The notes under the pieces were generated by a model. That model was given only the letters and a program-made list of their open reading frames with translations. It made no database searches and was not told the origin of the DNA. Shown here piece by piece: positions 1-64,000 of a stretch of DNA of 64,000 bases; within the stretch, counting starts at the first letter, position 1, and each line of letters begins with the position of its first letter. The stretch comes from Neisseriaceae bacterium (lineage in GTDB: Bacteria > Pseudomonadota > Gammaproteobacteria > Burkholderiales > Neisseriaceae). Location of the stretch: assembly GCA_017458185.1 (NCBI GenBank), contig JAFTFY010000008.1, positions 12,315 to 76,314 of the forward strand, in the 5' to 3' direction. Made by a program: the position numbers and the translations under genes.

Positions 1-104
1 TAATGGCATTACCCAACTTAATCGCCTTGTTATTATTATCCAAAGTCGTGGTTTCAGAAACCCGCGACTTTATCGCACGGCGTAAGTCGGGAGAGTTGTA
101 TTAA
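1..104 (+). CDS. 3' end (partial) of an alanine/glycine:cation symporter (AGCS) family transporter
   Basis: Frame starting at nt 3 reads MALPNLIALLLLSKVVVSETRDFIARRKSGELY then TAA at 102-104. This C-terminal pattern is typical of sodium:alanine symporters, recalled from memory only. Confidence 0.5.
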   Translation, partial: MALPNLIALLLLSKVVVSETRDFIARRKSGELY

Positions 105-109
105 AACTT

Positions 110-132
110 GTAGGGTGGGTTTCTAACCCACC
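110..132. repeat. REP-like hairpin (GTAGGG + GGTGGG..CCCACC stem)
   Basis: The sequence is gtagggtgggtttctaacccacc. Related copies lie at 11673-11697, 11805-11828, 11838-11860, 23754-23781, 23832-23859 and 30216-30242. Confidence 0.7.
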
Positions 133-320
133 ATTTTTATGAAGATTAAATCTTTTCAGGCAGCCTGAAAACAAGTTCAATCAACGCCGTGTGGTGAATA
201 AATCTATCCAAAATATACCATTCTGTTGTAAAATAAGCGGTTTGCAAAAAAAATCGCAACAAACTCGATACGCTTATTAACCACTTGATTTTTATAAAGA
301 ATTTTTAAGGAAACAACAAT

Positions 321-3300
321 ATGCCAAAACGCAGTGATTTGAAAACCATTTTAATTATCGGCGCAGGTCCGATTGTGATTGGTCAGGCGTGTGAGTTTGA
401 CTATTCTGGGGCACAGGCGTGTAAAGCCTTGCGTGAAGAGGGCTATCGTGTGGTGTTGGTTAATTCCAACCCTGCCACGATTATGACTGACCCTGAAATG
501 GCGGATAAAACTTATATTGAGCCGATTGTGTGGCAGACTTTGGAAAAAATCATCGCCAAAGAACGCCCAGACGCTGTTTTGCCGACTATGGGCGGGCAAA
601 CGGCTTTGAATGCCGCTTTGGATTTGGCTCGTCATGGCGTGCTGGAAAAATACGGCGTAGAACTCATCGGTGCAACGGAAGATGCGATTGATAAAGCCGA
701 AGACCGTGGGCGTTTTAAGGAGGCGATGGAAAAAATCGGCTTGAAAACGCCGAAATCGTTTATTTGTCATACAATGGAAGAAGCACTGAACGCTCAAAGC
801 GAAGTGGGTTTTCCGACTTTAATTCGTCCGTCTTTTACAATGGGCGGTTCTGGTGGCGGTATTGCGTATAACAAGGAAGAGTTTTTGGCGATTTGCGAGC
901 GTGGTTTTGACGCTTCGCCCACGCACGAATTGTTGGTGGAACAATCCATTTTGGGCTGGAAAGAATACGAAATGGAAGTGGTGCGTGATAAAAACGACAA
1001 CTGCATTATCGTGTGTTCGATTGAAAACTTTGACCCTTGCGGCGTGCATACGGGCGATTCCATCACGGTTGCCCCTGCACAAACCTTGACGGATAAAGAA
1101 TATCAAATTATGCGTAATGCGTCTTTGGCGGTGTTGCGTGAAATCGGCGTGGATACAGGCGGCTCGAATGTGCAGTTTGCAGTTAATCCCAAAAACGGCG
1201 AGATGATTATTATTGAGATGAATCCGCGTGTGTCCCGTTCGTCTGCGTTAGCGTCCAAAGCAACAGGTTTTCCGATTGCCAAAATCGCCGCTAAACTCGC
1301 TGTGGGCTACACTTTGGACGAGTTGAAAAACGATATTACAGGCGGCAGAACGCCTGCGTCTTTTGAGCCGTCTATTGATTATGTGGTTACCAAAATTCCA
1401 CGCTTTGCGTTTGAAAAATTCCCTGCGGCGGACGATCGTTTAACCACGCAAATGAAATCGGTGGGCGAAGTGATGGCGATTGGCAGAACTTTCCAAGAAA
1501 GTATGCAAAAAGCCTTGCGTGGCTTGGAAACTGGCTTATCAGGCTTGGACGAACGCTCAACCGATTTGGAAGAAATCAAAAGCGAAATTTCCGACCCAGG
1601 TGCGGAACGCTTGCTGTTTGTGGCAGACGCTATGCGTTTGAGTTTAAGCGTGGAAGAATTGTATAAACAAACAGGCATAGACCCTTGGTTCTTGGCAAAT
1701 ATTGAAGATTTAATCAACGAAGAAAAACAAATCGTTTCAGGCAGCCTGAAAGACTTGGATTTCAATCGTATGCGAACCTTAAAACGCAAAGGTTTTTCGG
1801 ATAAACGCATTGCGACATTGTTAAATATTAGCGAAAAAGAAGTCAGACAACACCGCTACGCTTTGAACTTACACCCAGTGTATAAACGCGTGGATACTTG
1901 TGCGGCAGAGTTTGCAACCGACACGGCTTATCTTTATTCTTCATACGAAGAAGAGTGCGAAGCAGCACCCTCTGACCGCAAAAAAATTATGATTTTAGGC
2001 GGCGGTCCAAACCGTATCGGACAAGGCATTGAGTTTGATTACTGCTGCGTGCATGCGGCATTGTCTTTGCGTGAAAGCGGCTGGGAAACGATTATGGTCA
2101 ATTGCAACCCCGAAACCGTTTCCACTGACTACGACACTTCCGACCGCCTGTATTTTGAACCGCTGACGCTTGAAGATGTATTAGAAATCGTGCGAACCGA
2201 AAATCCTGACGGCGTGATTGTGCATTACGGCGGACAAACGCCTTTGAAACTGGCGAATGATTTGGTTGAAAACGGCGTGAAAATTATCGGTACATCAGCC
2301 GATGCGATTGACGCAGCCGAAGACCGCGAACGCTTTCAACAAATCCTAAAAGATTTGGGTTTAAGGCAGCCTGAAAACCGCACTGCCACTAACGAACAAG
2401 ACGCATTGCGATTAGCAGAAGAAGTGGGCTATCCGCTGGTTGTGCGTCCGTCTTATGTTTTGGGCGGCAGAGCCATGCAAATTGTGCATTCCGCAGACGA
2501 ATTGCAAACCTATATGCGAGAAGCGGTGAAAGTCTCCAACGACAGCCCAGTTTTGTTAGACCATTATTTAGACAATGCGATTGAAGTAGATGTGGATTGC
2601 GTGTGCGATGGCGAACAAGCCGTCATCGGCGGCATTATGCAGCACATTGAACAAGCAGGCGTGCATAGTGGCGACTCGGCGTGTTCCATTCCAGCCTATT
2701 CCTTATCCAAAGAAATTCAAGACGAAATCCGCCGTCAAACCAAAGCGATGGCGTTTGCCTTAAATGTCGTTGGTTTAATGAATGTGCAGTTTGCCGTCAA
2801 AGACGATGTGGTGTATGTGTTGGAAGTCAATCCCAGAGCCAGTCGCACCGTGCCATTTGTCTCCAAAGCCACAGGCGTGCCGTTGGCCAAAATCGCCGCA
2901 CGAGTGATGGCAGGCGAAAGCCTTAAATCGCAAGGCTTTGAAAAAGAAGTCATTCCAGAATATTTTGCGGTGAAAGAAGCCGTCTTCCCATTCATCAAAT
3001 TTCCAGGCGTAGATACCATTTTAGGGCCTGAAATGCGTTCCACAGGCGAAGTGATGGGTGTGGGCAAAACATTCTCCGAAGCCTACTTAAAAGCCCAATT
3101 AGGTGCAGGCGAAAAAATTCCGCACACAGGCAAAATCTTCTTATCCGTGCGAAACGAAGACAAAGGCAGCCTGAAAGCGATTGCCAAAAAATTCATCGCC
3201 GCAGGCTATTCACTATCAGGCACAGAAGGCACAGCAGCCTATCTACAAGCCGCAGGCATTGAGTGCGAGAAAATCAACAAAGTGCGAGAAGGTCGCCCGC

Positions 3301-3524
3301 ACATTGTCGATGCCCTAAAAAACGGCGAAATTGCGATGGCGGTGAATACGGTAAATAACGACGCAAAATCCATCAAAGACAGCCACGCCATACGCCGCAA
3401 CGCCTTGAACGGCAGAATTCCACTTTACACCACAACAGCAGGCGGAGCCGCCGTTGCCGAAGCGGTGCAAAGTTTGGACAAAACAAATGTGTATAGCGTG
3501 CAAGAATTGCATGGCTTGAAGTAG
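321..3524 (+). CDS. carB: carbamoyl-phosphate synthase large subunit
   Basis: 1067 aa with two ATP-grasp halves ([10 protein letters not shown].. and [10 protein letters not shown]..) and an MGS-like C-terminus. This is canonical CarB colinearity. Confidence 0.97.
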
Positions 3525-3542
3525 ATTGTTGATTTTGTTTAG

Positions 3543-3587
3543 AAAAACACGCTGCCTGAAATACTTTCAGGCAGCGTGTTTTTTTTC
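3543..3587 (+). terminator. Rho-independent terminator of carB, built from two inverted degenerate DUS
   Basis: aaaaacacgctgcctgaaa-tac-tttcaggcagcgtgttttttt forms a long perfect stem followed by a T-run. Confidence 0.8.
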
Positions 3588-3604
3588 AGGCAGCCTGAAA
3601 ACAC

Positions 3605-3638
3605 AATAAAATATCTTCCGTTAGGAAGATATTTTATT
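3605..3638. terminator. bidirectional hairpin terminator (end of the minor-pilin operon)
   Basis: aataaaatatcttcc-gtta-ggaagatattttatt is a perfect 15-bp stem with A/T runs on both sides, 12 nt from the stop at 3650. Confidence 0.7.
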
Positions 3639-3649
3639 CAAACAAACCA

Positions 3650-4054
3650 TTAATCTTTAATTCGTCTTGCCCAAGCACACACCGAATCGTAAGTACAATT
3701 AGAATAAGTAAATTGACCTGTTTTTAAATTCAAAGAAACTTCCGCTCCAAACTTATTGGTCGCCTTTTTCTTGGCTGTCAAAGTGAAGGTGTCTGCACTT
3801 ACATCTAAATCGTGATATTTCGCTAAATCACCACCAGATTTATACTTACTTTTATCAGCAGGATATTTTCCTTCTTTAAGAAAATTCGCCTGTGCCTCTT
3901 GGCGAGCCTGATTTAAGTAGGCTTTGGCAGTGGTTATTCGTCCTTTTTCTTGATAACGAGAATAAGACGGCATGGCGATTGCAGCCAAAATTGCAATAAT
4001 CGCCACCACAATCATCACTTCTGTTAAAGTAAAACCTCTATTGAGCGTGTTCAT
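3650..4054 (-). CDS. type IV minor pilin (PilE/PilX-like, fifth gene of the minor-pilin operon)
   Basis: The start was moved to the ATG at 4054, which has an AGGAGA RBS upstream. The N-terminus MNTLNRGFTLTEVMIVVAIIAILAAIA is a class III prepilin signal (G/FTLxE). A C-terminal Cys pair (CTYDSVC) is present. 134 aa. Confidence 0.8.
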   Translation of the reverse strand: MNTLNRGFTLTEVMIVVAIIAILAAIAMPSYSRYQEKGRITTAKAYLNQARQEAQANFLKEGKYPADKSKYKSGGDLAKYHDLDVSADTFTLTAKKKATNKFGAEVSLNLKTGQFTYSNCTYDSVCAWARRIKD

Positions 4055-4073
4055 TTTACATTCTCCTGTTTTT

Positions 4074-4682
4074 TTAAGATGAAGGAGCCACCAAAACGGT
4101 TTGTAAAGTGGAAATAGTATTAGGATTTTGACCCGTAGCACGAGCAGTAACACGGAACACGCGTATATTAGAAGCTCCGTCAATTCCTTCTTTAACACCT
4201 AAATATTCAACAATATAACGCGGTTTTTCAGCACCACCTGCAATATCCACTTCTTTGCCATGAGCAGTAAAACCATTGTTTTCCCAAAGTGGAAAACCAT
4301 TACTAATGGCAGTGGTTGCACCAACACCACACAAACCATTATAGCAATCATTGTCAGGAAAAGTAGTTTTTAATGTTGCTTCATCGACAGTCTCTTTTTT
4401 AATGGTGCTGGAACTGGTGCCAGAAGTAGAAGCAAAGACAACACCAGTAATTTCTTTTTCTGCTTCTAACAATGTTTTCTCTGCCAAACCTTTGGCAAAT
4501 TTTTGGTCGGCATTATTGGTGCTAATCCGCATTTCGGTATTGCTCACCTGTGCACCTGCTATCACTAACAACGCAATAACAACCATAATCATCATCACCA
4601 TCACCAAAGAAAAACCACTTTGCTGATGCTGTGTATTGATGAAACCATATTTTACAGTGACATTAATTTTCTGCTTGCACAT
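4074..4682 (-). CDS. PilX/PilK-like minor pilin
   Basis: QQSGFSLVMVMMIMVVIALLVIAG is a degenerate prepilin leader plus hydrophobic helix. The gene holds the fourth position in a fimT-pilV-pilW-pilX type operon and overlaps the pilW stop. Confidence 0.65.
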   Translation of the reverse strand: MCKQKINVTVKYGFINTQHQQSGFSLVMVMMIMVVIALLVIAGAQVSNTEMRISTNNADQKFAKGLAEKTLLEAEKEITGVVFASTSGTSSSTIKKETVDEATLKTTFPDNDCYNGLCGVGATTAISNGFPLWENNGFTAHGKEVDIAGGAEKPRYIVEYLGVKEGIDGASNIRVFRVTARATGQNPNTISTLQTVLVAPSS

Positions 4683-5869
4683 ACATTACCTCCGCGTATG
4701 GTTGATGTAATTACAAATTGTTCACCTTTATTACCAGAACTTACTGATCCACCACGCACATCTGGAAAATTATAAGTTAAGGTTAAACGCACAGACGACG
4801 GACCTTGATTTCCTCTTGTATCTTGTTCAACATCACCAGTACCAGCTTCTGCATCTCGAACAACATACAGTTGGTCATTAACAGTTGCAAGCGTTGCACC
4901 ACTACCTGCGGGAACAGAAGCACCAGCAGTTACAATCGTACCACTTGGGCATTCCCTTACAAATAAGTATTCCGCTGTCATTGCAGTAACATTTTTCGCT
5001 AGCTGTTGTGGTGGCGACCAATTATCGCCGTCACTACCAAATTCAAAACGATACAATGAAGATGAAGTTGGGTCATCAACATTTGGAATATTACCAACAA
5101 CATACGCCACAACTTTATACCGTTGTAAAATCATATCGGCGTATTGCCCCATTTTACTTACACCAGCAGGAAGATTGGCTGCGTTTGCAGGGGCAGGGGG
5201 CGTTACATTCATAGTTACTGGGTGTTCATTAGCTGTTTGGACAGCCGTAAGCTGTTGTACCTGCAAGGCATTGCAACCAGAAGCAACCACATAACCATTA
5301 CCTGATGCCAGAATACTTTCTACTATTTTATTGGGGTGTCCTTCTTTGGCATTAAAAGTTACTACATTACCTGCTTCACTCTTGTATGCCAAGGAACCCT
5401 CACCGTAATAAAACAGTAATACGCCACTTGTAGGAGTGAAAACGGCAGAATCCCAAATTCCTAAAGGAGTGCTACCTGTAGCCGTTGTTTGAGAAATCCA
5501 ACGCACGCCTGCGGATGGATTGGTTACATCATTCAATGTTGTCAATGCTTTTGCACCAGTTAATGTATTGGGTGCATCGAGTGCAATCTCACCATTCACA
5601 ACATCTGGAGCATTTTGTCGTCCTAATGACGCACAGCCAAACACACCTGCACTACGAGAATCTTGAGCAATCATTGTGGCTGCAGCACGCAAGTCTTGCA
5701 GAGTGGCGACACGAGCCATGCCAATATCGTTTAAGCGTTTGGTGTAAGAATAAAGGGCACCAGCACCAGCGATAACCACTAAACCCAAAACACTGGCAAC
5801 CATAAACTCAACCAAGGTAAAGCCTTGTTGGTTGCTATAATTTTGAATAGACATATTTTGTTTTTTCAT
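4652..5869 (-). CDS. pilW: PilW/PilJ-like minor pilin
   Basis: QQGFTLVEFMVASVLGLVVIAG is a prepilin methylation motif. The 405-aa size and operon position match PilW. Confidence 0.75.
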   Translation of the reverse strand: MKKQNMSIQNYSNQQGFTLVEFMVASVLGLVVIAGAGALYSYTKRLNDIGMARVATLQDLRAAATMIAQDSRSAGVFGCASLGRQNAPDVVNGEIALDAPNTLTGAKALTTLNDVTNPSAGVRWISQTTATGSTPLGIWDSAVFTPTSGVLLFYYGEGSLAYKSEAGNVVTFNAKEGHPNKIVESILASGNGYVVASGCNALQVQQLTAVQTANEHPVTMNVTPPAPANAANLPAGVSKMGQYADMILQRYKVVAYVVGNIPNVDDPTSSSLYRFEFGSDGDNWSPPQQLAKNVTAMTAEYLFVRECPSGTIVTAGASVPAGSGATLATVNDQLYVVRDAEAGTGDVEQDTRGNQGPSSVRLTLTYNFPDVRGGSVSSGNKGEQFVITSTIRGGNVCASRKLMSL

Positions 5870-5882
5870 TTACGCTCCCCTA

Positions 5883-6374
5883 TCAATCCATATTATCCAA
5901 TTCATATTTGTATTCAAATTCCTTATCCGATGAGCCGCCCATTTTCCATTTAACAGTTAGCGTTTCACCTGTAACAATTAACTCAACATTACCGTCAAGA
6001 CCTGTAACTTGACAAGCTTGCTGGAAGAATAAGTCTTGATGATATGTAACCAAAGCATCTCCTTTTGAATTTGCAGCAGGTCGTTGTGGTGTAGGAAGAT
6101 TTGAGCAATCAGTATTCTTTGCATAACGCCCATAATTGCGTTTCGTAACCAAACCATTGAGACCTAATACAGGATTCGTCATCATATTATCTGCCAAGTT
6201 TTCCGTTGCTTGGGCAATGATGGTTTGGTTTTCTGCCTCTTTAATGCCAATCGAAGTGCGTGTTTGCATGGCAATCAATGCCATTAAGCCCAACGCAAGG
6301 ATAAACATGGACACCAAAATTTCAATCAAGGTAGAGCCTTGTTGTTGAATAGGTGTGGTTTTTACGGTTTTCAT
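5883..6374 (-). CDS. pilV: PilV/PilI-like minor pilin
   Basis: The start was moved to the ATG at 6374 (AAGGA RBS). MKTVKTTPIQQQGSTLIEILVSMFILALGL is a prepilin motif. Confidence 0.75.
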   Translation of the reverse strand: MKTVKTTPIQQQGSTLIEILVSMFILALGLMALIAMQTRTSIGIKEAENQTIIAQATENLADNMMTNPVLGLNGLVTKRNYGRYAKNTDCSNLPTPQRPAANSKGDALVTYHQDLFFQQACQVTGLDGNVELIVTGETLTVKWKMGGSSDKEFEYKYELDNMD

Positions 6375-6391
6375 ATTTGTATCCTTCTTTC

Positions 6392-7075
6392 TTATTCGCA
6401 ATAGAAGAAATCGGTATTATTGCCATTTAATGCAGAGCGTTTTCCAGTATAAACAGAAGCACGACCTGTGGCATCAACACGAATAACTTCGCAAAAACGA
6501 GAAGTTTGGTTTCTGGTTGCTCGTTTATTATCTTTTACCATAATGCGTCCGATTGCACCTGGGGGAAGATTAACTTCCACTTTTTTATTATTCATTTTGC
6601 CAATACGCATTTGTCCATTGGAATAGTAAGTGAATGCCATAGTTTTATCATCAACATTCGTTCCCACAGCACTTCCTAATGCTTCTTGTGTTATTTTGTC
6701 GATTAGTACATTATTGTGTATGGAAACCACGCGTAAGTCTTCTCCCGTATTGTACTTTTGATCATCACCACCATTATTATCCGTAAATACAACTAACGCA
6801 TTCGCACTAGCCCAAGTGTCTGATGTGTCATTGAGTTTGCCATCTGTTCTTATACTGCCTGGCACAACAAACACAGGTTTTCCTCGACGCACGGCTTCGT
6901 TGTGTGCAAAGGTAAATGCGTTGGCGATTTCGTTGGCTTGTCCTTGTACTCTTTGGCGAGCCGCCATTGCTCCCATATTGGGTACGGCGAGTGTGGCGAA
7001 GATGGCTGCCAGAGCCACGACTATCATCAGTTCGGTTAAGGTAAAGCCTTGTTGTTTTAAATGAGTGCGTTTCAT
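6392..7075 (-). CDS. GspH/FimT-family minor pilin (PilH-like)
   Basis: MKRTHLKQQGFTLTELMIVVALAAIFATLAVP is a prepilin motif. This is the first gene of the operon and its size is typical of FimT. Confidence 0.8.
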   Translation of the reverse strand: MKRTHLKQQGFTLTELMIVVALAAIFATLAVPNMGAMAARQRVQGQANEIANAFTFAHNEAVRRGKPVFVVPGSIRTDGKLNDTSDTWASANALVVFTDNNGGDDQKYNTGEDLRVVSIHNNVLIDKITQEALGSAVGTNVDDKTMAFTYYSNGQMRIGKMNNKKVEVNLPPGAIGRIMVKDNKRATRNQTSRFCEVIRVDATGRASVYTGKRSALNGNNTDFFYCE

Positions 7076-7252
7076 AGAACATACCCCAGTTTTGCTGTGT
7101 TTTTAGTATGATAAACAAGATATTTCAATCATGTTATCACTTTTTGATTAAAGGTTATTTACTGCGATAAGCGTTATTATAGCAACCTGAACAGTCATTC
7201 GACAAAATAAAGCCGAATTTTTTGTGTTATCGGCTTTATTTGTGTTGTTTAT

Positions 7253-8536
7253 TTAGTTGCTCTTTTTCAAAGGTTGCAATAGCGTTATATCGTCTTCGTG
7301 CATGTCTGCTCTTTTGGCGGCGTGTTTGCTAATCACCAAACGCAGGCGATCCATTTCTTTTTTGCGACTGAGTAACTCGTCTTCTTCATCGTCCTTGCGT
7401 GATTTTTGCGGCGGACGATGTAGATAACGGTCATCGTAGTCGTCATCGCTATGGCGAGATGATACACGAGAACGGCGGTCGCGTGGGTCTTCGTCATCGT
7501 CATAGCGGCTGCGTGCAGGCAGACGATAATTGCGTTCATCGTCATAATCGTCATCATAACGGCTTCTTGGACGAGAACGGTAGCCTCGTTCGTCTTCATA
7601 ATCGTCATCATAACGACTTCTGGGACGAGAACGGTAACCGCGGTCGTCATCAAAATCGTCTTCATAACGACTTCTGGGACGAGAACGGTAACTACGGTCG
7701 TCTTCATAATCGTCATCATAACGACTTCTGGGACGAGAACGGTAGCCGCGGTCGTCTTCGTAATCGTCATCATAACGGCTTCTTGGGCGAGAGCGATAAC
7801 CGCGTTCATCTTCAAAATCGTCTTCATAACGACTTCTTGGACGAGTGCGATAACCGCGTTCGTCATCATAATCGTCATCGTCATAACGATTTCTTGGACG
7901 AGAACGGTAGTCTCGTTCGTCTTCATAGTCGTCATCATCGTAACGACTGCGAGAACGCATACGGCGTTCGTCTTTATCGTCATCACGATAGGCTTCACGG
8001 GTTTTTATTGTTGTTTTGATTTCGCTTTTTTCGCTACTTTCACCCAGTGAAGAAATTTCTGAATCTAAATCCAATGCGGGCAATTTGTTTTCATTAACAC
8101 GAGTAAGCGTAGGGTTGCGAAGCGAACGAATATCGGGTTGATGACCGAAAATCATATTTTGTTCGACATCGCTACCTAAATCGCTTGACCAGTCTAATTC
8201 GGCATGCCAAGAGAAGTCTAAATCGTGTGCCCACGGCAAAAGCACGGCTCTGCCTGGTGAAGTGGGTTCGGAATAAGTGCCTGGGAAAGGGGGCGGTTCA
8301 ATTGTGCCAGGAGCACCACGGTCATCGCGTTGAAGATAGCAATATAAACGGTTGCCGTAGGTAATGGTGCCTAAATAAGAACCATTGGGCGAATACACTT
8401 CGTTATCGTCCCACGGTGTCCAACCAATCCAGCGACTGTCGCGGTCGAATACATAACGCCGCTTGCGAAAGGCAATCCATCTGCCTGCTGAATCAAATAG
8501 ATAGTTAATGCTGACGGTTCCTGATGATGTTCTCAT
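7253..8536 (-). CDS. hypothetical protein: N-terminal W/Y/G-rich beta-type domain plus ten 18-aa Arg/Asp/Tyr-rich tandem repeats
   Basis: The start was set at the ATG at 8536, with AAGGAG 10 nt upstream. The repeat unit is RSRPRSRYDDDYEDERGY. A hairpin terminator lies at 7205-7245 on the minus strand. Confidence 0.7.
   Translation of the reverse strand: MRTSSGTVSINYLFDSAGRWIAFRKRRYVFDRDSRWIGWTPWDDNEVYSPNGSYLGTITYGNRLYCYLQRDDRGAPGTIEPPPFPGTYSEPTSPGRAVLLPWAHDLDFSWHAELDWSSDLGSDVEQNMIFGHQPDIRSLRNPTLTRVNENKLPALDLDSEISSLGESSEKSEIKTTIKTREAYRDDDKDERRMRSRSRYDDDDYEDERDYRSRPRNRYDDDDYDDERGYRTRPRSRYEDDFEDERGYRSRPRSRYDDDYEDDRGYRSRPRSRYDDDYEDDRSYRSRPRSRYEDDFDDDRGYRSRPRSRYDDDYEDERGYRSRPRSRYDDDYDDERNYRLPARSRYDDDEDPRDRRSRVSSRHSDDDYDDRYLHRPPQKSRKDDEEDELLSRKKEMDRLRLVISKHAAKRADMHEDDITLLQPLKKSN
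7421..7963 (-). repeat. 54-nt tandem coding repeat, about 10 units
   Basis: acgagaacggta recurs at exact 54-nt spacing (for example 7571 and 7625). The units translate to 18-aa R/S/P/Y/D/E repeats. Confidence 0.9.
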
Positions 8537-9154
8537 TTTCTGGCAACTCCTTTTATACCCTTTTATCGTCCTTAACAACAGACCAATACTCGCTTTCGGG
8601 TTTATTTTGTTATTTATTGTATATTGAATACTGCTACACGGTTTCCCATTTTTGGGTCATACCACTTTTCTAATTCTACCTGAATTGGCAACATAAAACA
8701 ATATGCTTTTATCACGCATTGTACGCACTGTTGCATAAAGGATACAAATTATTTCTTTTGTAATTAAGTTTTTGATTTATTTTAATTTATATATTATTGA
8801 TTATTTTAGTATGTTGAATAATTTTGCTTGATAAAATGATTGGGCGATGATTGATTTCATTTTATTTGATATATATCAGAATAAAATGATTTTCTTTGTA
8901 AGGCTATGATAAATATATATTTTATCTTTTATGGTGATTGATTTTATTAAACTGCTGAATGTTTCGTCATTATTAAGAAGTGGCTAAAAATGAACATTTC
9001 AGGCAGCCTGAAAAATTCAATAAACAACCATCATTGGCAGTTGCTGGACGCAATCTATATTCGCCTGCTTCTGTTGCTTATTGTACTTATCTTCTTTATG
9101 ATATAAAACAGTTTTAGGCTACCTGAACGGTCTTTATTGTATAGGAAAAACACC

Positions 9155-9805
9155 ATGTCTTTGTTTCCAGAAATTGTTTTAGCCAGCAATAATGCGGGCA
9201 AAATCAAGGAGTTTGCGGCTTTTTTTACGCCTTATGGTATGAGTATTATTTCGCAAAAAACGCTCGATATTCCTGAATGTGATGAACCACACAGCACATT
9301 TATTGAAAATGCGTTAGCCAAAGCACGCCATGCTGCGAAACATAGTGGCAAACCCGCATTAGCCGATGATTCGGGCATTTGTGCGGACGCTTTGGGTGGC
9401 AAACCTGGTATTCATTCGGCACGCTTTGCAGGGGAGCAAAAGTCAGATAAAGACAATAATGCAAAATTGTCGGAAATGTTGCAACCTTTTGAAAATAAAA
9501 AAGTTTATTATGCTTGTTCTTTGGTTTTGGTGCGACACGAGTTTGACCCGATGCCAATTATTGCCGAAGGAGTGTGGGAAGGTGTTTGGACGCACAATCC
9601 GCGTGGTGAGAACGGTTTTGGCTATGACCCGCATTTTTATATTCCTGAATATCGTCAAACGGCGGCGGAAATTTCAGGCAGCCTGAAAAATCGCATTAGC
9701 CATCGTGGCTTGGCGTTGATTGAGTTGATGAAAAAATTGGACGATTTATACTTGCGTGCGGGTTTGGCTATTCCTGAAATACCACATTTTGTGGAGAAAA
9801 AATAA
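9155..9805 (+). CDS. rdgB: dITP/XTP pyrophosphatase (Ham1/RdgB family)
   Basis: IVLASNNAGKIKEF.., DSGICADAL.GKPGIHSAR, FGYDPHF and ISHRG motifs are present. The start was moved to the ATG at 9155. Confidence 0.9.
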   Translation: MSLFPEIVLASNNAGKIKEFAAFFTPYGMSIISQKTLDIPECDEPHSTFIENALAKARHAAKHSGKPALADDSGICADALGGKPGIHSARFAGEQKSDKDNNAKLSEMLQPFENKKVYYACSLVLVRHEFDPMPIIAEGVWEGVWTHNPRGENGFGYDPHFYIPEYRQTAAEISGSLKNRISHRGLALIELMKKLDDLYLRAGLAIPEIPHFVEKK

Positions 9806-10326
9806 TGGAAAATCCTTACGAGCCGCCGAAAAGCACTTGGGAAAATCCTTTGCCCAAAGACGCTCCGCGATTGTTTAATCCCACAGCGTCTTCGATGTTT
9901 GCCATACTTTTTGGCTTGCCTTTGGCGTGTTTTCTGCACGCCGCTAACTGGAAAGCATTGGGCGAACACAAATACAGCAGTGCCAATATTTGGATTGGCG
10001 TGGTGTGGATTGTGTTGGCGGTAGGCATTTTTGTTGCGTCCGCCGTTATCAATGGCGGCGATATGCAAGGCAATAATGCCATTCAACGGTCGTTTTTAAT
10101 TTTAGGCTTGCCAGCCTTATTGGGTTGGTATTTTGGTTTTGGTCGCAAACAAGAACAGTTAGTACTTGAAAAATATGGAAAAAATTATCCACGCCGCAGT
10201 ATGTGGTGGGCTGTTTTATGGGGCTTGGTGATGAGTGTGAGTATTTTTGTGCTGTTTTTAATTTTGACGATTATATTGATTATATTGGGTTTTATTCCCA
10301 TAGAAACCACACCGCCAGCAGGTTGA
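9805..10326 (+). CDS. hypothetical integral membrane protein
   Basis: There are 4-5 hydrophobic segments. The ATG overlaps the rdgB TAA (TAATG), which suggests translational coupling. Confidence 0.6.
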   Translation: MENPYEPPKSTWENPLPKDAPRLFNPTASSMFAILFGLPLACFLHAANWKALGEHKYSSANIWIGVVWIVLAVGIFVASAVINGGDMQGNNAIQRSFLILGLPALLGWYFGFGRKQEQLVLEKYGKNYPRRSMWWAVLWGLVMSVSIFVLFLILTIILIILGFIPIETTPPAG

Positions 10327-10328
10327 AT

Positions 10329-10361
10329 AAAAAACCGTTCAGGCAGCCTGAACGGTTTTTT
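10329..10361 (+). terminator. Rho-independent terminator with a DUS at its centre
   Basis: aaaaaccgttcaggc-a-gcctgaacggtttttt. Confidence 0.8.
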
Positions 10362-10514
10362 GCAAGGCGACTACAACGCCTATCGGCGTTGATAAATTGC
10401 TTTGCAATTTATTGGATTGCCACGATTTTGCTTGACAGCAAAATCTCGCAATGACACGGGTTTTCTTTTAACTTCACTTTGTTCGTTGAACGCTGTTTCA
10501 GGCAGCCTGAAAAC

Positions 10515-11210
10515 TTATTTTTTGCGAAACAGCAAATCCCACACGCCGTGTCCCAAGCGTTTTCCCCTTGCTTCAAATTTGGTTTCGGGGCGATAGTTGG
10601 GTTTTTCGGCAAAATCGCGTGCGGTGTTGCTTAAATCGGTTTCGGCGGATAAAACTTCCAGCATTTGCAGGGCGTATTCTTCCCAGTCGGTAGCCAAATG
10701 AATGTAGCCGCCGCTTTTGATTTTGGGCAACAATTTTTGCACAAATGGGGTTTGGATTAGGCGGCGTTTGTTGTGGCGTTTTTTGTGCCACGGGTCGGGG
10801 AAAAAAATATGCACGCCGTCCAAAACGCCGTCTGGCAACATATCGTTAATCACTTCTACGGCATCGTGGTGAATAATGCGAATATTGTTAAGTTGTTGTT
10901 CTTCAATCAGTTTTAATAAATTGCCCACACCAGGTGTATGCACTTCTACGGCGATAAAATCTTTTTCAGGCAGCCTTTGGGCGATTTCGGCAGTTGCCAC
11001 ACCCATACCAAAGCCTATTTCTAATATTTTATCGCTGTTGCGATTGAAAATTTTATTCAAATCAATTAGTTGCTTTTGGTAGGGAATGCCGTAAATGGGC
11101 AGAAGTTCGCTCACCGCCCGCTCTTGGGCAGCGGATAGGTGTCCTTGACGCAAAACAAAACTGCGAATACCACGCAAGTGGCTGATTGGTTGGGTGTTTT
11201 CGGTGTTCAT
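10515..11210 (-). CDS. trmB: tRNA (guanine46-N7)-methyltransferase
   Basis: EIGFGMG is the SAM motif, and FPDPWHKKRHNKRR is the TrmB signature. Confidence 0.93.
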   Translation of the reverse strand: MNTENTQPISHLRGIRSFVLRQGHLSAAQERAVSELLPIYGIPYQKQLIDLNKIFNRNSDKILEIGFGMGVATAEIAQRLPEKDFIAVEVHTPGVGNLLKLIEEQQLNNIRIIHHDAVEVINDMLPDGVLDGVHIFFPDPWHKKRHNKRRLIQTPFVQKLLPKIKSGGYIHLATDWEEYALQMLEVLSAETDLSNTARDFAEKPNYRPETKFEARGKRLGHGVWDLLFRKK

Positions 11211-11863
11211 TTGGGTTTATGTTACAAGGTTGTTGTTGTATGTTTCAGGCTGCCTGAAAAAGTCAAAAACAAACGGATTTGTTCGCACCTGACGGTGCTC
11301 ACGATGATTTTTAAAAGCGAACTTCGTTAGAAGTGAGCAAATCCGTTTGTTAATAAAATTTTTCAGGCTGCCTGAAAGGATTTTGGGGCTTACAAAAATT
11401 CAAAATCAAGTGTCATTGCGAGCCAACGAAATTGGCGTGGCAATCTAGTTTAAGCCGACAGGCTTAAACAAACGCCATAGGCGTTTTTACGGCATTGTAG
11501 AAAGCCTTATCTGTTACTCTTATTATATAAGAAACAGTGCGTTACAACGCCTTGCGGCGTTGATAAAAAATCTTACGATTTTTTATGTGGATTGCCACGA
11601 TTTGAACCAAAGTTCAAACCTCGCAATGACACTCGGTTTAAATTCAGGCAGCCTGAAATCGTTTTGTACCGCGTGGGCAACAAGTTGCCCACCCTACGGC
11701 TGACGGTGCTCACGATAATTTTTAAAAGCGAACTTCGTTAGAAGTGAGCAAATCCGTTTGTTAATAAAATTTTTCAGGCTGCCTGAAAGGGTTTCGTCCG
11801 TTATGGTGGGCAGGAATGCCTACCCTATACGCGTTTTGGTGGGTCGAAGACCCACCCTACATA
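11211..11863. repeat. intergenic repeat mosaic (4 DUS, 3 REP-like hairpins, a 223-bp MITE-like element, a duplicated ~90-bp block)
   Basis: See findings. The blocks at about 11289-11378 and 11699-11789 are near-identical direct repeats. Confidence 0.8.
11410..11632. mobile_element. MITE-like palindromic element (GTGTCATTGCGAG ... CTCGCAATGACAC termini), copy 1
   Basis: It has 13-bp perfect terminal inverted repeats and subterminal CGTGGCAATC/GATTGCCACG repeats. A second full copy lies at 34685-34906 and a half copy at about 10370-10457. Confidence 0.75.
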
Positions 11864-12688
11864 TTACTTTTTCTCGTCCGTATCATCGCGAAATTCTTCG
11901 GGGATAAAGTCGTCATCGCGTAAGGTGATTTCGCTGTTCTGCCCGATATACGAGGCTTCGCTTTGTAGCCACAAGCCTGTTTCTAATCGCATATAACGCA
12001 CAAAATAGTTGCCTTGTGGCAGTTGTTCTACCGTCATTTTGCCGCCGCCAGCAGGCAGAAATAAAGTGCGTAAGGCTCCTAATCCTGTGTCTTGGCGGTC
12101 GAAAATTTGGGCTAATACGGCTGATTTGGGGTGCGGATTGCTCACGGATAAGTTCAGGTTGCCGTCTGTTTTTAATAGCGGATAACCGTTAATCAGTGCG
12201 GCTTGCAACGGCCACGCCGTGCCATTTGGGGCAGTGGCAGCAACGGTATAAAGCGTGTTGTCTTGGTTTTCTACCGATGACAATTTAGAAAAAATCAAAC
12301 CGATGGATACGCCGCTGACAATCGTAATTAAGAAAAATGAACCCAAAATTGCCCATAATGCTTTGTTTTGATTGATTTTTTTTTCACGAACTCCTGCTGT
12401 GGGAATGGCTTGTCCAGTCGGAATGGCGTCTGCCGCCACAGGAATGGCTTGCATATCGGACGAATTTTTTTGCGCGGCAATCCATAAGTCGTGCTGGCGT
12501 TTTTGTTCGGGGTCGGACAGCACTTCATACGCCCGATTGACTAACTGCATAATGCGAATGGCATCAGGGTCGCTGTTGTAGTCGGGGTGATATTTTTTCG
12601 ACAAACGCCGATACGCCGTGCGAATTTCCTTTTCGCTCGCCGTTGTTGGCAGTTGTAGATTGTCGTAATGGGTTTGGATTTTTTTCAT
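11864..12688 (-). CDS. J-domain (DnaJ-like) membrane protein
   Basis: The N-terminus carries YRRLSKKYHPDYN with an HPD motif, followed by one TM segment and a C-terminal domain of unknown function. Confidence 0.8.
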   Translation of the reverse strand: MKKIQTHYDNLQLPTTASEKEIRTAYRRLSKKYHPDYNSDPDAIRIMQLVNRAYEVLSDPEQKRQHDLWIAAQKNSSDMQAIPVAADAIPTGQAIPTAGVREKKINQNKALWAILGSFFLITIVSGVSIGLIFSKLSSVENQDNTLYTVAATAPNGTAWPLQAALINGYPLLKTDGNLNLSVSNPHPKSAVLAQIFDRQDTGLGALRTLFLPAGGGKMTVEQLPQGNYFVRYMRLETGLWLQSEASYIGQNSEITLRDDDFIPEEFRDDTDEKK

Positions 12689-12706
12689 ATAATTTCAATG
12701 CGTTAT

Positions 12707-13351
12707 TTACATAGGGCCGTTATAAATCCAGCGACTTTTATAGGCGGCAAACACGGCGTTTGGATATTGCGGTTGCCCCGTACTGCCGTTGTATCGCCCC
12801 AATGCACGGTATAAATCGCCGTTTTCCATATTCAAATAATGCCGCAAAATGGTGCAGCCATAACGCAAATTAGTGCGAATATCAAACAAAATATGCTTGT
12901 CCTGACCTGGTTTGCCAATGTATTTCACCCAAAACGGCATGACCTGCATTAAACCAATCGCTCCTGCGGACGAAATGGCATAGCGGCGAAAACCGCTTTC
13001 CACTTGAATTAAACCCAAAACTAATTGCGTATCCAAACCTGCACGCACGGTTTCATATTGAATATTGATGAGAATGCGTTTGGCATCGTGTTCGGATAAG
13101 TGTTTGAATTTTTTGCACCTTTCTAACATTTCTGCCAACCACTGTTCGCCATATTCTTTTTTGGAAAACACCAAATAAGGTTTATTCGGATTGTCAATCG
13201 AATGGCTCATGGCAGTGGCAACATTGTCGGCAAGCGTTTCTTCCTTTTGAGCACCCGCAAAAAGTTGCGGCGTATAAAATGCCGCCGCCGAGCCAAGCCC
13301 TGCACCAATTAACTGACGGCGAGAAATTAAAAATGAGTTTCGTTTGTTCAT
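12707..13351 (-). CDS. lytic transglycosylase (SLT domain) with a Tat-like signal
   Basis: VESGFRRYAISSAGAIGLMQVMP contains the catalytic Glu motif. SRRQLIGAGLG is a twin-arginine leader. Confidence 0.85.
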   Translation of the reverse strand: MNKRNSFLISRRQLIGAGLGSAAAFYTPQLFAGAQKEETLADNVATAMSHSIDNPNKPYLVFSKKEYGEQWLAEMLERCKKFKHLSEHDAKRILINIQYETVRAGLDTQLVLGLIQVESGFRRYAISSAGAIGLMQVMPFWVKYIGKPGQDKHILFDIRTNLRYGCTILRHYLNMENGDLYRALGRYNGSTGQPQYPNAVFAAYKSRWIYNGPM

Positions 13352-13720
13352 TATTCAGGCAGCCTGAAAAGTTGCTAAATCGGAAGATTATAGCAAAAAA
13401 TAACAGAAAAATTTGCAAGTTATGCAAACGGTAATATAATTTTTACTTGTTTCAGGCTACCTGAATTGAAACAGCGTGTAAAAAGCAAAACGACAGACAT
13501 TCGTTAGCGATTTTTATTTTTTAACAAACGGATTTGTTCGCATCTCATAATGCTCACAATATTTCTATCAATATCAAAAATTCAGGTGAAAACCGTTAGG
13601 TTTTCATAAATCCGTTTGTTCATTTTAAAATGTGAAAATGACTGTAAATTTGAATTTTTAGAAGTACCTTGTTATCTTTATCAATAAGGCTGCCTGAAAC
13701 ATTTATTTGAAAGACACACC

Positions 13721-14740
13721 ATGAATATTCAACACAATATTGCACTTAAAAACTACAACACAATGGGTTTGGCGGTTTTCGCAAAATATTTTTACTCATT
13801 CACAGATAATGCTCAACTTGCTGATTTATTAAAAGAAATTAAAAAATATCCGCAAACTTATTTTTTGGGCGGCGGCTCGAATACGGTTTTTCTGCACGAT
13901 TTTGACGGCTTGGTGCTGCATTTGGCAACACGGGGCATTGAATATAAAAAAACAGAAAATAATCAAGTGCTTGTTACCGCACAAGCAGGTGAAAATTGGC
14001 ATAACTTTGTGCAATATACCGTGCAACAAGGTTGGTTTGGTTTGGAAAATTTAAGCCTGATTTACGGCACTGTGGGGGCAAGTCCCATTCAAAATATTGG
14101 GGCGTATGGCGTGGAAGTGAAAGACCGTATTCGCCGTGTGTTTGCGACCGATACGCAAACAGGCAAATCTTTGATTTTACATAATCATGAATGTTGTTTT
14201 GCATATCGCAACAGCATATTCAGACAGCCTGAAAATAAACATTTGTTGATTACAGCGGTTGAATTTCAATTAGATACCGCGTTTCAACCGCAGTTAGGCT
14301 ATGGCGATATTGCCGCAACCGCTGAAAAAATGGCAAATGGCAAGCCCATAACCGCACAAATCGTTGCCAATGCGGTGATTGCAACGCGTCAAGCCAAATT
14401 GCCTAATCCTGATGAATTAGGCAATGCAGGCAGTTTTTTTCGTAATCCAATTGTTTCAAACGCACAAGCCCTTGAATTAAAACAACAATATTCTGATATG
14501 CCGATTTTCGCGGTTGATGACAAAAACAGCAAACTATCCGCCGCCAAACTGATTGATTTGGCAGGATTAAAAGGCTTTGCATTGGGCGGTGCGGCGGTTT
14601 ATCACAAACAACCTTTGGTGCTGGTCAATCAAAACAACGCCACACCGCAAGATATTGTCGATTTATGTCAATATATTCAAAAGGTTGTGCAGGAAAAATT
14701 TGCAGTAAGCATACAGCCTGAACCTGTGTTTGTTGGATAG
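13721..14740 (+). CDS. murB: UDP-N-acetylenolpyruvoylglucosamine reductase
   Basis: An FAD-binding GGGSN motif is present, and the AGSFFRNP and C-terminal domain are colinear with MurB. Confidence 0.95.
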   Translation: MNIQHNIALKNYNTMGLAVFAKYFYSFTDNAQLADLLKEIKKYPQTYFLGGGSNTVFLHDFDGLVLHLATRGIEYKKTENNQVLVTAQAGENWHNFVQYTVQQGWFGLENLSLIYGTVGASPIQNIGAYGVEVKDRIRRVFATDTQTGKSLILHNHECCFAYRNSIFRQPENKHLLITAVEFQLDTAFQPQLGYGDIAATAEKMANGKPITAQIVANAVIATRQAKLPNPDELGNAGSFFRNPIVSNAQALELKQQYSDMPIFAVDDKNSKLSAAKLIDLAGLKGFALGGAAVYHKQPLVLVNQNNATPQDIVDLCQYIQKVVQEKFAVSIQPEPVFVG

Positions 14741-15117
14741 TGAGCAATGAGTAATGAGTAATGAGCAGTGAGCAATGATTATGTTTTGCCTTGCGGCAAA
14801 ACAGATTAGATTGAGATAACGCTTCGATTTTGTTTCAGGCTGCCTGAAACAGCGTTCAACGAGCCGTAAGGCGAAGTCAAAATATCTAACTTACTGTAAT
14901 TATTTTGTTTTTTTTATTGCTACACGGATTGGGAAAACCTAACGGTTTTCCTTTCAATGTTTTTGATTTACAGATTTTGCGTAAGCAAAATCGAATCCGT
15001 GTGGCATTGAATATTTTTTCAGGCTGCCTGAAAATAAAATCGAAGCGTTATCTAAAAAACATTCGTCAAGCCATAGGCTTGATATAAAACCCATTGCTCA
15101 CTGCTCATTGCTCACTG
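14741..15117. repeat. heptamer-capped palindromic element, copy 1 (with a nested MITE-like insertion at about 14886-15013)
   Basis: The left cap is (TGAGYAR)x5 at 14741-14778 and the right cap is its reverse complement at 15092-15117. AGATAACGCTTCGAT/ATCGAAGCGTTATCT form internal inverted repeats. DUS lie at 14834 and 15018. Confidence 0.8.
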
Positions 15118-15119
15118 TA

Positions 15120-16073
15120 TCAAGGCAAAGCCGCAATCGCTTGCGTGAAATAATCAAAAAACGCATTATCATCAACCGCGTAGCACCATAAAGCGTTTGC
15201 TGTTTTGCCGCTTTTGCCGTGCCAATCCACACTGCTTGCTCCTTCGCATACGCCAAACGAAGTATCCACAGCCACAAACACTTCTTTATAAGAAAACAAC
15301 TCTGGACGCACCGCCGCTGCTACGGCACACGGGTCATGCAATGGTCCGCCGTTTAAGCCAAATTGTTGTGTATCAAATCTGCCATAACTTTGCAAAATAT
15401 CCGCTACGCGTTTGCCGTTTTCATTTGGCAAATCACGCAATTTTTGCATTCGCTCCTTTGTGGCTAACGCTTTGTGGGTTACATCTAACGGCACAATGCG
15501 GATTTTTGCCCCGCAATTTAGCACAATTTGTGCCGCCAATGGATCAACAAAAAAATTAAAATCCGCATTCGGCGTAACATTGCCCGCTTCCAAAAATGTG
15601 CCGCCCATAATCACAATTTCTTTGATACCTGCCACACAATCAGGATACAACAAAAACGCCAAAGCCAAATTGCTTAAAGGACCAATCGGCACCAGTGTTA
15701 TGCTGTTTTTTTCGGCAGCCAAAAGCGTTTGGGCTAAAAACACGGCGGCGTGTTCGTTGTGCAAGGGCGTTTGTGGCTCGTGCAATGGCACGCCGTCCAA
15801 ACCTGTTTTGCCATGCACTTCTTCGGCGGTTAAAAGGGCTTTTGCAAGCGGTTTTACTGCCCCTTGATAGACTGGTAAATCACAGCGTTTCGCCCAATCA
15901 CAAATAATGCGGGCATTTTTTTGCGTGAAATGTAAAGGCACATTTCCTGCTACGCAGGATAATGCTAACAATTTGATTTGATTTAGTTTATCTAAACCAA
16001 ATGCCATTAAAATGGCGGCTGCATCGTCTTGACCTGGGTCGGTGTCGATAATGATTTGGGGGATATTTGACAT
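15120..16073 (-). CDS. nucleoside hydrolase (inosine/uridine-preferring family)
   Basis: The N-terminal DTDPGQDDAAAI is the DxDxxxDD signature. Confidence 0.9.
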   Translation of the reverse strand: MSNIPQIIIDTDPGQDDAAAILMAFGLDKLNQIKLLALSCVAGNVPLHFTQKNARIICDWAKRCDLPVYQGAVKPLAKALLTAEEVHGKTGLDGVPLHEPQTPLHNEHAAVFLAQTLLAAEKNSITLVPIGPLSNLALAFLLYPDCVAGIKEIVIMGGTFLEAGNVTPNADFNFFVDPLAAQIVLNCGAKIRIVPLDVTHKALATKERMQKLRDLPNENGKRVADILQSYGRFDTQQFGLNGGPLHDPCAVAAAVRPELFSYKEVFVAVDTSFGVCEGASSVDWHGKSGKTANALWCYAVDDNAFFDYFTQAIAALP

Positions 16074-16115
16074 CGTGTTTATCCTTGTGAAAAATAAGTT
16101 TCAGGCTGCCTGAAA

Positions 16116-16583
16116 CTACTGTACTTGGCATTTTTGTTTGGCTTGGGCAAGGGTTTCTTCTAATTTGGGTGCGGTGATTTTGCCGAAAAATGCTTTTCTA
16201 AAATTGCATTGGGGTGCGTCTATTACCGTGTAGGGTATGCCGCCTGTGTTGTTGCCAAAGCGTAAAAATACCGCCGTTGCGTCTTGTTCGTGGTAGCGAA
16301 TGGGGTAGGGGACGGATTGGGTTTGTAAAAATTGTGCGACATTGTCGCGTTTATCCACTGCAATGCCAATCACGCCCACTTCGGGGTGTTGTGTGGCGAA
16401 GTTTGACAAAATGGGTATTTCTTGCCGACAAGGCTCACACCACGAGGCCCATAAATTGATGATATTGATTTTGGGGTGTGGCAAGGCTTCATTTTCTTTG
16501 TAAGGCTGAATCGCATTGCTGTCGCTCGGATTGCAAGCGGTGAGCAAAAGTGCCATAATAAGTGCAAAAATATTTGTTTTCAT
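16116..16583 (-). CDS. TlpA/ResA-like periplasmic thioredoxin-fold lipoprotein
   Basis: The lipobox is LLTAC and the active site is WASWCEPC (CxxC). The start was moved to the ATG at 16583. Confidence 0.85.
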   Translation of the reverse strand: MKTNIFALIMALLLTACNPSDSNAIQPYKENEALPHPKINIINLWASWCEPCRQEIPILSNFATQHPEVGVIGIAVDKRDNVAQFLQTQSVPYPIRYHEQDATAVFLRFGNNTGGIPYTVIDAPQCNFRKAFFGKITAPKLEETLAQAKQKCQVQ

Positions 16584-16598
16584 TGTGTTTTTTACCTT

Positions 16599-16705
16599 TA
16601 TAGTCAATAAACTTCAAAATTATAATTCGTTGGCTCGCCTTGCCGTATTATTTTATACTGTCTGCGGCTCACCGCCTTTTATACTTTTGAAGTTTATCGA
16701 CTATA
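16599..16705. mobile_element. Correia-like repeat-enclosed element (107 bp)
   Basis: The termini are TATAGTCAATAAACTTCAAAA ... TTTTGAAGTTTATCGACTATA. The core ..gccttgccgtattattttatactgtctgcgg.. resembles the Neisseria Correia core. Confidence 0.8.
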
Positions 16706-16757
16706 ACTTCACTGCGTTCGTTGAACTGCGTTTCAGGCTGCCTGAAATTGTGTATGA

Positions 16758-16863
16758 TATAGTCGTTAAACTTCAAAAAAATAACAGGCGGCGAGCCGCA
16801 GACAGTATAACTAATACGGCAAGGCTCGCCAACGCATTAGTGTTTTGAAGTTTAACGACTATA
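16758..16863. mobile_element. Correia-like repeat-enclosed element (106 bp), inverted relative to 16599-16705
   Basis: The termini are TATAGTCGTTAAACTTCAAAA ... TTTTGAAGTTTAACGACTATA. Its right end overlaps the last codons and stop of the ABC ATPase gene. Confidence 0.8.
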
Positions 16864-18384
16864 TTGCCGCAAAATGTCGCTTGCGTTGCCATAATCTTTC
16901 ACCTTACCGCCTGTTTCTAATACCAAAATTTTGTGCGACAGTGCCGCGATGACATCTAAATCGTGGCTGACAAATATCATGGCGATGTGGTGTTTTTTTT
17001 GCAATTCTTTTAATAAATCAATCAGTTGCTTTTGTAATTGTAAATCTAATGCAGAAGTGGGTTCGTCCAAAACCAAGATTTTCGGCTGCACAATTAAGGC
17101 TCGGGCAATGGCAATGCGTTGTCGTTGTCCGCCTGAAAATTCGTGCGGATAGCGGTCTAAAATATTTGCAGGCAGCCCTACTTCGTTTAATATTTGTTTG
17201 ATTTTATTGTATTTTTCTGTTTTTTCCATTTGCGGTTGCAAAATATCGATGGTTTCGCCTACAATTTCGCCCACTGTCATGCGTGGATTGAGTGCCGCAA
17301 ACGGGTCTTGGAAAACAATTTGTATGTCTTTGCGTTTTTCTAATAATTTTTTATTATCAATGGCTTGCCAGTCGTTTCCGCAAATATTCAGGCTGCCTGA
17401 ACAATCGATTAGTTTGAGCAAGGCTTTGGCAAGCGTGCTTTTGCCACTGCCTGATGCACCGATAACGCCCAAAGTTTCGCCTTGTTTGAGTTCAAACTGC
17501 ACATTTTTTAATAGGGGTAAATCGTGTGTTTTGAACCAGCCAGTTTTTTGCTTCACCGCAACCCCCAAGTTTTGCACCGCTAATACCGTTGCGGTTTGTG
17601 GCAGCGGCTCGTTTAGGGCTTTCGGCACGGCGTTAAGCAACATTTGTGTGTATTCGTGTTGCGGCTCGCTGAATAATTTTTTAGCACTTGCCGTCTCCAC
17701 AATGCGTCCGTCTTTCATCACCGCAACCGTGTCGGCAAAGTTTTTCACCACACGCAAATCGTGCGAAATATACAAAATGCCCATGCCCGTTTGCTGTTGA
17801 ATGTCGTTTAACAAAGCCATAATCTGCCCTTGCACTGCCACATCTAACGCCGTTGTGGGTTCGTCCGCAATCAACAATTCAGGCTCTGCCGCCACAGCCA
17901 TAGCAATCATCGCACGCTGGCGTTGTCCGCCTGATAATTGAAACGGATAGGCGTGAATTTTCTGTTCTGCGTTTTCAATGCCTGTGCGTTCTAATAGCGT
18001 AATGGCTTGTTTATACGCGTCTTTTTTGCTTAAACCCAAATGCCATGTCAAAACTTCGGCAATTTGCGAACCAACCGTTTGCACAGGATTGAGTGCCGTC
18101 ATCGGTTCTTGAAAAACAAAGCCGATTTTTTTACCACGAATTTTTTGTAATTGTTTGGCAGATAAGGATAAAATTTCCGTTCCATTAAATTTCAGGCTGC
18201 CTGAAAAAGAAATATCCGCATTCAACCGCACCACGCCTTGTGCCAACATGGTTTTGCCACTGCCCGATTCACCAACCAAAGCCAACTTTTCCCCTTTTTT
18301 CATCGACAGCGAAATATCCAACAAAATTTGTTTTTGTCGGACAAAAGATGATAACTTGTTGATTTCTAATAATAAATTACTCAT
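16852..18384 (-). CDS. ABC transporter ATP-binding protein with two fused ATPase domains (GsiA/YejF-like)
   Basis: There are two Walker A motifs ([16 protein letters not shown]) and two LSGGQRQR signatures. No permease or binding-protein gene is adjacent. Confidence 0.9.
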
Positions 18385-18462
18385 TATCTGCTCGCTGGCA
18401 ATTTTATATACTCAAAACCATTCAAAATGAAGAATAAGTGATATTTTTTATAATATTTTCAA

Positions 18463-18897
18463 TTACTTAAAATGGATATCCACATAATCAACGACACCAT
18501 CACAGGGATTGTGGTGAGCCAACATACGCCAGTACTTGCGATTTCCTGTGGCTTCAAATAGATAATCGCCCGAACGCTTGCATTCAATGCCATTTGCAAT
18601 ATGATCGACACGCGTAACAATCTCGCCCCTGAACAAAAAAGTGCGTTCATCAAGGGGAATAATCATACCGTCCATAGTGGCATAATTGCCATTAAGTTCT
18701 TGTTTTGCATGAATTTCTAATTGTTGATTGTTTTGGCTAATGTGTGCCGTGCCAAATTTTTCCCAACTAATCCATTGCAAAGAAAACAAATGTTTGCCCA
18801 ACAATTTTTCTGTTAAGGCTTGATTTTGTGGATTTTTTGCATAAACAGCAGTGGAAAAAATCATTATCAACACAATGCAGAAGAATTTATTTTTCAT
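18463..18897 (-). CDS. hypothetical secreted protein
   Basis: The start was moved to the ATG at 18897. The signal peptide is MKNKFFCIVLIMIFSTAVYA. The upstream part of the tracked ORF is a translated DUS and repeat. Confidence 0.6.
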   Translation of the reverse strand: MKNKFFCIVLIMIFSTAVYAKNPQNQALTEKLLGKHLFSLQWISWEKFGTAHISQNNQQLEIHAKQELNGNYATMDGMIIPLDERTFLFRGEIVTRVDHIANGIECKRSGDYLFEATGNRKYWRMLAHHNPCDGVVDYVDIHFK

Positions 18898-18944
18898 TGT
18901 TTTATTCCTATTTTGTTTGTTTTTCAGGCAGCCTGAAACGGTTA

Positions 18945-19403
18945 TTAACGGCGTGGTGGGCGTGGTGGTGGTGGGCGATGATAGACGCGTGGGCGGTGAT
19001 GATAATAAAACGGGTCGTGCCAATGCCCCCACAGCCACAAATCGTGTTCGTAATAGTCTGCACGCCGTTCGGCGGCTTCTAATCGCCGTTGATTGATATA
19101 ATTTTCCCACGCCAATTTATAGCAATTATAAAATAACGGCTGGTTAATTTTTTCTTTATATTGTTGATTTAATTCAGAAAACTGTTCAGTATTTGCGTCT
19201 TCACCTTGTTCTTTTAGGCTGTCTATTTGCTGCATTAAATCAGCCACTTGCGGGTCGCATTGCCGTGCTAAATCAATTTCCAATGCCCTTTGAGCCTTTT
19301 GCCGCTCCGCTTCCCGCCGAGCCTGCTCTTCGGGCGAAGTGGCACAGGCGGTCATCAACAAAATCGCCGATAAACATACGGTTATTTTTTTGAAATGTGT
19401 CAT
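18945..19403 (-). CDS. hypothetical lipoprotein with a His/Pro/Arg-rich C-terminal tail
   Basis: The start was set at 19403 (AGGA RBS). The lipobox is LLMTAC. A coiled-coil-like middle region is followed by the tail HHRPRVYHRPPPPRPPRR. Confidence 0.6.
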   Translation of the reverse strand: MTHFKKITVCLSAILLMTACATSPEEQARREAERQKAQRALEIDLARQCDPQVADLMQQIDSLKEQGEDANTEQFSELNQQYKEKINQPLFYNCYKLAWENYINQRRLEAAERRADYYEHDLWLWGHWHDPFYYHHRPRVYHRPPPPRPPRR

Positions 19404-19418
19404 TGTTTTTCCTTTCAA

Positions 19419-19628
19419 TTAAATGGGTTTCAGGCAGCCTGAAACATTAACCAAAATATTAAATAATTCAATATTGATATAATAATTTGTTTTACCTTTT
19501 TTAATTTTTCTTAATAATTCTCTTTGTGTTAATTCTTCTAAATATTTTGTAGCCGTTTGCTGTGTTTTATTTAATTCTTTGGCGGTAAATTCAATTTTTG
19601 TATAAGGATATTTGTTAATAGAATACAT
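19419..19628 (-). CDS. small winged-helix DNA-binding protein, or a remnant of the C-terminal wHTH of a Fic-type protein
   Basis: FTAKELNKTQQTATKYLEELTQRELLRKIKKGKTNYY is wHTH-like. The last residues (VSGCLKPI) are encoded by a DUS. Confidence 0.45.
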   Translation of the reverse strand: MYSINKYPYTKIEFTAKELNKTQQTATKYLEELTQRELLRKIKKGKTNYYINIELFNILVNVSGCLKPI

Positions 19629-19654
19629 AATAAATTCAATTAGTTAAGAGTTTC

Positions 19655-19725
19655 ATGTTAAAAAAATGCAATTTTTTTAACATATCCGTTTTTTCATGTT
19701 AAGAAAATACGATTTTTTTAACATG
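19655..19725. promoter_or_regulatory. two operator-like palindromes upstream of the small wHTH gene
   Basis: ATGTTAAAAAAAT-gca-ATTTTTTTAACAT lies at 19655-19683 and CATGTTAAGAAAAT-acg-ATTTTTTTAACATG at 19695-19725. Their centres are about 41 bp apart. Confidence 0.4.
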
Positions 19726-19808
19726 AAGTATATTAGCACATTGATTTTATTTGTGTTTTATTTTTACGCTGCCTGAAAGAAAATATTTCAGGCAGCCTGA
19801 AACTTCAA

Positions 19809-21080
19809 TCACCGATTTAACGCCTTATTACCAATATCACGCCGCATTTGCATGCCGTCAAATTTTATTTTTTCACAGGCGGCGTAAGCATTTTGGCGTG
19901 CGTTTGCAATGTTTTTGCCTAATGCGGTTACGCACAGCACGCGTCCGCCGTTGGTAACGGTTTTGCCGTCTTTATCAAGAACACCTGCGTAAAACACTTT
20001 GGCACCAGTTTTTTCGGCAGCGTCAATGCCCGAAATTTCATCGCCTTTTTTCACTTGTTCAGGGTAACCCGCTGCGGCTAAAACCACGCCAATGGCGGTT
20101 TCATCTTTCCATTTTGCACTAACGCTGTTCAGGCGTTCTTCAAGTGCCGCTTCAATCAATTCGGCAAAGTCGCTCGCCAATCGCATCATAATCGGTTGCG
20201 TTTCAGGGTCGCCAAAGCGGCAGTTAAATTCAACCGTATAAGGCGAGCCGTCAGGCGAAATCATCAAACCTGCATATAAAAAGCCCACAAACAGATTACC
20301 TTCTTTTGCCATACCACGAATAGTGGGCAGAATAATCTCGTCCATTGTGCGGCGTGCCACTTCGTCCGTTACCACAGGAGCAGGCGAATACGCACCCATG
20401 CCGCCTGTATTCAAACCCTTGTCCCCGTCTAACAAGCGTTTGTGGTCTTGACTGGTTGCCATCGGCAACACATTCACGCCATCGCTCATCACAATGAAAC
20501 TGGCTTCTTCGCCCGTCAAAAAGTCTTCAATCACCACTCTTGCCCCAGCGTCCCCCATTTTATTGTCTTTGAGCATCATATCAACCGCAGCATGTGCGTC
20601 CGCCATCGTTTCTGCCACAACCACGCCTTTGCCCGCCGCCAAACCGTCCGCTTTAATCACAATCGGAGCGGTTTTTTGATTAAGATATTCGTGAGCGTCA
20701 TCAGCGTTGTTAAAGGTTTGATACGCCGCCGTAGGAATATTGTGGCGAGCCATAAACGCTTTGGCAAAATCTTTGGAACTTTCTAACTGTGCCGCCTGGC
20801 GTGTTGGACCAAAAACCTTCAAACCCGCTGCCTGAAAATCATTCACCACGCCTGCGGCTAACGGTGCTTCGGGGCCAACAATCGTAAATGCAATATTTTC
20901 TTTTTGACAAAAGTCGATTAAATCCGCGTGTTTTGCTAACGCAATATTTTGAATTTTATGCTCTTTCGCCGTGCCGACATTGCCTGACGCAACAAACACT
21001 TGCGACACTTTTTTCGATTGCGACAACTTCCACGCCAAAGCATGCTCCCGTCCGCCTGTGCCGATGACCAAAACTTTCAT
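19809..21080 (-). CDS. purD: phosphoribosylamine--glycine ligase
   Basis: MKVLVIGTGGREHALAWKL and an ATP-grasp core give full-length colinearity with PurD. Confidence 0.96.
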   Translation of the reverse strand: MKVLVIGTGGREHALAWKLSQSKKVSQVFVASGNVGTAKEHKIQNIALAKHADLIDFCQKENIAFTIVGPEAPLAAGVVNDFQAAGLKVFGPTRQAAQLESSKDFAKAFMARHNIPTAAYQTFNNADDAHEYLNQKTAPIVIKADGLAAGKGVVVAETMADAHAAVDMMLKDNKMGDAGARVVIEDFLTGEEASFIVMSDGVNVLPMATSQDHKRLLDGDKGLNTGGMGAYSPAPVVTDEVARRTMDEIILPTIRGMAKEGNLFVGFLYAGLMISPDGSPYTVEFNCRFGDPETQPIMMRLASDFAELIEAALEERLNSVSAKWKDETAIGVVLAAAGYPEQVKKGDEISGIDAAEKTGAKVFYAGVLDKDGKTVTNGGRVLCVTALGKNIANARQNAYAACEKIKFDGMQMRRDIGNKALNR

Positions 21081-21163
21081 AATTATTTTCCTATATAAAA
21101 GGGGTTATTTTATCCTGTTTTGGCGTGTTTTCGATAGTTAAGATATTTTCAGGTAGCCTGAAA

Positions 21164-21388
21164 GCAGTTAGCAGTTAGCAATGAGCAATGAGCAATTTAA
21201 GTGTTTCGTTTTGCCTATCGGCAAAACAGTTTGTTTTTAGATAACGCTTCGATAAAACTTTCAGGCTGCCTGAAACGAAGTAGGGCGAATGAAGTGAAGT
21301 TAAAAGCAAAATCGAAGCGTTATCTTAAAATAATCCGTTTTGTCGTAAGACAAAACGAAATAATTGCTCACTGCTCATTGCTAATTGC
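21164..21388. repeat. heptamer-capped palindromic element, copy 2
   Basis: The caps are gcagtta gcagtta gcaatga gcaatga (21164-21198) and the inverted array at 21362-21388. A central DUS lies at 21260, flanked by agataacgcttcgat / atcgaagcgttatct. Confidence 0.8.
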
Positions 21389-21472
21389 ACAGCCTTTGCA
21401 CTGCACAATGTATTCTACCAAAATCGCATTATAATACGCACCTTTTACAACAAACATAATGGGAGTACTATC

Positions 21473-22993
21473 ATGAATAACATTCAACCCACTCGTGTTA
21501 AGAACACACAATTCATCAACAAGATTATGTCAGCCCGTGACGCTGCCGCTTTGATTCCTAACGGTGCTATGGTTGGTTTCAGTGGCTTTGTGGGTTCAGG
21601 CTGCCCTTTGGTTGTGCCTGTGGAAATTGCGAATCGTGCCAAAGAATTGCACGCCAAAGGTGAAGAGTATCAAATCAAAGCCTTATCGGGTGCTTCAACC
21701 GATATTAACTTGGACGGCGTTTTAGCCGAAGCCGATGCGGTGTCGTTCCGCTCGCCGTTTATTACCGACCGCAATATGCGGGGCAATATCAATACCAACA
21801 AAACGCAATATTTGGATATGCACTTATCCACTTTGGCACAACAAGTGGAAGCGGGTTTTTTTGGCAAATTGGATTTTGCGGTGATTGAAATTATTGGCGT
21901 AACAGAAGACGGCAAACTCATTCCATCGACTTCAATCGGCAATAATCAGGTGTGGCTAAATGTGGCGGATAAGGTGATTTTGGAAGTCAATCATTTTCAA
22001 CCTGAACAATTAGAAGGCGTGCATGATGTGGTAACGCTGGGCAAACCGCCGTATCGCGTGCCTTTGGAAATTAAAGATGTCCGCGACCGCATTGGCACGC
22101 CGTATATGACGGTTGATCCTGATAAAGTGGTTGCCGTGGTGATTACCGAAACCACTGACCGCGTGAATAAATTTACGCCTTTGGACGATATTTCCAAAGC
22201 GATTGGCGATAATGTGGTGCAATTCATTAAACAAGAAGAAGCTGCAGGACGCTTGCCCAAAGATAAGTTATTACCCCTGCAATCGGGCATTGGCAATGTG
22301 GCAAACGCCGTGTTGTCGGGCTTAAAACGCGCAGGTTACAAAGACTTGGTGTGCTATTCGGAAGTCATTCAAGACGGCTTGTTGGAATTACTCAAAGACG
22401 GCGTTGTGGAAATGGCTTCTGCTGCCAGTCTGTCGCTCACCCCCGAAGCAGGCGAAGAGTTCCGCAATAATGTGGATTTTTATCGCCAGCATATTGTGTT
22501 GCGTCCGCAAGAAATTTCTAACTCGCCCGAAGTCATTCGCCGCTTGGGTGTGATTGCCATGAACGGTATGTTGGAAGCGGATATTTACGGCAATGTTAAT
22601 TCCACAAATGTGATGGGTACGCAGATGATGAACGGCATTGGCGGCTCGGGCGACTTTGCCAGAAACGGACATTTGTCGATTTTCTTAACGCCATCAACCG
22701 CCAAAGACGGAGCGATTTCGTCCATCGTGCCGTTTGTGTCGCATGTTGATCATACTGAACACGATACAATGGTGATTGTAACCGAATACGGCTTTGCCGA
22801 CTTGCGTGGCAAATCGCCCAAACAGAGAGCGGCGGAAATGATTAAAATTGCACACCCCGATTATCGAGAAATGCTGCAAGACTACTTCGACCGAGCCTGT
22901 TCGCAACCCAAAGCAGGACAAACCCCACACATATTAAGCGAAGCCTTATCATGGCACGACCGCTTTAATAAAACAGGTACGATGAAGAAGTAA
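21473..22993 (+). CDS. acetyl-CoA hydrolase/transferase family protein (succinyl-CoA:acetate CoA-transferase-like)
   Basis: 506 aa, with GIGG.GDF and EYG.ADLRG motifs typical of Cat1/AarC-type CoA-transferases. Confidence 0.88.
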   Translation: MNNIQPTRVKNTQFINKIMSARDAAALIPNGAMVGFSGFVGSGCPLVVPVEIANRAKELHAKGEEYQIKALSGASTDINLDGVLAEADAVSFRSPFITDRNMRGNINTNKTQYLDMHLSTLAQQVEAGFFGKLDFAVIEIIGVTEDGKLIPSTSIGNNQVWLNVADKVILEVNHFQPEQLEGVHDVVTLGKPPYRVPLEIKDVRDRIGTPYMTVDPDKVVAVVITETTDRVNKFTPLDDISKAIGDNVVQFIKQEEAAGRLPKDKLLPLQSGIGNVANAVLSGLKRAGYKDLVCYSEVIQDGLLELLKDGVVEMASAASLSLTPEAGEEFRNNVDFYRQHIVLRPQEISNSPEVIRRLGVIAMNGMLEADIYGNVNSTNVMGTQMMNGIGGSGDFARNGHLSIFLTPSTAKDGAISSIVPFVSHVDHTEHDTMVIVTEYGFADLRGKSPKQRAAEMIKIAHPDYREMLQDYFDRACSQPKAGQTPHILSEALSWHDRFNKTGTMKK

Positions 22994-23012
22994 GCGTTTG
23001 GTTTGATTGAAG

Positions 23013-23047
23013 AAAAAACCTTTCAGGCTGCCTGAAAGGTTTTTTTG
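23013..23047 (+). terminator. Rho-independent terminator with a DUS at its centre
   Basis: aaaaaacctttcaggc-t-gcctgaaaggttttttt. Confidence 0.85.
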
Positions 23048-23330
23048 TTTTAACTTCACTGCGTTCGTTGAACTTCATTTCAGGTAGCCTGAAACGAAGT
23101 TCAATGAGCGAAAGCGAAGTTAAAAATATGTAATCTACTGAAATTATTTTGTTTTTTTATTGCCACACGGATTGGAAACGGCTAACGCCGTTTCTTAATA
23201 TTCTGTTTTATAAAAGAGATTGCGTTCAGCATAGTCAATCTGTGTGATATGTAAAAAATCTATGTTTTCAGGCAGCCTGAAAAAAACGGCTTATTTCTGC
23301 AATAAGCCGTTTTTTATGAATTTCAACTAC

Positions 23331-23621
23331 TTACAAATCCACTTCATCAAACAATTCAATCGCAATTTCACCATCGCACATGGCGGCGAGTTTGGGCAGA
23401 ATGCCTGTGAAGTGGGGCGTTGCACCGTGAAAATCTACGGCGGCTTGGTCTTTCCAGCATTCGATGACGGCAAATAGATTGGGGTTGTTGCGGCTGATAT
23501 TCATGGTGTAAAACACATTACCTTGCTCCGCACGGGATTTTTCCACTAATTCACGAGCAGTGGCTTTGAAGTCTGCCACTTTGTCAGCGGCAACGGGCAT
23601 TTTGGCGACAATTTTAATCAT
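23331..23621 (-). CDS. antibiotic-biosynthesis-monooxygenase (ABM) fold protein, YgiN-like
   Basis: 96 aa. The pattern is ferredoxin-like ABM (..FAVIECWKDQAAVDFH..). Confidence 0.8.
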   Translation of the reverse strand: MIKIVAKMPVAADKVADFKATARELVEKSRAEQGNVFYTMNISRNNPNLFAVIECWKDQAAVDFHGATPHFTGILPKLAAMCDGEIAIELFDEVDL

Positions 23622-23753
23622 TTTGAAAAGTCCTTTTTTGGGTTGAAAGCCTGCATTTTAATCATATCAAAAGATTTTTTCTCTGTTATCCGTCAAAAAA
23701 TGCTTTCAGAGACCCCTGCAAAACTCTTTGAAGAAACGAAATGTTAAAATTCC

Positions 23754-23859
23754 GTAGGGGCGACCCCGTGTGGTCGCCCGCAAAACGATTTGGTTTTCTT
23801 TTATAAAACAATAAATTACGAAACTTGATAAGCGGGCGACCACATGGGGTCGCCCCTAC
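23754..23859. repeat. inverted pair of REP-like hairpins (BIME-like)
   Basis: gtaggggcgaccccgtgtggtcgcccgc (23754-23781) and gcgggcgaccacatggggtcgcccctac (23832-23859) are in opposite orientation with a 50-bp spacer. Confidence 0.75.
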
Positions 23860-23970
23860 GGAGTGTTATCATTTTGTTTCTGATTGGGTTTTGCAGGAGT
23901 TTCTTTCAGGCTACCTGAAAAACTTAACTCGTCATTGCAAGCGTTTTTTAGGTTTTCAGGTTGCCTATGT

Positions 23971-24162
23971 CATCTACTGTAATCATTTTGTTTTTTTATT
24001 GCCACACGGATTTGGAAAACCTAACGGTTTTCCTTTAAATGAGCAATAGCCGTATATGTGCTTTGCCACTTACGAATATGCGTATTGCGAGCCGTGTGAA
24101 GTACGGCGTGGCAATCCTTTAAAGATTTTCCGTTAGGAAAATCGAATCCGTGTGGCATTGAA
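23971..24162. mobile_element. MITE-like element of the ATTGCCACACGGAT family, carrying an inserted CATTGCGAG hairpin module
   Basis: The termini are ttattgccacacggattt... and ...aatcgaatccgtgtggcattg. Other copies lie at about 14886-15013, 50451-50572 (inverted) and 23129-23204 (half). Confidence 0.7.
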
Positions 24163-24250
24163 AAAATCTATTCATTCAGGTAGCCTGAAACATTGTAAAA
24201 TACACGGTTTTTAATCTTTCAGGCAGCCTGAAAAATAATAGGATACTCAA

Positions 24251-25456
24251 ATGTCATACACAGCCCCCGATGAAAAAGGTTTTTTTGGTGAATTTGGCGG
24301 TTCGTTTGTGTCGGAAACGCTGGTTCGTGCATTAGATGAATTAAAAATCGCTTATGCCCAAGCGAAAAATGACTCTGCGTTTTGGGCAGAATTTCAGCGG
24401 GATTTGGCTTTGTATGTAGGCAGACCCACGCCTGTTTATTATGCAGAACGCTTATCGCAACACTTGAATGGTGCGAAAATTTATCTCAAACGCGAAGACT
24501 TAAATCACAGCGGTGCGCATAAAATCAATAATACCATCGGTCAGGCGTTGCTTGCCAAGAAAATGGGCAAAAAACGCGTGATTGCGGAAACGGGGGCAGG
24601 GCAGCACGGTGTGGCGTCTGCAACAGTTGCCGCTCGCTTTGGTATGCAATGTACGGTGTTTATGGGTGCAGATGATATTCTTCGCCAAGCACCGAATGTT
24701 TATCGTATGAAACTTTTGGGAGCGAAAGTGGTGGCAGTCGATAGCGGCTCACGCACCCTGAAAGACGCGATGAATGAAGCCTTGCGTGAGTGGGTGGCGT
24801 GCGTTGATGATACTTTTTATATTATCGGCACAGCGGCAGGGCCTGCTCCGTATCCTGAATTAGTGCGTGATTTTCAATGCGTCATCGGCAATGAATGTAA
24901 AACGCAAATGGCTGATTTAGTGGGCAAACAGCCTGATGTGGCAGTGGCGTGCGTGGGCGGCGGCTCAAACGCAATCGGTTTGTTTCACCCTTATATTGAA
25001 GAAAAATCGGTGCGTCTTGTGGGCGTGGAAGCAGGCGGCTTGGGCGTGGAAACGCTGGATAAACACGCCGCTCCGATTTCATCAAACAGCCCTGTGGGCG
25101 TTTTACACGGCTTTAAAAGTTATTTAATGCAGGACGAAAACGGGCAAGTTTCAGCCACACATTCAGTATCCGCAGGTTTGGATTATCCAGGTGTCGGCCC
25201 TGAACACGCTTATTTACATAAAATCGGCAGGGCAGAATATACCGCAATGAACGATGAAGCCGCCTTGTCCGCATTCCACGATTTATGCCGCTATGAAGGC
25301 ATTATCCCCGCATTAGAAAGCAGCCACGCTTTGGCGTGGGCAATTCAAAACGCCCCAAAAATGAGCAAGGATAAAATTATTTTGGTAAATTTATCGGGCA
25401 GGGGGGATAAGGATATTAACACTGTGGCAAAGTTGTCAGGGATTGAGTTAAGTTGA
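24251..25456 (+). CDS. trpB: tryptophan synthase beta chain
   Basis: HSGAHKINN is the PLP lysine motif and GGGSNAIG is also present. The protein is colinear with TrpB over its full length. No trpA is adjacent. Confidence 0.96.
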
Positions 25457-25550
25457 TTTTTGGCTTCGTCTAAATTGCGGTTTGATTGCTTTGCAATCCA
25501 TTGATTTACTTTGTAAATCAATGATTTTAGTCTGACGACTAAAATAAACC

Positions 25551-26513
25551 TTATTTTAAGGCTGCCTGAAAATGTTTTATTTGCCAGCAGCGGTGGATTT
25601 TTTTATTGCGAAAGTCAATCGGTACGGATTGTGCGGATATGTCTTTAATATTGTATTTTTCGCTGATTTCATTGGCTAATTTGAAGGTGCGTAAATTATT
25701 AGAAAAATACAAAACGCCATTTGGTGATAATAATTTCATTGCTTGTTTAATCAATAAAACATGGTCGCGTTGTATATCGAATGAGTTGGTCATTTTTTTG
25801 CTATTGGAAAATGACGGCGGGTCAATGACGATTAAGTCAAATTGTTTTTGCGTTTGTTGTATATATTCTAATACATTTTCTCGAATAATAATATGTTGTT
25901 TTGTATTGATATTATTGAGTTTGAAATTTCGTTTTGCCCACTCGCAATAGGCATTAGATAAATCCACTGTTTCACTATAAATTGCTCCGCCTTTTGCGGC
26001 ATAAACGGTGAAACTGCCTGTATAAGCAAATAAATTTAAAAAGCGTTTGCCCATCGCTTCGTTTTTAATTCGCAAACGGGTGTTTCTGTGGTCTAAAAAT
26101 AAACCTGTGTCTAAATATTTATCTAAATTCACCCAAAAGGGTATGCCGTTTTCGCTAACAATCAAATCTTCGCCTAAAATGCCTGTTTTTTGATATTGCT
26201 CATCGCCTTTTTGTTTTTGACGCACTTTATAATGCACTTTGTCTTGCGTGCAGTCGGTTGCCATACACACCGACAGCACGGCGTTTTGCCGCTCTTCGTC
26301 TGCTATGTTTTTATGCGGCGTGTGGTATTCGTAAATCACGCGGCTATCGCCATAAATATCCACTGCAAAAGGAAATTCGGGAATGTCTTTATCGTAAATG
26401 CGATAGGCATCAATATTTTGTTTTCGCATTAACTTACTGAAATGCTTGAAGTTTTTATTTAGGCGGTTGGTAAAAGCAATAAATCGTTCGTTCATTTTTG
26501 TTTGTTCGCTCAA
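25551..26513 (-). CDS. class I SAM-dependent (rRNA) methyltransferase, RlmK/RlmI C-terminal-like
   Basis: FLNLFAYTGSFTVYAAKGGA is the SAM motif and DLIVIDPPSFSNSKK is motif IV (DPPxF). Confidence 0.8.
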   Translation of the reverse strand: MSEQTKMNERFIAFTNRLNKNFKHFSKLMRKQNIDAYRIYDKDIPEFPFAVDIYGDSRVIYEYHTPHKNIADEERQNAVLSVCMATDCTQDKVHYKVRQKQKGDEQYQKTGILGEDLIVSENGIPFWVNLDKYLDTGLFLDHRNTRLRIKNEAMGKRFLNLFAYTGSFTVYAAKGGAIYSETVDLSNAYCEWAKRNFKLNNINTKQHIIIRENVLEYIQQTQKQFDLIVIDPPSFSNSKKMTNSFDIQRDHVLLIKQAMKLLSPNGVLYFSNNLRTFKLANEISEKYNIKDISAQSVPIDFRNKKIHRCWQIKHFQAALK

Positions 26514-26587
26514 ATTAGTGATAGTATTTAATTTTTTTCAGGCTGCCTGAAAGTACTATTTTACTCTGTCGCAGTAAGGAAAATGCA

Positions 26588-27223
26588 ATGAATTTACACA
26601 ATATTCGCCAAGATTATGCCAAACAAGAATTGTCGCTTGATGAGTGTGCGGCGTCGCCTATGACGCAGTTTCAGTTGTGGTTAAAACAAGCAATGGACGC
26701 ACAGGTGAGTGAGCCGACAGCGATGAGCGTGGCAACTGTGGATAGCACAGGCAAGCCGTCTTGTCGCATTGTTTTATTGAAAGAAGTGAATGACGAAGGC
26801 TTTGTTTTTTTTACAAATTATAAAAGCCACAAGGGTAGGGCGATGGAACATAATCCTGCGGTTGCCTTGACCTTTTTTTGGGCGGAATTAGAGCGGCAGG
26901 TGCGAGTGCAAGGCGTTGCCTATAAGTTAGACGAAAAAAAATCTGATGAATATTTTGCGTCTCGTCCTTATACCAGCCGTGTTGGGGCGTGGGCAAGTCA
27001 TCAAAGCGAGCCTTTGGCAAGCAAAGAAGCCCTGTTAGCCAAAGCGGCATTGATTGCCGCCAAACACCCCTTAAAAGTGCCGCGTCCGCCGCACTGGGGC
27101 GGTTACCTTGTTCGTCCTGAAATTATCGAATTTTGGCAAGGTCGCCCCAGCCGCTTGCACGATAGAATTTGCTATTCCCTGCATGAAAATGGAGCGTGGA
27201 AAAAAGTGCGATTGTCGCCGTAG
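26588..27223 (+). CDS. pdxH: pyridoxamine 5'-phosphate oxidase
   Basis: RIVLLKEV.., FFTNY.S.KG and the C-terminal [14 protein letters not shown] are PdxH signatures. Confidence 0.95.
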
Positions 27224-27307
27224 GGGAATGTTTTCAGGGGGCTTGAAAAATTTTTGCAATATCAAATAAATATACTATACATTATATTTAATTATATGTA
27301 TAGGTTA

Positions 27308-27337
27308 TTGACAAAGTTCTATGCAATATTTTACAAT
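27308..27337 (+). promoter_or_regulatory. candidate sigma70 promoter of the AT-rich two-gene cassette
   Basis: TTGACA-N18-TACAAT, about 200 nt upstream of the first cassette ORF. Confidence 0.4.
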
Positions 27338-27537
27338 GCCTTGTTTCAAAAAGTTCTTTATGTAACAAGTCAAGTAATCGTTTGCTTGTAAGTAAAGTTT
27401 TCGGTGCTTATAGTGTTGAGTTTCACTGTAAGACTTTTGTCGTGAATTTAAATGACATTATTACAATTAAAACTGTAAAAACTAACAGGTGTTAATTGTA
27501 GTTTCTTTGAATGCTTTTTAAGGTGAGGATGATTAAA

Positions 27538-27786
27538 ATGAGTGAAGTAAGCGATATGCTTAAAGAGTACGCTTCTGTTATTACAGGAATGTCGTACGAA
27601 GAGTTAGTTAATTTTTCCGAACTTGATAGCGATAGGAATGTGTTAGGTAAGGAGTTATCGTATTCAAATTTAGAAGATAAGAGAATATTAGCACGAGGTA
27701 ATCCATTGTTCACCCATAACGACAGAATGATAGGTCGTAAAGAAATAAATAAAAGATGGGAAAGTATTTGGAAAGAAGAGAATTAA
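27538..27786 (+). CDS. hypothetical small acidic protein (cassette gene 1)
   Basis: An ATG follows an AGGTGAGGA RBS at good spacing. 82 aa with no recognisable motif. Its TAA directly abuts the next ATG at 27787. Confidence 0.5.
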   Translation: MSEVSDMLKEYASVITGMSYEELVNFSELDSDRNVLGKELSYSNLEDKRILARGNPLFTHNDRMIGRKEINKRWESIWKEEN

Positions 27787-27836
27787 ATGGAAAAAACTAA
27801 ACTTCGTAGAATTTATCTTCGTAAACTTGTTCTCTT

Positions 27837-27844
27837 GGGGGGGG
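27837..27844 (+). repeat. homopolymeric G8 tract (candidate slipped-strand phase-variation site)
   Basis: cttggggggggatg is the only G/C run of 8 or more that I saw in the window. It lies between the coupled ATG at 27787 and the long ORF in a different frame. Confidence 0.85.
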
Positions 27845-28498
27845 ATGTATCGATTAAGGATTGTGCCCTTTATAACTTATGCTGAAGTTATTACTTCGGA
27901 ATATCCTTGGCAAGTTCAGATTGAAGTACGCAATGCTTGTACGCATTTATCTAGAAGTTGGTACTTTTTAAACAGTAGTTCAAAAGATGGTGAGAAGTTT
28001 TGTTTAGAAAATTTAAGACAGGCTGAAACACATTGTCAGAGAGCAATATTGGATTTATGTAAATTTAATTGTATTGCCGTTTATGATGAATATAAAGAGT
28101 ACAAAAAAGACATTCTTGATTATGTCAATCGGTGGTTGTGGCATCACAAGATTTCAGGAGGTGAATATGCGGCAGTTAGAGATACTATTTCGAAACTTCG
28201 AACAACTGCTGTTAGTTTGTATAGAGAGGCTAAAGCGAGAGAAGAATTGGAAGGTAGTAGAACTATACATTTGTATTGTGAAGCAACCAAAGCACATTGG
28301 GCGTTGTGGTCTTATTTGCAACAACATAAGGCACTGTTTGAAGATATAAAAGCAAATATTACAGACGGCGATGATGAAATAAAGCAGTATATTATGGGAG
28401 AAAAAAGGTATGGGAAATTAAAGTTTTGGGCGAGTATAGTGTTGAGTGCTGTGTTTGGTGCAGTGTTAGGATATTTGCTTAATAAATTTAATTTTTAG
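27845..28498 (+). CDS. hypothetical alpha-helical protein with an RNxxxH motif and a C-terminal TM anchor (cassette gene 2; coordinates are from the first in-frame ATG after the G-tract)
   Basis: The long ORF is AT-rich. It contains VRNACTH (Rx4H) and a C-terminal FWASIVLSAVFGAVLGYLL. With G7 instead of G8 the ORF would fuse to the ATG at 27787. Confidence 0.55.
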   Translation: MYRLRIVPFITYAEVITSEYPWQVQIEVRNACTHLSRSWYFLNSSSKDGEKFCLENLRQAETHCQRAILDLCKFNCIAVYDEYKEYKKDILDYVNRWLWHHKISGGEYAAVRDTISKLRTTAVSLYREAKAREELEGSRTIHLYCEATKAHWALWSYLQQHKALFEDIKANITDGDDEIKQYIMGEKRYGKLKFWASIVLSAVFGAVLGYLLNKFNF

Positions 28499-28644
28499 AG
28501 TGTTAAACAATACAATTATAAATGAAGCAAAAAATAAATGAAGCAAAAAGCCCCTTATCAAGGGGGCTTAAAATTTGCATATTTAAAAGATGATTATGTT
28601 TTTACTGATACAATCCATTGTCGAAAAACAATAGACAAAAAAAT

Positions 28645-28735
28645 TGGCGGAAGCGGTGAGATTCGAACTCACGGTGGGCTACTAACCCACGACGGTTTTC
28701 AAGACCGCTGCATTAAACCGCTCTGCCACGCTTCC
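28645..28735 (-). tRNA. tRNA-Ser (anticodon UGA)
   Basis: The reverse complement reads GGAAGCGTGGCAGAGCGGTTTAATGCAGCGGTCTTGAAAACCGTCGTGGGTTAGTAGCCCACCGTGAGTTCGAATCTCACCGCTTCCGCCA. The anticodon loop is CTTGAAA, the variable arm is long and the T-arm is GTTCGAATC. Confidence 0.92.
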
Positions 28736-28793
28736 GAAAAGAAATGCGATTTTAACCCTTATTAACCATTTTGCCAAGAGTTTTATTAAAAAA

Positions 28794-30122
28794 ATGTTTG
28801 TTTGTTCTCAACAAGATTTATTTCAGTTTGCCGAAGATGCGTTGCGTTACGCCAAACAAGGCGGTGCAGACGGTGCGGCGGTTGATGTGTATGAATCCAC
28901 AGGTTTGGAAGTGGCTGTGCGTATGCAGGAAACCGAAAAAGTGGCGTATCGCCGCGATACGGGCGTGGAAGTAGCGGTTTTTGTGGGCAAGAAAAAAGGC
29001 TATGCTTCAACCGCCGATTTGTCGCCACAGGCTTTACAGCAAACGGTTGCCGCCGCTTTGAATATCGCTCGATTTACCGAAGACGATGAATGTTCAGGGC
29101 TGCCTGAACCTGAATTTTTGGCAAGCGATTTGTTCGATTTGGATTTGTATCACCCCTATACGCAAACGCCTGATCAGGCGATTGAATGGGCAAAACAGTG
29201 CGAAAATGCGGCTTTGTCGCAGGATACGCGTATTACGAACAGCGAAGGCTCAGAAGTGTCAAGCGATGTGTCGCAGTCGGTGTTTGCGAACTCTTTGGGC
29301 TTTGCGGCGTATGATAGACGCACGCGTTATGCTATGTCGTGCGTGGCTGTGGCAAGCGATAACGGCGATATGCAAAGAGACTATTGGTCGGACGCAACTC
29401 GTTCTGTTGATGATTTAGCGTCTGCTGATGAAATCGGTAAAACCGCTGCCCAGCGGGTTTTGGCTCGCTTAAATTCAGGCAGCGTTAAAACGGGGGTGTA
29501 TCCTGTTTTGTTTGACCGTATGGTTTCAGGCAGCCTGATTGCCCATTTGGCAGGGGCTTTGTCAGGCGGTGCGTTGTATCGCAAAAGCAGTTTCTTATGC
29601 GATTCTTTGGGTAAAAAAATTCTGCCAGATTGTGTTCAATTACGAGAAGAGCCGCACTTAAAAAAGGCGTTTTCGGTTGCCGTGTGCGATGACGAAGGTG
29701 TGGCAACCAAGCCACGCACGGTGATTGATAAAGGTGTTGTTCAAGGTTATTTTTTAAGCACATATTCGGCTCGCAAATTAGGCTTAAACACCACAGGCAA
29801 TGCAGGCGGTGTGCATCATTTGTGCTTAAAACCCACAGTGGCAACCCAAAAAGACTTGTTAAAACAAATGGGTACGGGCTTAATTGTTACCGAGTTAATG
29901 GGGCAAGGGGTGAATTTGCTGACAGGCGATTATTCGCGTGGTGCGTCTGGCTTTTGGGTGGAAAACGGCGTGATTGCGTATCCTGTGCAAGAAATCACCA
30001 TTGCAGGCAGATTGCAAGATATGTTCGCCCAAGTATTAGGCATTGCCGATGACGCACGCAAACACGCCGCACACAGTGTTGGGTCGATTTTGGTAGAGCA
30101 GATGACGGTAGCAGGGCAGTGA
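28794..30122 (+). CDS. pmbA: metalloprotease PmbA (TldE)
   Basis: 442 aa, colinear with the PmbA/TldD family (..GDYSRGASGFWVENG..). Confidence 0.92.
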   Translation: MFVCSQQDLFQFAEDALRYAKQGGADGAAVDVYESTGLEVAVRMQETEKVAYRRDTGVEVAVFVGKKKGYASTADLSPQALQQTVAAALNIARFTEDDECSGLPEPEFLASDLFDLDLYHPYTQTPDQAIEWAKQCENAALSQDTRITNSEGSEVSSDVSQSVFANSLGFAAYDRRTRYAMSCVAVASDNGDMQRDYWSDATRSVDDLASADEIGKTAAQRVLARLNSGSVKTGVYPVLFDRMVSGSLIAHLAGALSGGALYRKSSFLCDSLGKKILPDCVQLREEPHLKKAFSVAVCDDEGVATKPRTVIDKGVVQGYFLSTYSARKLGLNTTGNAGGVHHLCLKPTVATQKDLLKQMGTGLIVTELMGQGVNLLTGDYSRGASGFWVENGVIAYPVQEITIAGRLQDMFAQVLGIADDARKHAAHSVGSILVEQMTVAGQ

Positions 30123-30123
30123 T

Positions 30124-30379
30124 AGTGAGTAGTGAGCAGTGAGTAGTGAGCAGTAAGCAGTGAGTAGTGAGCAGTTATTAAGTCAAGCCTTGCGGCTTGA
30201 CGGATATTTTAGAACGGACGACCACATAGGGTCGTCCCTACGCAATACTTTTCAGGCAGCCTGAAAGAATAAATCGAAGCATTATTAAAATTTAACCTGT
30301 TTTGCCTGACAAGGCAAAACATAAAGCCTAATTGCTCATTTCTAATTGCTCATTGCTAATTATTTAACTGCTCATTGAC
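30124..30379. repeat. heptamer-capped palindromic element, copy 3
   Basis: The left cap is (AGTGAGY)x7.5 at 30124-30175 and the inverted cap lies at 30330-30379. A central DUS is at 30251 and a REP-like hairpin is inserted at 30216-30242. Confidence 0.8.
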
Positions 30380-30576
30380 CTAAAATATTTAATAATCCAA
30401 AAAATCTTTATTCTTCAAAAGTTATTCATTTAATTTATTCATCTTTTTTGTGTCTATTTATGGTATTTTTTTACAGAAAAACCAATTATATACATAAAAA
30501 AGATGAAATTTATCAATATTTCAGGTAAAATTCGCTGTTTATAATTATTTCAAATGATTTCTCGGACAAGATTTTT

Positions 30577-33552
30577 ATGTTAGCGTGGTTGTTTTTATTG
30601 ATTTGTTTAGTGGCGGCTTCGGTGGTGGTTTATTTGTACCAAGAAAAAAGCCGTAAAGAGTGGGAGTGGGAGTTAATTTATCTTACTCGCCACAGCAAAA
30701 ATGGTGCGATGCCGTCCATTAAACCAATGAAAAAAATCTCGCTTGCCCCTGTGTTTGGCGGCATTAAACGACTAGGCAAGCCCACTCGCCGCATTAACGA
30801 AAACGACTTTTTTGCTCCTGTGCATGACGATTTATCCGATTTGCCGATTTTTTCGTCTGCACCCAAACCCAAAGATACGCAGTTACATGCGGCTACGCGT
30901 TTAAAAGAAACCTTTGATGAAGAACGCAAAATTGCCGTTTCTCAACCGAAAACAACCCCCAAGCCACAAGTTGAAAAAACGCAAACCATTATTTCGGTGA
31001 AACCTTTGCAAGATTTAGATGACGATGATGATGACGATGAAATTGCCGAAACCATTTCGGCAAATGATTTGCACCGTCATCGCACTTCGTTAGTGGAAAT
31101 TGAAATCGAAGAAGATTTAGACGAGCCGCAAGAAGAAGTGCAACCTGTTGTTATTTCAAATAAAAAAGAAGAAAAGCCCGCAATGGATTTAAGCAATCCT
31201 GACCCTGAATCGGAAGTGATTTCAGCGGCGGATATTTCGCGGCAAATTCCTGTTAAACCTGCCAAGCCGATTGTTGATGATTATCCTGAAAAAGAAATTA
31301 TTTCTGCCGAAGAAATCATCAGACGCATTGGGGCAACGGTGGCAAACAGTCCGAAAACGCAACAATCCACACGCACCATTGCCGCAGGCAGCCTGAAAAA
31401 ACCGAATAAAACCAACGCTGTGCCTGAAAAACGCACGATTGACGGTGATGAACTTCGCCGCAATTTATCGCACAAAACACATGCGGACGATAATAAAGAA
31501 ACCAAAATCATTACGGCAGAAAATTTAGGCACGCCGCAAAGCGAATTGCCACACCATTTAAGATATGTTGATTTTCCTAAATCTTCGCCTAAAAATCGTA
31601 CCGAAACAGTGAAACCTGTGGTGCGTAGCGTTATTCCGCCCGAAGCACGCTGGAATGATACGGCACAACCTGAAAATAAAGTGCCTGAAAAGCCTATTTC
31701 CACTATTTTTACGCCGTTTGCCAACCCTGCTAAACGCAGTAATCCGCTAAAAAAAACAACAGAGATTTTGCCTGAAAAACCGCAACAATCGTTCGATTAT
31801 GAAGACAATGCCCTGTGGTCGCTGCCTGCTATGGACGATATTTGGAATAATGAATTAGCGGCTGATGAAACGGCTGATTTTGTTCAAGAAAATGCGTTCA
31901 GGCAGCCTGAAACACCCGTAACTTCTTTCAGGCAGCCTGAAAATATTTCTACAATGCCCACAACGCCTTTGCACCAGCCTGAAACACCGCAACACAAGCC
32001 CGAAGTGGTGGCGTATGACAAACTGCACGCCCCCAGTGTTACGCAACGGCTGTTCGCGTCTGTGCGTAAATTTCAACTGCCTAATTTATCGCTGTTAATT
32101 CCGCCTGTATTGGATTTTTCTGCCAATGTCAGCGAAGACGAAATTTTGCAATCGTCCATTACCATTGAAGAAAAACTTGCCGAATTTCGTGTGAAAGTGC
32201 GTGTGATAGACGCATTTGCAGGTCCTGTGATTACCCGTTACGAAATCGAACCCGATACAGGGGTGCGGGGCAGTCAAGTGGTGAATTTAGAAAAAGACTT
32301 GGCAAGGGCGTTGGGGCATGCCAGCATTCGCGTGGTGGAAACCATACCAGGCAAGACTTGTATGGGTTTGGAATTACCCAACCCACAACGCAAAATGATT
32401 CGCCTATCGGAAATTTTCGGCACAGAAACCTTTGCGTCTGCCAAATCCAAACTCACCATGGCGTTGGGGCAGGACATTACAGGCAAACCGATTGTAACGG
32501 ACTTGGCGAAAGCACCGCACCTGCTTGTGGCAGGTACTACGGGTTCAGGCAAATCAGTCGGCGTGAATGCGATGATTTTGTCTATGCTGTTCAAAGCCAA
32601 GCCAGACGAAGTGCGTATGATTATGATAGACCCCAAAATGTTGGAGTTATCGATTTACGAAGGCATACCGCACTTGCTCGCCCCTGTGATTACCGATATG
32701 AAACTTGCCCCCAATGCCTTGAATTGGTGCGTGAATGAAATGGAAAAACGCTATCGGCTGATGAGCCACTTGGGCGTACGCAATATGGCAGGTTACAACC
32801 AAAAAATTGCCGAAGCCGAGAAACTCAATAAACGCTTGGCAAATCCATTTAGCCTAACGCCGTCTGACCCTGAACCGTTGGAAAAATTCCCGTTTATCGT
32901 GGTGGTGGTCGATGAATTTGCCGATTTAATGATGGTGGGCGATAAGAAAAAAGTCGAAGAGTGCATTGTACGACTGGCACAAAAAGCCCGTGCCGCAGGC
33001 ATACACTTGATTTTAGCCACACAACGCCCATCGGTTGATGTGATTACAGGCTTAATTAAAGCCAATATTCCCACACGCATTGCCTTTCAGGTTGCTTCCA
33101 CAACCGACAGCCGCACGGTTTTAGACCAAAAAGGGGCAGAAAACTTATTAGGACAAGGCGATATGTTGTTTTTACCGCCAGGCTCGCCCTATCCACAACG
33201 CATACACGGGGCTTTTGTGGCAGACGAAGAAGTACACCGCATTGTGGAATACCTAAAACAATTTGGCGAGCCGCAATATGTTGATGACATTCTCACCGCA
33301 GGCGTGGCTGGCGGCGACTTATTCAGTAACGAAGCAGGCGGATACAATGACGGCGAAACCGATGAGTTGTATGACGCCTCCGTCAAATTTGTCATCGACA
33401 CAGGCAAAACTTCCATTTCCGCCCTACAACGCCACTTACGCATAGGCTACAACCGAGCAGCCAACATTATTGACGCATTAGAAGCCGCTAGCGTCATTTC
33501 CCCTGCCGACAGCAGCGGCAAACGCAAAGTGTTGGTTGGGCGAAGCGAATAA
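30577..33552 (+). CDS. ftsK: DNA translocase FtsK
   Basis: The C-terminal motor carries [10 protein letters not shown] (Walker A) and [10 protein letters not shown] (Walker B), followed by a gamma wHTH ([19 protein letters not shown]). A long low-complexity linker is present. I see only one clear N-terminal TM helix. Confidence 0.93.
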
Positions 33553-33573
33553 CTTTCAGGCAGCCTGAAAACA

Positions 33574-34212
33574 ATGAAACAAGCAATTTTTGAATGGATT
33601 GATAACGCACTGCCCACTATGGACAATTTTGTTTTGGGCAAAAACCGTGAAGTGTGGCAGGTTTTGCATACGGATTTTTCCGTGCTGACGCTGTGGGGTG
33701 AGGCTGGCAGTGGCAAAACGCATTTACTCAAAGCGTGGCAAACGCGTTATGACGGTATTTATATTGAAAATGGAGACGATATTTTCAGGCTGCCTGAAAG
33801 CATTTCGCGTATTGCCATAGACAATATTCATTTATATAACGATACACAACTTACTGAATTATTTGCATTATTTAATCAACTCAAAGACAACAACACGCCT
33901 ATGTTATTTGCGTCAGACACGCCGCCTGCTGCTTTGACTTGGCGAGATGATTTGAAAACACGGCTAAACTGGGGCGGGGTGTATGAAGTCAAACCCTTGT
34001 CGGATAATGATAAAATGCACGCCCTGCGGCAATTTGCTAACGAGCGGCAAATGTATATTGATGACGCGGTTTTTCATTATTTGATGAATTTTGTCAGTCG
34101 CGATATGCGGCTATTGCAAGGCTGCCTGAAACAATTTGACGACTTTGCAGTGCAACACAAAAGACGAATGACCGTGCCGCTGTTAAAGGCGTTTTTGGAT
34201 ACGCAGAATTGA
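33574..34212 (+). CDS. hda: DnaA-inactivating protein Hda (DnaA-related AAA+)
   Basis: It has LWGEAGSGKTHLL (Walker A). The 212-aa size and the AAA+ box VII region are as in Hda. Confidence 0.85.
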   Translation: MKQAIFEWIDNALPTMDNFVLGKNREVWQVLHTDFSVLTLWGEAGSGKTHLLKAWQTRYDGIYIENGDDIFRLPESISRIAIDNIHLYNDTQLTELFALFNQLKDNNTPMLFASDTPPAALTWRDDLKTRLNWGGVYEVKPLSDNDKMHALRQFANERQMYIDDAVFHYLMNFVSRDMRLLQGCLKQFDDFAVQHKRRMTVPLLKAFLDTQN

Positions 34213-34275
34213 TTTTCAGGCAGCCTGAAAATTAAAAAACGGCAAAGCAATTAAAGAACTCAAAAGGATTAAAAA

Positions 34276-34608
34276 ATGAATATATTAGAAATAATTTTTA
34301 ATTTACTTCATATAAAATCTTCCATTCCTATAAAAAAAATAGGTTCAGATAATTATTCAGAAATAACCAAAGTATTGATGATACCAAGAGATTTCAGAGA
34401 ACCTAAAAAATTAGGTAAATTAGAAAATTTACTTAAAAAAGCACAAGAACAAGGAGTTGTAACAGAATTAACAGATAAAAAATATTATTACTATGAAGGC
34501 GGAAATAGAGCACATCATTTTTATCTAAAAGAATGTGAACAAACTTGGCGATTAGTTTATCCTGATTACCCTTTTTGTGGCGTATGGGAAAGAGTTAGAG
34601 AAAATTAA
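34276..34608 (+). CDS. hypothetical protein (AT-rich orphan)
   Basis: 110 aa with an AAAGGA RBS and no recognisable motif. The sequence is clearly more AT-rich than its neighbours. Confidence 0.5.
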   Translation: MNILEIIFNLLHIKSSIPIKKIGSDNYSEITKVLMIPRDFREPKKLGKLENLLKKAQEQGVVTELTDKKYYYYEGGNRAHHFYLKECEQTWRLVYPDYPFCGVWERVREN

Positions 34609-34684
34609 ATCGATTTATAATTAAATTAAAAAATAACAACAACTTACTATTTATAAATATTTTACCATTTGGATTTAATCCTGC

Positions 34685-34906
34685 GTGTCATTGCGAGACT
34701 TGAACGAAGTTCAAGTCGTGGCAATCCAGTTTTGCCGTTAGACAAAACAAACGCCGTAAGGCGTTTTAACACCCTTGCATTATGTCTTTTAGGTTGCTTA
34801 AATGATAAAAGAAACAGTGTGTTACAACGCCTTACGGCGTTGGTTCAAACCTATCGGTTTGAACTGGATTGCCACGCCGAAACTGCGTTTCGGCTCGCAA
34901 TGACAC
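34685..34906. mobile_element. MITE-like palindromic element (GTGTCATTGCGAG termini), copy 2
   Basis: It has the same termini and internal layout as 11410-11632. Confidence 0.75.
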
Positions 34907-34991
34907 AGTTTTTAACATTTTGAAACGATTTGACTATAATTATTCAGGCAGCCTGAAAATATTTGAACATTTAAAATAAACGAGTAACACA

Positions 34992-35660
34992 ATGACAAAT
35001 TTAGCCATTTTTGATTTAGACCGAACGCTGATTACCTGCGATTCTGATGTGGCGTGGGCGGCTTATTTAGCGGAAAAAGGTATTTTTAGCGAAGAAGACA
35101 GCCAAAAACGCGACAAATTTTATGATGATTATGACAACGGTTGTTTGGATATTGACGCTTTTTTGCGGTTTCAATTAGCCCCATTAGCCAAATTTTCGCG
35201 TGATAAACTTAATTTAATGCACGCTGAATTTATGAACAAATATATTGTTCATCACATTACCGAAACGGCAAAAAATATAGTTAAAAATCATATAGATAAT
35301 GCTGATGATGTGGTGCTTGTTTCTGCCACAAATGAGTTTGTCATCACGCCGATTGCGGCTCGATTTGGCATAAAAGAAATAGTCGGCGTGAAATTAGTTA
35401 CCGATAAAAATAATAACTACACAGGTGAATATACTGGCACACCGTCATTTAAAGAAGGTAAAATTGTGCGTTTGAATGAATGGTTGCAACAACAAGGCAA
35501 ACAAATGAGCGATTACGAACGCACTTATTTTTACAGCGATTCGCACAACGATTTGCCCTTGCTGCGTTTGGTTGATAATCCGATTGCGGTCAATCCTGAC
35601 CCTGTGTTACGCCAAGAAGCCATTGAAAAGGGTTGGCAGATTATTACATTTACGGAATAA
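34992..35660 (+). CDS. HAD-IB family hydrolase (phosphoserine phosphatase-like)
   Basis: IFDLDRTLI is HAD motif I, SATNEF is motif II and YSDSHNDLPLL is motif IV. Confidence 0.85.
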   Translation: MTNLAIFDLDRTLITCDSDVAWAAYLAEKGIFSEEDSQKRDKFYDDYDNGCLDIDAFLRFQLAPLAKFSRDKLNLMHAEFMNKYIVHHITETAKNIVKNHIDNADDVVLVSATNEFVITPIAARFGIKEIVGVKLVTDKNNNYTGEYTGTPSFKEGKIVRLNEWLQQQGKQMSDYERTYFYSDSHNDLPLLRLVDNPIAVNPDPVLRQEAIEKGWQIITFTE

Positions 35661-35663
35661 ATT

Positions 35664-36047
35664 ATGTTAAAAACATTGATGAACGGCAAAATTCACCGAG
35701 CCACTGTAACAGACGCAAATTTAAATTATGTCGGCAGCATTACGGTTGATACCGATTTGCTTAACGCCGCAGGCATTGATATTCACGAAAAAGTGCAAAT
35801 TGTCAATAATAACAACGGCGAACGCTTTGAAACTTACACTATTGCAGGCAAAAAAGGCTCGGGCGAAATCTGCTTAAACGGAGCCGCCGCACGATTAGTG
35901 CAGAAAGGCGATATTGTGATTATTATGTCGTTTGTTTTGATAGACGCAAAAGAAGTTGCCACACACCGCCCCAAAGTGGTTTTGGTTGATGAAAATAATA
36001 AAATTACGCAGGTTATTCATGCGGAACAGGCGGGGGAAATTGGCTAA
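35664..36047 (+). CDS. panD: aspartate 1-decarboxylase
   Basis: [29 protein letters not shown] contains the G-S self-processing site. Confidence 0.95.
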
Positions 36048-36061
36048 TCAAAAGTCATGTC

Positions 36062-36340
36062 ATGATGCAATTTGAATGGAACGAAGATAAAGCACAAGCC
36101 AACCTGAAAAAACATAAAATTGCCTTTGAAGACGCTTTATATGTTTTTACTGACCATTATCGTATTGAAACAATAGATAATCGCAGTTATTATGGCGAAG
36201 AGCGTTGGAATACCGTGGGCATTGCTTGCGGTGTTCTGATTTTTGTAACATATACGGTGCGTGGTGAAAATATCCGCATTATTTCAGCAAGGAAAGCAAA
36301 TGGACAAGAAAACCAAAAATATCGTCAAGGTTTCTTTTGA
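36062..36340 (+). CDS. brnT: BrnT-family toxin (DUF497)
   Basis: FEWNEDKAQANLKKHKIAFEDA.. and IRIISARKA.. are typical of BrnT. Confidence 0.85.
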   Translation: MMQFEWNEDKAQANLKKHKIAFEDALYVFTDHYRIETIDNRSYYGEERWNTVGIACGVLIFVTYTVRGENIRIISARKANGQENQKYRQGFF

Positions 36341-36614
36341 CCCGAATAATCCGCCGCCGATGACGGAAAAGCAAATCAAACGCTTGCAAGCGTTAGCCGA
36401 TATGCCCGATGAAGAAATTGATTATGACGATATTCCTTATAATCCTGAATTGAATTGGCAACGCCCAAAAAGTTTTCCGCCAACACACAAACAAAGTACC
36501 GTTTCATTGCAAATTGATGACGATATTTTGCAATATTTTCAAAAATCAGGCAAAAATTGGCAAGGCTATCTGAATCAGGTTTTACGCCGTTATATGCTAC
36601 AAAACGCAGGATAA
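36300..36614 (+). CDS. brnA: BrnA-family antitoxin
   Basis: The ATG at 36300 overlaps the brnT 3' end. The DIP.. segment and the C-terminal ribbon-helix-helix-like VSLQIDDDILQYFQKSGKNWQGYLNQVLRRYM are present. Confidence 0.8.
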   Translation: MDKKTKNIVKVSFDPNNPPPMTEKQIKRLQALADMPDEEIDYDDIPYNPELNWQRPKSFPPTHKQSTVSLQIDDDILQYFQKSGKNWQGYLNQVLRRYMLQNAG

Positions 36615-36725
36615 ATATACTTTAATATCGTGTTAATTAACTGACTATAATCTTTTCAGGCTGCCTAAACACCATTTTTAGGCAAACTGAATTTTTCTCA
36701 ACCACTCTTCATAAGGAACAAAATA

Positions 36726-37259
36726 ATGAAGAAAACTGTTGTAACCCTGTCTGCTTTGCTGTTATCTGTTGCTGCATTCGCAGATATTCACATTGAAAAC
36801 CCCCGTTCTCGCATAACCGCACCCACAGTAAAACGAGGCGGTGCGTTTATGAATATTAAAAATGACGGCAAAACGGACGATGTATTGATTGCCGCTTCCA
36901 CGCCGCGTTCGAGCAAAACCGAGTTACACAACACCACGATAGATGAAAACGGTGTGATGAAAATGCGTGAAATGAAAGACGGCATTTCCGTGCCAGCAGG
37001 GCAAACCGTTGAACTTAAACCAGATTCATTGCATGTAATGTTTATGGATTTGCACGAGCCATTTGTCGAAGGGCAAACATATCCTTTAACGCTGAAATTC
37101 AAAAACGCAGGCGAAAAAACCGTTACCGTAACGGTTAAAGATATGTCAAACGAAACGCCACAAAAAGGCAATATGCACGCTCATATGCACGGCGAACATA
37201 AAGCCCCGCCGCCGCCACAAATGGTAATGCCTAATCATCACGCAGGTCATCAACATTGA
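36726..37259 (+). CDS. periplasmic copper chaperone PCu(A)C (DUF461)
   Basis: It has a signal peptide, H..M..M copper motifs (ELHNTT.., MKMREM, LHVMFMDL) and a His/Met-rich tail. Confidence 0.85.
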   Translation: MKKTVVTLSALLLSVAAFADIHIENPRSRITAPTVKRGGAFMNIKNDGKTDDVLIAASTPRSSKTELHNTTIDENGVMKMREMKDGISVPAGQTVELKPDSLHVMFMDLHEPFVEGQTYPLTLKFKNAGEKTVTVTVKDMSNETPQKGNMHAHMHGEHKAPPPPQMVMPNHHAGHQH

Positions 37260-37375
37260 TTGCTGTCGCTTAAAAAAAACACGCCTGCCAAGTGGGCGTG
37301 TTTTTTTTATTCTTATTAAAAATCGACTATAATAGCCCGTTTTATGGCTTATTCAGGCAGCCTGAAAGATTAACA

Positions 37376-38041
37376 ATGAACGAAAACAATACTTTAACCA
37401 TCGCCTTATCCAAAGGACGCATTTTTGACGAAACCTTGCCACTGCTTGCCGCCGCAGGAATTGAAGTTTTGGAAAATCCAGAGACTTCACGCAAACTGAT
37501 ATTGCCGACCAATCACGATAATATGCGGGTGATTATTGTGCGTGCGTCCGATGTGCCGACTTATGTTCGTTACGGTGCGGCAGATTTTGGCATTGCGGGC
37601 AAAGATGTGTTGATTGAAAGCGGTGGGGGCGGTTTGTATCAGCCTTTGGATTTGAAAATTGCCCAATGCAAAATGATGGTTGCGGTCAAACAAGGCTTTG
37701 ATTATCAAAAAGTGTCCAGTGCAGGCAGTCGCTTACGCATTGCTACAAAATACCCCAATATCGCTCGCGAACACTTTGCTCAAAAAGGCGTGCATATCGA
37801 CATTATTAAATTGTACGGCTCAATGGAACTCGCTCCACTCGTGGGTTTGTCAGATGCGATTGTAGATTTGGTTTCCACAGGCGGCACTTTGCGTGCCAAT
37901 AATTTGGAAGCAGTGGAACACATTTGCGACATTTCCAGCCGCCTGATTGTGAATAAAGCGGCACTCAAACTCAAACACGCTCAAATTCAACCGATTATTG
38001 ATGTGTTTGCCAAAACCGTAGCACAACAAAATCAAGCGTAA
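37376..38041 (+). CDS. hisG: ATP phosphoribosyltransferase (short form)
   Basis: The start was moved to the ATG at 37376, because the upstream part of the tracked ORF is a translated [12 protein letters not shown] and [12 protein letters not shown] motifs are present. Confidence 0.93.
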
Positions 38042-38051
38042 ATAAGACGAT

Positions 38052-38087
38052 AAAAAACCTTTGTTGTATAAAAACAAAGGTTTTTTT
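38052..38087 (+). terminator. Rho-independent terminator of hisG
   Basis: aaaaaacctttgtt-gtataaa-aacaaaggttttttt. Confidence 0.8.
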
Positions 38088-38107
38088 ATTTCAGGCTACC
38101 TGAAACT

Positions 38108-38896
38108 TTAAAACCAATGTTCTTGTGCTGGAAATGTGCCGTTTTTCACCGATTGAACATAATCGGCAAAGGCGGCTTGAATATTGTCTTTGCCTGCCAT
38201 AAAGTTTTTCACAAAGCGGGCTTTTTTGCTGTCGGTTACCCATAACATATCGTGCATCACCAAAACTTGCCCATCGCAATCTTTACCTGCACCAATGCCG
38301 ATTGTGGGGCAATGCACGCTTTGGGTGATTTGGCGGGCTAAATCGGCAGGTACGCACTCCATTAACACAATACTCGCCCCTGCGTTATCGTGGGCTTTTG
38401 CGTCTTTGATGAGTTGTGCCGCCGCGTCTTCGGTTTTGCCTTGCACTTTATAACCGCCAAAGGCATTCACCCACTGCGGCGTTAAGCCAATATGGGCACA
38501 CACGGGAATGCCGCGTTGTTCTAAAAAGGCAGTGGTTTCTGCCATAAATTCGCCGCCTTCGGCTTTTACCATAGCCGCACCTGCTGCCATTAAGCGACAA
38601 GCGGCTTGATAGGCTTGTTCCTTGCTTTGCTGTGCCACGCCAAAGGGGAAGTCGGCAACGATCATCGCATTTTTGACACCGCGTGCCACGCATGCCGTGT
38701 GATAACACATATCGTCCAATGTTACAGGCAAAGTTGAAGTATGCCCTTGCACAGCCATGCCCAAAGAATCCCCAATCAACAACATATCCACGCCAGCCGC
38801 GTCCATGGCAGCGGCAAAGGTTGCGTCATAACAGGTGAGCATGGCAATTTTGTCGCCAGTGGCTTTCATTTTATGTAATGTGCTGACGGTAATCAT
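38108..38896 (-). CDS. panB: 3-methyl-2-oxobutanoate hydroxymethyltransferase
   Basis: [18 protein letters not shown] and GGYKVQGK are PanB signatures. Confidence 0.95.
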
Positions 38897-38956
38897 TTTG
38901 GTGTTGTCCTTTGAATGATGATGACTTTCAGGCTGCCTGAAATATTGTCTTACGGT

Positions 38957-39676
38957 TTATTTGCCATTGGCTTTGGCGGCTAACAACGCACCTGTGCCTA
39001 AAAACGATACTTTTGCGGGCTTTTGCGTGGTTGGTTTAGCCGCTGGGGCAGGCATTTTGCGTTCTTGACGCACTTTGGCAATCAGTTTATCCAATATTTG
39101 CATATCTTGGGCGTAGTTGCCTGATGATTTAATGCGGTATTTGCCGCCCACAATCACTTGCGGTGTGCTGTTGATATTGTATTCCAGCGTCATGCGTTCC
39201 ATTGCTTGACCTTCTGCCACATTTGTGGGGCTGTTGTATGCGTCTAACAGTTTTTTGCCCCATGCTCCCTGTGTGTTAATCCAAGTTTTGAATACAGTGG
39301 GATTGCGTAAATCCACATTTTTATCGAAAATGGCGGAAAAAATGGCAGGATTGGCTTCTTTTTTGGTGCCAGACGCACTAACCGCTGCCGAAATGCGGGC
39401 TAAATTGGTGTAACCATCGTCCCACACCACATGCACTGGGCGAAAATACGAGTCGGCAGGCAGATTTTGCACTTTGCCTGCGAGTTCTTTTTCTAAATTT
39501 TTGCAATGAATACAAGTATAGGCAAAAAATTCCAATACTTCGATTTTATCTTTTTGTAATTGGGCAATGGGTTTTTGCAAAACGGTGTAATCTTTGCCCA
39601 ATGCCAAATCGTCAGCATTTGCCGCGATAAAAGACAAAGATAAGGTTAATCCTGTAATTATGTGTTTGATTTTCAT
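38957..39676 (-). CDS. dsbA: DsbA-family thiol:disulfide oxidoreductase
   Basis: It has a signal peptide, the FAYTCIHC (CxxC) active site and an extended Pro/Ala/Lys C-terminus. Confidence 0.85.
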   Translation of the reverse strand: MKIKHIITGLTLSLSFIAANADDLALGKDYTVLQKPIAQLQKDKIEVLEFFAYTCIHCKNLEKELAGKVQNLPADSYFRPVHVVWDDGYTNLARISAAVSASGTKKEANPAIFSAIFDKNVDLRNPTVFKTWINTQGAWGKKLLDAYNSPTNVAEGQAMERMTLEYNINSTPQVIVGGKYRIKSSGNYAQDMQILDKLIAKVRQERKMPAPAAKPTTQKPAKVSFLGTGALLAAKANGK

Positions 39677-39696
39677 CGTTTTTTCCTTATGATGAT

Positions 39697-40539
39697 TTAA
39701 CGGTATGGAATCACAATGCTGTCGGTATTTTGTTCAGCCAAACGCTTTTTCAAGGCGTAGGCTTGTTCGGTATCAATCGAACCCGACCGCACACGATAAT
39801 AAGTTTTGCCGTCTCGAACCGCTGTTTCAATATGCGTGGAAACGCCCAACATACTTAATTTAGCGCGTTGATTTTCGGCTTGTTCCTGTGTGGCAAACGA
39901 GCCTGCCTGAACCACGCTTTTGCCTTCAACAACAGGTTTGAAAACACTTTTTTGAGCGGTTTGTTTTTCAGGCTGCTTGTTGTTTTTTTGTTCTATTCGA
40001 CCAATTAAATTGCCTAAATCATCGTCATCTTGATTTTTTTTCGCTTGTTTGTCTTGGTCGATTTTGGCGATTAAATTGCCCAAATCGTCTTTTTTCTCTT
40101 TTTCAGGTTTTTTATCTGCTTGTTTTTCTTGGTCTTTTTTACGAATAAATTCGCCCAAAACATCGTCATTGGCTTTTTTGGGTTCTTCTTTTTTGGCGAT
40201 TTCTTTTTTATCGGTTTCGGTCGTGCTTGCCACTGTATTTTCAGGTGTGGCTGGCGTTTCAGGCACAACTTCGGTTTGCAAGGGCGGCACGCCAGCGTCT
40301 TGCGGACGAATAATTTCCGTAGTTACAGGCGTTGCTGTGCGTTGTGGGCGTTGATATTCATTGGGGTCGTTGCGTTCAACCTGCGGCTGTTGCAGAGTAT
40401 TGTGTTTGTTGTTCATATACCACATCAACACCGCAACCGCACCGACTGCCAAAATCATACCAATCAAAATGCCTGTAATAATGCCATTTCCGCCGCCGCC
40501 ACGAGATGAACGGCGTCTGCTACTTCTTCTTCTTGCCAT
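39697..40539 (-). CDS. SPOR-domain cell-division protein (FtsN-like)
   Basis: An N-terminal basic tail plus TM is followed by a Lys/Glu/Asp-rich linker and a C-terminal SPOR domain (VVQAGSFATQEQAENQRAKL..YYRVRSG). Confidence 0.8.
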   Translation of the reverse strand: MARRRSSRRRSSRGGGGNGIITGILIGMILAVGAVAVLMWYMNNKHNTLQQPQVERNDPNEYQRPQRTATPVTTEIIRPQDAGVPPLQTEVVPETPATPENTVASTTETDKKEIAKKEEPKKANDDVLGEFIRKKDQEKQADKKPEKEKKDDLGNLIAKIDQDKQAKKNQDDDDLGNLIGRIEQKNNKQPEKQTAQKSVFKPVVEGKSVVQAGSFATQEQAENQRAKLSMLGVSTHIETAVRDGKTYYRVRSGSIDTEQAYALKKRLAEQNTDSIVIPYR

Positions 40540-40583
40540 TGTGTATAGAAAATATATTTAAAGAATGGGGGATTATATCAAAT

Positions 40584-40792
40584 TAGTGAGTAGTTAGCAG
40601 GGAGAAGTTAGCAGTGAGCAGTGAGCAGTTGTTTTGTTTTGCCTGACGGCAAAACGGATTATTTTTAGGTAACGCTTCGATTGTGCCTTTCAGGCAGCCT
40701 GAAAAAAAAATCGAAGCGTTATCTAAATATATCCGTCAATCCGCAGGATTGACATAACAACTGCTCACTGCTCACTACTAACTTCTCACTGC
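40584..40792. repeat. heptamer-capped palindromic element, copy 4
   Basis: The caps lie at 40584-40630 and 40758-40792. The central DUS at 40689 is flanked by aggtaacgcttcgat / atcgaagcgttatct. The right cap contains the zapE stop codon. Confidence 0.8.
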
Positions 40793-41931
40793 AAAGCCAA
40801 ATGCGGCAAAGCCAAATATTCTGCCGATTGCATTTCCTGCATACGGCTTACCGTGCGGGTAAATTCATTCGCAAAACTGCCGTGTGTGTAAAGTTCGTTC
40901 AGGCTGCCTGAAATGGTTGCACAGCATTTCACACGGTAATCATACGCCACATCAATAAACCAAGTGAGCCGTCTGGCTTCGTTTTGTTCGGCGGCACTCA
41001 TAGGGCGAATGCCCGAAATAAAAATAAAGCGAAATTTTTTTGCCAAACGCAAATAATCTTCTTGCGAGCGAGCGGTGAAAAAAAGTTCTTCAAAATCAAA
41101 CCAAATGGCTTCATTCGTTTGCCCAAGACAAGCGATTTTTCTACCTAAAATTTCTATGTGTTCAGGCAGCCTTTTAGAACCTTCGGTCAGACGAGAAAAC
41201 AGAGCAGATAAGGCTTTTTCGCCGTCTTCATCCACAGGAAAATACACATCGGCATTTGTCAGGGTTCGCATACGGTAATCATTGCCGCCATCAACATTGA
41301 GCACCGTCAGTTGCTGTTTGATTAAATCAATCGTGGGCAAAAAGTTGTGGCGATTCAAACCGTTCGGATACAAAGCGTCTGGGGCGTAGTTAGAAGTCAT
41401 CACCAAAACCACGCCGTGAAGAAATAAACCTTCTAATAATCTGCCCAAAATCATTGCGTCCGCAATGTGGCTAATGTGAAATTCATCAAAACACAAAACA
41501 CGCACTTCACCCGCAATTTGTGCCGACAACGCCATAACAGGATTTTCCTGATTTTTGAGATTGTTCAGCCGCTGATGAATTTCCGACATAAACGCATGAA
41601 AATGCACGCGTTTTTTGCGAATATAAGGCAAGCAACCGTAAAAAGCGTCCATTAAAAAACTTTTACCACGCCCGACACCGCCCCAAAAATACAAACCTTT
41701 GGGCGACACAGGCGAACGCAAAGAACGCCCCAAAAAACGATTGCGTTTTTCTTTGAAATCAATCAGTTGATGCCAAAGTTGGTCAAGGGCGTGTATGGCT
41801 TTTTCCTGTGCAGGGTCTTTGACAAAACCCGCCTGCTTGGCGGCTTCACGATACCACGACAGCGGCGTGTGGCGGTCAAATGACGGTGCGGTGAATGTGT
41901 TTGGATTTGTCATAGCGTGTTTCTTCTTCAA
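40786..41931 (-). CDS. zapE: cell division protein ZapE (AFG1-like ATPase)
   Basis: GLYFWGGVGRGKSFLMD is Walker A and LCFDEFH is Walker B. Confidence 0.9.
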   Translation of the reverse strand: MKKKHAMTNPNTFTAPSFDRHTPLSWYREAAKQAGFVKDPAQEKAIHALDQLWHQLIDFKEKRNRFLGRSLRSPVSPKGLYFWGGVGRGKSFLMDAFYGCLPYIRKKRVHFHAFMSEIHQRLNNLKNQENPVMALSAQIAGEVRVLCFDEFHISHIADAMILGRLLEGLFLHGVVLVMTSNYAPDALYPNGLNRHNFLPTIDLIKQQLTVLNVDGGNDYRMRTLTNADVYFPVDEDGEKALSALFSRLTEGSKRLPEHIEILGRKIACLGQTNEAIWFDFEELFFTARSQEDYLRLAKKFRFIFISGIRPMSAAEQNEARRLTWFIDVAYDYRVKCCATISGSLNELYTHGSFANEFTRTVSRMQEMQSAEYLALPHLALQ

Positions 41932-42099
41932 TGTGTTTTCAGGCTGCCTGAAAGATTATCTTTTAATAAACGAGTAAAACCGATAAAATTTTTTTCACAT
42001 TTCCGAAACGGCGTCTCGGATTTTACGATTTTTTATCGCTACAATGCTTTTGCGTGGAAAGAACGAACTTATTTAGTTTCAGGCTGCCTGAAAGTATCA

Positions 42100-42870
42100 T
42101 TAAGTAATAATAAATTCAGTATGTTTTGCAATATAATTCTCTAATTCATCTGTTTCTATTTTAATCAATTCTTGTGAATATTTATCTTGATAACGATAAA
42201 ATTCAGGCATTTCTGATGAATATTTTTCGTTATCTTTTAAAACTTGATAAATGAAACTGGCTATTTTCAAAATATGGTTTTCAAAATCTTGTTGTGCTTC
42301 TCTTGAATTAGATGATTTTGTATCAAGAAAAAATCCTTTACCCAAAGTGATTTTTTTAATTTCGATGGGCAAGTAATTTTGTTCTAAAATTGCTCTATAT
42401 TCTTGTTCATATTCCCAAGCCTTACTTTTTCGACACATTATATTTTTTAAATCATTTTTAAGTTCTTTTTCTAATTCTTCATTAGTAACAAAATGTTCTT
42501 TTTGTTTATATTGTACTGGTTTTATATAACTTCTAAAACTATCAACAATAAAATCAATCCGTATGCCTTTTGAGCCATTAGCATAATGACCCCACATTAA
42601 CTCTTCACCGTCATTATTATCGCTTGTGAAATGGGAAAAACAACAAATAAATCGTTTATTTTTTTCATCGTAAATTTTTTCTATAATTTTTTCCCCGACA
42701 TTATCAGAAACAAAATAAACACATTCTGCAATATCATTAAATTCTTTATAATTTTGAGCAAATAATCTTGAATGCTCAAAAATATCTTTGGCATATTTAT
42801 TGCGTTCCCAAAATGGTTTAGAACAATCATTTCTTCTATAATTTAATGCTTTAAATTTAGAGTAAGTCAT
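42100..42870 (-). CDS. DUF2971-family protein (AT-rich orphan cassette)
   Basis: MWGHYANGSKGIRIDF matches the conserved DUF2971 core, as I remember it. The gene is very AT-rich and bracketed by DUS at 41938, 42078, 42890 (variant) and 42981. Confidence 0.65.
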   Translation of the reverse strand: MTYSKFKALNYRRNDCSKPFWERNKYAKDIFEHSRLFAQNYKEFNDIAECVYFVSDNVGEKIIEKIYDEKNKRFICCFSHFTSDNNDGEELMWGHYANGSKGIRIDFIVDSFRSYIKPVQYKQKEHFVTNEELEKELKNDLKNIMCRKSKAWEYEQEYRAILEQNYLPIEIKKITLGKGFFLDTKSSNSREAQQDFENHILKIASFIYQVLKDNEKYSSEMPEFYRYQDKYSQELIKIETDELENYIAKHTEFIIT

Positions 42871-43000
42871 TTCTTTTCCTTTTTCTTATTTCAGGCAGTC
42901 TGAAAAATAAAATCCATTCTCCTTGCATGCGGAGATTGCCACGCCTTGCCTTTGGCAAGGCTCGCAATGACAGTAATTTTTTCAGGCTGCCTGAAAACAA

Positions 43001-43855
43001 TTATTTATCGTGCAACTTTGCCGCTTCTAATGTATTTTCCAACAAAGACGCAATCGTCATCGGCCCTACGCCGCCTGGCACAGGCGTGATATAAGACGCT
43101 TTTTCTCGTGCCGTTGCAAATTCCACATCGCCGCACAATTTGCCGTTTTCCAAGCGGTTAATGCCCACATCAATCACCACTGCACCGTCTTTAATCCATT
43201 CGCCTTTAATGCAATTCGGACGACCCACAGCGGCAACCACAATATCCGCTCTACCTACTTCCGCAGGCAAGTCTTTTGTTGCGGTGTGGCACACGGTAAT
43301 GGTGGCTCGATTCATCAGCATTTCCAAGGCTTGCGGTCTGCCAACAATATTCGACTGCCCCACAATCGTTACATTTTTTCCTTTAACATCAATACCATAT
43401 TCAGCCAGCATAGTCATCACCCCTTTGGGCGTGCAAGGACGCATTAAGGGCATTTTTACCGCCAAACGCCCGATGTTGTAAGGGTGAAAACCATCAACAT
43501 CTTTATCGGGGCGGATTCTTTCAATAATTTTTTGACTGTCGATATGGTCAGGCACAGGCAGTTGCACCAAAATGCCATCAACAGTGTCATCGTTATTGAG
43601 TTCGTTAATCAATGCCAACAATTCGGCTTCACTAAAATCAGCCGATTTTTCATACGACAAAGAACGAAAACCCACTTTTTCGCACGCATTTTTTTTATTG
43701 CGAACATACACATGGCTGGCTGGATTGTCGCCCACTAAAATCACCGCAAGGCACGGCGGACGCTTGTTTTCGGCGGTGCGTTTTGCCACTTCGGCAGCAA
43801 TTTTGTCTAAACATTTTACAGATACGGCTTTGCCGTCAATAATTTGTGCGGTCAT
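43001..43855 (-). CDS. folD: bifunctional methylenetetrahydrofolate dehydrogenase/cyclohydrolase
   Basis: IIDGK.., [23 protein letters not shown].. and [10 protein letters not shown] are FolD signatures. Confidence 0.96.
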
Positions 43856-43927
43856 GGTTTTCTTTCTGATAAAAATTATAAAAGGGTTTATTTTAATTCA
43901 TTTCATCTTGTAAAAAGAATAAAAAAA

Positions 43928-44140
43928 GCGTTTTAACTTCGCCTGTCGGCTCGCAGAAACTTCGGTTTGATTACTTCGTAATCCTTTATTGACGGCGTCA
44001 ATAAAGATTTCACCTAACGGTGAAATAAACCTTGTTTTAGCTTCACTTCGTTCGCAGAAACTTCGGTTTGATTGCTTCGCAATCCACTTTAACAAACTGC
44101 GTTTGTTAAAGGTTGATACTTCGTATCAACTAAACCTTGT
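43928..44140. repeat. array of short hairpins (C-TTY-G loop family), ending at a DUS
   Basis: The hairpins include gattaCTTCGtaatc, ttgacGGCgtcaa, tttcaCCTAACGGtgaaa, gattgCTTCGcaatc, ttaacaaaCTGCGtttgttaa and ttgataCTTCGtatcaa. Related arrays lie at 58660-58760, 50593-50689 and 25457-25550. Confidence 0.75.
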
Positions 44141-44156
44141 TTCAGGCAGCCTGAAA

Positions 44157-44795
44157 TCATCTCCGATACCCACGACCCAATAGATAAATTTCGTTTGACC
44201 TGCCGCGAGACGCTTTGGGTTTGACCGATATGGTTTTGGCAAAGGACAATTTTAACGCTTGCATATATTCATTAAAACCCGCTCCCTGAAACACTTTGAT
44301 TAAAAAATTGCCGCCGTCTTTCAAATGGTTGCGGGCAAAGTCCAAAGCCAAATCAGAGAGATAAAAACTTTTCGCTTGGTCGGTTACCGTGTTGCCGCTC
44401 ATATTGGGGGCAATGTCAGAAATCACCAAATCAACCGCTTTTTCGCCCACTGCCTTTTCTAATTGTTGCAAAACGGCGTCTTCGCGAAAATCGCCTTGAA
44501 TAAATGTTACGCCGTCAATTTCGTCCATCGGCAGAATATCCAAAGCGAAAACAGTGGCTGATTTTCCTAATTTTCGAGCGACTACTTGCGACCAAGAACC
44601 TGGTGCTGAACCCAAATCGACAATCGTTATATTCGGACGCAATAAATTGTATTTTTCGTTTATTTCTAATAACTTATAAGCGGCTCTTGCACGGTAACCT
44701 TCTTTTTGTGCCAAATGCACAAAAGGGTCATTCACATGCTCATTCAACCACGCTTGTGAAGTTTTGGAGCGGTTTTTTTTGGGCGGATTACTCAT
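44157..44795 (-). CDS. rlmE: 23S rRNA (uridine2552-2'-O)-methyltransferase
   Basis: YRARAAYKL, VDLGSAPGSWSQ and DLVISDIAPNMSG are RlmE/FtsJ motifs. Confidence 0.93.
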   Translation of the reverse strand: MSNPPKKNRSKTSQAWLNEHVNDPFVHLAQKEGYRARAAYKLLEINEKYNLLRPNITIVDLGSAPGSWSQVVARKLGKSATVFALDILPMDEIDGVTFIQGDFREDAVLQQLEKAVGEKAVDLVISDIAPNMSGNTVTDQAKSFYLSDLALDFARNHLKDGGNFLIKVFQGAGFNEYMQALKLSFAKTISVKPKASRGRSNEIYLLGRGYRR

Positions 44796-44893
44796 TTGAA
44801 TATAATTTTCAGGCTGCCTGAAAGATAAAATAAACCGCGTATTGTAAATGAACTGCGAGTAAAATAGCGTATTTTAATTAAATTGTATTGCAA

Positions 44894-45178
44894 ATGGACA
44901 AACAAACTTTAAGCCCCAAACAACGCCAAGCCTTAAAAGCCCAAGCCCACGCCTTAAAACCTGTGGTGATTGTCGGTCAGAACGGTTTAACAGACGCAGT
45001 GATACGCGAAGCGGATATTGCCTTAAAAGCCCACGAGTTAATTAAAATTCGTGTTCGCAATGACGATAGAGATGAGCGAGAACAATTCGCCCAAATCTTT
45101 TGCGAGCGACTGAACGCACAATTAGTGGCTCATTCAGGTAAATTGATTATTTTATGGCGGAAGAATGAAGATAAATAA
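44894..45178 (+). CDS. yhbY: CRM-domain RNA-binding protein YhbY
   Basis: LKAQAHALKPVVIVGQNGLTDAV..E.ALKAHELIKIR. The gene is divergent from rlmE, as in other proteobacteria. The start is the ATG at 44894. Confidence 0.85.
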   Translation: MDKQTLSPKQRQALKAQAHALKPVVIVGQNGLTDAVIREADIALKAHELIKIRVRNDDRDEREQFAQIFCERLNAQLVAHSGKLIILWRKNEDK

Positions 45179-45252
45179 TTTTTCAGGTAGCCTGAAAAGC
45201 CTGTAAAATAGGCACTTTCAGGCTGCCTGAAACACAAAATAGGAAATACATT

Positions 45253-45912
45253 ATGGCATATCCAGTAATTGCGATTGATGGGCCGTCCGCGTCTGGCAAG
45301 GGAACGGTTGCGGCGAAAGTGGCTGACGCTTTGGAGTGGGCGTATTTAGATTCAGGGGCGTTGTATCGCTTAACCGCCTTGTATGCCAAAGAGCAGGGCG
45401 TGGATTTGCAGGACGAAAACGCTGTGGCTGAATTAGCCTTGCACCTGCCTGTGATGTTTCATTGTGGCGAAATTTTGTTAAATGGCAATAATGTGTCTGC
45501 CGACATTCGCACCGAAGAAATCAGCCTATTAGCCAGTCAAATTGCGGCTCTGCCCAAAGTGCGACAAGCCTTATTGCAACGGCAGCGAGATTTTTCGCGT
45601 GCGTCCGCCGTTGTGGCAGACGGTCGCGATATGGCAACTGTGGTGTTTCCCGAAGCGGTGTTAAAAGTTTTCTTAACCGCAACCGCACAAATTCGTGCCG
45701 AACGGCGTGCCAAACAATTAGGCATTGCCTTGAATACTGCTCAATTTCAACAAATTTTATCCGATATTGAAAAACGCGATGAAAAAGACAAAACCCGCCC
45801 CGTTGCCCCGCTGAAACAAGCGGCAGACGCTCATTTGGTTGATTCTTCCGATTTAACCATTGACGAAACGGTCGCCAAAGTTTTGGATTTATATCAGCAA
45901 GTGAAAAAATAA
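45253..45912 (+). CDS. cmk: cytidylate kinase
   Basis: IAIDGPSASGKGTVA is the P-loop, and DSGALYR and DGRDMATVVFP are also present. Confidence 0.95.
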   Translation: MAYPVIAIDGPSASGKGTVAAKVADALEWAYLDSGALYRLTALYAKEQGVDLQDENAVAELALHLPVMFHCGEILLNGNNVSADIRTEEISLLASQIAALPKVRQALLQRQRDFSRASAVVADGRDMATVVFPEAVLKVFLTATAQIRAERRAKQLGIALNTAQFQQILSDIEKRDEKDKTRPVAPLKQAADAHLVDSSDLTIDETVAKVLDLYQQVKK

Positions 45913-45931
45913 TTTTTGAAGTGTAGTGTAT

Positions 45932-46038
45932 TATAGTCGGTTCACAGCAAAAGCAGTCAAGGCGGAATGCCTGCGACAGTATAAATAATACGGCAAGGCT
46001 CAGCAGACGCTGAATGGTTTTGCTGTGAATCGACTATA
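45932..46038. mobile_element. Correia-like repeat-enclosed element (107 bp)
   Basis: The termini are TATAGTCGGTTCACAGCAAAA ... TTTTGCTGTGAATCGACTATA, with the core ..caaggcggaatgcctgcgacagtataaataatacggcaaggc.. Confidence 0.85.
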
Positions 46039-46042
46039 ACTA

Positions 46043-46079
46043 TAAAAAAAACCGTTTCAGGCAGCCTGAAACGGTTTTT
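46043..46079. terminator. bidirectional terminator with a DUS at its centre (cmk / glyS convergent)
   Basis: aaaaaaaaccgtttcaggc-a-gcctgaaacggttttt. Confidence 0.8.
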
Positions 46080-46096
46080 GTTTATTCACAAAACGC

Positions 46097-48160
46097 TTAA
46101 CAATCTAATAAGCCTATATCTGCCACAGCGTTTGTTTGTTTTTGAATAAACGCAAGCAAATTCAAACGGTTATGGCGAATACGCGAATCGTCTGCCATCA
46201 CCATGACGCTATCGAAAAATGCGTCAATCGGGGCTTTCAGTTGTGCCAAAGCGGTTAAGGCTGCCTGAAAATCTTTATTTGCCAAAGACGGTTGCACTTT
46301 TTCGGCAATCGTGGATACGGCGGCGTATAAATCTTTTTCGGCAGGCTCCACAAGCAATGCGTCTTCGATTTGAATTTCGTTCAAAGAAACGGCGTTTTTC
46401 TTCAAAATATTGCTCACCCGTTTGTTGGCAGCGGATAAGGCTTGGGCTTCGGCGAGTTTCTTAAAGTGCGACACCGCAGACAATCGTGCAGGAATATCGC
46501 CTAAATTGCCTGTTTTAACCGCCAAAACCGCAGCCACTTCATCGTGGGCGTAGTCGTTTTGCAACATAATCGAAAGCCGTGCGTCCATAAATTCTAATAC
46601 TTCCGACACCGTGCCGTCAGCGAGTTTGCCTTTTTCAAAGATATCAAAAGCAATTTGTACCAAAGATGAGAGCGTTAAATCGTGTTGCATTGCCATTCGC
46701 AATATGCCTAACGCATTGCGGCGTAAGCCGTACGGGTCTTTGTCGCCTGTGGGTTTTAAGCCAATGCCCCAAATGCCGACTAATGTTTCTAATTTATCAG
46801 CCAGTGCAACGCTTACGCCAACTGGGCTTTCAGGCAGCCTATCGCCTGCAAAGCGTGGCAGATAATGTTCTTCAATCGCACTTGCAACCACTTCGTCCAA
46901 GCCGTCATTTAAAGCGTAATAATGTCCCATAATGCCTTGCAGTTCGGGGAACTCGCCCACCATTTCGCACACCAAATCGGCTTTGCACAATTCCGCCGCA
47001 CGCAGGGTTTGAGCCACATCGGCGTTCATTTGCCCCGCAATATAAACCGCAATATCAATCAGCCGCACAATGCGTTCGGCTTGCGTGCCTAATTGATTGT
47101 GATACACCACATGCGTGAGTTTGGGCAGGCGGCTTTCAAGCGTGCGTTTTTTATCCTGCTCGAAGAAAAATTGTGCATCGCTTAATCTTGCACGCAAAAC
47201 GCGTTCGTTGCCTTTGATAATATGTTCAGGATTTTCAGCCTGCATATTCGACACCATTAAAAAACGGTGCGTGAGTTTGCCGTTTGCGTCCAACAAGGGG
47301 AAATATTTTTGATTTTGCTGCATGGTCAAAATCAAACATTCTTGCGGCACGCTTAAAAAATGCTGTTCAAATTCACCTTGTAAAACAACAGGATACTCAA
47401 CCAAAGCGGTTACTTCTTCTAATAAACCATTGTCCGCCGCCACAGAGGCTTGATATTGAGCCGCCAACTGATTTAAGGCAGCCTGAATATTTGCTTTGCG
47501 TTGTTCAAAAGACGCAATCACCTTGCCTTGATTGAATAAAATTTGTTCATAATTATCGGCGTGATCAATCACAATTTCGCCTGATGATAAAAAGCGATGA
47601 CCGAGTGTGCTGTTGCCACTATCCAAACCCAAAACCGACACAGAAAGCGTTTGATTTCCGTGTAAAACCAACAACTTATGCACAGGACGCACAAATGTAT
47701 GCGTACTGCTGCCCCAACGCATGACTTTGGGAATGGGCAATTTTTTCACTGCCGTTTGCAAAATTTCGCCTAATAATTCAGCCAAAGATTTACCGTGTTG
47801 CGTGTATTCAAACGCATACACATCTTGCTTGCCGTCATTGATGATTTTTAACGCCGACAATTCCGCCCCGCAAGACCGCATAAAGCCCTGCAAGGCACGG
47901 GTTGGCTCACCATTTTGCAAGGCATTGGCAACAGACGGCCCTTTTTTGACCATGTGCATATCAGGCTGAACGCCTTTGACATTTGGCACCAACACCGCCA
48001 AACGGCGTGGCGTGGCAAATGCCGTATGATTTTCGGCGTGGTCAATTAAGCGAGCGTCAAACAAACCCTGACTAATGGTCGCCGCAAAATGCTGACTTAA
48101 ATTTTTCAAGGCTTTGGGGGGCAATTCTTCGGTTAAAAGTTCAATCAATAAAGCGTCCAT
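46097..48160 (-). CDS. glyS: glycine--tRNA ligase beta subunit
   Basis: 687 aa. MDALLIELLTEELPPKAL.. gives full-length GlyS colinearity. glyQ is not adjacent. Confidence 0.96.
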   Translation of the reverse strand: MDALLIELLTEELPPKALKNLSQHFAATISQGLFDARLIDHAENHTAFATPRRLAVLVPNVKGVQPDMHMVKKGPSVANALQNGEPTRALQGFMRSCGAELSALKIINDGKQDVYAFEYTQHGKSLAELLGEILQTAVKKLPIPKVMRWGSSTHTFVRPVHKLLVLHGNQTLSVSVLGLDSGNSTLGHRFLSSGEIVIDHADNYEQILFNQGKVIASFEQRKANIQAALNQLAAQYQASVAADNGLLEEVTALVEYPVVLQGEFEQHFLSVPQECLILTMQQNQKYFPLLDANGKLTHRFLMVSNMQAENPEHIIKGNERVLRARLSDAQFFFEQDKKRTLESRLPKLTHVVYHNQLGTQAERIVRLIDIAVYIAGQMNADVAQTLRAAELCKADLVCEMVGEFPELQGIMGHYYALNDGLDEVVASAIEEHYLPRFAGDRLPESPVGVSVALADKLETLVGIWGIGLKPTGDKDPYGLRRNALGILRMAMQHDLTLSSLVQIAFDIFEKGKLADGTVSEVLEFMDARLSIMLQNDYAHDEVAAVLAVKTGNLGDIPARLSAVSHFKKLAEAQALSAANKRVSNILKKNAVSLNEIQIEDALLVEPAEKDLYAAVSTIAEKVQPSLANKDFQAALTALAQLKAPIDAFFDSVMVMADDSRIRHNRLNLLAFIQKQTNAVADIGLLDC

Positions 48161-48370
48161 CGTGTTTTTCCAAGTTCAGGCAGCCTGAAACAGCGTTCGG
48201 CGAAAGCCAAAATCAAACCGCAAGCATTAAAAATAAAAACCCTATATTTTCATATAAGAGTAGTGTTTTTTCAAGGGGAAAACGGAGAATAAAAGTTTTT
48301 CAGGCTGCCTGAAACTTTGATGGTAATCAGGTAAAATAACGCCTTATTTTTGATTATTAGGAATACGCCG

Positions 48371-49240
48371 ATGTCTTCTTTGATTAAAAAAGCCGTTTTT
48401 CCTGTGGCAGGAATGGGGTCGCGTTTTTTGCCTGCGACCAAAGCCAATCCCAAAGAAATGTTGCCGATTGTGGATAAGCCGCTTATTCAATACGCTGTGG
48501 AAGAGGCGGTTGAAGCAGGTTGTACCGAGTTGGTGTTTATTACGGGTCGCCACAAACGCTCGATTGAAGACCATTTCGATAAGGCGTATGAATTGGAAAA
48601 TGAACTTGCCATTCGCAATAAAGAAAAACTGTTATCGTGTGTGCAAAATGTTGTGCCGTCCAATGTATCGTGTATTTACATTCGTCAGTCAGAAGCATTA
48701 GGCTTGGGGCATGCGGTGTTGTGTGCCAAACCTGCAATAGGCAATGAGCCTTTTGCGGTAATTTTAGCCGATGATTTAATTGACGCACCCAAAGGGGCAT
48801 TGCGGCAAATGATTGAAGTGTACGAACAAACAGGTGTCTCGGTGTTGGGTGTGGAAGAAGTGGAAAAAAGCCAAACGGGTTCATATGGTATTGTGGCAAC
48901 AGGCGAATTGGACGGCAGACAACGCATTGAAAATATTGTCGAAAAACCGCACCCCGATGTGGCACCAAGCAATTTAGCCGTAGTCGGTCGCTACATTTTA
49001 ACGCCGCGAATTTTTGAATTTTTATCGACCATAAGGCGCGGTGCAGGCGGCGAAATTCAACTGACAGATGCCATTGCCCGCCTATTGCAATACGAAACGG
49101 TGATTGCTTATCCGTTTGATGGCAAACGCTACGACTGTGGCAGTAAAATCGGCTATTTACAAGCCACAGTGGATTTGGGCTTAAAACACCCCGAAACAGG
49201 GGACGCATTGCGTGAATATTTGCGTTCTTTGGCATTGTGA
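48371..49240 (+). CDS. galU: UTP--glucose-1-phosphate uridylyltransferase
   Basis: [30 protein letters not shown] is the GalU signature. The start is the ATG at 48371. Confidence 0.95.
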
Positions 49241-49319
49241 TTGCCTTTCCAGGCAGCCTGAAAATCATTCAATAATACGGTAGAATACCGCCTATTTTCT
49301 CAATCTTTGGAGAGTGAAA

Positions 49320-50387
49320 ATGTATTATCCGCAAAAAAAACAATCCATTTGGACAATTTTGGGTATATTGGCGTTAATGATTGCCGCCGTGTGGCTGTTT
49401 GTTGCTCTAAAATCCGTTTTAACGCCGTTTGTAACAGCAGCGGTTTTGGCTTATATTCTTAATCCGCTGACCGAAAAATTATCGCGAAAAATGAGTCGTG
49501 GCAAGGCGGCGATGCTGGTGATGTTATTGACGATTGCCATTATCATTGTGTTAATGATGATAATTGTGCCGATGTTAATCAACCAAACGCAAAATATGAT
49601 TGCCAAAATTCCACAATTATTTCAATGGGTTAATAATAAAGCCGTGCCGTTTCTCAACCAAGTTTTTCACACCAATTACGCGTTAGACGCAGGTTCTTTC
49701 AATCAACTGTGGGCAGAGCATAATCAAACCGTTCAGGCAGCCTTAACAAAACTCGCCCCGTCTTTGCTCAAACAAAGCGGCGGTATTATTACATTTGCGG
49801 TCAATTTAATGCTGTTGCCGTTTTTGCTGTATTACTTTCTTTTGGATTGGCAACGCTGGATTGACAATGTTTATGCACTGATTCCTGTGAAATTTAAGCC
49901 CACAGTGCAACGCATTGCAGGCGATTTAGACCAAGTTTTGGGCGAATTTTTACGCGGACAGTTGTCGGTGATGATTATTATGGGCGTGGTGTATGGCGTA
50001 GGTTTAATGCTCACGGGTTTAGATAACGGCTTTGCGATTGGTATGATTGCGGGGCTTTTGGTGTTTGTGCCTTATTTAGGTGCATTTACAGGCTTATTAT
50101 TAGCCACACTTGCTGCTGTTTTACAGTTCAATTCAATCGGCGGACTCATTGCCGTGTGGAGCGTGTTTTTGGTTGGACAATTTTTAGAAAGTTTTATTAT
50201 CACCCCCAAAATTGTCGGCGAAAAAATTGGCTTATCGCCATTGGCGGTGATTTTTGCACTTACCGCATTTGGCGAATTATTGGGCTTTGTCGGCATGCTA
50301 TTGGCTCTACCATTAGCCGCTATGTGCGTGGTGTTGTTTCGCGAAGTGGTTGCCAAATATCACGATAGCGATTGGTATTTGAATTGA
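49320..50387 (+). CDS. AI-2E family transporter (PerM/YhhT-like)
   Basis: There are about 8 TM segments in the AI-2E layout, and GGAGAG lies 5 nt upstream of the ATG at 49320. Confidence 0.85.
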   Translation: MYYPQKKQSIWTILGILALMIAAVWLFVALKSVLTPFVTAAVLAYILNPLTEKLSRKMSRGKAAMLVMLLTIAIIIVLMMIIVPMLINQTQNMIAKIPQLFQWVNNKAVPFLNQVFHTNYALDAGSFNQLWAEHNQTVQAALTKLAPSLLKQSGGIITFAVNLMLLPFLLYYFLLDWQRWIDNVYALIPVKFKPTVQRIAGDLDQVLGEFLRGQLSVMIIMGVVYGVGLMLTGLDNGFAIGMIAGLLVFVPYLGAFTGLLLATLAAVLQFNSIGGLIAVWSVFLVGQFLESFIITPKIVGEKIGLSPLAVIFALTAFGELLGFVGMLLALPLAAMCVVLFREVVAKYHDSDWYLN

Positions 50388-50450
50388 GTTTAATGGTTAT
50401 CGCAATGACAGGTTTTATTTTTCAGGCAGCCTGAAAGGATAGATTGATTC

Positions 50451-50572
50451 AACGCCACACGGATTCGATTTTAGTTACGCAAAATCTTTAAAATATAATT
50501 TATGGGAATGGCGTGAGCCATTCCGAATCCGTGTAGCAATAATAAAATATCATAATTACAATAACTTAAATA
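50451..50572. mobile_element. MITE-like element of the ATTGCCACACGGAT family (inverted copy)
   Basis: The termini are caacgccacacggattcgatttt... and ...ccgaatccgtgtagcaataataaaa. Confidence 0.65.
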
Positions 50573-50689
50573 TATTTCAGGCAACCTGAAACTATTTTAA
50601 CTTCGCCTTACGGCTCGTTTAAATTGTGGTTTGATGACTGCGTCATCTCTTTTATTTGCTTTGCAAATAAAAGATTTCACTTCGTGAAA

Positions 50690-50796
50690 TATAGTCGGTT
50701 CACAGCAAAAGCAGGCAAGGCGGTGAGCCTGCGACAGTATAAATAATATGGCAAGGCTATCGTTACGCTGTATGGTTTTGCTGTGAAACGACTATA
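50690..50796. mobile_element. Correia-like repeat-enclosed element (107 bp)
   Basis: It has the same termini and core as 45932-46038. Its right end creates CGACTATAAT about 90 nt upstream of grxC. Confidence 0.85.
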
Positions 50797-50885
50797 ATGC
50801 TTATTTTCAGGCTGCCTGAAAACAAACCGCTAACCCATTGTTTTCTAAAATCGTGTAAAATTTCGTCTTTTTGTGAGAACAAAAA

Positions 50886-51146
50886 ATGCCACACATTAAG
50901 ATTTACACCACAAATTTTTGCCCTTACTGCACAATGGCGAAAAATCTGTTTAAGCAAAAGGGGATTTGCGAGTGGGAAGAAATTCGCATTGACCTTGACT
51001 TTGAACGCCGTATTGAGATGATGACGAAAACAGGTCGCAAGAGCGTGCCGCAGATTTTTATCGGTGATACACACATCGGCGGTTTTGATGATTTGAATGC
51101 CTTAAATCGGCAAGGTGCTTTGGATAGACTTTTGGCAGAATGTTAA
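50886..51146 (+). CDS. grxC: glutaredoxin 3
   Basis: IKIYTTNFCPYCTMAK contains the CPYC active site, and TVPQIFI-like SVPQIFIGDTHIGG is present. Confidence 0.92.
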   Translation: MPHIKIYTTNFCPYCTMAKNLFKQKGICEWEEIRIDLDFERRIEMMTKTGRKSVPQIFIGDTHIGGFDDLNALNRQGALDRLLAEC

Positions 51147-51205
51147 TTTTCAGGCTACCTGAAACTTTTTATTGACAATAACTCTTTTTTTTAAGGAATA
51201 AAATT

Positions 51206-51697
51206 ATGGCTGAAAACCCAGCAACAGCAACAGACGAAGCAGGGCAACCTGCATTTAATATTGAAAAACTGTACATCAAAAATGCGTCTTTGGAAGTGCC
51301 GCACGCTCCCGAAGTGTTTCGCACACGCACCCAGCCCGAGTTGGACATTAAAATTGCCATTGCGTCTCGGGCTTTGGAAGACGGTTTTTATGAAGTGTCC
51401 TTGCACGCCACGCTCACTGCCACTTTGGAAGAAACCAAAGAGAAAAACACCATGTTCTTGGTGGAAGTGGTGAGTGCGGGCATTTTCTTGGCACAAAACT
51501 TCCCCACCGAAGCCTTGGAAGTGTTGTTGAATGTTACTTGCCCGAACATTCTCTTCCCATACGCACGCGAAGAAATCAGCAATTTGGTAACGCGTGCAGG
51601 CTTTATGCCCGTGTATTTGGCACCGCTAAATTTTGACGAAATGTATCGCCAACAACGCGAAGCGATGGCACAGCAAGAAGCAAATAAACAGGCTTAA
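51206..51697 (+). CDS. secB: protein-export chaperone SecB
   Basis: FNIEKLYIKNASLEVPHAP.. and CPNILFPYAREEISNLV are SecB signatures. The grxC-secB linkage matches many proteobacteria. Confidence 0.93.
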   Translation: MAENPATATDEAGQPAFNIEKLYIKNASLEVPHAPEVFRTRTQPELDIKIAIASRALEDGFYEVSLHATLTATLEETKEKNTMFLVEVVSAGIFLAQNFPTEALEVLLNVTCPNILFPYAREEISNLVTRAGFMPVYLAPLNFDEMYRQQREAMAQQEANKQA

Positions 51698-51797
51698 TGC
51701 TTTGTTTATATTATATTTTCAGGCTGCCTGAAAGATTTGTTTTATTTTTTCAGGCAGCCTGAAAGATTGTTTTTAATAATTTAATTAAATTAAAAAA

Positions 51798-53027
51798 ATG
51801 CGTAAATTGCTTGTTACAGAATTAGAAAATTTAATTGACATACCTGATTATCTTGATACGGTTGAGCAAAAATATAATTATCTGCTTGAACTTGAAGAAT
51901 TAGATTTGTCATGCAACGAAAATCTTATTACTTTACCCGATAGTATTTGTCAATTAAAACAAGCAAAAAAATTAAATTTAGAAAATTGCGAAAATCTTAC
52001 TACGCTATCTGAAAATATTGGTCAATTACAACAGTTAAGAGAATTAAATTTATCTGCTTGTGAAAATTTAATTTCTTTACCTGAAAGTATTGGTCAGTTA
52101 AAACAATTAGAATATTTGGATTTATCAGATTGTTATAGTCTTAATAAATTACCTGAAAATATCGGTCAATTAGAACAATTAAAAGAGTTATATTTAGAAT
52201 ATTGTAGTGAATTAACAGTACTTCCTGAAAGCATTGGAGAATGTAAAGAAATAGAAAAATTAAATTTGCTTTATTGTGATAATTTAACTCAACTTCCTGA
52301 AAGTATTGGAAAATTAAAACAGTTAAAAGAATTAACTTTAATTGAATGTAAAAGTTTAACAATGTTACCTGAAAAAATTGGAGAATTAAAACAATTAAAA
52401 ACATTAAAATTGGAAGGTTGTAGTAATATTATTCAATTACCAAAGAGTATAGGTCAATTAGAAGAGTTGCAATCATTAAATTTAGATTGTGAAAAGTTAA
52501 TTCAGTTGCCTGATAGTATTGTACAATTAAAAAAATTACAATCTTTATATTTACATTTGGATAATGATAATAACATTAAATTATTTGATGAGATTGTTCA
52601 AAAATTACCCGAATTATCTGTTTTACAGTTACATATTGACTGTGAGTTTTTACCAGAAAATATTATCAATTTGAAAAAATTAAAAGAATTGGATTTATCA
52701 TTTTCTCATATTACTACACTTCCTGAAAATATTGAGCAATTAAAAATACTTCAAATATTAAATTTATCGTTTTGTGAAGAACTTATTTCTTTACCTGAAA
52801 GTATTGGACAGTTGCAAAATTTGCAAATATTAAATTTATACCATTGTAACAATCTCATCACATTACCAAAAAGTATTGGTGAATTAAAAAATTTACAAGA
52901 ATTGGATTTAAGGGAGTGTACCCAGTTAAAATATCAAAATAATCTTCGTCATTTTCCCAAAGGTGTTATTAAACAAAACAGTGTAACAAACGGAATAGTG
53001 AAAAAACTTTTGAAATTTTTTGAATAA
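51798..53027 (+). CDS. leucine-rich repeat protein (about 14-15 units of a 24-aa Cys-containing LRR)
   Basis: The repeated unit is L.[22 protein letters not shown] (72-nt period). The gene is very AT-rich, has no obvious signal peptide and has no other domain. Confidence 0.8.
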
Positions 53028-53064
53028 CCTTTCAGGCAGCCTGAAAATAAAGGAATACGAAACT

Positions 53065-53871
53065 ATGGACTGGATACAAGCGTTAATTTTAGGGATTATT
53101 CAAGGCTTAACCGAGTATTTGCCTGTGAGTAGCAGTGGGCATTTGGCGATTGGGGCGGCTTTGTTTGGCATTGACGATAGCGAAAATTTGGCTTTTACCG
53201 TTGCCGTGCATGTGGCAACTGTGCTTTCTACTTTGGTGATTTTATGGCGTGAAATTTCTTGGATTTTCAAAGGCTTATTTAAGTTTGAAAACAACGCCGA
53301 AACGCAATATGTCATCAATATTCTGATTTCGATGATTCCGATTGGCATTGTTGGCTTGTTTTTTAAAGATTATGTCGAACAAATTTTCGGCAGCGGTTTG
53401 CTGATTGTGGGCTGTTGCTTGCTGATGACGGCGGCGTTGCTGATATTCAGTTTTTACGCCAAACCCCGCATTAAAGACACCATTTCCAAAAAAGACGCAT
53501 TCATTATCGGCATGGCACAAGCGTTGGCGGTTTTGCCAGGTTTGTCGCGTTCAGGCAGCACCATTGCCACGGGCTTATTATTGGGCAATAAAAAAGAACG
53601 CTTGGCTCAATTTTCGTTTTTAATGGTGATTCCGCCGATTTTGGGCGAAGCCTTGTTGGACATTATCAAGGCGATGAAAGGGCAGGAAGTGTTTGGCGGT
53701 ATCGAACCTTTGCCCTTAATCGTGGGCTTTCTTGCCGCTTTTATCAGCGGTTGCTTGGCGTGTAAATTGATGATTAGCATCGTCAAACGCGGTAAATTGG
53801 TGTATTTCGGCATTTATTGTGCGATTGTAGGAGCACTGCTACTGATGACACAGTTGTTTCAGGCTGCCTGA
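53065..53871 (+). CDS. uppP: undecaprenyl-diphosphate phosphatase
   Basis: [18 protein letters not shown] and [10 protein letters not shown] are UppP/BacA motifs. The start is the ATG at 53065. The TGA stop lies inside the DUS at 53858. Confidence 0.93.
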
Positions 53872-53917
53872 ATATATTAAAAAACCTTTAATCTTGCGTG
53901 ATTAAAGGTTTTTTATT

Positions 53918-54211
53918 TTAAGCCATTGCAGGCAAGGGTTGCGATAGTGGAATAACCACATTGCGTGGGCGTTGTTTGGCTTGCCATAAGTCGTATTTCA
54001 TTTGTATGCGTAACCAAAATTCTGCGTCTGTGTTGGGCAGTAATTCGGCAAATTTAATTGCCATATCTGCGGTTACGCCTTGCTTGCCATTGATAATGCG
54101 TGAAAGCGTGGCACGCGTTATGCCTAATCTTTGTGCGGTTTCGGTAATATTTGCTCCGTTTAGGCATTCTTTAAATACTGCTCCTGCGTGCGGCGGGTTG
54201 TGCATTTCCAT
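53918..54211 (-). CDS. higA: HigA-family antitoxin (XRE HTH)
   Basis: HPGAVFKECL-like HAGAVFKECL and the HTH ITETAQRLGITRATLSRIINGK are present. The start is the ATG at 54211 with an AGGAG RBS, 10 nt after the higB stop. Confidence 0.85.
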   Translation of the reverse strand: MEMHNPPHAGAVFKECLNGANITETAQRLGITRATLSRIINGKQGVTADMAIKFAELLPNTDAEFWLRIQMKYDLWQAKQRPRNVVIPLSQPLPAMA

Positions 54212-54221
54212 TTTTTTACTC

Positions 54222-54500
54222 CTAATGATAATCTTGATAATCAACAATTTCTGCGTCTTCACCTTTGAATGTAAAGGTTATTCGCCAGTTGCCATTCACG
54301 GATACGGCATAATGCCCTGCCAAGTCCCTTTTCAAAGGGTGAAATTGCCAACCTGGCATATCCATTTGCTTGGGATTTTGAGCACTGTCTAATGCAATGA
54401 GTAATATTTTCAAACGGTTGGCATGTTTGGCAATAATGCCTGATTTATCGCCAGTTTTGAAAAACCGCTCTAATCCTTTGTGCTTGAAACTTTTAATCAT
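54222..54500 (-). CDS. higB: HigB-family toxin (RelE/ParE superfamily, plasmid maintenance system killer)
   Basis: MIKSFKHKGLERFF..G.. and WRITFTF.GEDAEIVDYQDYH form the typical HigB pattern. Confidence 0.85.
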   Translation of the reverse strand: MIKSFKHKGLERFFKTGDKSGIIAKHANRLKILLIALDSAQNPKQMDMPGWQFHPLKRDLAGHYAVSVNGNWRITFTFKGEDAEIVDYQDYH

Positions 54501-54606
54501 TGCTGTTGTCTGTTGATTGAGTGTATAGTTGTATTATACGGTTATACAGTTTAATCTGTCAAAATAAATATTCAGGCAGCCTGAAAGGATATTTTAATAT
54601 GAGAAT

Positions 54607-55362
54607 TTAACAAATCCAGTGAATATTTGTTATTTTTTGAAAACAATTCTCACAAATAAATTTTTCAAGTCGTGGGTGAGATGAGCAAATACATTTATCT
54701 TTATCTATTTTTACTTTTTCTTGTGCTTTTTTGCCCCATAAACACCATATTGCACAATGATTTTCTTGATTGATATAAGCAAAAACCATATTCATAAATT
54801 CTTCCCAATCGTTTATATGAGAACCTGCTTGTCCCTGCTTCACTGTTAAAGCAGCATTTAGCCATAAAACGCCTTGTTTTTCTGTTTTATCAAACCATAA
54901 TTTAGGTTCTGATAATTTAAATTCGCCAGATTTTAATTTTTCACGAATTTCATCTATTAGAACTTTTTTACCAGTTTTATTATAATATATTGTTTTTATA
55001 ATATTTATTAGTGATTTTTGATTTATTTTATCTTGCCATGATTCTAAACTTGCAACTTCAAAACTGCGTCCAGTTGCATTTGGAGTACATTCGTCATTTT
55101 TTTCATAACATGATGGATATGGATCCATTCCAATAATAATACACTTTATTTGTGTTAAATCATTTTGCATAAAACGAAAAATATTTTCTTTTTTAGGAAA
55201 ATAATCTTCACCAATTTTATTAAATATTTTTTTAACTTTTTCTTTATTATTTTCATTATCCCAAAAATTTGACCAAGAATCATGTATCTTTATTTGAAAA
55301 TTCGAACAAATTTTAATATCTACTGTATTTTTGTTTGATTGTTTGCAAGTTTGATTTGACAT
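54607..55362 (-). CDS. divergent uracil-DNA glycosylase superfamily (family-1-like) protein
   Basis: The protein is colinear with UNG motifs: IIGMDPYP (vs GQDPYH), GRSFEV (vs GLCFSV), GVLWLNAALTVKQGQAGSH, IWCLWGKKAQ and SSHPRL (vs HPSPL). The gene is very AT-rich. Confidence 0.65.
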   Translation of the reverse strand: MSNQTCKQSNKNTVDIKICSNFQIKIHDSWSNFWDNENNKEKVKKIFNKIGEDYFPKKENIFRFMQNDLTQIKCIIIGMDPYPSCYEKNDECTPNATGRSFEVASLESWQDKINQKSLINIIKTIYYNKTGKKVLIDEIREKLKSGEFKLSEPKLWFDKTEKQGVLWLNAALTVKQGQAGSHINDWEEFMNMVFAYINQENHCAIWCLWGKKAQEKVKIDKDKCICSSHPRLEKFICENCFQKITNIHWIC

Positions 55363-55626
55363 GTTTTAATCCTTTCAAAGAAAAGTGGAGTGGAACAATT
55401 ATCGTTTTACAAGTGTACCTTGTCAAACTCCCATATACAGTCAGTATAGGAGTTATAGACAAGAAAGAAACTCACACGGTGTGAGTGTTTTAGGCAATCT
55501 ATTAAAAAAAAATAACAATGTAAAAATTCTTTCAGGCAGCCTGAAATATGATTAAACGCAAATTGAAAATGCGAAAAATAGTGTATTATCGCCATTTTCA
55601 ACACAATAGATGATAAGGATTGAACA

Positions 55627-56043
55627 ATGGGCATGTTAGACAATGTCTTGGGACAAGTGTTGGGCAGTAACAAAGATAACGCCACTGCATTGAAATTATT
55701 GCAAAGTTTGGTATCGCAACAAGGCGGTATGGCGGAAGTTTTTAAAAAATTGCAAGCAGGCGGTTTGGGACCTGCGTTAGCGTCTTGGGTTGGTCAAAAC
55801 GACAATCAAGCGGTGAGTGCAGACGCCATGGCAAACGCTTTGGGCGGTGATTTGCTGTCGAAAATTGCTAATCAAGCGGGCGTGAATAACACCGAAGCAT
55901 CAAGTTTGTTGGCACAATATTTACCGAATATGATTAACCAACTCACACCACACGGCGATGCTGCCGAAGCCGCTAAATTCGATTTATCAGACGGCTTGGA
56001 TATGAAAGATTTAACCGCTTTGGCAAGTCAATTTTTCAAATAA
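55627..56043 (+). CDS. YidB-family protein (DUF937)
   Basis: MLDNVLGQVLG.., GGL..LASWVGQ..NQAVSADAM and ALGGDLLSKIA are typical of YidB/DUF937. Confidence 0.75.
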   Translation: MGMLDNVLGQVLGSNKDNATALKLLQSLVSQQGGMAEVFKKLQAGGLGPALASWVGQNDNQAVSADAMANALGGDLLSKIANQAGVNNTEASSLLAQYLPNMINQLTPHGDAAEAAKFDLSDGLDMKDLTALASQFFK

Positions 56044-56071
56044 CTATTGTGCTGTGCATAACGCTATTCAT

Positions 56072-56099
56072 TTGACAATGCGACAAAAAAGCGTACAAT
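56072..56099 (+). promoter_or_regulatory. near-consensus sigma70 promoter (TTGACA-N16-TACAAT) of a non-coding unit
   Basis: TTGACA lies at 56072-56077 and TACAAT at 56094-56099. No ORF follows on the plus strand. Confidence 0.55.
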
Positions 56100-56105
56100 A
56101 AAGAC

Positions 56106-56318
56106 ATTCCCTGCGGTGTTCGATTTCAGCATATACTCCTTTGAACCAATACATTCGCTTTTGGGGGTGAAAGTTTGATGGGCGTGCGCGTTCCGTGTGA
56201 ATGTACCCGAAATCAGACGGCACTTACCGACCTTACCACAAGGTTCAAGCGATTTTCGCTGTAACGGCACTCGCGGGGTATTTAATATTTAAAGACGGCT
56301 GTGCCGTCTTTTTGTTTT
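56106..56318 (+). ncRNA. candidate structured sRNA of about 210 nt (possibly 6S-like; identity unverified)
   Basis: The promoter sits just upstream. Long-range pairings CCCUGCGG/CUCGCGGG, UCAGC/GCUGA, UUGAACC/GGUUCAA and UACAUUC/GAAUGUA give a rod with a large internal loop. The terminator gacggc-tgt-gccgtc plus a T-run lies at 56293-56318. No credible ORF is present. Confidence 0.5.
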
Positions 56319-56323
56319 GAAAT

Positions 56324-56431
56324 TATAGTCGATTCACAGCAAAATCATGCAGCGTAACGATAGCCTTGCCGTATTATTTATACTGTCGCAGGCAAAGTTG
56401 CCTTGCCTGTTTTTGCTGTGAACCGACTATA
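56324..56431. mobile_element. Correia-like repeat-enclosed element (108 bp), inverted orientation
   Basis: The termini are TATAGTCGATTCACAGCAAAA ... TTTTGCTGTGAACCGACTATA. Confidence 0.85.
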
Positions 56432-56441
56432 TTTTGACTAC

Positions 56442-56714
56442 TTACAGTACTTTTAACGCCACAAACAAGCACGCGCAGCCTAATAAAAAGCAGACCATTC
56501 GAGAAACACGGTTGCTTTGTGTGGGGTTTTCCCAAATGGGGATAATAGACGAAACCATGCGTTCAATCGTTGCGTGAAAAATTTTTAAAAATGCCAATCC
56601 TTCATAAAAAAACCAAGTGTTGTCGCCGAGTGTGTCTTTTTCAAATATGGCGATTAAAAATAGGCTAATTGCTGCTAAAATCAACAAAAATTTAATATAA
56701 AAAATCCATTCCAT
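56442..56714 (-). CDS. hypothetical small membrane protein
   Basis: The ATG at 56714 lies 1 nt after the stop of the upstream M48-like gene. 90 aa with 2-3 hydrophobic helices. Confidence 0.5.
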   Translation of the reverse strand: MEWIFYIKFLLILAAISLFLIAIFEKDTLGDNTWFFYEGLAFLKIFHATIERMVSSIIPIWENPTQSNRVSRMVCFLLGCACLFVALKVL

Positions 56715-56715
56715 T

Positions 56716-58656
56716 CTATACTCCGCTAACAGGCATTTCCCACGCAATCGCAATGGCGGAAAGCCAATCTTGTTCGCTGTTTGACAGCACTTCGTCAAAG
56801 TGAGCGATATTTTCTAATGCGGTTAAGATTTGTTGTTTATCTGTCGCTGACAAGCGGTCGAGTGTGTGTAGTAGACTGGATAAACGCCCTAATGGAATGT
56901 TGTCGCGATATGCTGTTAAGGGCAAGCCACATTCGGTTAAGGCTGCCTGAAAGGCTTGTTCGGCGTGGTGTCCGCTGTTGCTGTGTTGTGCGGTTAAGTT
57001 TAATAATTCAATGATTTCTGGTTTTAATTTATCTTTGCCAACAGGCGGCAAAAAGCCTGCCATCAGCGACATTTTCAGGCTGCCTGAAACGGCGGCATAA
57101 ACGCAATGTTCAAATAGGGTGATTTTGTCGTCTGATTTAATCACTTCTTGCAAAAAGTGTTTGTATTTATTGATATTTTCTTCGCCAATAATATTTAACC
57201 GCACATTCGGCAAGGCAACTGCCAACACCGCAAAACGGCGTTCATCAGGCAGAGCATGTTCTAATAAGTTTTTGATATTATTGTGTAATTCTTGGCTAAA
57301 TAATTCGGCAATATCCAAACATACTTTTTTATTATCGCTGTGGCGAGCCAGCATGGCAACCACAACCGCCGAAGCCTTTTCAGGCTGCCTTGCGGCGGCA
57401 AACCAGTAGGCTTCGTTCTCAACGGTTGTATCGTGTCTGCTTGCCCCGCCCATAAGCCCCAAAACTGCCGCCGTTGCCACTGTGTCATATACTATTTGAT
57501 GATTTTTATCAATCGTGGGGATAATTTCCAAATCATTGGGTGTTTTATAAGCGTTGCTGTCGCGAGAACCCAATATATGTGTAATTTTTGTTTGTTCTTC
57601 GTGTTCATATAATAAAGGTTCGTCCATATTGCTTAATGTTTCTTGGTTATCGGATAGAATTTTTTGAATGCGTTGTGCGGTATTCGGGTGCGTATGCAGC
57701 ATTTGAAATTCATAAATCGGATTATTGCCAAAAGTAAAAAGCAAATGTTCTAAATTTGTAGAAAAATCATCGGCAAATAAAATATATTTCCATTGCGGTT
57801 TTAAAGTTTTATTTAATGCAGAAGCCAAAGCATTGGGATAACGAGATAATTTAACCGCAATCGCGTCTATTTGAAAAACATTTTCACGGCAAATAATGGA
57901 TTTAATTATTTTGGCAGATAAATTACCTAAATATGCCACAATATACAATGGAAATAAAGCAATGGTTGTTAAGATTGTGCCAAAATAAGGGAGTAATTTA
58001 TTTTCTTGCTGGGTTTTAAGGTTTTGAATTTGCTTCATTGTATTCAAAAAATTTTTTTCTAAAAATGAATACAAAAATTGCAAACCAAATAAAACGCCGT
58101 ACATTAAAGTATTGAGCCGTGTGTAACCGTTAATAATTTGTGCCATTTCGTAGGCGATAACGGCTTGTAATTCATCGCGATTAAGATAATCCAAACAGCC
58201 TTGTGTGACACCAATCGCCATATCGGTCGGTTTTAGTCCTACGGCAAAAGCATTGATAGACGGTTCTTTGGCTAATACATAAATATGGGGAACAGGCACG
58301 CCTGCGGCGATTGCCATTTCTTCAACAATATTTTGTAATTGTGTTTTTCGGCTGTTATCTATTTCATTTAATAACGAGCCGCCTGCTTTATCAGATAGGC
58401 GGTTGCCTGTGGCGAGTAATTTTTTGACTTTATCAAATGACACGGAACAAATGGTTATAAAAAGTAGGATATTGATTGTGAGTAACGCGGGTAAGGACAT
58501 TCTGCCCCAAAAAGCCCAATCAATGGCTTTGGTGATGACAATCGTTAAAAGCAAAGATAACAGCAAAAACAAGGCGAACATAATTTTTTCTTGTTTTTGT
58601 GCTTGTTCTTGCTGTTTGTAAAAATTCATTGCCATTTTTGTTTCTCTCCTAAACAA
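56716..58656 (-). CDS. M48 (HtpX-like) peptidase-family membrane protein with a degenerate zinc motif and a large C-terminal domain
   Basis: The M48 layout is two TMs, then ..RDELQAVIAYEMAQIINGYTRLN.., then two TMs, then ..THPNTAQRI. YEMAQ occupies the place of HExxH. The C-terminal region of about 300 aa is uncharacterised. Confidence 0.8.
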   Translation of the reverse strand: MFRRETKMAMNFYKQQEQAQKQEKIMFALFLLLSLLLTIVITKAIDWAFWGRMSLPALLTINILLFITICSVSFDKVKKLLATGNRLSDKAGGSLLNEIDNSRKTQLQNIVEEMAIAAGVPVPHIYVLAKEPSINAFAVGLKPTDMAIGVTQGCLDYLNRDELQAVIAYEMAQIINGYTRLNTLMYGVLFGLQFLYSFLEKNFLNTMKQIQNLKTQQENKLLPYFGTILTTIALFPLYIVAYLGNLSAKIIKSIICRENVFQIDAIAVKLSRYPNALASALNKTLKPQWKYILFADDFSTNLEHLLFTFGNNPIYEFQMLHTHPNTAQRIQKILSDNQETLSNMDEPLLYEHEEQTKITHILGSRDSNAYKTPNDLEIIPTIDKNHQIVYDTVATAAVLGLMGGASRHDTTVENEAYWFAAARQPEKASAVVVAMLARHSDNKKVCLDIAELFSQELHNNIKNLLEHALPDERRFAVLAVALPNVRLNIIGEENINKYKHFLQEVIKSDDKITLFEHCVYAAVSGSLKMSLMAGFLPPVGKDKLKPEIIELLNLTAQHSNSGHHAEQAFQAALTECGLPLTAYRDNIPLGRLSSLLHTLDRLSATDKQQILTALENIAHFDEVLSNSEQDWLSAIAIAWEMPVSGV

Positions 58657-58814
58657 ATAACGCTTTAACTTCGTTGAAACTTCGGTTTGATGACTTCGTC
58701 ATCTACTTTTACAAACTTCGTTTGTAAAAGGTTGATATTTCGTATCAACTAAACCTTGTTTTCAGGCTGCCTGAAAAGGTATTCAGGCTGCCTGAAAAAG
58801 ATGATTGAATGAAA

Positions 58815-59420
58815 TTAAGCCGTAAAATCCACTTTGGGGGCAACCATAATGGCGGATTGTGGTTTGTCGTCAAATTCCAATAAAACGGCGTCTTTACGGT
58901 GTCTGAAAAGATAGGCAATGATATTGCAAGGGAAATATTGACGGAATACATTGTACTCGGTAACCATATCGTTGTAGAACTGACGAGCAAAACCAATGCG
59001 ATTTTCGGTTGAAGTGATTTCTTCATGCACCATAATCATTTGTTTATCGGCTTTCAGTTCTGGATAGTTTTCTATTACCATATTAAAACGCCCCAAAGCC
59101 GATTGTAAGCCTTGTTCCGCCGCCGCAAAAGTTTGCACCAATGTCGGGTCGGTGAGTGAATTTTTTAAACCTGACAAGCCTTTTGCTGCTCCATTGCGAG
59201 CGTCAATCACTTCTTGCAAGGTTTCGTGTTCGTGCTTTAAATATGCTTTTGCCGTTTCCACTAAATTGGGAATTAAATCGTGGCGGCGAATTAGTTGCAC
59301 TTCAATTTGTGCAAAGGCATTTTGAAAACGATTTTTTAACAATACCATGCGGTTGAAAATCACAATCACCACAACGGCAAGAGCCACCAATACAAGTAAA
59401 ATAACCGAAATAACGGACAT
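58815..59420 (-). CDS. lemA: LemA family protein
   Basis: The start is the ATG at 59420. An N-terminal TM is followed by NRFQNAFAQIEVQLIRRHDLIPNLVETAK and FYNDMVTEYN, which are LemA signatures. Confidence 0.9.
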   Translation of the reverse strand: MSVISVILLVLVALAVVVIVIFNRMVLLKNRFQNAFAQIEVQLIRRHDLIPNLVETAKAYLKHEHETLQEVIDARNGAAKGLSGLKNSLTDPTLVQTFAAAEQGLQSALGRFNMVIENYPELKADKQMIMVHEEITSTENRIGFARQFYNDMVTEYNVFRQYFPCNIIAYLFRHRKDAVLLEFDDKPQSAIMVAPKVDFTA

Positions 59421-59631
59421 TTTTATCACTCCTGTAACAAGTTGAAGATTAAAAGAAGTCTTTATTATAGACAAAAAATCTTTTCAGGCAGCCTGAAAAT
59501 GTTATTTTTTATATTTTTAAGCAATTTTTTGGGGATTTTTGCAACAGTTTGTCAATCATTTTTTCAGGCTGCCTGAAACGCATTAACTTATATTACAATA
59601 CCCCCTTAATTTTATACAGCAAGCAATCAAA

Positions 59632-62031
59632 ATGACGGAAATTCCAAACAACCATAACGAACAACTTTCATTAGGCGAATACGCCCAGCAGGCTTATTTG
59701 GCTTATGCGATGAGCGTGGTGCGTTCTCGGGCTTTGCCTGATGTGGCGGACGGTCAAAAGCCTGTGCAGCGGCGGATTTTGTATGCCATGCACGATATGC
59801 GTTTGAATGCGGGGGCGAAGCCTGTGAAATCTGCCCGTGTGGTGGGCGAGATTTTGGGGAAATATCACCCGCATGGGGACGCGTCTGCGTATGACGCTAT
59901 GGTGCGTATGGCACAGGATTTTACCCTGCGTTATCCTTTGATTGACGGTATCGGCAACTTTGGTTCGCGAGACGGCGATGGGGCGGCGGCAATGCGTTAT
60001 ACCGAAGCACGGCTCACACCGATTGCGTCTTTGTTGCTGTCGGAATTAGAACAAGGCACGGTGGATTTTATTCCTAATTATGACGGTGCGTTTGATGAGC
60101 CGTCTGTTTTGCCTGCTCGCTTGCCGTTTGTTTTATTGAATGGGGCAAGCGGTATTGCGGTGGGCTTGGCAACTGAAATTCCGCCACATAATTTGCGTGA
60201 AGTGGCAGCGGCTTCTGTGGCTTTATTGCGTAATCCAAATTTGCAAACCGCTGAAATACTGCAATATTTACCTGCACCTGATTTTCCAGGTGGCGGTCAG
60301 ATTATTTCTTCGCCTGATGAAATTGTGAAAATTTACGAAACAGGCAAAGGCTCAATTCGTGTGCGGGCAAGGTATGAAGTGGAAAAACTGGCACGCGGTC
60401 AGTGGCGGATTGTGGTATCCGAGTTACCGCCTGCTGTGTCGGCACAAAAAATCTTGGCACAAATTGAAGAGATGACCAACCCCAAACCGAAAGCGGGCAA
60501 AAAACAGTTAAGCCAAGAACAACAAAACACCAAGTCGCTTATGCTGTCGTTAATTGACAAGGTGCGTGATGATTCGGACAACGAATCGCCTGTGCGGTTA
60601 GTATTTGAACCTAAATCATCTCGTCTTGACCCTGATGAATTTATCAACACGCTAATGGCGAACACCGATTTAGAATGTAATTCGCCTGTAAATTTGGTGA
60701 TGATGGGGCAAAACGGCAAACCTGCCCAAAAAGGTTTGAAACAAATTTTGACAGAATGGTTGGCGTTTCGTGTGGCAACCGTTACACGCCGCTTGCAATT
60801 TCGTTTGAGTGAAGTACAAAAACGCATTCATATTTTGCAAGGCAGAATGACGGTTTTTTTGCATATTGATGAAGTCATCAAAGTTATTCGTGAATCGGAC
60901 GAACCCAAGCCAGAGTTAATGCGTGCCTTTGGTCTCACGGAAATTCAAGCCGAAGATATTTTAGAAATTCGTCTGCGGCAATTAGCACGATTAGAATGGA
61001 TTAAATTAGAAAGCGAATTAGCCAAATTACAAGAAGAAGAAGGCAACCTGAAACACTTATTAAGCGATGAAACAGCGAAAAAACGCTTAATTATCAAAGA
61101 AATACAAGACGATGCTAAACAATATGGCGATGACCGCCGCACGCTCGTAGAAGCCGCCGAACGCGCCGTATCCGTGCAAACGGTTGCGGACGAGCCGATT
61201 ACCATTATTCTGTCGCAAAAAGGCTGGGTTCGCACACGACAAGGGCATAATTTGGATTTATCGCAAATCACATTCAAAGACGGCGATGATTTGCGGCAAA
61301 CGGTTGAAAGCCGCACGGTTGCGGAAATTGTGCTGTTAGATAACTTGGGGCGTTCTTACACCGTTGCCGCCGCCGACATTCCAGGCGGACGCGGGGACGG
61401 CGTGCCGATTTCGTCTCTCATCGACTTACAAGCAGGTGCCCAAATCATCACCCTAATATCAGGGCTGCCTGAAAACCGATATTTGCTTGCAAATACAGGC
61501 GGTTACGGATTTATTTGTGCATTAGGCGATATGCTTTCCAAAGTCAAAGCAGGCAAAGTGCTGATGACTCTCAATGACAATGAAAAAATGCTGGTGCCGT
61601 GTGCCGTGCCCAACAGTTTCAGGCTGCCTGAAAATAATGATACCGTCATTGCGAGTGAGCCGCAAAGCGGCGAGCGTGGCAATCTCCTTATGTCGGAGCG
61701 TGTTCCCAATCTTTCAGGCAGCCTGAAAGTCTTGCTTGCCACAAGTGAGCCGAGAATACTTGCCTTTGACTTAACCGAATTACGGCAAATGAGTAAAGGT
61801 CGCGGCTTGCAATTAGTCAATCTGCCCGATAAAGAAACGCTCACCCACATTATTTTAACGGATAAAGAAGAATACACAGTCGAAAGCACAGGGCGGCGTG
61901 GTGCGGTGCATACCGACACCCTGCGTTTGTCCGATGTGCTGAATAAAAGAGCCAAAAAAGGCAAACCCATACACCTTTCAGGCAGCCTGAAAGCATTAAA
62001 TGTGGAACAAAAATGGGCAGAAATGCCGTAA
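59632..62031 (+). CDS. parC: DNA topoisomerase IV subunit A
   Basis: [32 protein letters not shown] (ParC-type PVQRRI) and the active-site region [10 protein letters not shown] are present. At 799 aa the protein is longer than usual because of an internal repeat module. Confidence 0.95.
61618..61727 (+). repeat. in-frame intragenic repeat module inside parC (DUS - CATTGCGAG/CGTGGCAATC hairpin - DUS)
   Basis: ttcaggctgcctgaa ... gtcattgcgagtgagccgcaaagcggcgagcgtggcaatctcc ... ttcaggcagcctgaa translates as [37 protein letters not shown]. Confidence 0.8.
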
Positions 62032-62109
62032 GATTTGATAAAAGCAAAAGTTTCAGGCAGCCTGAAAGCATATAATAAGCACTTTGAAAAGGCATTAGGA
62101 ATAATCTTT

Positions 62110-63726
62110 ATGTCTATATTTCGACAAGAAAGTTTTTCGGACGCCCTGTTTATCGAACGCGTCAAACGCAATGTGGAGTATCTGCCAAATTTAGTGGCAG
62201 TGATGCGGATTGCGATTGCGGTTGCGGTTTTGGTGTTTTATTTGTTGCAAAACAATAACAACACAGGCTCGGTGCATTTTGAACGCTTGCCCTTGTTTGC
62301 GTGGGAGAGTGTTTATACATTTTTTATTTTGGTTACGCTGTTTTTGCCACAAGTAAAAGCCGCTAAATTCAAAGGCATTTATCCGCTTGCCATTAACTTG
62401 ATGGACATTTTTATGATTGTCCTTTTAACCCATTTGGCAGGCGGTGTGGAAACAGGTTTTGGCATTTTTGTTCTGCCATTTATTGCCACAGCGTCTTTTA
62501 CCACAGGCGGACGCAATGCTTTGGCTTATGCGTCTTTTGCAACCATTTTGTTGTTTTTAACCAGTATCAGCCATTTTTGGCTTGCCGATGAGATGCAATC
62601 TGCTGTACAACAAGATATTATTGTGGCAGCGTTTTTGTCTTTGGCGTGCTTTTTTGTGGCACTGATGAGTGCGTACGGTTCGGTGAATATTCGCCGTGCA
62701 TTAAACACCATTTCGCGTAATGAAGAGCAAATTGCACAGTTGAGCAACCTGAACAAATTGGTGTTAGAACACGCCCAAGAAGGTTTAGTGGTACTCAATC
62801 ACACAGGTAAAGTGGTGTTGTTTAATAATCAAGCCAAAAACTATATGCCTGATTTATTTTTAGATCACACGCTTTCCGATTTCGACAGCATATTGGGGAT
62901 ATGGCAAGGGCATATTTATCAATCGTTTGATGAAATTTGCCATTGTTCGGGCAAGGAAATGCAAATTCACGCCGTGCCTTTAACCGAACAAGAACCGCCG
63001 TTATTGCTTTTGTCTATGCGTTCCTCCGAAGAAATTGACCGTGCCAGTCGCACCGACAAATTAGCGTCATTGGGGCAATTAACGGCAAATTTAGCCCACG
63101 AAATTCGCAATCCATTGGCAGCCATTAGCCAAGCCAATGAATTGATGTTAGAAAGTATGGCAACGGACGAAGATTCGCCTTACACTACTTTGGCGAATAT
63201 GATTGGTCATAATGTTAAACGCATTAACCGTATGGTGCAGGAAATTCAAGCCGTCAATCGTAGCGACCGTTTAGACAGAACCTATATTCAAGTCAGAAAA
63301 TATATGGAAGAATATTTGGCGGAATTTATCATATCGCACCCTGACGCACAAGGTTGTTTGGATATTCGCACCGAATGCGATGAGAGCGTGTATATTTATA
63401 TGGACGATGGGCATTTGCACCAGATTTTGGACAATCTGTTAAATAATGCGTGGAAATATTGCGATAAAGGCGAATATGCCATTCAGGTTGCCACACGATT
63501 AAAAAGCGAAACCCGTGAATTGGTGATTTCCATTGCCGACAATGGTCCTGGGATACCCAAAGAAAACGAGCAACGCATTTTTGAACCCTTTTTTACCACT
63601 TCAAGTGAAGGCACGGGTTTGGGTTTATATGTTGCCCAATCGCTTGCCATGGCGAATAATGCGGTGTTACGCTATCGTGGCACTTTGCGTAAATTTGAAT
63701 TGATTGTGAAAGCGGAATTAAGATGA
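62110..63726 (+). CDS. pilS: sensor histidine kinase, PilS-like (multi-TM N-terminus, PAS, HisKA, HATPase)
   Basis: The start is the ATG at 62110. Six TM segments are followed by LAHEIRNPL (H-box), DNLLNNAWKY (N-box), DNGPGIP and GTGLGL. The stop overlaps the start of the response-regulator gene (ATGA). Confidence 0.75.
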   Translation: MSIFRQESFSDALFIERVKRNVEYLPNLVAVMRIAIAVAVLVFYLLQNNNNTGSVHFERLPLFAWESVYTFFILVTLFLPQVKAAKFKGIYPLAINLMDIFMIVLLTHLAGGVETGFGIFVLPFIATASFTTGGRNALAYASFATILLFLTSISHFWLADEMQSAVQQDIIVAAFLSLACFFVALMSAYGSVNIRRALNTISRNEEQIAQLSNLNKLVLEHAQEGLVVLNHTGKVVLFNNQAKNYMPDLFLDHTLSDFDSILGIWQGHIYQSFDEICHCSGKEMQIHAVPLTEQEPPLLLLSMRSSEEIDRASRTDKLASLGQLTANLAHEIRNPLAAISQANELMLESMATDEDSPYTTLANMIGHNVKRINRMVQEIQAVNRSDRLDRTYIQVRKYMEEYLAEFIISHPDAQGCLDIRTECDESVYIYMDDGHLHQILDNLLNNAWKYCDKGEYAIQVATRLKSETRELVISIADNGPGIPKENEQRIFEPFFTTSSEGTGLGLYVAQSLAMANNAVLRYRGTLRKFELIVKAELR

Positions 63727-64000
63727 GCGATTTTAAATTACAAATGCAACACCCTGTTTTGGTGATTGATGACGAAGCCGATTTGCGGGCATTGCTGCAA
63801 ATGTCTTTAAGCAAAATGGGTTTGCAAGTGGAAACCGCCGCAGGTGTGGTTGAAGGCAAAAAGAAATTGTCCGAAAAAACCTACGATTTGGTTTTAACCG
63901 ATATGAAAATGCCAGACGGCAATGGTTTGGAAGTGGTTGAATTTGTTGCTAAAAATTCCGATACACCGATTGCGGTGATTACCGCTTTTGGTAACCCCAA
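63723..64000 (+). CDS. pilR: response regulator receiver domain (partial; NtrC/PilR-like)
   Basis: VLVIDDEADLR.., DLVLTDMKMPDGNGLE and PIAVITAFG are receiver motifs. The ORF is truncated by the window end, so the output domain is not visible. Confidence 0.7.
   Translation, partial: MSDFKLQMQHPVLVIDDEADLRALLQMSLSKMGLQVETAAGVVEGKKKLSEKTYDLVLTDMKMPDGNGLEVVEFVAKNSDTPIAVITAFGNP

What the first reader, a model, noticed from the sequence alone, without database searches (positions are those of the whole stretch)
56072..56318. Promoter-to-terminator unit with no ORF: a candidate structured sRNA of about 210 nt, possibly 6S-like
A near-consensus promoter (TTGACA-N16-TACAAT, 56072-56099) is followed by about 170 nt of relatively GC-rich sequence.

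That sequence can fold into a long imperfect rod with these pairings:
- CCCTGCGG (56109) with CTCGCGGG (about 56270)
- TCAGC with GCTGA
- TTGAACC with GGTTCAA
- TACATTC with GAATGTA

The rod encloses a terminal stem-loop and a large asymmetric internal loop. A clean intrinsic terminator follows (gacggc-tgt-gccgtc + tttttgtttt, 56293-56318).

The only ORF here (56064-56270, minus strand) has no RBS or coding character.

The size, the rod-with-bubble shape and short matches to E. coli 6S segments (UACCACAAG, GGUUCAAG) suggest 6S RNA. I cannot verify this by eye, and the usual zapA/ygfA neighbours of ssrS are absent.
Basis: partly seen in the sequence, partly recalled or inferred. Interest (0 to 1): 0.5.

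Follow-up and report, generated by a model that had tools for sequence, protein, structure and literature searches.

The report
6S RNA gene, uncoupled from zapA
This is the bacterium's single, ordinary 6S RNA gene (the small RNA that mimics an open promoter to hold back RNA polymerase); its only unusual trait is that it has its own promoter and terminator after a yidB-like gene, in a lineage where its usual partner, the cell-division gene zapA, could not be found.

Summary

- **Identity.** Rfam RF00013 matches 56105-56283 (+) over the whole model at 58.2 bits (gathering score 46.4). It is the only 6S match in the 2.13-Mb genome.
- **Structure.** Across 32 homologues from the same bacterial family (Neisseriaceae, judging by the record titles of its closest relatives), 22 of 47 consensus pairs show compensatory changes. 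96% of cells are paired, against 32-46% when partners are slid.
- **Promoter and terminator.** The -10 hexamer, five of six -35 bases and the first bases of 6S are invariant in the four species sharing this arrangement.
- **Context.** In all 66 sampled family genomes that have both genes, zapA lies directly upstream of 6S. ZapA is undetectable here and in five congeners. The ancestral site holds no remnant, and 6S now follows a yidB-like gene with its own promoter.
- **Independent case.** Two genomes of another genus lost zapB-zapA in place and also kept 6S.

This scan has found 6S genes many times before on other DNA, nearly always after zapA.

Verdict: a known RNA family in a mildly unusual context. 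Low interest.

The parts
55627..56043 (+). yidB-like gene directly upstream. No terminator lies between it and the 6S promoter.
   Evidence: Pfam PF20159 YidB, 83 bits. No + strand terminator was found between 56043 and 56291. The yidB-6S linkage is shared with G029, G051 and G065.
56047..56061 (+). Conserved block TTGTGCT-N-TGCATAA, about -59 to -45 from the predicted start. Possible regulator site or UP-like element; function unknown.
   Evidence: 14 of 15 positions are invariant in the four species with this arrangement. The block stays next to the promoter in G065 although about 110 bp are inserted after yidB.
56072..56077 (+). -35 hexamer TTGACA
   Evidence: Promoter scan, 11 of 12 overall. 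TTGAC is invariant in four species.
56094..56099 (+). -10 hexamer TACAAT. The predicted transcription start is about A56106.
   Evidence: The stretch AAAAAGCGTACAATAAAG is invariant in four species. The -10 ends 5 nt before the first position of the 6S model.
56105..56283 (+). 6S RNA (ssrS), 179 nt by the Rfam model
   Evidence: RF00013: 58.2 bits, gathering score 46.4, model positions 1-187 of 187. Sole match in the genome.
56109..56122 (+). Closing stem, 5' arm
   Evidence: 13 pairs with 56265-56278. Compensatory changes occur in several of its columns.
56137..56147 (+). Helix bordering the central bubble, 5' arm (contains UUGAACC)
   Evidence: 9 pairs with 56242-56252. UGAACCAAUA is almost entirely invariant across the 32 homologues.
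56148..56162 (+). Central bubble, 5' strand (15 nt). U56150 aligns with the E. coli position where product-RNA synthesis starts; this is an inference.
   Evidence: Unpaired in the consensus structure. The Rfam alignment places UGAACCAAU against the model's GAgCCgA segment. The identity of the E. coli start site is from my own knowledge.
56163..56228 (+). Apical arm: three helices and the terminal loop
   Evidence: Helices 56163-56169/56221-56228, 56174-56179/56212-56217 and 56183-56193/56199-56209. This is the region richest in compensatory changes.
56229..56241 (+). Central bubble, 3' strand (13 nt)
   Evidence: Unpaired in the consensus structure.
56242..56252 (+). Helix bordering the central bubble, 3' arm (contains GGUUCAAG)
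   Evidence: AGGUUCAAGCG is almost entirely invariant across the 32 homologues.
56265..56278 (+). Closing stem, 3' arm
56291..56318 (+). Intrinsic terminator: 9-bp stem, loop TGT, T-rich tail
   Evidence: Terminator scan. The hairpin is kept in four species with varying loops and one G-C to A-T double change in G029. Most relatives also have a hairpin plus T run after 6S.

Best explanation
The unit is the genome's single ssrS gene, which encodes 6S RNA.

**Shown**
- A 179-nt sequence fits the 6S covariance model over its full length.
- Its rod shape (closing stem, large central bubble, apical stem-loop) is kept by compensatory changes across the bacterial family.
- A near-consensus sigma-70 promoter ends 5 nt before the RNA. 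An intrinsic terminator follows 8 nt after it.
- Promoter and terminator are conserved in the four species that share this layout.

**Inferred from the well-studied E. coli and B. subtilis 6S RNAs**
- The RNA mimics an open promoter and occupies the active site of the sigma-70 RNA polymerase holoenzyme when growth slows, damping housekeeping transcription.
- On nutrient upshift the polymerase uses the bubble's 5' strand as a template, starting near U56150, to make a short product RNA. That unzips 6S and releases the enzyme.

**Inferred from the anatomy**
- In this lineage 6S is made as its own short transcript, about 56106 to about 56316 (roughly 210 nt). The 5' end is already nearly mature, and the 3' end may be trimmed back to about 56283.
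- In other Neisseriaceae 6S must instead be cut out of a zapA-containing transcript or come from a promoter inside zapA.
- This change goes with the loss of zapB-zapA and the relocation of ssrS to a site downstream of yidB.
For: **Identity**
- RF00013: 58.2 bits (gathering score 46.4), E = 5.8e-9, model positions 1-187 of 187.
- One match in the 99.8%-complete genome.
- One full-length 6S match in 74 of 81 family genomes searched.

**Structure**
- 47 consensus pairs, 22 with changes on both sides.
- 96.3% of cells paired, against 31.9-46.0% when partners are slid by 1-3 columns.
- 22 pairs with double changes, against a mean of 13.7 and a maximum of 18 in 500 shuffles.

**Promoter and terminator**
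- 11 of 12 promoter matches, and a 9-bp terminator stem.
- The -10 hexamer, five of six -35 bases and the first 18 nt of 6S are invariant in G000, G029, G051 and G065. The promoter stays attached to 6S in G065 although about 110 bp are inserted after yidB.
- Among zapA-linked relatives the best promoter-like site within 45 nt of 6S usually scores 4-9 of 12 (10 in one). All six zapA-less genomes of this genus score 10-11.

**Context**
- ZapA lies directly upstream of 6S, on the same strand, in all 66 genomes that have both (coordinates).
- ZapA was not found here by Pfam, by tblastn with 20 family ZapA proteins, or by a family-specific HMM over all six frames.
- The ancestral site in this genome shows no remnant.
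- 6S RNA is already listed as a structural RNA of N. meningitidis (PMC5449619).
Against: - The 5' and 3' ends and the use of this promoter are therefore predictions.
- The MFE of the single sequence is not exceptional (z = -1.29).
- The bit score is among the lower ones in the family (58, against 65-79 for many relatives).
- No terminator separates yidB from the promoter, so some 6S could come from read-through and processing.
- RNA polymerase binding and product-RNA synthesis are inferred by homology only.
Confidence: 0.94

Rival explanations
1. The RNA is 6S, but it is made mainly as the processed 3' part of the yidB transcript, as 6S is cut from longer precursors in E. coli. The promoter-like hexamers would then contribute little.
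For: No terminator-like site lies between the yidB stop (56043) and 6S. In the zapA-linked relatives 6S begins only 6-20 nt after the zapA stop, so the family evidently has processing machinery for such precursors.
Against: The promoter scores 11 of 12. The -10 hexamer, five of six -35 bases and the flanks of the -10 are invariant in four species, while the surrounding spacer varies. The promoter remains next to 6S in G065, where about 110 bp separate it from yidB. G058 and G071, in a third context, also carry a site scoring 11 of 12.
Confidence: 0.12
2. The stretch is some other structured sRNA or a yidB 3' UTR element, and the 6S model match is a chance resemblance.
For: The single-sequence folding energy is not significant. 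The score exceeds the threshold by only 12 bits.
Against: The match is full-length at E = 5.8e-9. It is the only candidate in a genome whose relatives almost all have exactly one 6S. It aligns continuously with those orthologues (63-75 bits by nhmmer). The 6S fold is supported by covariation.
Confidence: 0.03
3. The minus-strand ORF 56064-56270 (68 aa, GTG start) encodes a small protein, and the conservation reflects coding.
For: The frame stays open in G029 and G051, and 21 of 32 family homologues have some stop-free antisense frame.
Against: - It has no Pfam match.
- In G065 the reading frame is broken into two frames.
- 11 of 32 homologues, including the congeners G058 and G071, have stops in all antisense frames.
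- Substitutions preserve base pairs rather than codons.
- The alignment contains indels that are not multiples of three.
Confidence: 0.01

Closest known systems
6S RNA / SsrS (Rfam RF00013), as in Escherichia coli ssrS and the 6S RNA listed for Neisseria meningitidis (PMC5449619)
   Same: - About 180 nt long.
- Closing stem, central bubble and apical stem-loop.
- Conserved UGAACC / GGUUCAAG helix beside the bubble.
- One copy per genome.
- Full-length model match above the curated threshold.
   Different: - It is not downstream of zapA and not upstream of ygfA.
- A near-consensus promoter sits so close that the primary 5' end should nearly equal the mature end.
- By my own knowledge, E. coli uses two promoters (P1 and P2) followed by RNase E/G trimming, and Rho-dependent termination into ygfA. 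Here an intrinsic terminator follows.
The ZapB-ZapA-SsrS-(FAU1/YgfA)-EVE gene array of beta- and gamma-proteobacteria (PMC7641849)
   Same: The bacterial family as a whole obeys it. In 66 of 66 sampled genomes with both genes, zapA lies directly before ssrS, usually preceded by a small coiled-coil zapB-like gene.
   Different: In this genome ZapA, a zapB-like gene and EVE were not found. ygfA is on another contig. ssrS has moved to a site downstream of yidB. The paper states that ssrS always immediately follows zapA, and this lineage is an exception.
Bacillus subtilis 6S-1 (bsrA) and 6S-2 (bsrB), stand-alone 6S genes
   Same: They are free-standing 6S transcription units that are not tied to zapA (from my own knowledge; not tested here).
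   Different: They belong to a different phylum, there are two paralogues, and the sequences are distant. Here there is a single copy of the proteobacterial type.

Membership tests
6S RNA / SsrS (RF00013) | Sequence-and-structure match to the family covariance model at or above the curated gathering score, over the full length | tested here: met
   58.2 bits against 46.4, model positions 1-187 of 187, E = 5.8e-9. Same result in the whole-genome search.
6S RNA / SsrS (RF00013) | Rod-like fold with closing stem, large central bubble and apical stem-loop, maintained in evolution | tested here: met
   RNAalifold on 32 homologues gives 47 pairs, 22 with compensatory changes. 96.3% of cells are paired, against 32-46% when partners are slid, and the double-change count exceeds all 500 shuffles. 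Mapped to the window, with bubble strands of 15 and 13 nt.
6S RNA / SsrS (RF00013) | Size of about 180-200 nt and non-coding | tested here: met
   179 nt by the model, about 210 nt from predicted start to terminator. No conserved ORF on either strand.
6S RNA / SsrS (RF00013) | Orthology: the single 6S locus of the genome, alignable with the 6S of relatives | tested here: met
   One match in the genome. One match each in 73 of 80 other family genomes. nhmmer aligns it to all 30 fetched relatives.
6S RNA / SsrS (RF00013) | Expressed as a discrete, abundant RNA that accumulates in stationary phase | not testable with these tools
6S RNA / SsrS (RF00013) | Binds the sigma-70 RNA polymerase holoenzyme and templates product-RNA synthesis | not testable with these tools
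   This is a biochemical property. Only the homologous position of the E. coli initiation site (U56150) could be inferred from the Rfam alignment.
ZapB-ZapA-SsrS-(YgfA)-EVE array | ssrS immediately downstream of zapA on the same strand | tested here: not met
   The upstream gene is yidB-like. ZapA is undetectable in the genome. The feature is met in 66 of 66 family genomes that have both genes.
ZapB-ZapA-SsrS-(YgfA)-EVE array | ygfA (5-formyltetrahydrofolate cyclo-ligase) or an EVE gene downstream of ssrS | tested here: not met
   ygfA is at C3:5236-5733, on another contig. No EVE gene was found. Downstream of 6S lie a repeat element and a convergent gene for an M48-like peptidase.

The most novel reading that the evidence does not exclude
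In one subclade of an uncultured, ruminant-associated Neisseriaceae genus, the deeply conserved zapB-zapA-ssrS unit has been dismantled.

- The Z-ring accessory genes zapA and zapB were lost outright.
- The 6S gene was kept, moved to a new site and given a dedicated consensus promoter and intrinsic terminator.
- A second, independent zapBA loss in small-genome relatives (G005, G040) also kept 6S.

Together these would be natural experiments showing two things. The ancient zapA-ssrS coupling is not needed for 6S function. And 6S is under stronger selection than ZapA.
Probability: 0.65. Interest if true: 0.3.

Novelty: already known. Interest (0 to 1): 0.15.

Why it matters
As an annotation it matters little. 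Any Rfam-based pipeline would call this ssrS, and 6S RNA is known in Neisseria.

The small added value is comparative. The zapA-ssrS linkage is regarded as almost universal in beta- and gamma-proteobacteria (PMC7641849), and this scan has met it in other bacterial groups as well. Here it holds in 66 of 66 sampled family genomes that have both genes. It is broken exactly where zapA is missing: six species of this genus and two of another.

These lineages could be used to ask whether co-transcription with zapA has any regulatory meaning for 6S. They also show that ZapA is dispensable in some Neisseriaceae.

Tried and rejected
- **RNA-seq evidence.** Expression is untested.
- **Nucleotide similarity to E. 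coli.** blastn 'distant' of 56060-56320 against all complete E. coli genomes found nothing. The relationship is visible only to the covariance model.
- **Single-sequence thermodynamics.** z = -1.29, which is not informative. I dropped it as an argument.
- **Antisense 68-aa ORF.** Rejected as coding.
Both rejected as non-homologous or not part of the conserved fold.
- **A hidden zapA.** None found by Pfam, tblastn with 20 family ZapA proteins, or a family HMM with --max on all six-frame segments of 30 aa or more (best E = 0.01, scattered short hits). No zapB-like hits at E <= 0.01.
- **Remnants at the ancestral site.** tblastx found only the murU-like gene next to C39:33473-34162.
- **Wider distribution of the derived junction.** An exact-pattern scan of 185,579 species genomes for the -10/6S junction found only the three ruminant MAGs already known from the genus.

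Full report
**What is there**

- The consensus scan finds TTGACA, a 16-nt spacer and TACAAT at 56072-56099. It scores 11 of 12 and is the best site in the 1.5 kb scanned.
- The same scan finds a 9-bp hairpin at 56291-56311 followed by a T-rich tail.
- The only ORFs over the stretch are two minus-strand ones of 68 and 51 aa. The longer has no Pfam match.

**Identity**

- A scan of the whole window against Rfam 15 at gathering thresholds returns two matches: a tRNA, and 6S / SsrS RNA (RF00013) at 56105-56283 on the + strand.
- The 6S match scores 58.2 bits against a gathering score of 46.4, with E = 5.8e-9. It covers model positions 1-187 of 187 and is not truncated.
- The same model finds exactly one match in the whole 2.13-Mb, 40-contig, 99.8%-complete genome, and it is this locus.
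- Among 81 genomes sampled from the same bacterial family, 74 have a match, each full-length and one per genome.
- nhmmer aligns the window's RNA end to end with all 30 fetched homologues.

**Structure**

- Single-sequence folding gives a long rod, but its energy is unremarkable (-54.3 kcal/mol, z = -1.29). I give that no weight.
- An alignment of 32 homologues (A2) folded with RNAalifold gives 47 consensus pairs. 22 of them keep pairing through changes on both sides, mostly in the apical arm.
- In my own control, 96.3% of cells are standard pairs, against 31.9-46.0% when the 3' partners are slid by 1-3 columns.
- The 22 double-change pairs exceed the mean of 13.7 and the maximum of 18 seen in 500 column shuffles.

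Mapped onto the window, the parts are:
- closing stem 56109-56122 / 56265-56278;
- helix 56137-56147 / 56242-56252, containing the nearly invariant UUGAACC / GGUUCAA;
- central bubble of 15 nt (56148-56162) and 13 nt (56229-56241);
- three-helix apical arm 56163-56228.

This is the canonical 6S architecture.

- Two of the four pairings are right: the closing stem and UUGAACC/GGUUCAA.
- One is approximate. The partner of TCAGC reads GCTGT, not GCTGA.
- One is not part of the conserved fold. TACATTC lies in the bubble, and GAATGTA is the 3' arm of the apical hairpin.
- GGUUCAAG matches E. coli at the homologous position.
- UACCACAAG lies on the opposite side of the bubble from where I recall it in E. 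coli, so I take it as coincidence.

**Not coding**

- The antisense frame is open in the closest relatives. That is expected when the RNA is 80-90% identical.
- It is split between two frames in G065.
- 11 of 32 homologues have stops in all three antisense frames.

**Context, the only unusual aspect**

- In the 30 fetched relatives, 6S is almost always preceded on the same strand by an ORF of about 100 aa that ends within 6-20 nt of the RNA. One locus (L027) shows no separate ORF of that size, but its ZapA match lies in the same position. Three such ORFs were tested, and all are ZapA (PF05164, 55-67 bits).
- Combining the 6S coordinates with a ZapA search of the same 81 genomes gives three groups. 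66 genomes have both genes, and in all 66 zapA lies directly upstream of ssrS on the same strand. Two have ZapA without a 6S match. Eight have 6S without ZapA.
- This matches the literature. It describes a ZapB-ZapA-SsrS-(YgfA)-EVE array ancestral to beta- and gamma-proteobacteria, with ssrS 'always immediately following ZapA genes' (PMC7641849).

In the window the upstream gene is instead a yidB-like gene (PF20159, 83 bits). ZapA cannot be found in this genome:
- not by the Pfam model;
- not by tblastn with 20 family ZapA proteins, nor by a family-specific HMM run without filters on all six-frame segments.

A zapB-like gene and an EVE gene were not found either. ygfA exists, but on another contig.

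The gene that precedes zapB-zapA in the congeners is a murU-like nucleotidyltransferase. Here it sits at C39:33473-34162 and is followed by a 193-aa hydrophobic ORF and a gene that by its N-terminal sequence looks like pdxA (my reading; no family search was run). No zapBA or 6S remnant is present.

**Within the genus**

The genus has eight species representatives, and ssrS occurs in three contexts.
- G041 and G006 keep zapA-ssrS.
- G000, G029, G051 and G065 share yidB-promoter-ssrS.
- G058 and G071 have a third context with TTGACA-16-TAGAAT about 34 nt upstream of 6S.

ZapA was not found in any of the six genomes of the last two groups. Three of them are at least 99% complete.

An exact-pattern scan of the GTDB species collection for the -10/6S junction found only G029, G051 and G065. 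Their records are entitled 'MAG: Neisseriaceae bacterium', from water-deer reticulum and sheep omasum.

**The promoter is under selection**

- In the four-species alignment (A1), TTGAC of the -35, the stretch AAAAAGCGTACAATAAAG and the first 18 nt of 6S are invariant. The spacer and the sequence after the terminator vary.
- In G065 about 110 bp are inserted directly after yidB. The promoter, together with a conserved block at -59 to -45 (56047-56061), stays attached to 6S.
- The terminator hairpin is kept with variable loops and one G-C to A-T double change.
A start at about A56106 would give an almost mature 5' end.
- Among zapA-linked relatives, the best promoter-like site within 45 nt of 6S mostly scores 4-9 of 12.

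**A second natural case**

Two small genomes of another genus (G005, G040) have 6S but no ZapA hit. There the murU-like gene is followed directly by 6S and then a methyladenine glycosylase gene. So zapB-zapA were deleted in place and ssrS was retained.

**Mechanism**

- Shown: the identity, the fold, the promoter and terminator motifs, and their conservation.
- Inferred from E. coli and B. subtilis 6S (my own knowledge): sequestration of the sigma-70 holoenzyme by open-promoter mimicry, and release by product-RNA synthesis templated from the 5' bubble strand. U56150 is the counterpart of E. coli U44 according to the Rfam alignment.
- Inferred from the anatomy: this lineage makes 6S from a dedicated short transcription unit rather than from a zapA-linked precursor. 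Because no terminator separates yidB from the promoter, some contribution from read-through cannot be excluded.

**What could not be done**

Expression, RNA ends and abundance are therefore untested.

**Comparison and verdict**

- 6S RNA is a textbook RNA. It is already listed for N. meningitidis (PMC5449619) and is detected here by the standard model above its threshold.
- Earlier reports of this scan describe many 6S genes on other DNA, almost always after zapA.
- The finding is therefore correct but ordinary.
- The uncoupling from zapA, with apparent loss of zapA and zapB in this lineage, is a modest comparative observation.

Noticed in passing
window 56324-56432: A repeat element of about 108 bp with terminal inverted repeats (TATAGTCGATTCACAGCAAAA ... 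TTTTGCTGTGAACCGACTATA) lies directly after the 6S terminator. It is reminiscent of Neisseria Correia elements. blastn gives 92 HSPs across the genome at E <= 1e-5, with some copies counted on both strands. In G065 an insert with similar ends (TATAGTCGGTTT ... AACCGACTATA), apparently a related copy, sits between yidB and the 6S promoter. Such elements may have mediated the rearrangement.
   Followed up: partly
whole genome G000; ancestral site C39:30001-35500: ZapA, a zapB-like gene and EVE-domain genes were not found in this 99.8%-complete genome, and ZapA was not found in five congeners. At the ancestral site the murU-like gene is followed by a 193-aa hydrophobic ORF and a pdxA-like gene. 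Loss of these Z-ring accessory proteins in a Neisseriaceae lineage may be of interest for cell-division studies.
   Followed up: partly
window 56047-56061: The block TTGTGCT-N-TGCATAA, at about -59 to -45 of the 6S promoter, is invariant at 14 of 15 positions in four species. It travels with the promoter in G065. It is not A/T-rich like a classical UP element and could be a regulator binding site.
   Followed up: no
L041 (G005:C3:115322-117997) and L042 (G040:C7:26387-29065): In two small genomes (1.3-1.4 Mb) of another genus of the family, zapB-zapA are deleted in place. The order there is murU-like gene, then 6S, then a methyladenine glycosylase gene. This is an independent zapA loss with 6S retained. 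Other members of that genus have only weak ZapA matches (26-32 bits).
   Followed up: partly
L035 (G058) and L037 (G071), about 34 nt upstream of 6S: This is a third ssrS context in the same genus, with TTGACA-16-TAGAAT placed so that a leader of about 30 nt would have to be trimmed. In G058 a ygfA-like gene lies about 1.2 kb upstream of 6S.
   Followed up: partly
A2 (32 family 6S homologues): 21 of 32 6S genes have at least one antisense frame with no stop codon over about 180 nt. This is more than the roughly 15% I estimate for random sequence. It is probably a by-product of conserved composition and shared ancestry, but I did not explain it.
   Followed up: partly
whole genome G000: The DNA uptake sequence dialect is GCWGCCTGAA: 2268 copies of GCAGCCTGAA and 2865 of GCTGCCTGAA, against 17 of the classical GCCGTCTGAA. 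Genome G+C is 41.5%. One copy lies at 55530-55546 as part of a minus-strand terminator-like hairpin.
   Followed up: no

Follow-up and report, generated by a model that had tools for sequence, protein, structure and literature searches.

A palindromic repeat unit bounded by DNA uptake sequences, carried in frame by the parC gene of a Neisseriaceae bacterium

The parC gene in the window (the whole 64,000-nt stretch of DNA that was analysed) raises the question of how a gene for a presumed essential enzyme comes to carry 37 codons made of repeat DNA that looks selfish, and of whether that DNA does anything there. The presumption that parC is essential comes from topoisomerase IV in general. The same question applies to PolA, which bears repeat DNA likewise. 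In-frame repeat insertions are already known from other bacteria. Our reading, to which we assign a probability of about 0.8, is that one canonical mosaic-repeat unit was inserted in frame in parC and is tolerated as a passenger, and that the module within it is a CGTC-tagged REP associated with a nuclease of the SsnA family.

The repeat unit and its building blocks

The parC gene occupies 59632..62031 on the plus strand and encodes subunit A of topoisomerase IV as a protein of 799 aa. The open reading frame matches PF00521 over the catalytic region (E = 4e-137), and the best solved relative of the product is E. coli ParC (1zvu, E = 2e-186). The beta-pinwheel C-terminal domain is also present, and its model compares with the C-terminal domain of E. 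coli ParC (1zvt) at a TM score of 0.88 and an rmsd of 2.0. This is the sole ParC-type gene found in the genome; the one further match is GyrA-like, with 45% identity. The frame from 59632 to 62031 stays open through the repeat segment.

As delimited by alignments of ParC, the repeat-derived segment covers 61618..61728 on the plus strand, which is 111 nt or 37 aa (codons 663–699). It begins with a palindromic DNA uptake sequence (DUS) of the W=T form at 61618..61632, read as FRLPE. This is followed by a 12-nt spacer (61633..61644), whose last base is the C of the CGTC tag, and then by the REP module itself (61645..61684, plus strand). The module consists of a 5' flank, GTCATTGCGAG (61645–61655), a hairpin insert with a 5-bp GC stem and an AAA loop (61656–61674) and a 3' flank, CGTGGCAATC (61675–61684). 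A spacer of 28 nt, as in the "short form" of the unit, comes next (61685..61712), with a small CTCC/GGAG hairpin placed by fold prediction at 61684–61698, and the segment closes with a second palindromic DUS, of the W=A form, at 61713..61727, read as SGSLK. The right DUS is fully complementary to the left, and predicted folds of both the RNA and the DNA join the two in a 17-bp stem. A DUS-hairpin-DUS unit lying in frame within parC had been proposed in the original prediction, and both the sequence search and the ORF find each of its features in place. The third DUS, which had been expected near the C-terminus of the protein, is likewise present (61977..61991, read within HLSGSLKAL). The family consensus at this third DUS is already SGxL. 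One more DUS lies directly past the parC stop codon (62052..62066), where there is a terminator-like match on the minus strand. Termination inside parC was considered and rejected; a scan of 61400–62200 gave two weak matches against 1.1 expected, and one of these is the right DUS palindrome. At gathering thresholds, Rfam finds a tRNA and 6S RNA only in the window, and none of its families at the parC insert.

Both kinds of building block recur well beyond parC. The DUS palindrome TTCAGGCWGCCTGAA occurs 63 times in the window and not once in 100 shuffles, and the pattern CATTGCGAG-N-CGTGGCAATC occurs at 61647–61684 and at five further sites of the window, again with none in the shuffles. The 2.13-Mb genome holds 264 copies of the module. 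The 12 nt that separate DUS and module in parC are the commonest such distance (30 of 264 copies), and a downstream distance of 27 or 28 nt is found in 22 of 264, the parC copy having 28 nt. The parC unit has the commonest geometry of this 264-copy repeat, and the copy at 42934 in the window is built the same way. A blastn search of the genome for a second full-length, near-identical copy of the 112-nt unit found none, the best partial matches being 39 nt at 92%. The module had also been thought to stand at the ends of MITEs elsewhere in the window; this was mistaken, and the modules there sit within mosaic arrays of DUS and hairpins instead.

The DUS constitute an over-represented 12-mer with two near-equal A/T dialects and dyad pairs. 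There are 2,477 and 2,191 12-mers of the two dialects genome-wide and 4,134 palindrome matches counted on both strands, which correspond to 2,067 loci. We take the two 12-mers to belong to the simDUS and kingDUS dialects. Simonsiella muelleri is alike in having two A/T dialects in near-equal numbers, with 2,292 and 2,257 DUS, and many overlapping dyad pairs, 1,294 in all (PMC3630211). The intragenic DUS of S. muelleri have Q/L and S/C alternatives (PMC3630211), to be set beside FRLPE/FRQPE and SGSLK here. In contrast, the passages on simDUS/kingDUS consulted in PMC3630211 make no mention of intragenic REP modules enclosed by DUS pairs. A literature search for the motif strings returned primers and unrelated matches only.

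Alternative states of the parC site in relatives

It might be supposed that ParC originally had the segment and lost it in other lineages, or that the segment is an artefact of assembly. Repeats often break assemblies, and parC is split over contigs in the congeners G003 and G005. We give this next to no credence. The segment is present in only 3 of 28 full-length ParC that were aligned, those of this genome (G000), G006 and G007. It is absent from the remaining 25, which span the family and order and comprise the congeners G001 and G002 and 23 ParC of other genera; an alignment of this kind had been suggested with the original prediction. The sequence of the segment is also the genome's own repeat. 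As to misassembly, the insert is real, being found in three separate assemblies and spanned gap-free by contigs of four independent studies (X5 record 10, X6 record 18, X8 record 26 and X18 record 3). None of the four studies is flagged as a possible source of the genome, and X18 record 3 is an RNA-library contig, of a kind that does not by itself prove transcription. Joints that skip the module were considered as deletion alleles and rejected; their anchors of at most 21 nt are the DUS itself and derive from other DUS loci. The segment is a lineage-specific insertion that arose in a sub-lineage of the genus.

The empty site of G001 has a DUS-like AGGCAACCTGAA in the same frame as the left DUS. 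Compared with this site, the gain is 95 nt from DUS to DUS and 84 nt net, leaving about 11 nt to be accounted for by loss or replacement. In the protein, 37 codons are repeat-derived and the net gain over orthologues without the segment is 28 aa. The original estimate of a ParC longer by 30–40 aa is therefore near the mark. There are four different states of the site among the congeners. The parC of G005 is without the module and shows only a DUS and, one mismatch away from the consensus, a near-DUS, their 17-nt extended palindromes being 28 nt apart; in G003, the module runs in the reverse direction and its hairpin is a different one. Both of these alleles come from incomplete, fragmented assemblies. 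The DUS pair may have come first, and the module may then have entered the loop of the DUS pair twice, in opposite orientations. For the similarly built module at 42934, insertion boundaries were readable in none of four congeners, where homology ends at the DUS and the other flank is elsewhere or on other contigs.

An AlphaFold model of the C-terminal domain has a mean pLDDT of 82.7, with ParC 669–693 below 50 and situated between strands 657–659 and 699–704. The segment is predicted from this model to be a disordered surface loop of the C-terminal beta-pinwheel. The insertion is probably tolerated because it lengthens a loop that was already variable, in the fourth repeat of the pinwheel. 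Modelling of the structure had been suggested together with the idea that an intergenic-type repeat is tolerated in parC as a surface loop, and the low-confidence stretch and the absence of the segment from relatives both agree with that idea. We infer that the peptide is a neutral passenger.

A function gained for the ParC protein through the 37-aa loop, e.g., a new contact with DNA or with a partner, is very improbable, although the loop is on a domain known for DNA binding from the E. coli ParC C-terminal domain, and although the frame is open in three species and in four metagenome variants. The loop is predicted to be disordered. Three of the five variants within the insert are nonsynonymous and two synonymous, and the flanks have 5 nonsynonymous and 25 synonymous ones; this contrast is not significant (Fisher p = 0.067) and gives a hint only that constraint on the peptide is relaxed in the insert. 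Unrelated peptides are found at the same place in ParC, encoded by the reversed module in G003 and by the 28-nt spacer in G005, and similar peptides recur in unrelated proteins whose genes carry the repeat.

Relation of the module to known palindromic repeats

The module shares several features with the CGTC-tagged REPs. These have a CGTC (or TGTC/CCTC) tag, A-T pairs at stem positions 1–2 and a short tail that is mostly CCA (PMC3733652). Among the 264 modules, the tag is TGTC in 193 and CGTC in 68, and the tail is CCA in 140, CTC in 69 and CCC in 27; the parC copy has CGTC and CTC. The stem starts with AT in all of them, ATTGC...GCAAT being invariant in the search pattern. The 8–9 bp stem and 4–5 nt loop of families CGTC-1 to CGTC-4 are not found. 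The module has instead a conserved stem of 5 bp, a GAG/CGTG internal loop and a variable stem, which is 6–8 bp long in 229 of 264, and 137 distinct hairpin inserts are represented among the 264 modules. Judged by these sequence features, the module is one of the CGTC-tagged REPs, as are dRS3/NTS of Neisseria and RPE-4/6 of Rickettsia.

A MITE was also considered as the identity of the unit and was rejected. The inverted ends are the DUS itself, there is no duplication at the G001 empty site and a second full-length copy is absent. The unit does resemble the Correia/NEMIS MITEs of Neisseria, which are short non-coding elements, have inverted ends, are able to fold into long hairpins and are found within transcripts. 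It differs from them in being without a target-site duplication or transposase-type terminal repeats, in having as its inverted ends the uptake sequence found at ~2,067 loci and in being a mosaic of independent modules.

The Rickettsia palindromic elements (RPE) and intragenic REPs are likewise short palindromes lying in frame in working genes, and RPE-4 and RPE-6 are of the same CGTC tag class as the parC module (PMC3733652). Intragenic REPs add some 20–40 residues, which are thought to lie in linkers or loops, and many of their hosts are genes of DNA synthesis or repair, including DNA polymerase I (PMC3733652). Topoisomerase IV is not named among the host genes in the main text of that paper. 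Unlike the RPE, the parC REP has a DNA uptake sequence on either side, and its type of hairpin is bipartite, with the 5-bp conserved stem separated by the internal loop from a hypervariable 6–8-bp stem. The host differs as well, being a Neisseriaceae-like genome of the naturally competent type and not that of an obligate intracellular bacterium. The RPE phenomenon is thereby extended to a DUS-rich, Neisseriaceae-like gut bacterium.

A small nuclease and the exchange of DNA

To go by sequence and gene neighbourhood, a GIY-YIG nuclease of the SsnA family, specific for single-stranded DNA, most likely has the module as its cognate repeat. The candidate gene in this genome, P0002 on the minus strand of contig C33 (64623–64910), is intact and encodes 96 aa with a match to PF01541 (E = 2e-14). 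It retains the alignment-invariant residues Y8, Y19, R29 and E66, and NCBIfam has no informative family for it. After its stop codon, an exact module follows at a distance of 28 nt, and upstream there are two mismatched copies in reversed orientation, such that repeats flank this single-domain ssnA homologue on both sides. Canonical NTS, as many as 16 in one locus, flank homologues of ~50% identity in another genus. Two MAGs, one of Oscillospiraceae and one of Rickettsiales, have homologues of 58–60% identity with exact modules on both sides, inverted relative to each other. The exact-module bracket around a nuclease gene is seen at loci L192, L193 and L195, all from other phyla.

The dRS3/NTS of Neisseria are like the module in their GTCATT 5' end, AATCY 3' end, central hairpin and hundreds of copies, and both kinds of repeat bracket a small single-domain GIY-YIG gene (PMC11893778). 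The module differs in its longer and split stem and in escaping the published SRM pattern, which matches 0 of 264 modules and has one match genome-wide, against 24, 8 and 5 in control loci with canonical NTS. Because a module that the published Ssn motif does not cover brackets SsnA-family genes in three or more distant lineages, a new nuclease specificity is predicted.

Among the 8 genomes of the genus, an SsnA-like gene was found only in G000, and a search of G015 gave none. Between 3 and 112 modules are present in G015 and in six of the seven congeners. A search for the GIY-YIG family in five module-bearing relatives returned only UvrC-sized proteins and one protein of 314 aa; four of these genomes are fragmented (G001, G005, G006 and G015, with 140–320 contigs), and G007 is 99% complete in 40 contigs. 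Since the gene was not found in these relatives, the module appears to persist without the nuclease.

In Neisseria, NTS and SsnA together lower the integration of transforming DNA ~5-fold, and SsnA cuts NTS-bearing single-stranded DNA a few nt 5' of the repeat (PMC11893778). By analogy, we would expect the coding strand of incoming single-stranded parC DNA to be cleaved a few nt before the 5' end of the module. If the enzyme acted as it does on NTS, the cut would fall in the 12-nt spacer at 61633..61644 on the plus strand. The original prediction had expected that the module would make transformation more efficient; on the NTS model, it would lower the integration of transforming DNA. Both an uptake signal and a putative cut site for single strands are contained in the same 111 nt of parC, which would make it a compact natural test case for the interplay of the two.

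Such an arrangement could also mean that selection at the DNA level keeps the unit, with the DUS raising the uptake of parC and the nuclease-target module setting a cut point, so as to shape exchange by transformation. We regard this as unlikely. Variants are distributed in its favor, with 0 in the 51 nt of DUS cores and module flanks and 5 in the remaining 60 nt, but the contrast is weak; one metagenome variant changes the tag from CGTC to TGTC, a C to T change that still gives an allowed tag. The insert is also less diverged than parC as a whole, with 1 difference between the three species against ~7.7 per 111 nt across the gene (L001 versus L003). This could reflect constraint on the DNA rather than neutrality, or equally recombination mosaicism. 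The 111-nt bins of parC range from 0 to 18 differences, and a recombination boundary in the vicinity is suggested by the bin just downstream of the insert, which has 18 versus G007. Genome-maintenance genes are enriched for DUS (PMC11893778), and PolA bears the module too. However, there are congeners without the unit or with the module reversed, and G006 and G007 keep the module with no SsnA-like gene found in either. DUS dialects of the simDUS/kingDUS type were without functional verification at the time of PMC3630211. The share of intragenic copies, 5 of 264 or ~2%, fits random survival in permissive sites; NTS are also rarely intragenic, 2% in N. meningitidis (PMC11893778).

A broader proposal, which we put forward as an improbable speculation, is that a hitherto undescribed class of Ssn-associated repeats, with exact 21-nt flanks across phyla and a hypervariable inner stem, outside the published motif, uses the hairpin loops of DUS pairs as landing pads. 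The same parC loop would have been entered twice in sister species, in opposite orientations, and the composite of uptake signal and cut site in ParC and PolA would control replacement by transformation.

Returning to the reading of the parC unit as a tolerated passenger, in-frame modules are found as well in PolA, in a restriction-modification enzyme of the Eco57I/MmeI type, in a TonB-dependent receptor and in a phage tape-measure protein. Such in-frame insertions should not be labelled as frameshifts or pseudogenes in annotation. In these other genes, the modules lie in linkers or near the termini, and the one in PolA is likewise lineage-specific.

The repeat within parC and its states in the genus

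The open reading frame at 59632–62031 on the forward strand encodes a 799-aa protein with the topoisomerase IV/gyrase A domain (PF00521, Pfam E 4e-137), and its closest solved structure is E. coli ParC (1zvu, E 2e-186). Searched with ParC, this genome (G000) gives one further match, a GyrA-like gene (45% identical), and hence has no additional parC free of the insert. As in the original prediction, a DUS–hairpin–DUS unit lies in frame within this gene, with all its parts in place and the frame open throughout. The insert spans codons 663–699 (61618–61728). It begins with the left palindrome, a DNA uptake sequence (DUS) reading TTCAGGCTGCCTGAA (61618–61632), followed by a 12-nt spacer (61633–61644) and the module, which consists of a 5' flank (GTCATTGCGAG, 61645–61655), a 19-nt hairpin insert (61656–61674) and a 3' flank (CGTGGCAATC, 61675–61684). 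A 28-nt spacer that includes a small CTCC/GGAG hairpin (61685–61712) leads to the right palindrome (TTCAGGCAGCCTGAA, 61713–61727). The two palindromes are exact complements, giving a 17-bp stem that encloses the module. The insert folds at -54.9 kcal/mol as RNA (z -4.5) and at -28.9 kcal/mol as DNA (z -4.1). The window has 63 palindromes and 6 modules, against 0 in shuffles. A DUS near the C-terminus of parC (61977–61991) overlies a stretch where the family consensus is already SGxL, and it probably arose by point changes, not insertion. The only Rfam matches in the window at gathering score are a 6S RNA (58 bits, 56105–56283) and a tRNA (28648–28735).

That the repeat was inserted is borne out by an alignment of 28 full-length ParC sequences from relatives, from which two partial ones were excluded. 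The insert is present in three, from three species of the genus (G000, G006 and G007), and absent from the congeners G001 and G002 and from 23 ParC of other genera or families. The net length difference is 28 residues. The palindromes are 95 nt apart, yet the gene is a net 84 nt longer, which means that some 11 nt were lost or replaced. The empty site in G001, AGGCAACCTGAA, has one mismatch to the uptake sequence, and its frame matches that of the left palindrome. In this gene, only changes that kept the frame could have survived. Misassembly, which had been named as a possible source of the insert, is countered by contigs of four different studies that cross the whole insert without gaps and carry no flag as potential sources of this assembly: X5 record 10 (61311–61992), X6 record 18 (61539–61983), X8 record 26 (61378–61994) and X18 record 3 (61582–61951), the last from an RNA library, in itself no proof of transcription.

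Within the genus the site occurs in four states. In the first (G001, G002), the insert is absent. In the second (G005), the left palindrome is followed by a 28-nt spacer, measured between 17-nt extended palindromes, and a near-palindrome, without a module (FRLPENTDDTVVENVLGSLKV). In the third (G000, G006, G007), the module is on the coding strand, and in the fourth (G003), a module with a different hairpin is on the other strand (..FRLPENDTTPQGDCHDLSATNLAMTDSVSGSLKV..). The second and fourth states are provisional, G003 and G005 being incomplete, fragmented assemblies. By reading, the short stretches ATGATAC and ACGACAC are common to the spacers adjoining the left palindrome in the last three states. 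This fits a history in which a palindrome pair would have come first and two separate module entries would have followed. Alternatively, whole palindrome-bounded cassettes could have been swapped at the site in either orientation, the palindrome being self-complementary. The G005 gene is split between contigs C100 and C92, which overlap at residues 560–606; its N-terminal part is 99% identical to that of G000 and its C-terminal part 91%, which could reflect strain mixing in the metagenome-assembled genome or a mosaic allele.

The insert in the protein and its variation

An AlphaFold2 model of the C-terminal domain, built on an alignment of 28 such domains, has a mean pLDDT of 82.7 and superimposes on the E. 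coli ParC domain (1zvt) with TM 0.88 and rmsd 2.0. The insert had been predicted to be tolerated as a surface loop, and a position between blades had been suggested for checking. The loop is supported by residues 669–693, which have pLDDT below 50 and lie between strands 657–659 and 699–704. As to its position, the strand triplets in the strand list of the model, as we read them, put the insert not between blades but in a hairpin loop inside one, in repeat four of five. The loop holding the insert is the most variable stretch of the ParC family alignment.

Of the changes seen among four metagenome variants, 3 nonsynonymous and 2 synonymous ones lie in the insert, compared with 5 and 25 in the flanks (p 0.067), a hint but not proof that constraint on the peptide may be relaxed. 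None of the five falls in the palindrome cores or module flanks, and one changes the tag from CGTC to TGTC, likewise an allowed tag. The insert differs at 1 site, synonymous, among the three species genomes, while whole parC differs at 4.6–7.0% of sites. Divergence along parC is very uneven, bins of 111 nt holding anything from 0 to 18 differences, and low divergence of the insert is therefore no proof of constraint. The 111-nt bin 3' of the insert (61729–61840, codons ~700–740) has 18 differences to G007 versus 1 in the insert. This gives parC the look of a recombination mosaic, one boundary of which falls close to the repeat.

The repeat family and its other in-frame copies

The 2.13-Mb genome yields 4,134 palindrome matches over both strands, or about 2,067 loci. 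Modules number 200 with exact flanks, and tolerating one substitution per flank raises the count to 264. Their hairpin inserts come in 137 versions, almost all of them fully paired. A palindrome lies within 80 nt upstream of 181 of the 264 (about 10% expected) and within 140 nt downstream of 187 (about 17% expected), at preferred distances of 9–13 nt upstream and 27–28 or ~62–65 nt downstream; parC itself holds a copy of the commonest short-form geometry. At least 125 stretches, drawn from many phyla (L067–L191), contain the exact motif; in them the 21-nt flanks are exactly conserved and the inner hairpin varies freely. Some hairpin inserts are CCGTCTGAAAGACGG (G000 C22:~12335 and C39:~67034; C1:4891 in G015, a further module-bearing relative), containing, together with the flank, a 10-mer that we take to be the classical Neisseria uptake sequence; it has only 17 matches in G000, counting both strands.

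The palindrome agrees with the uptake-sequence dialects of Simonsiella muelleri described by Frye et al. 2013 (PMC3630211). There, two dialects differing by A/T occur in near-equal numbers, many DUS form overlapping dyad pairs, and intragenic ones yield Q/L and S/C alternatives. The element was originally taken for a palindromic repeat or a miniature element, with a module of the kind seen at MITE ends. A DUS-nested, CGTC-tagged short palindromic repeat (REP) of the dRS3/NTS/RPE class describes it better than a MITE does. The module's tag is TGTC or CGTC in 261 of 264 copies, its stem opens with A-T pairs, and its tail is CCA in 140 of 264, all in agreement with what Di Nocera et al. 2013 (PMC3733652) describe for CGTC-tagged REPs. 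In that paper CGTC-1 corresponds to Neisseria dRS3 and Rickettsia RPE-6, and CGTC-4 to RPE-4. The sole feature that fails to match is stem geometry, the module having a conserved 5-bp stem, an internal loop and a variable 6–8-bp stem.

Screening the 264 modules for open frames (extending 60 aa or more in one direction and 40 aa or more in the opposite one) gave 14 module-frame combinations, five of them within Pfam-confirmed genes. Besides ParC, these are PolA, where the module falls in the linker joining the 5'-3' to the 3'-5' exonuclease domain; an Eco57I/MmeI-type enzyme of 1,592 aa, in the same frame as ParC (VIASEQSERGNL...NLSGSLKV); a TonB-dependent receptor, N-terminal to the plug domain; and a phage tape-measure protein, near the C-terminus. 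The intragenic share (5/264, 1.9%) is near the 2% of NTS repeats found inside genes in N. meningitidis (PMC11893778). In-frame REP insertions in DNA-metabolism genes are already known, and intragenic REPs are reported in DNA synthesis and repair genes including DNA polymerase I (PMC3733652); new here are the composite of REP with uptake sequences and the finding that a single site in an essential gene exists in alternative states. G000, G005 and G006 carry the PolA insert, which G007, G003, G004, G001, G002 and six other genera lack; its history therefore differs from that of the parC insert. The G000 PolA linker (C4:4976-7870, L033) has a degenerate module and several DUS, and the PolA matches in G003 C102 and G004 C106 (L203, L204) each have one in-frame TAA. 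The restriction-modification enzyme (G000 C35:115300-120075, L034) has tandem ~37-aa units near its C-terminus, each opening with a DUS (FSGSLKENTVIAS...), and the array closes with the module.

Relationship to SsnA-family nucleases

About half of dRS3 copies belong to a longer motif, NTS (Chenal et al. 2025, PMC11893778). The NTS is bound as single-stranded DNA by SsnA, a 94-aa GIY-YIG nuclease that cuts a few nt upstream of it and thereby reduces about 5-fold the integration of transforming DNA that carries NTS; the ssnA gene typically has its own repeats on both sides. Module and NTS share a GTCATT start and an AATCY end. The putative effects of the parC repeat on uptake, cutting or recombination we infer from the literature.

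G000 has an intact 96-aa single-domain GIY-YIG gene (P0002, C33:64623-64910, L037 1300-1960, PF01541 E 2e-14), with an exact module 28 nt beyond its stop codon and, upstream, two reversed near-copies of the module, each adjoining a palindrome. A homologue was found in 3 of 5 tested genomes with the exact module motif. A simple one-to-one link between module and nuclease is opposed by the gene's distribution: of 8 genomes in the genus, G000 alone yielded it, with G007 (99% complete, 40 contigs) lacking it, and it was not found in G015, which has 112 modules.

In another genus, 25 of 73 genomes encode homologues about 50% identical. Canonical NTS are present in 8 of 21 homologue loci examined, six from that genus (L057–L061, L063) and two from other genera (L040, L044), with up to 16 at one locus. 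The published Ssn-related motif (SRM) pattern matched 0 of 264 modules and 0 module-flanked loci, and gave 24, 8 and 5 matches in control loci. The module motif strings were absent from the 12 of 14 supplement files of PMC11893778 searched, and the searched literature gave no relevant context for them. A further novelty is the class of modules itself, which the published definition of the motif does not cover and which has a branch of Ssn-like nucleases of its own. Residues invariant in the P0002 alignment include Y8, Y19, R29 and E66. Homologues 58–60% identical, from an Oscillospiraceae and a Rickettsiales metagenome-assembled genome, have exact modules on both sides in inverted orientation.
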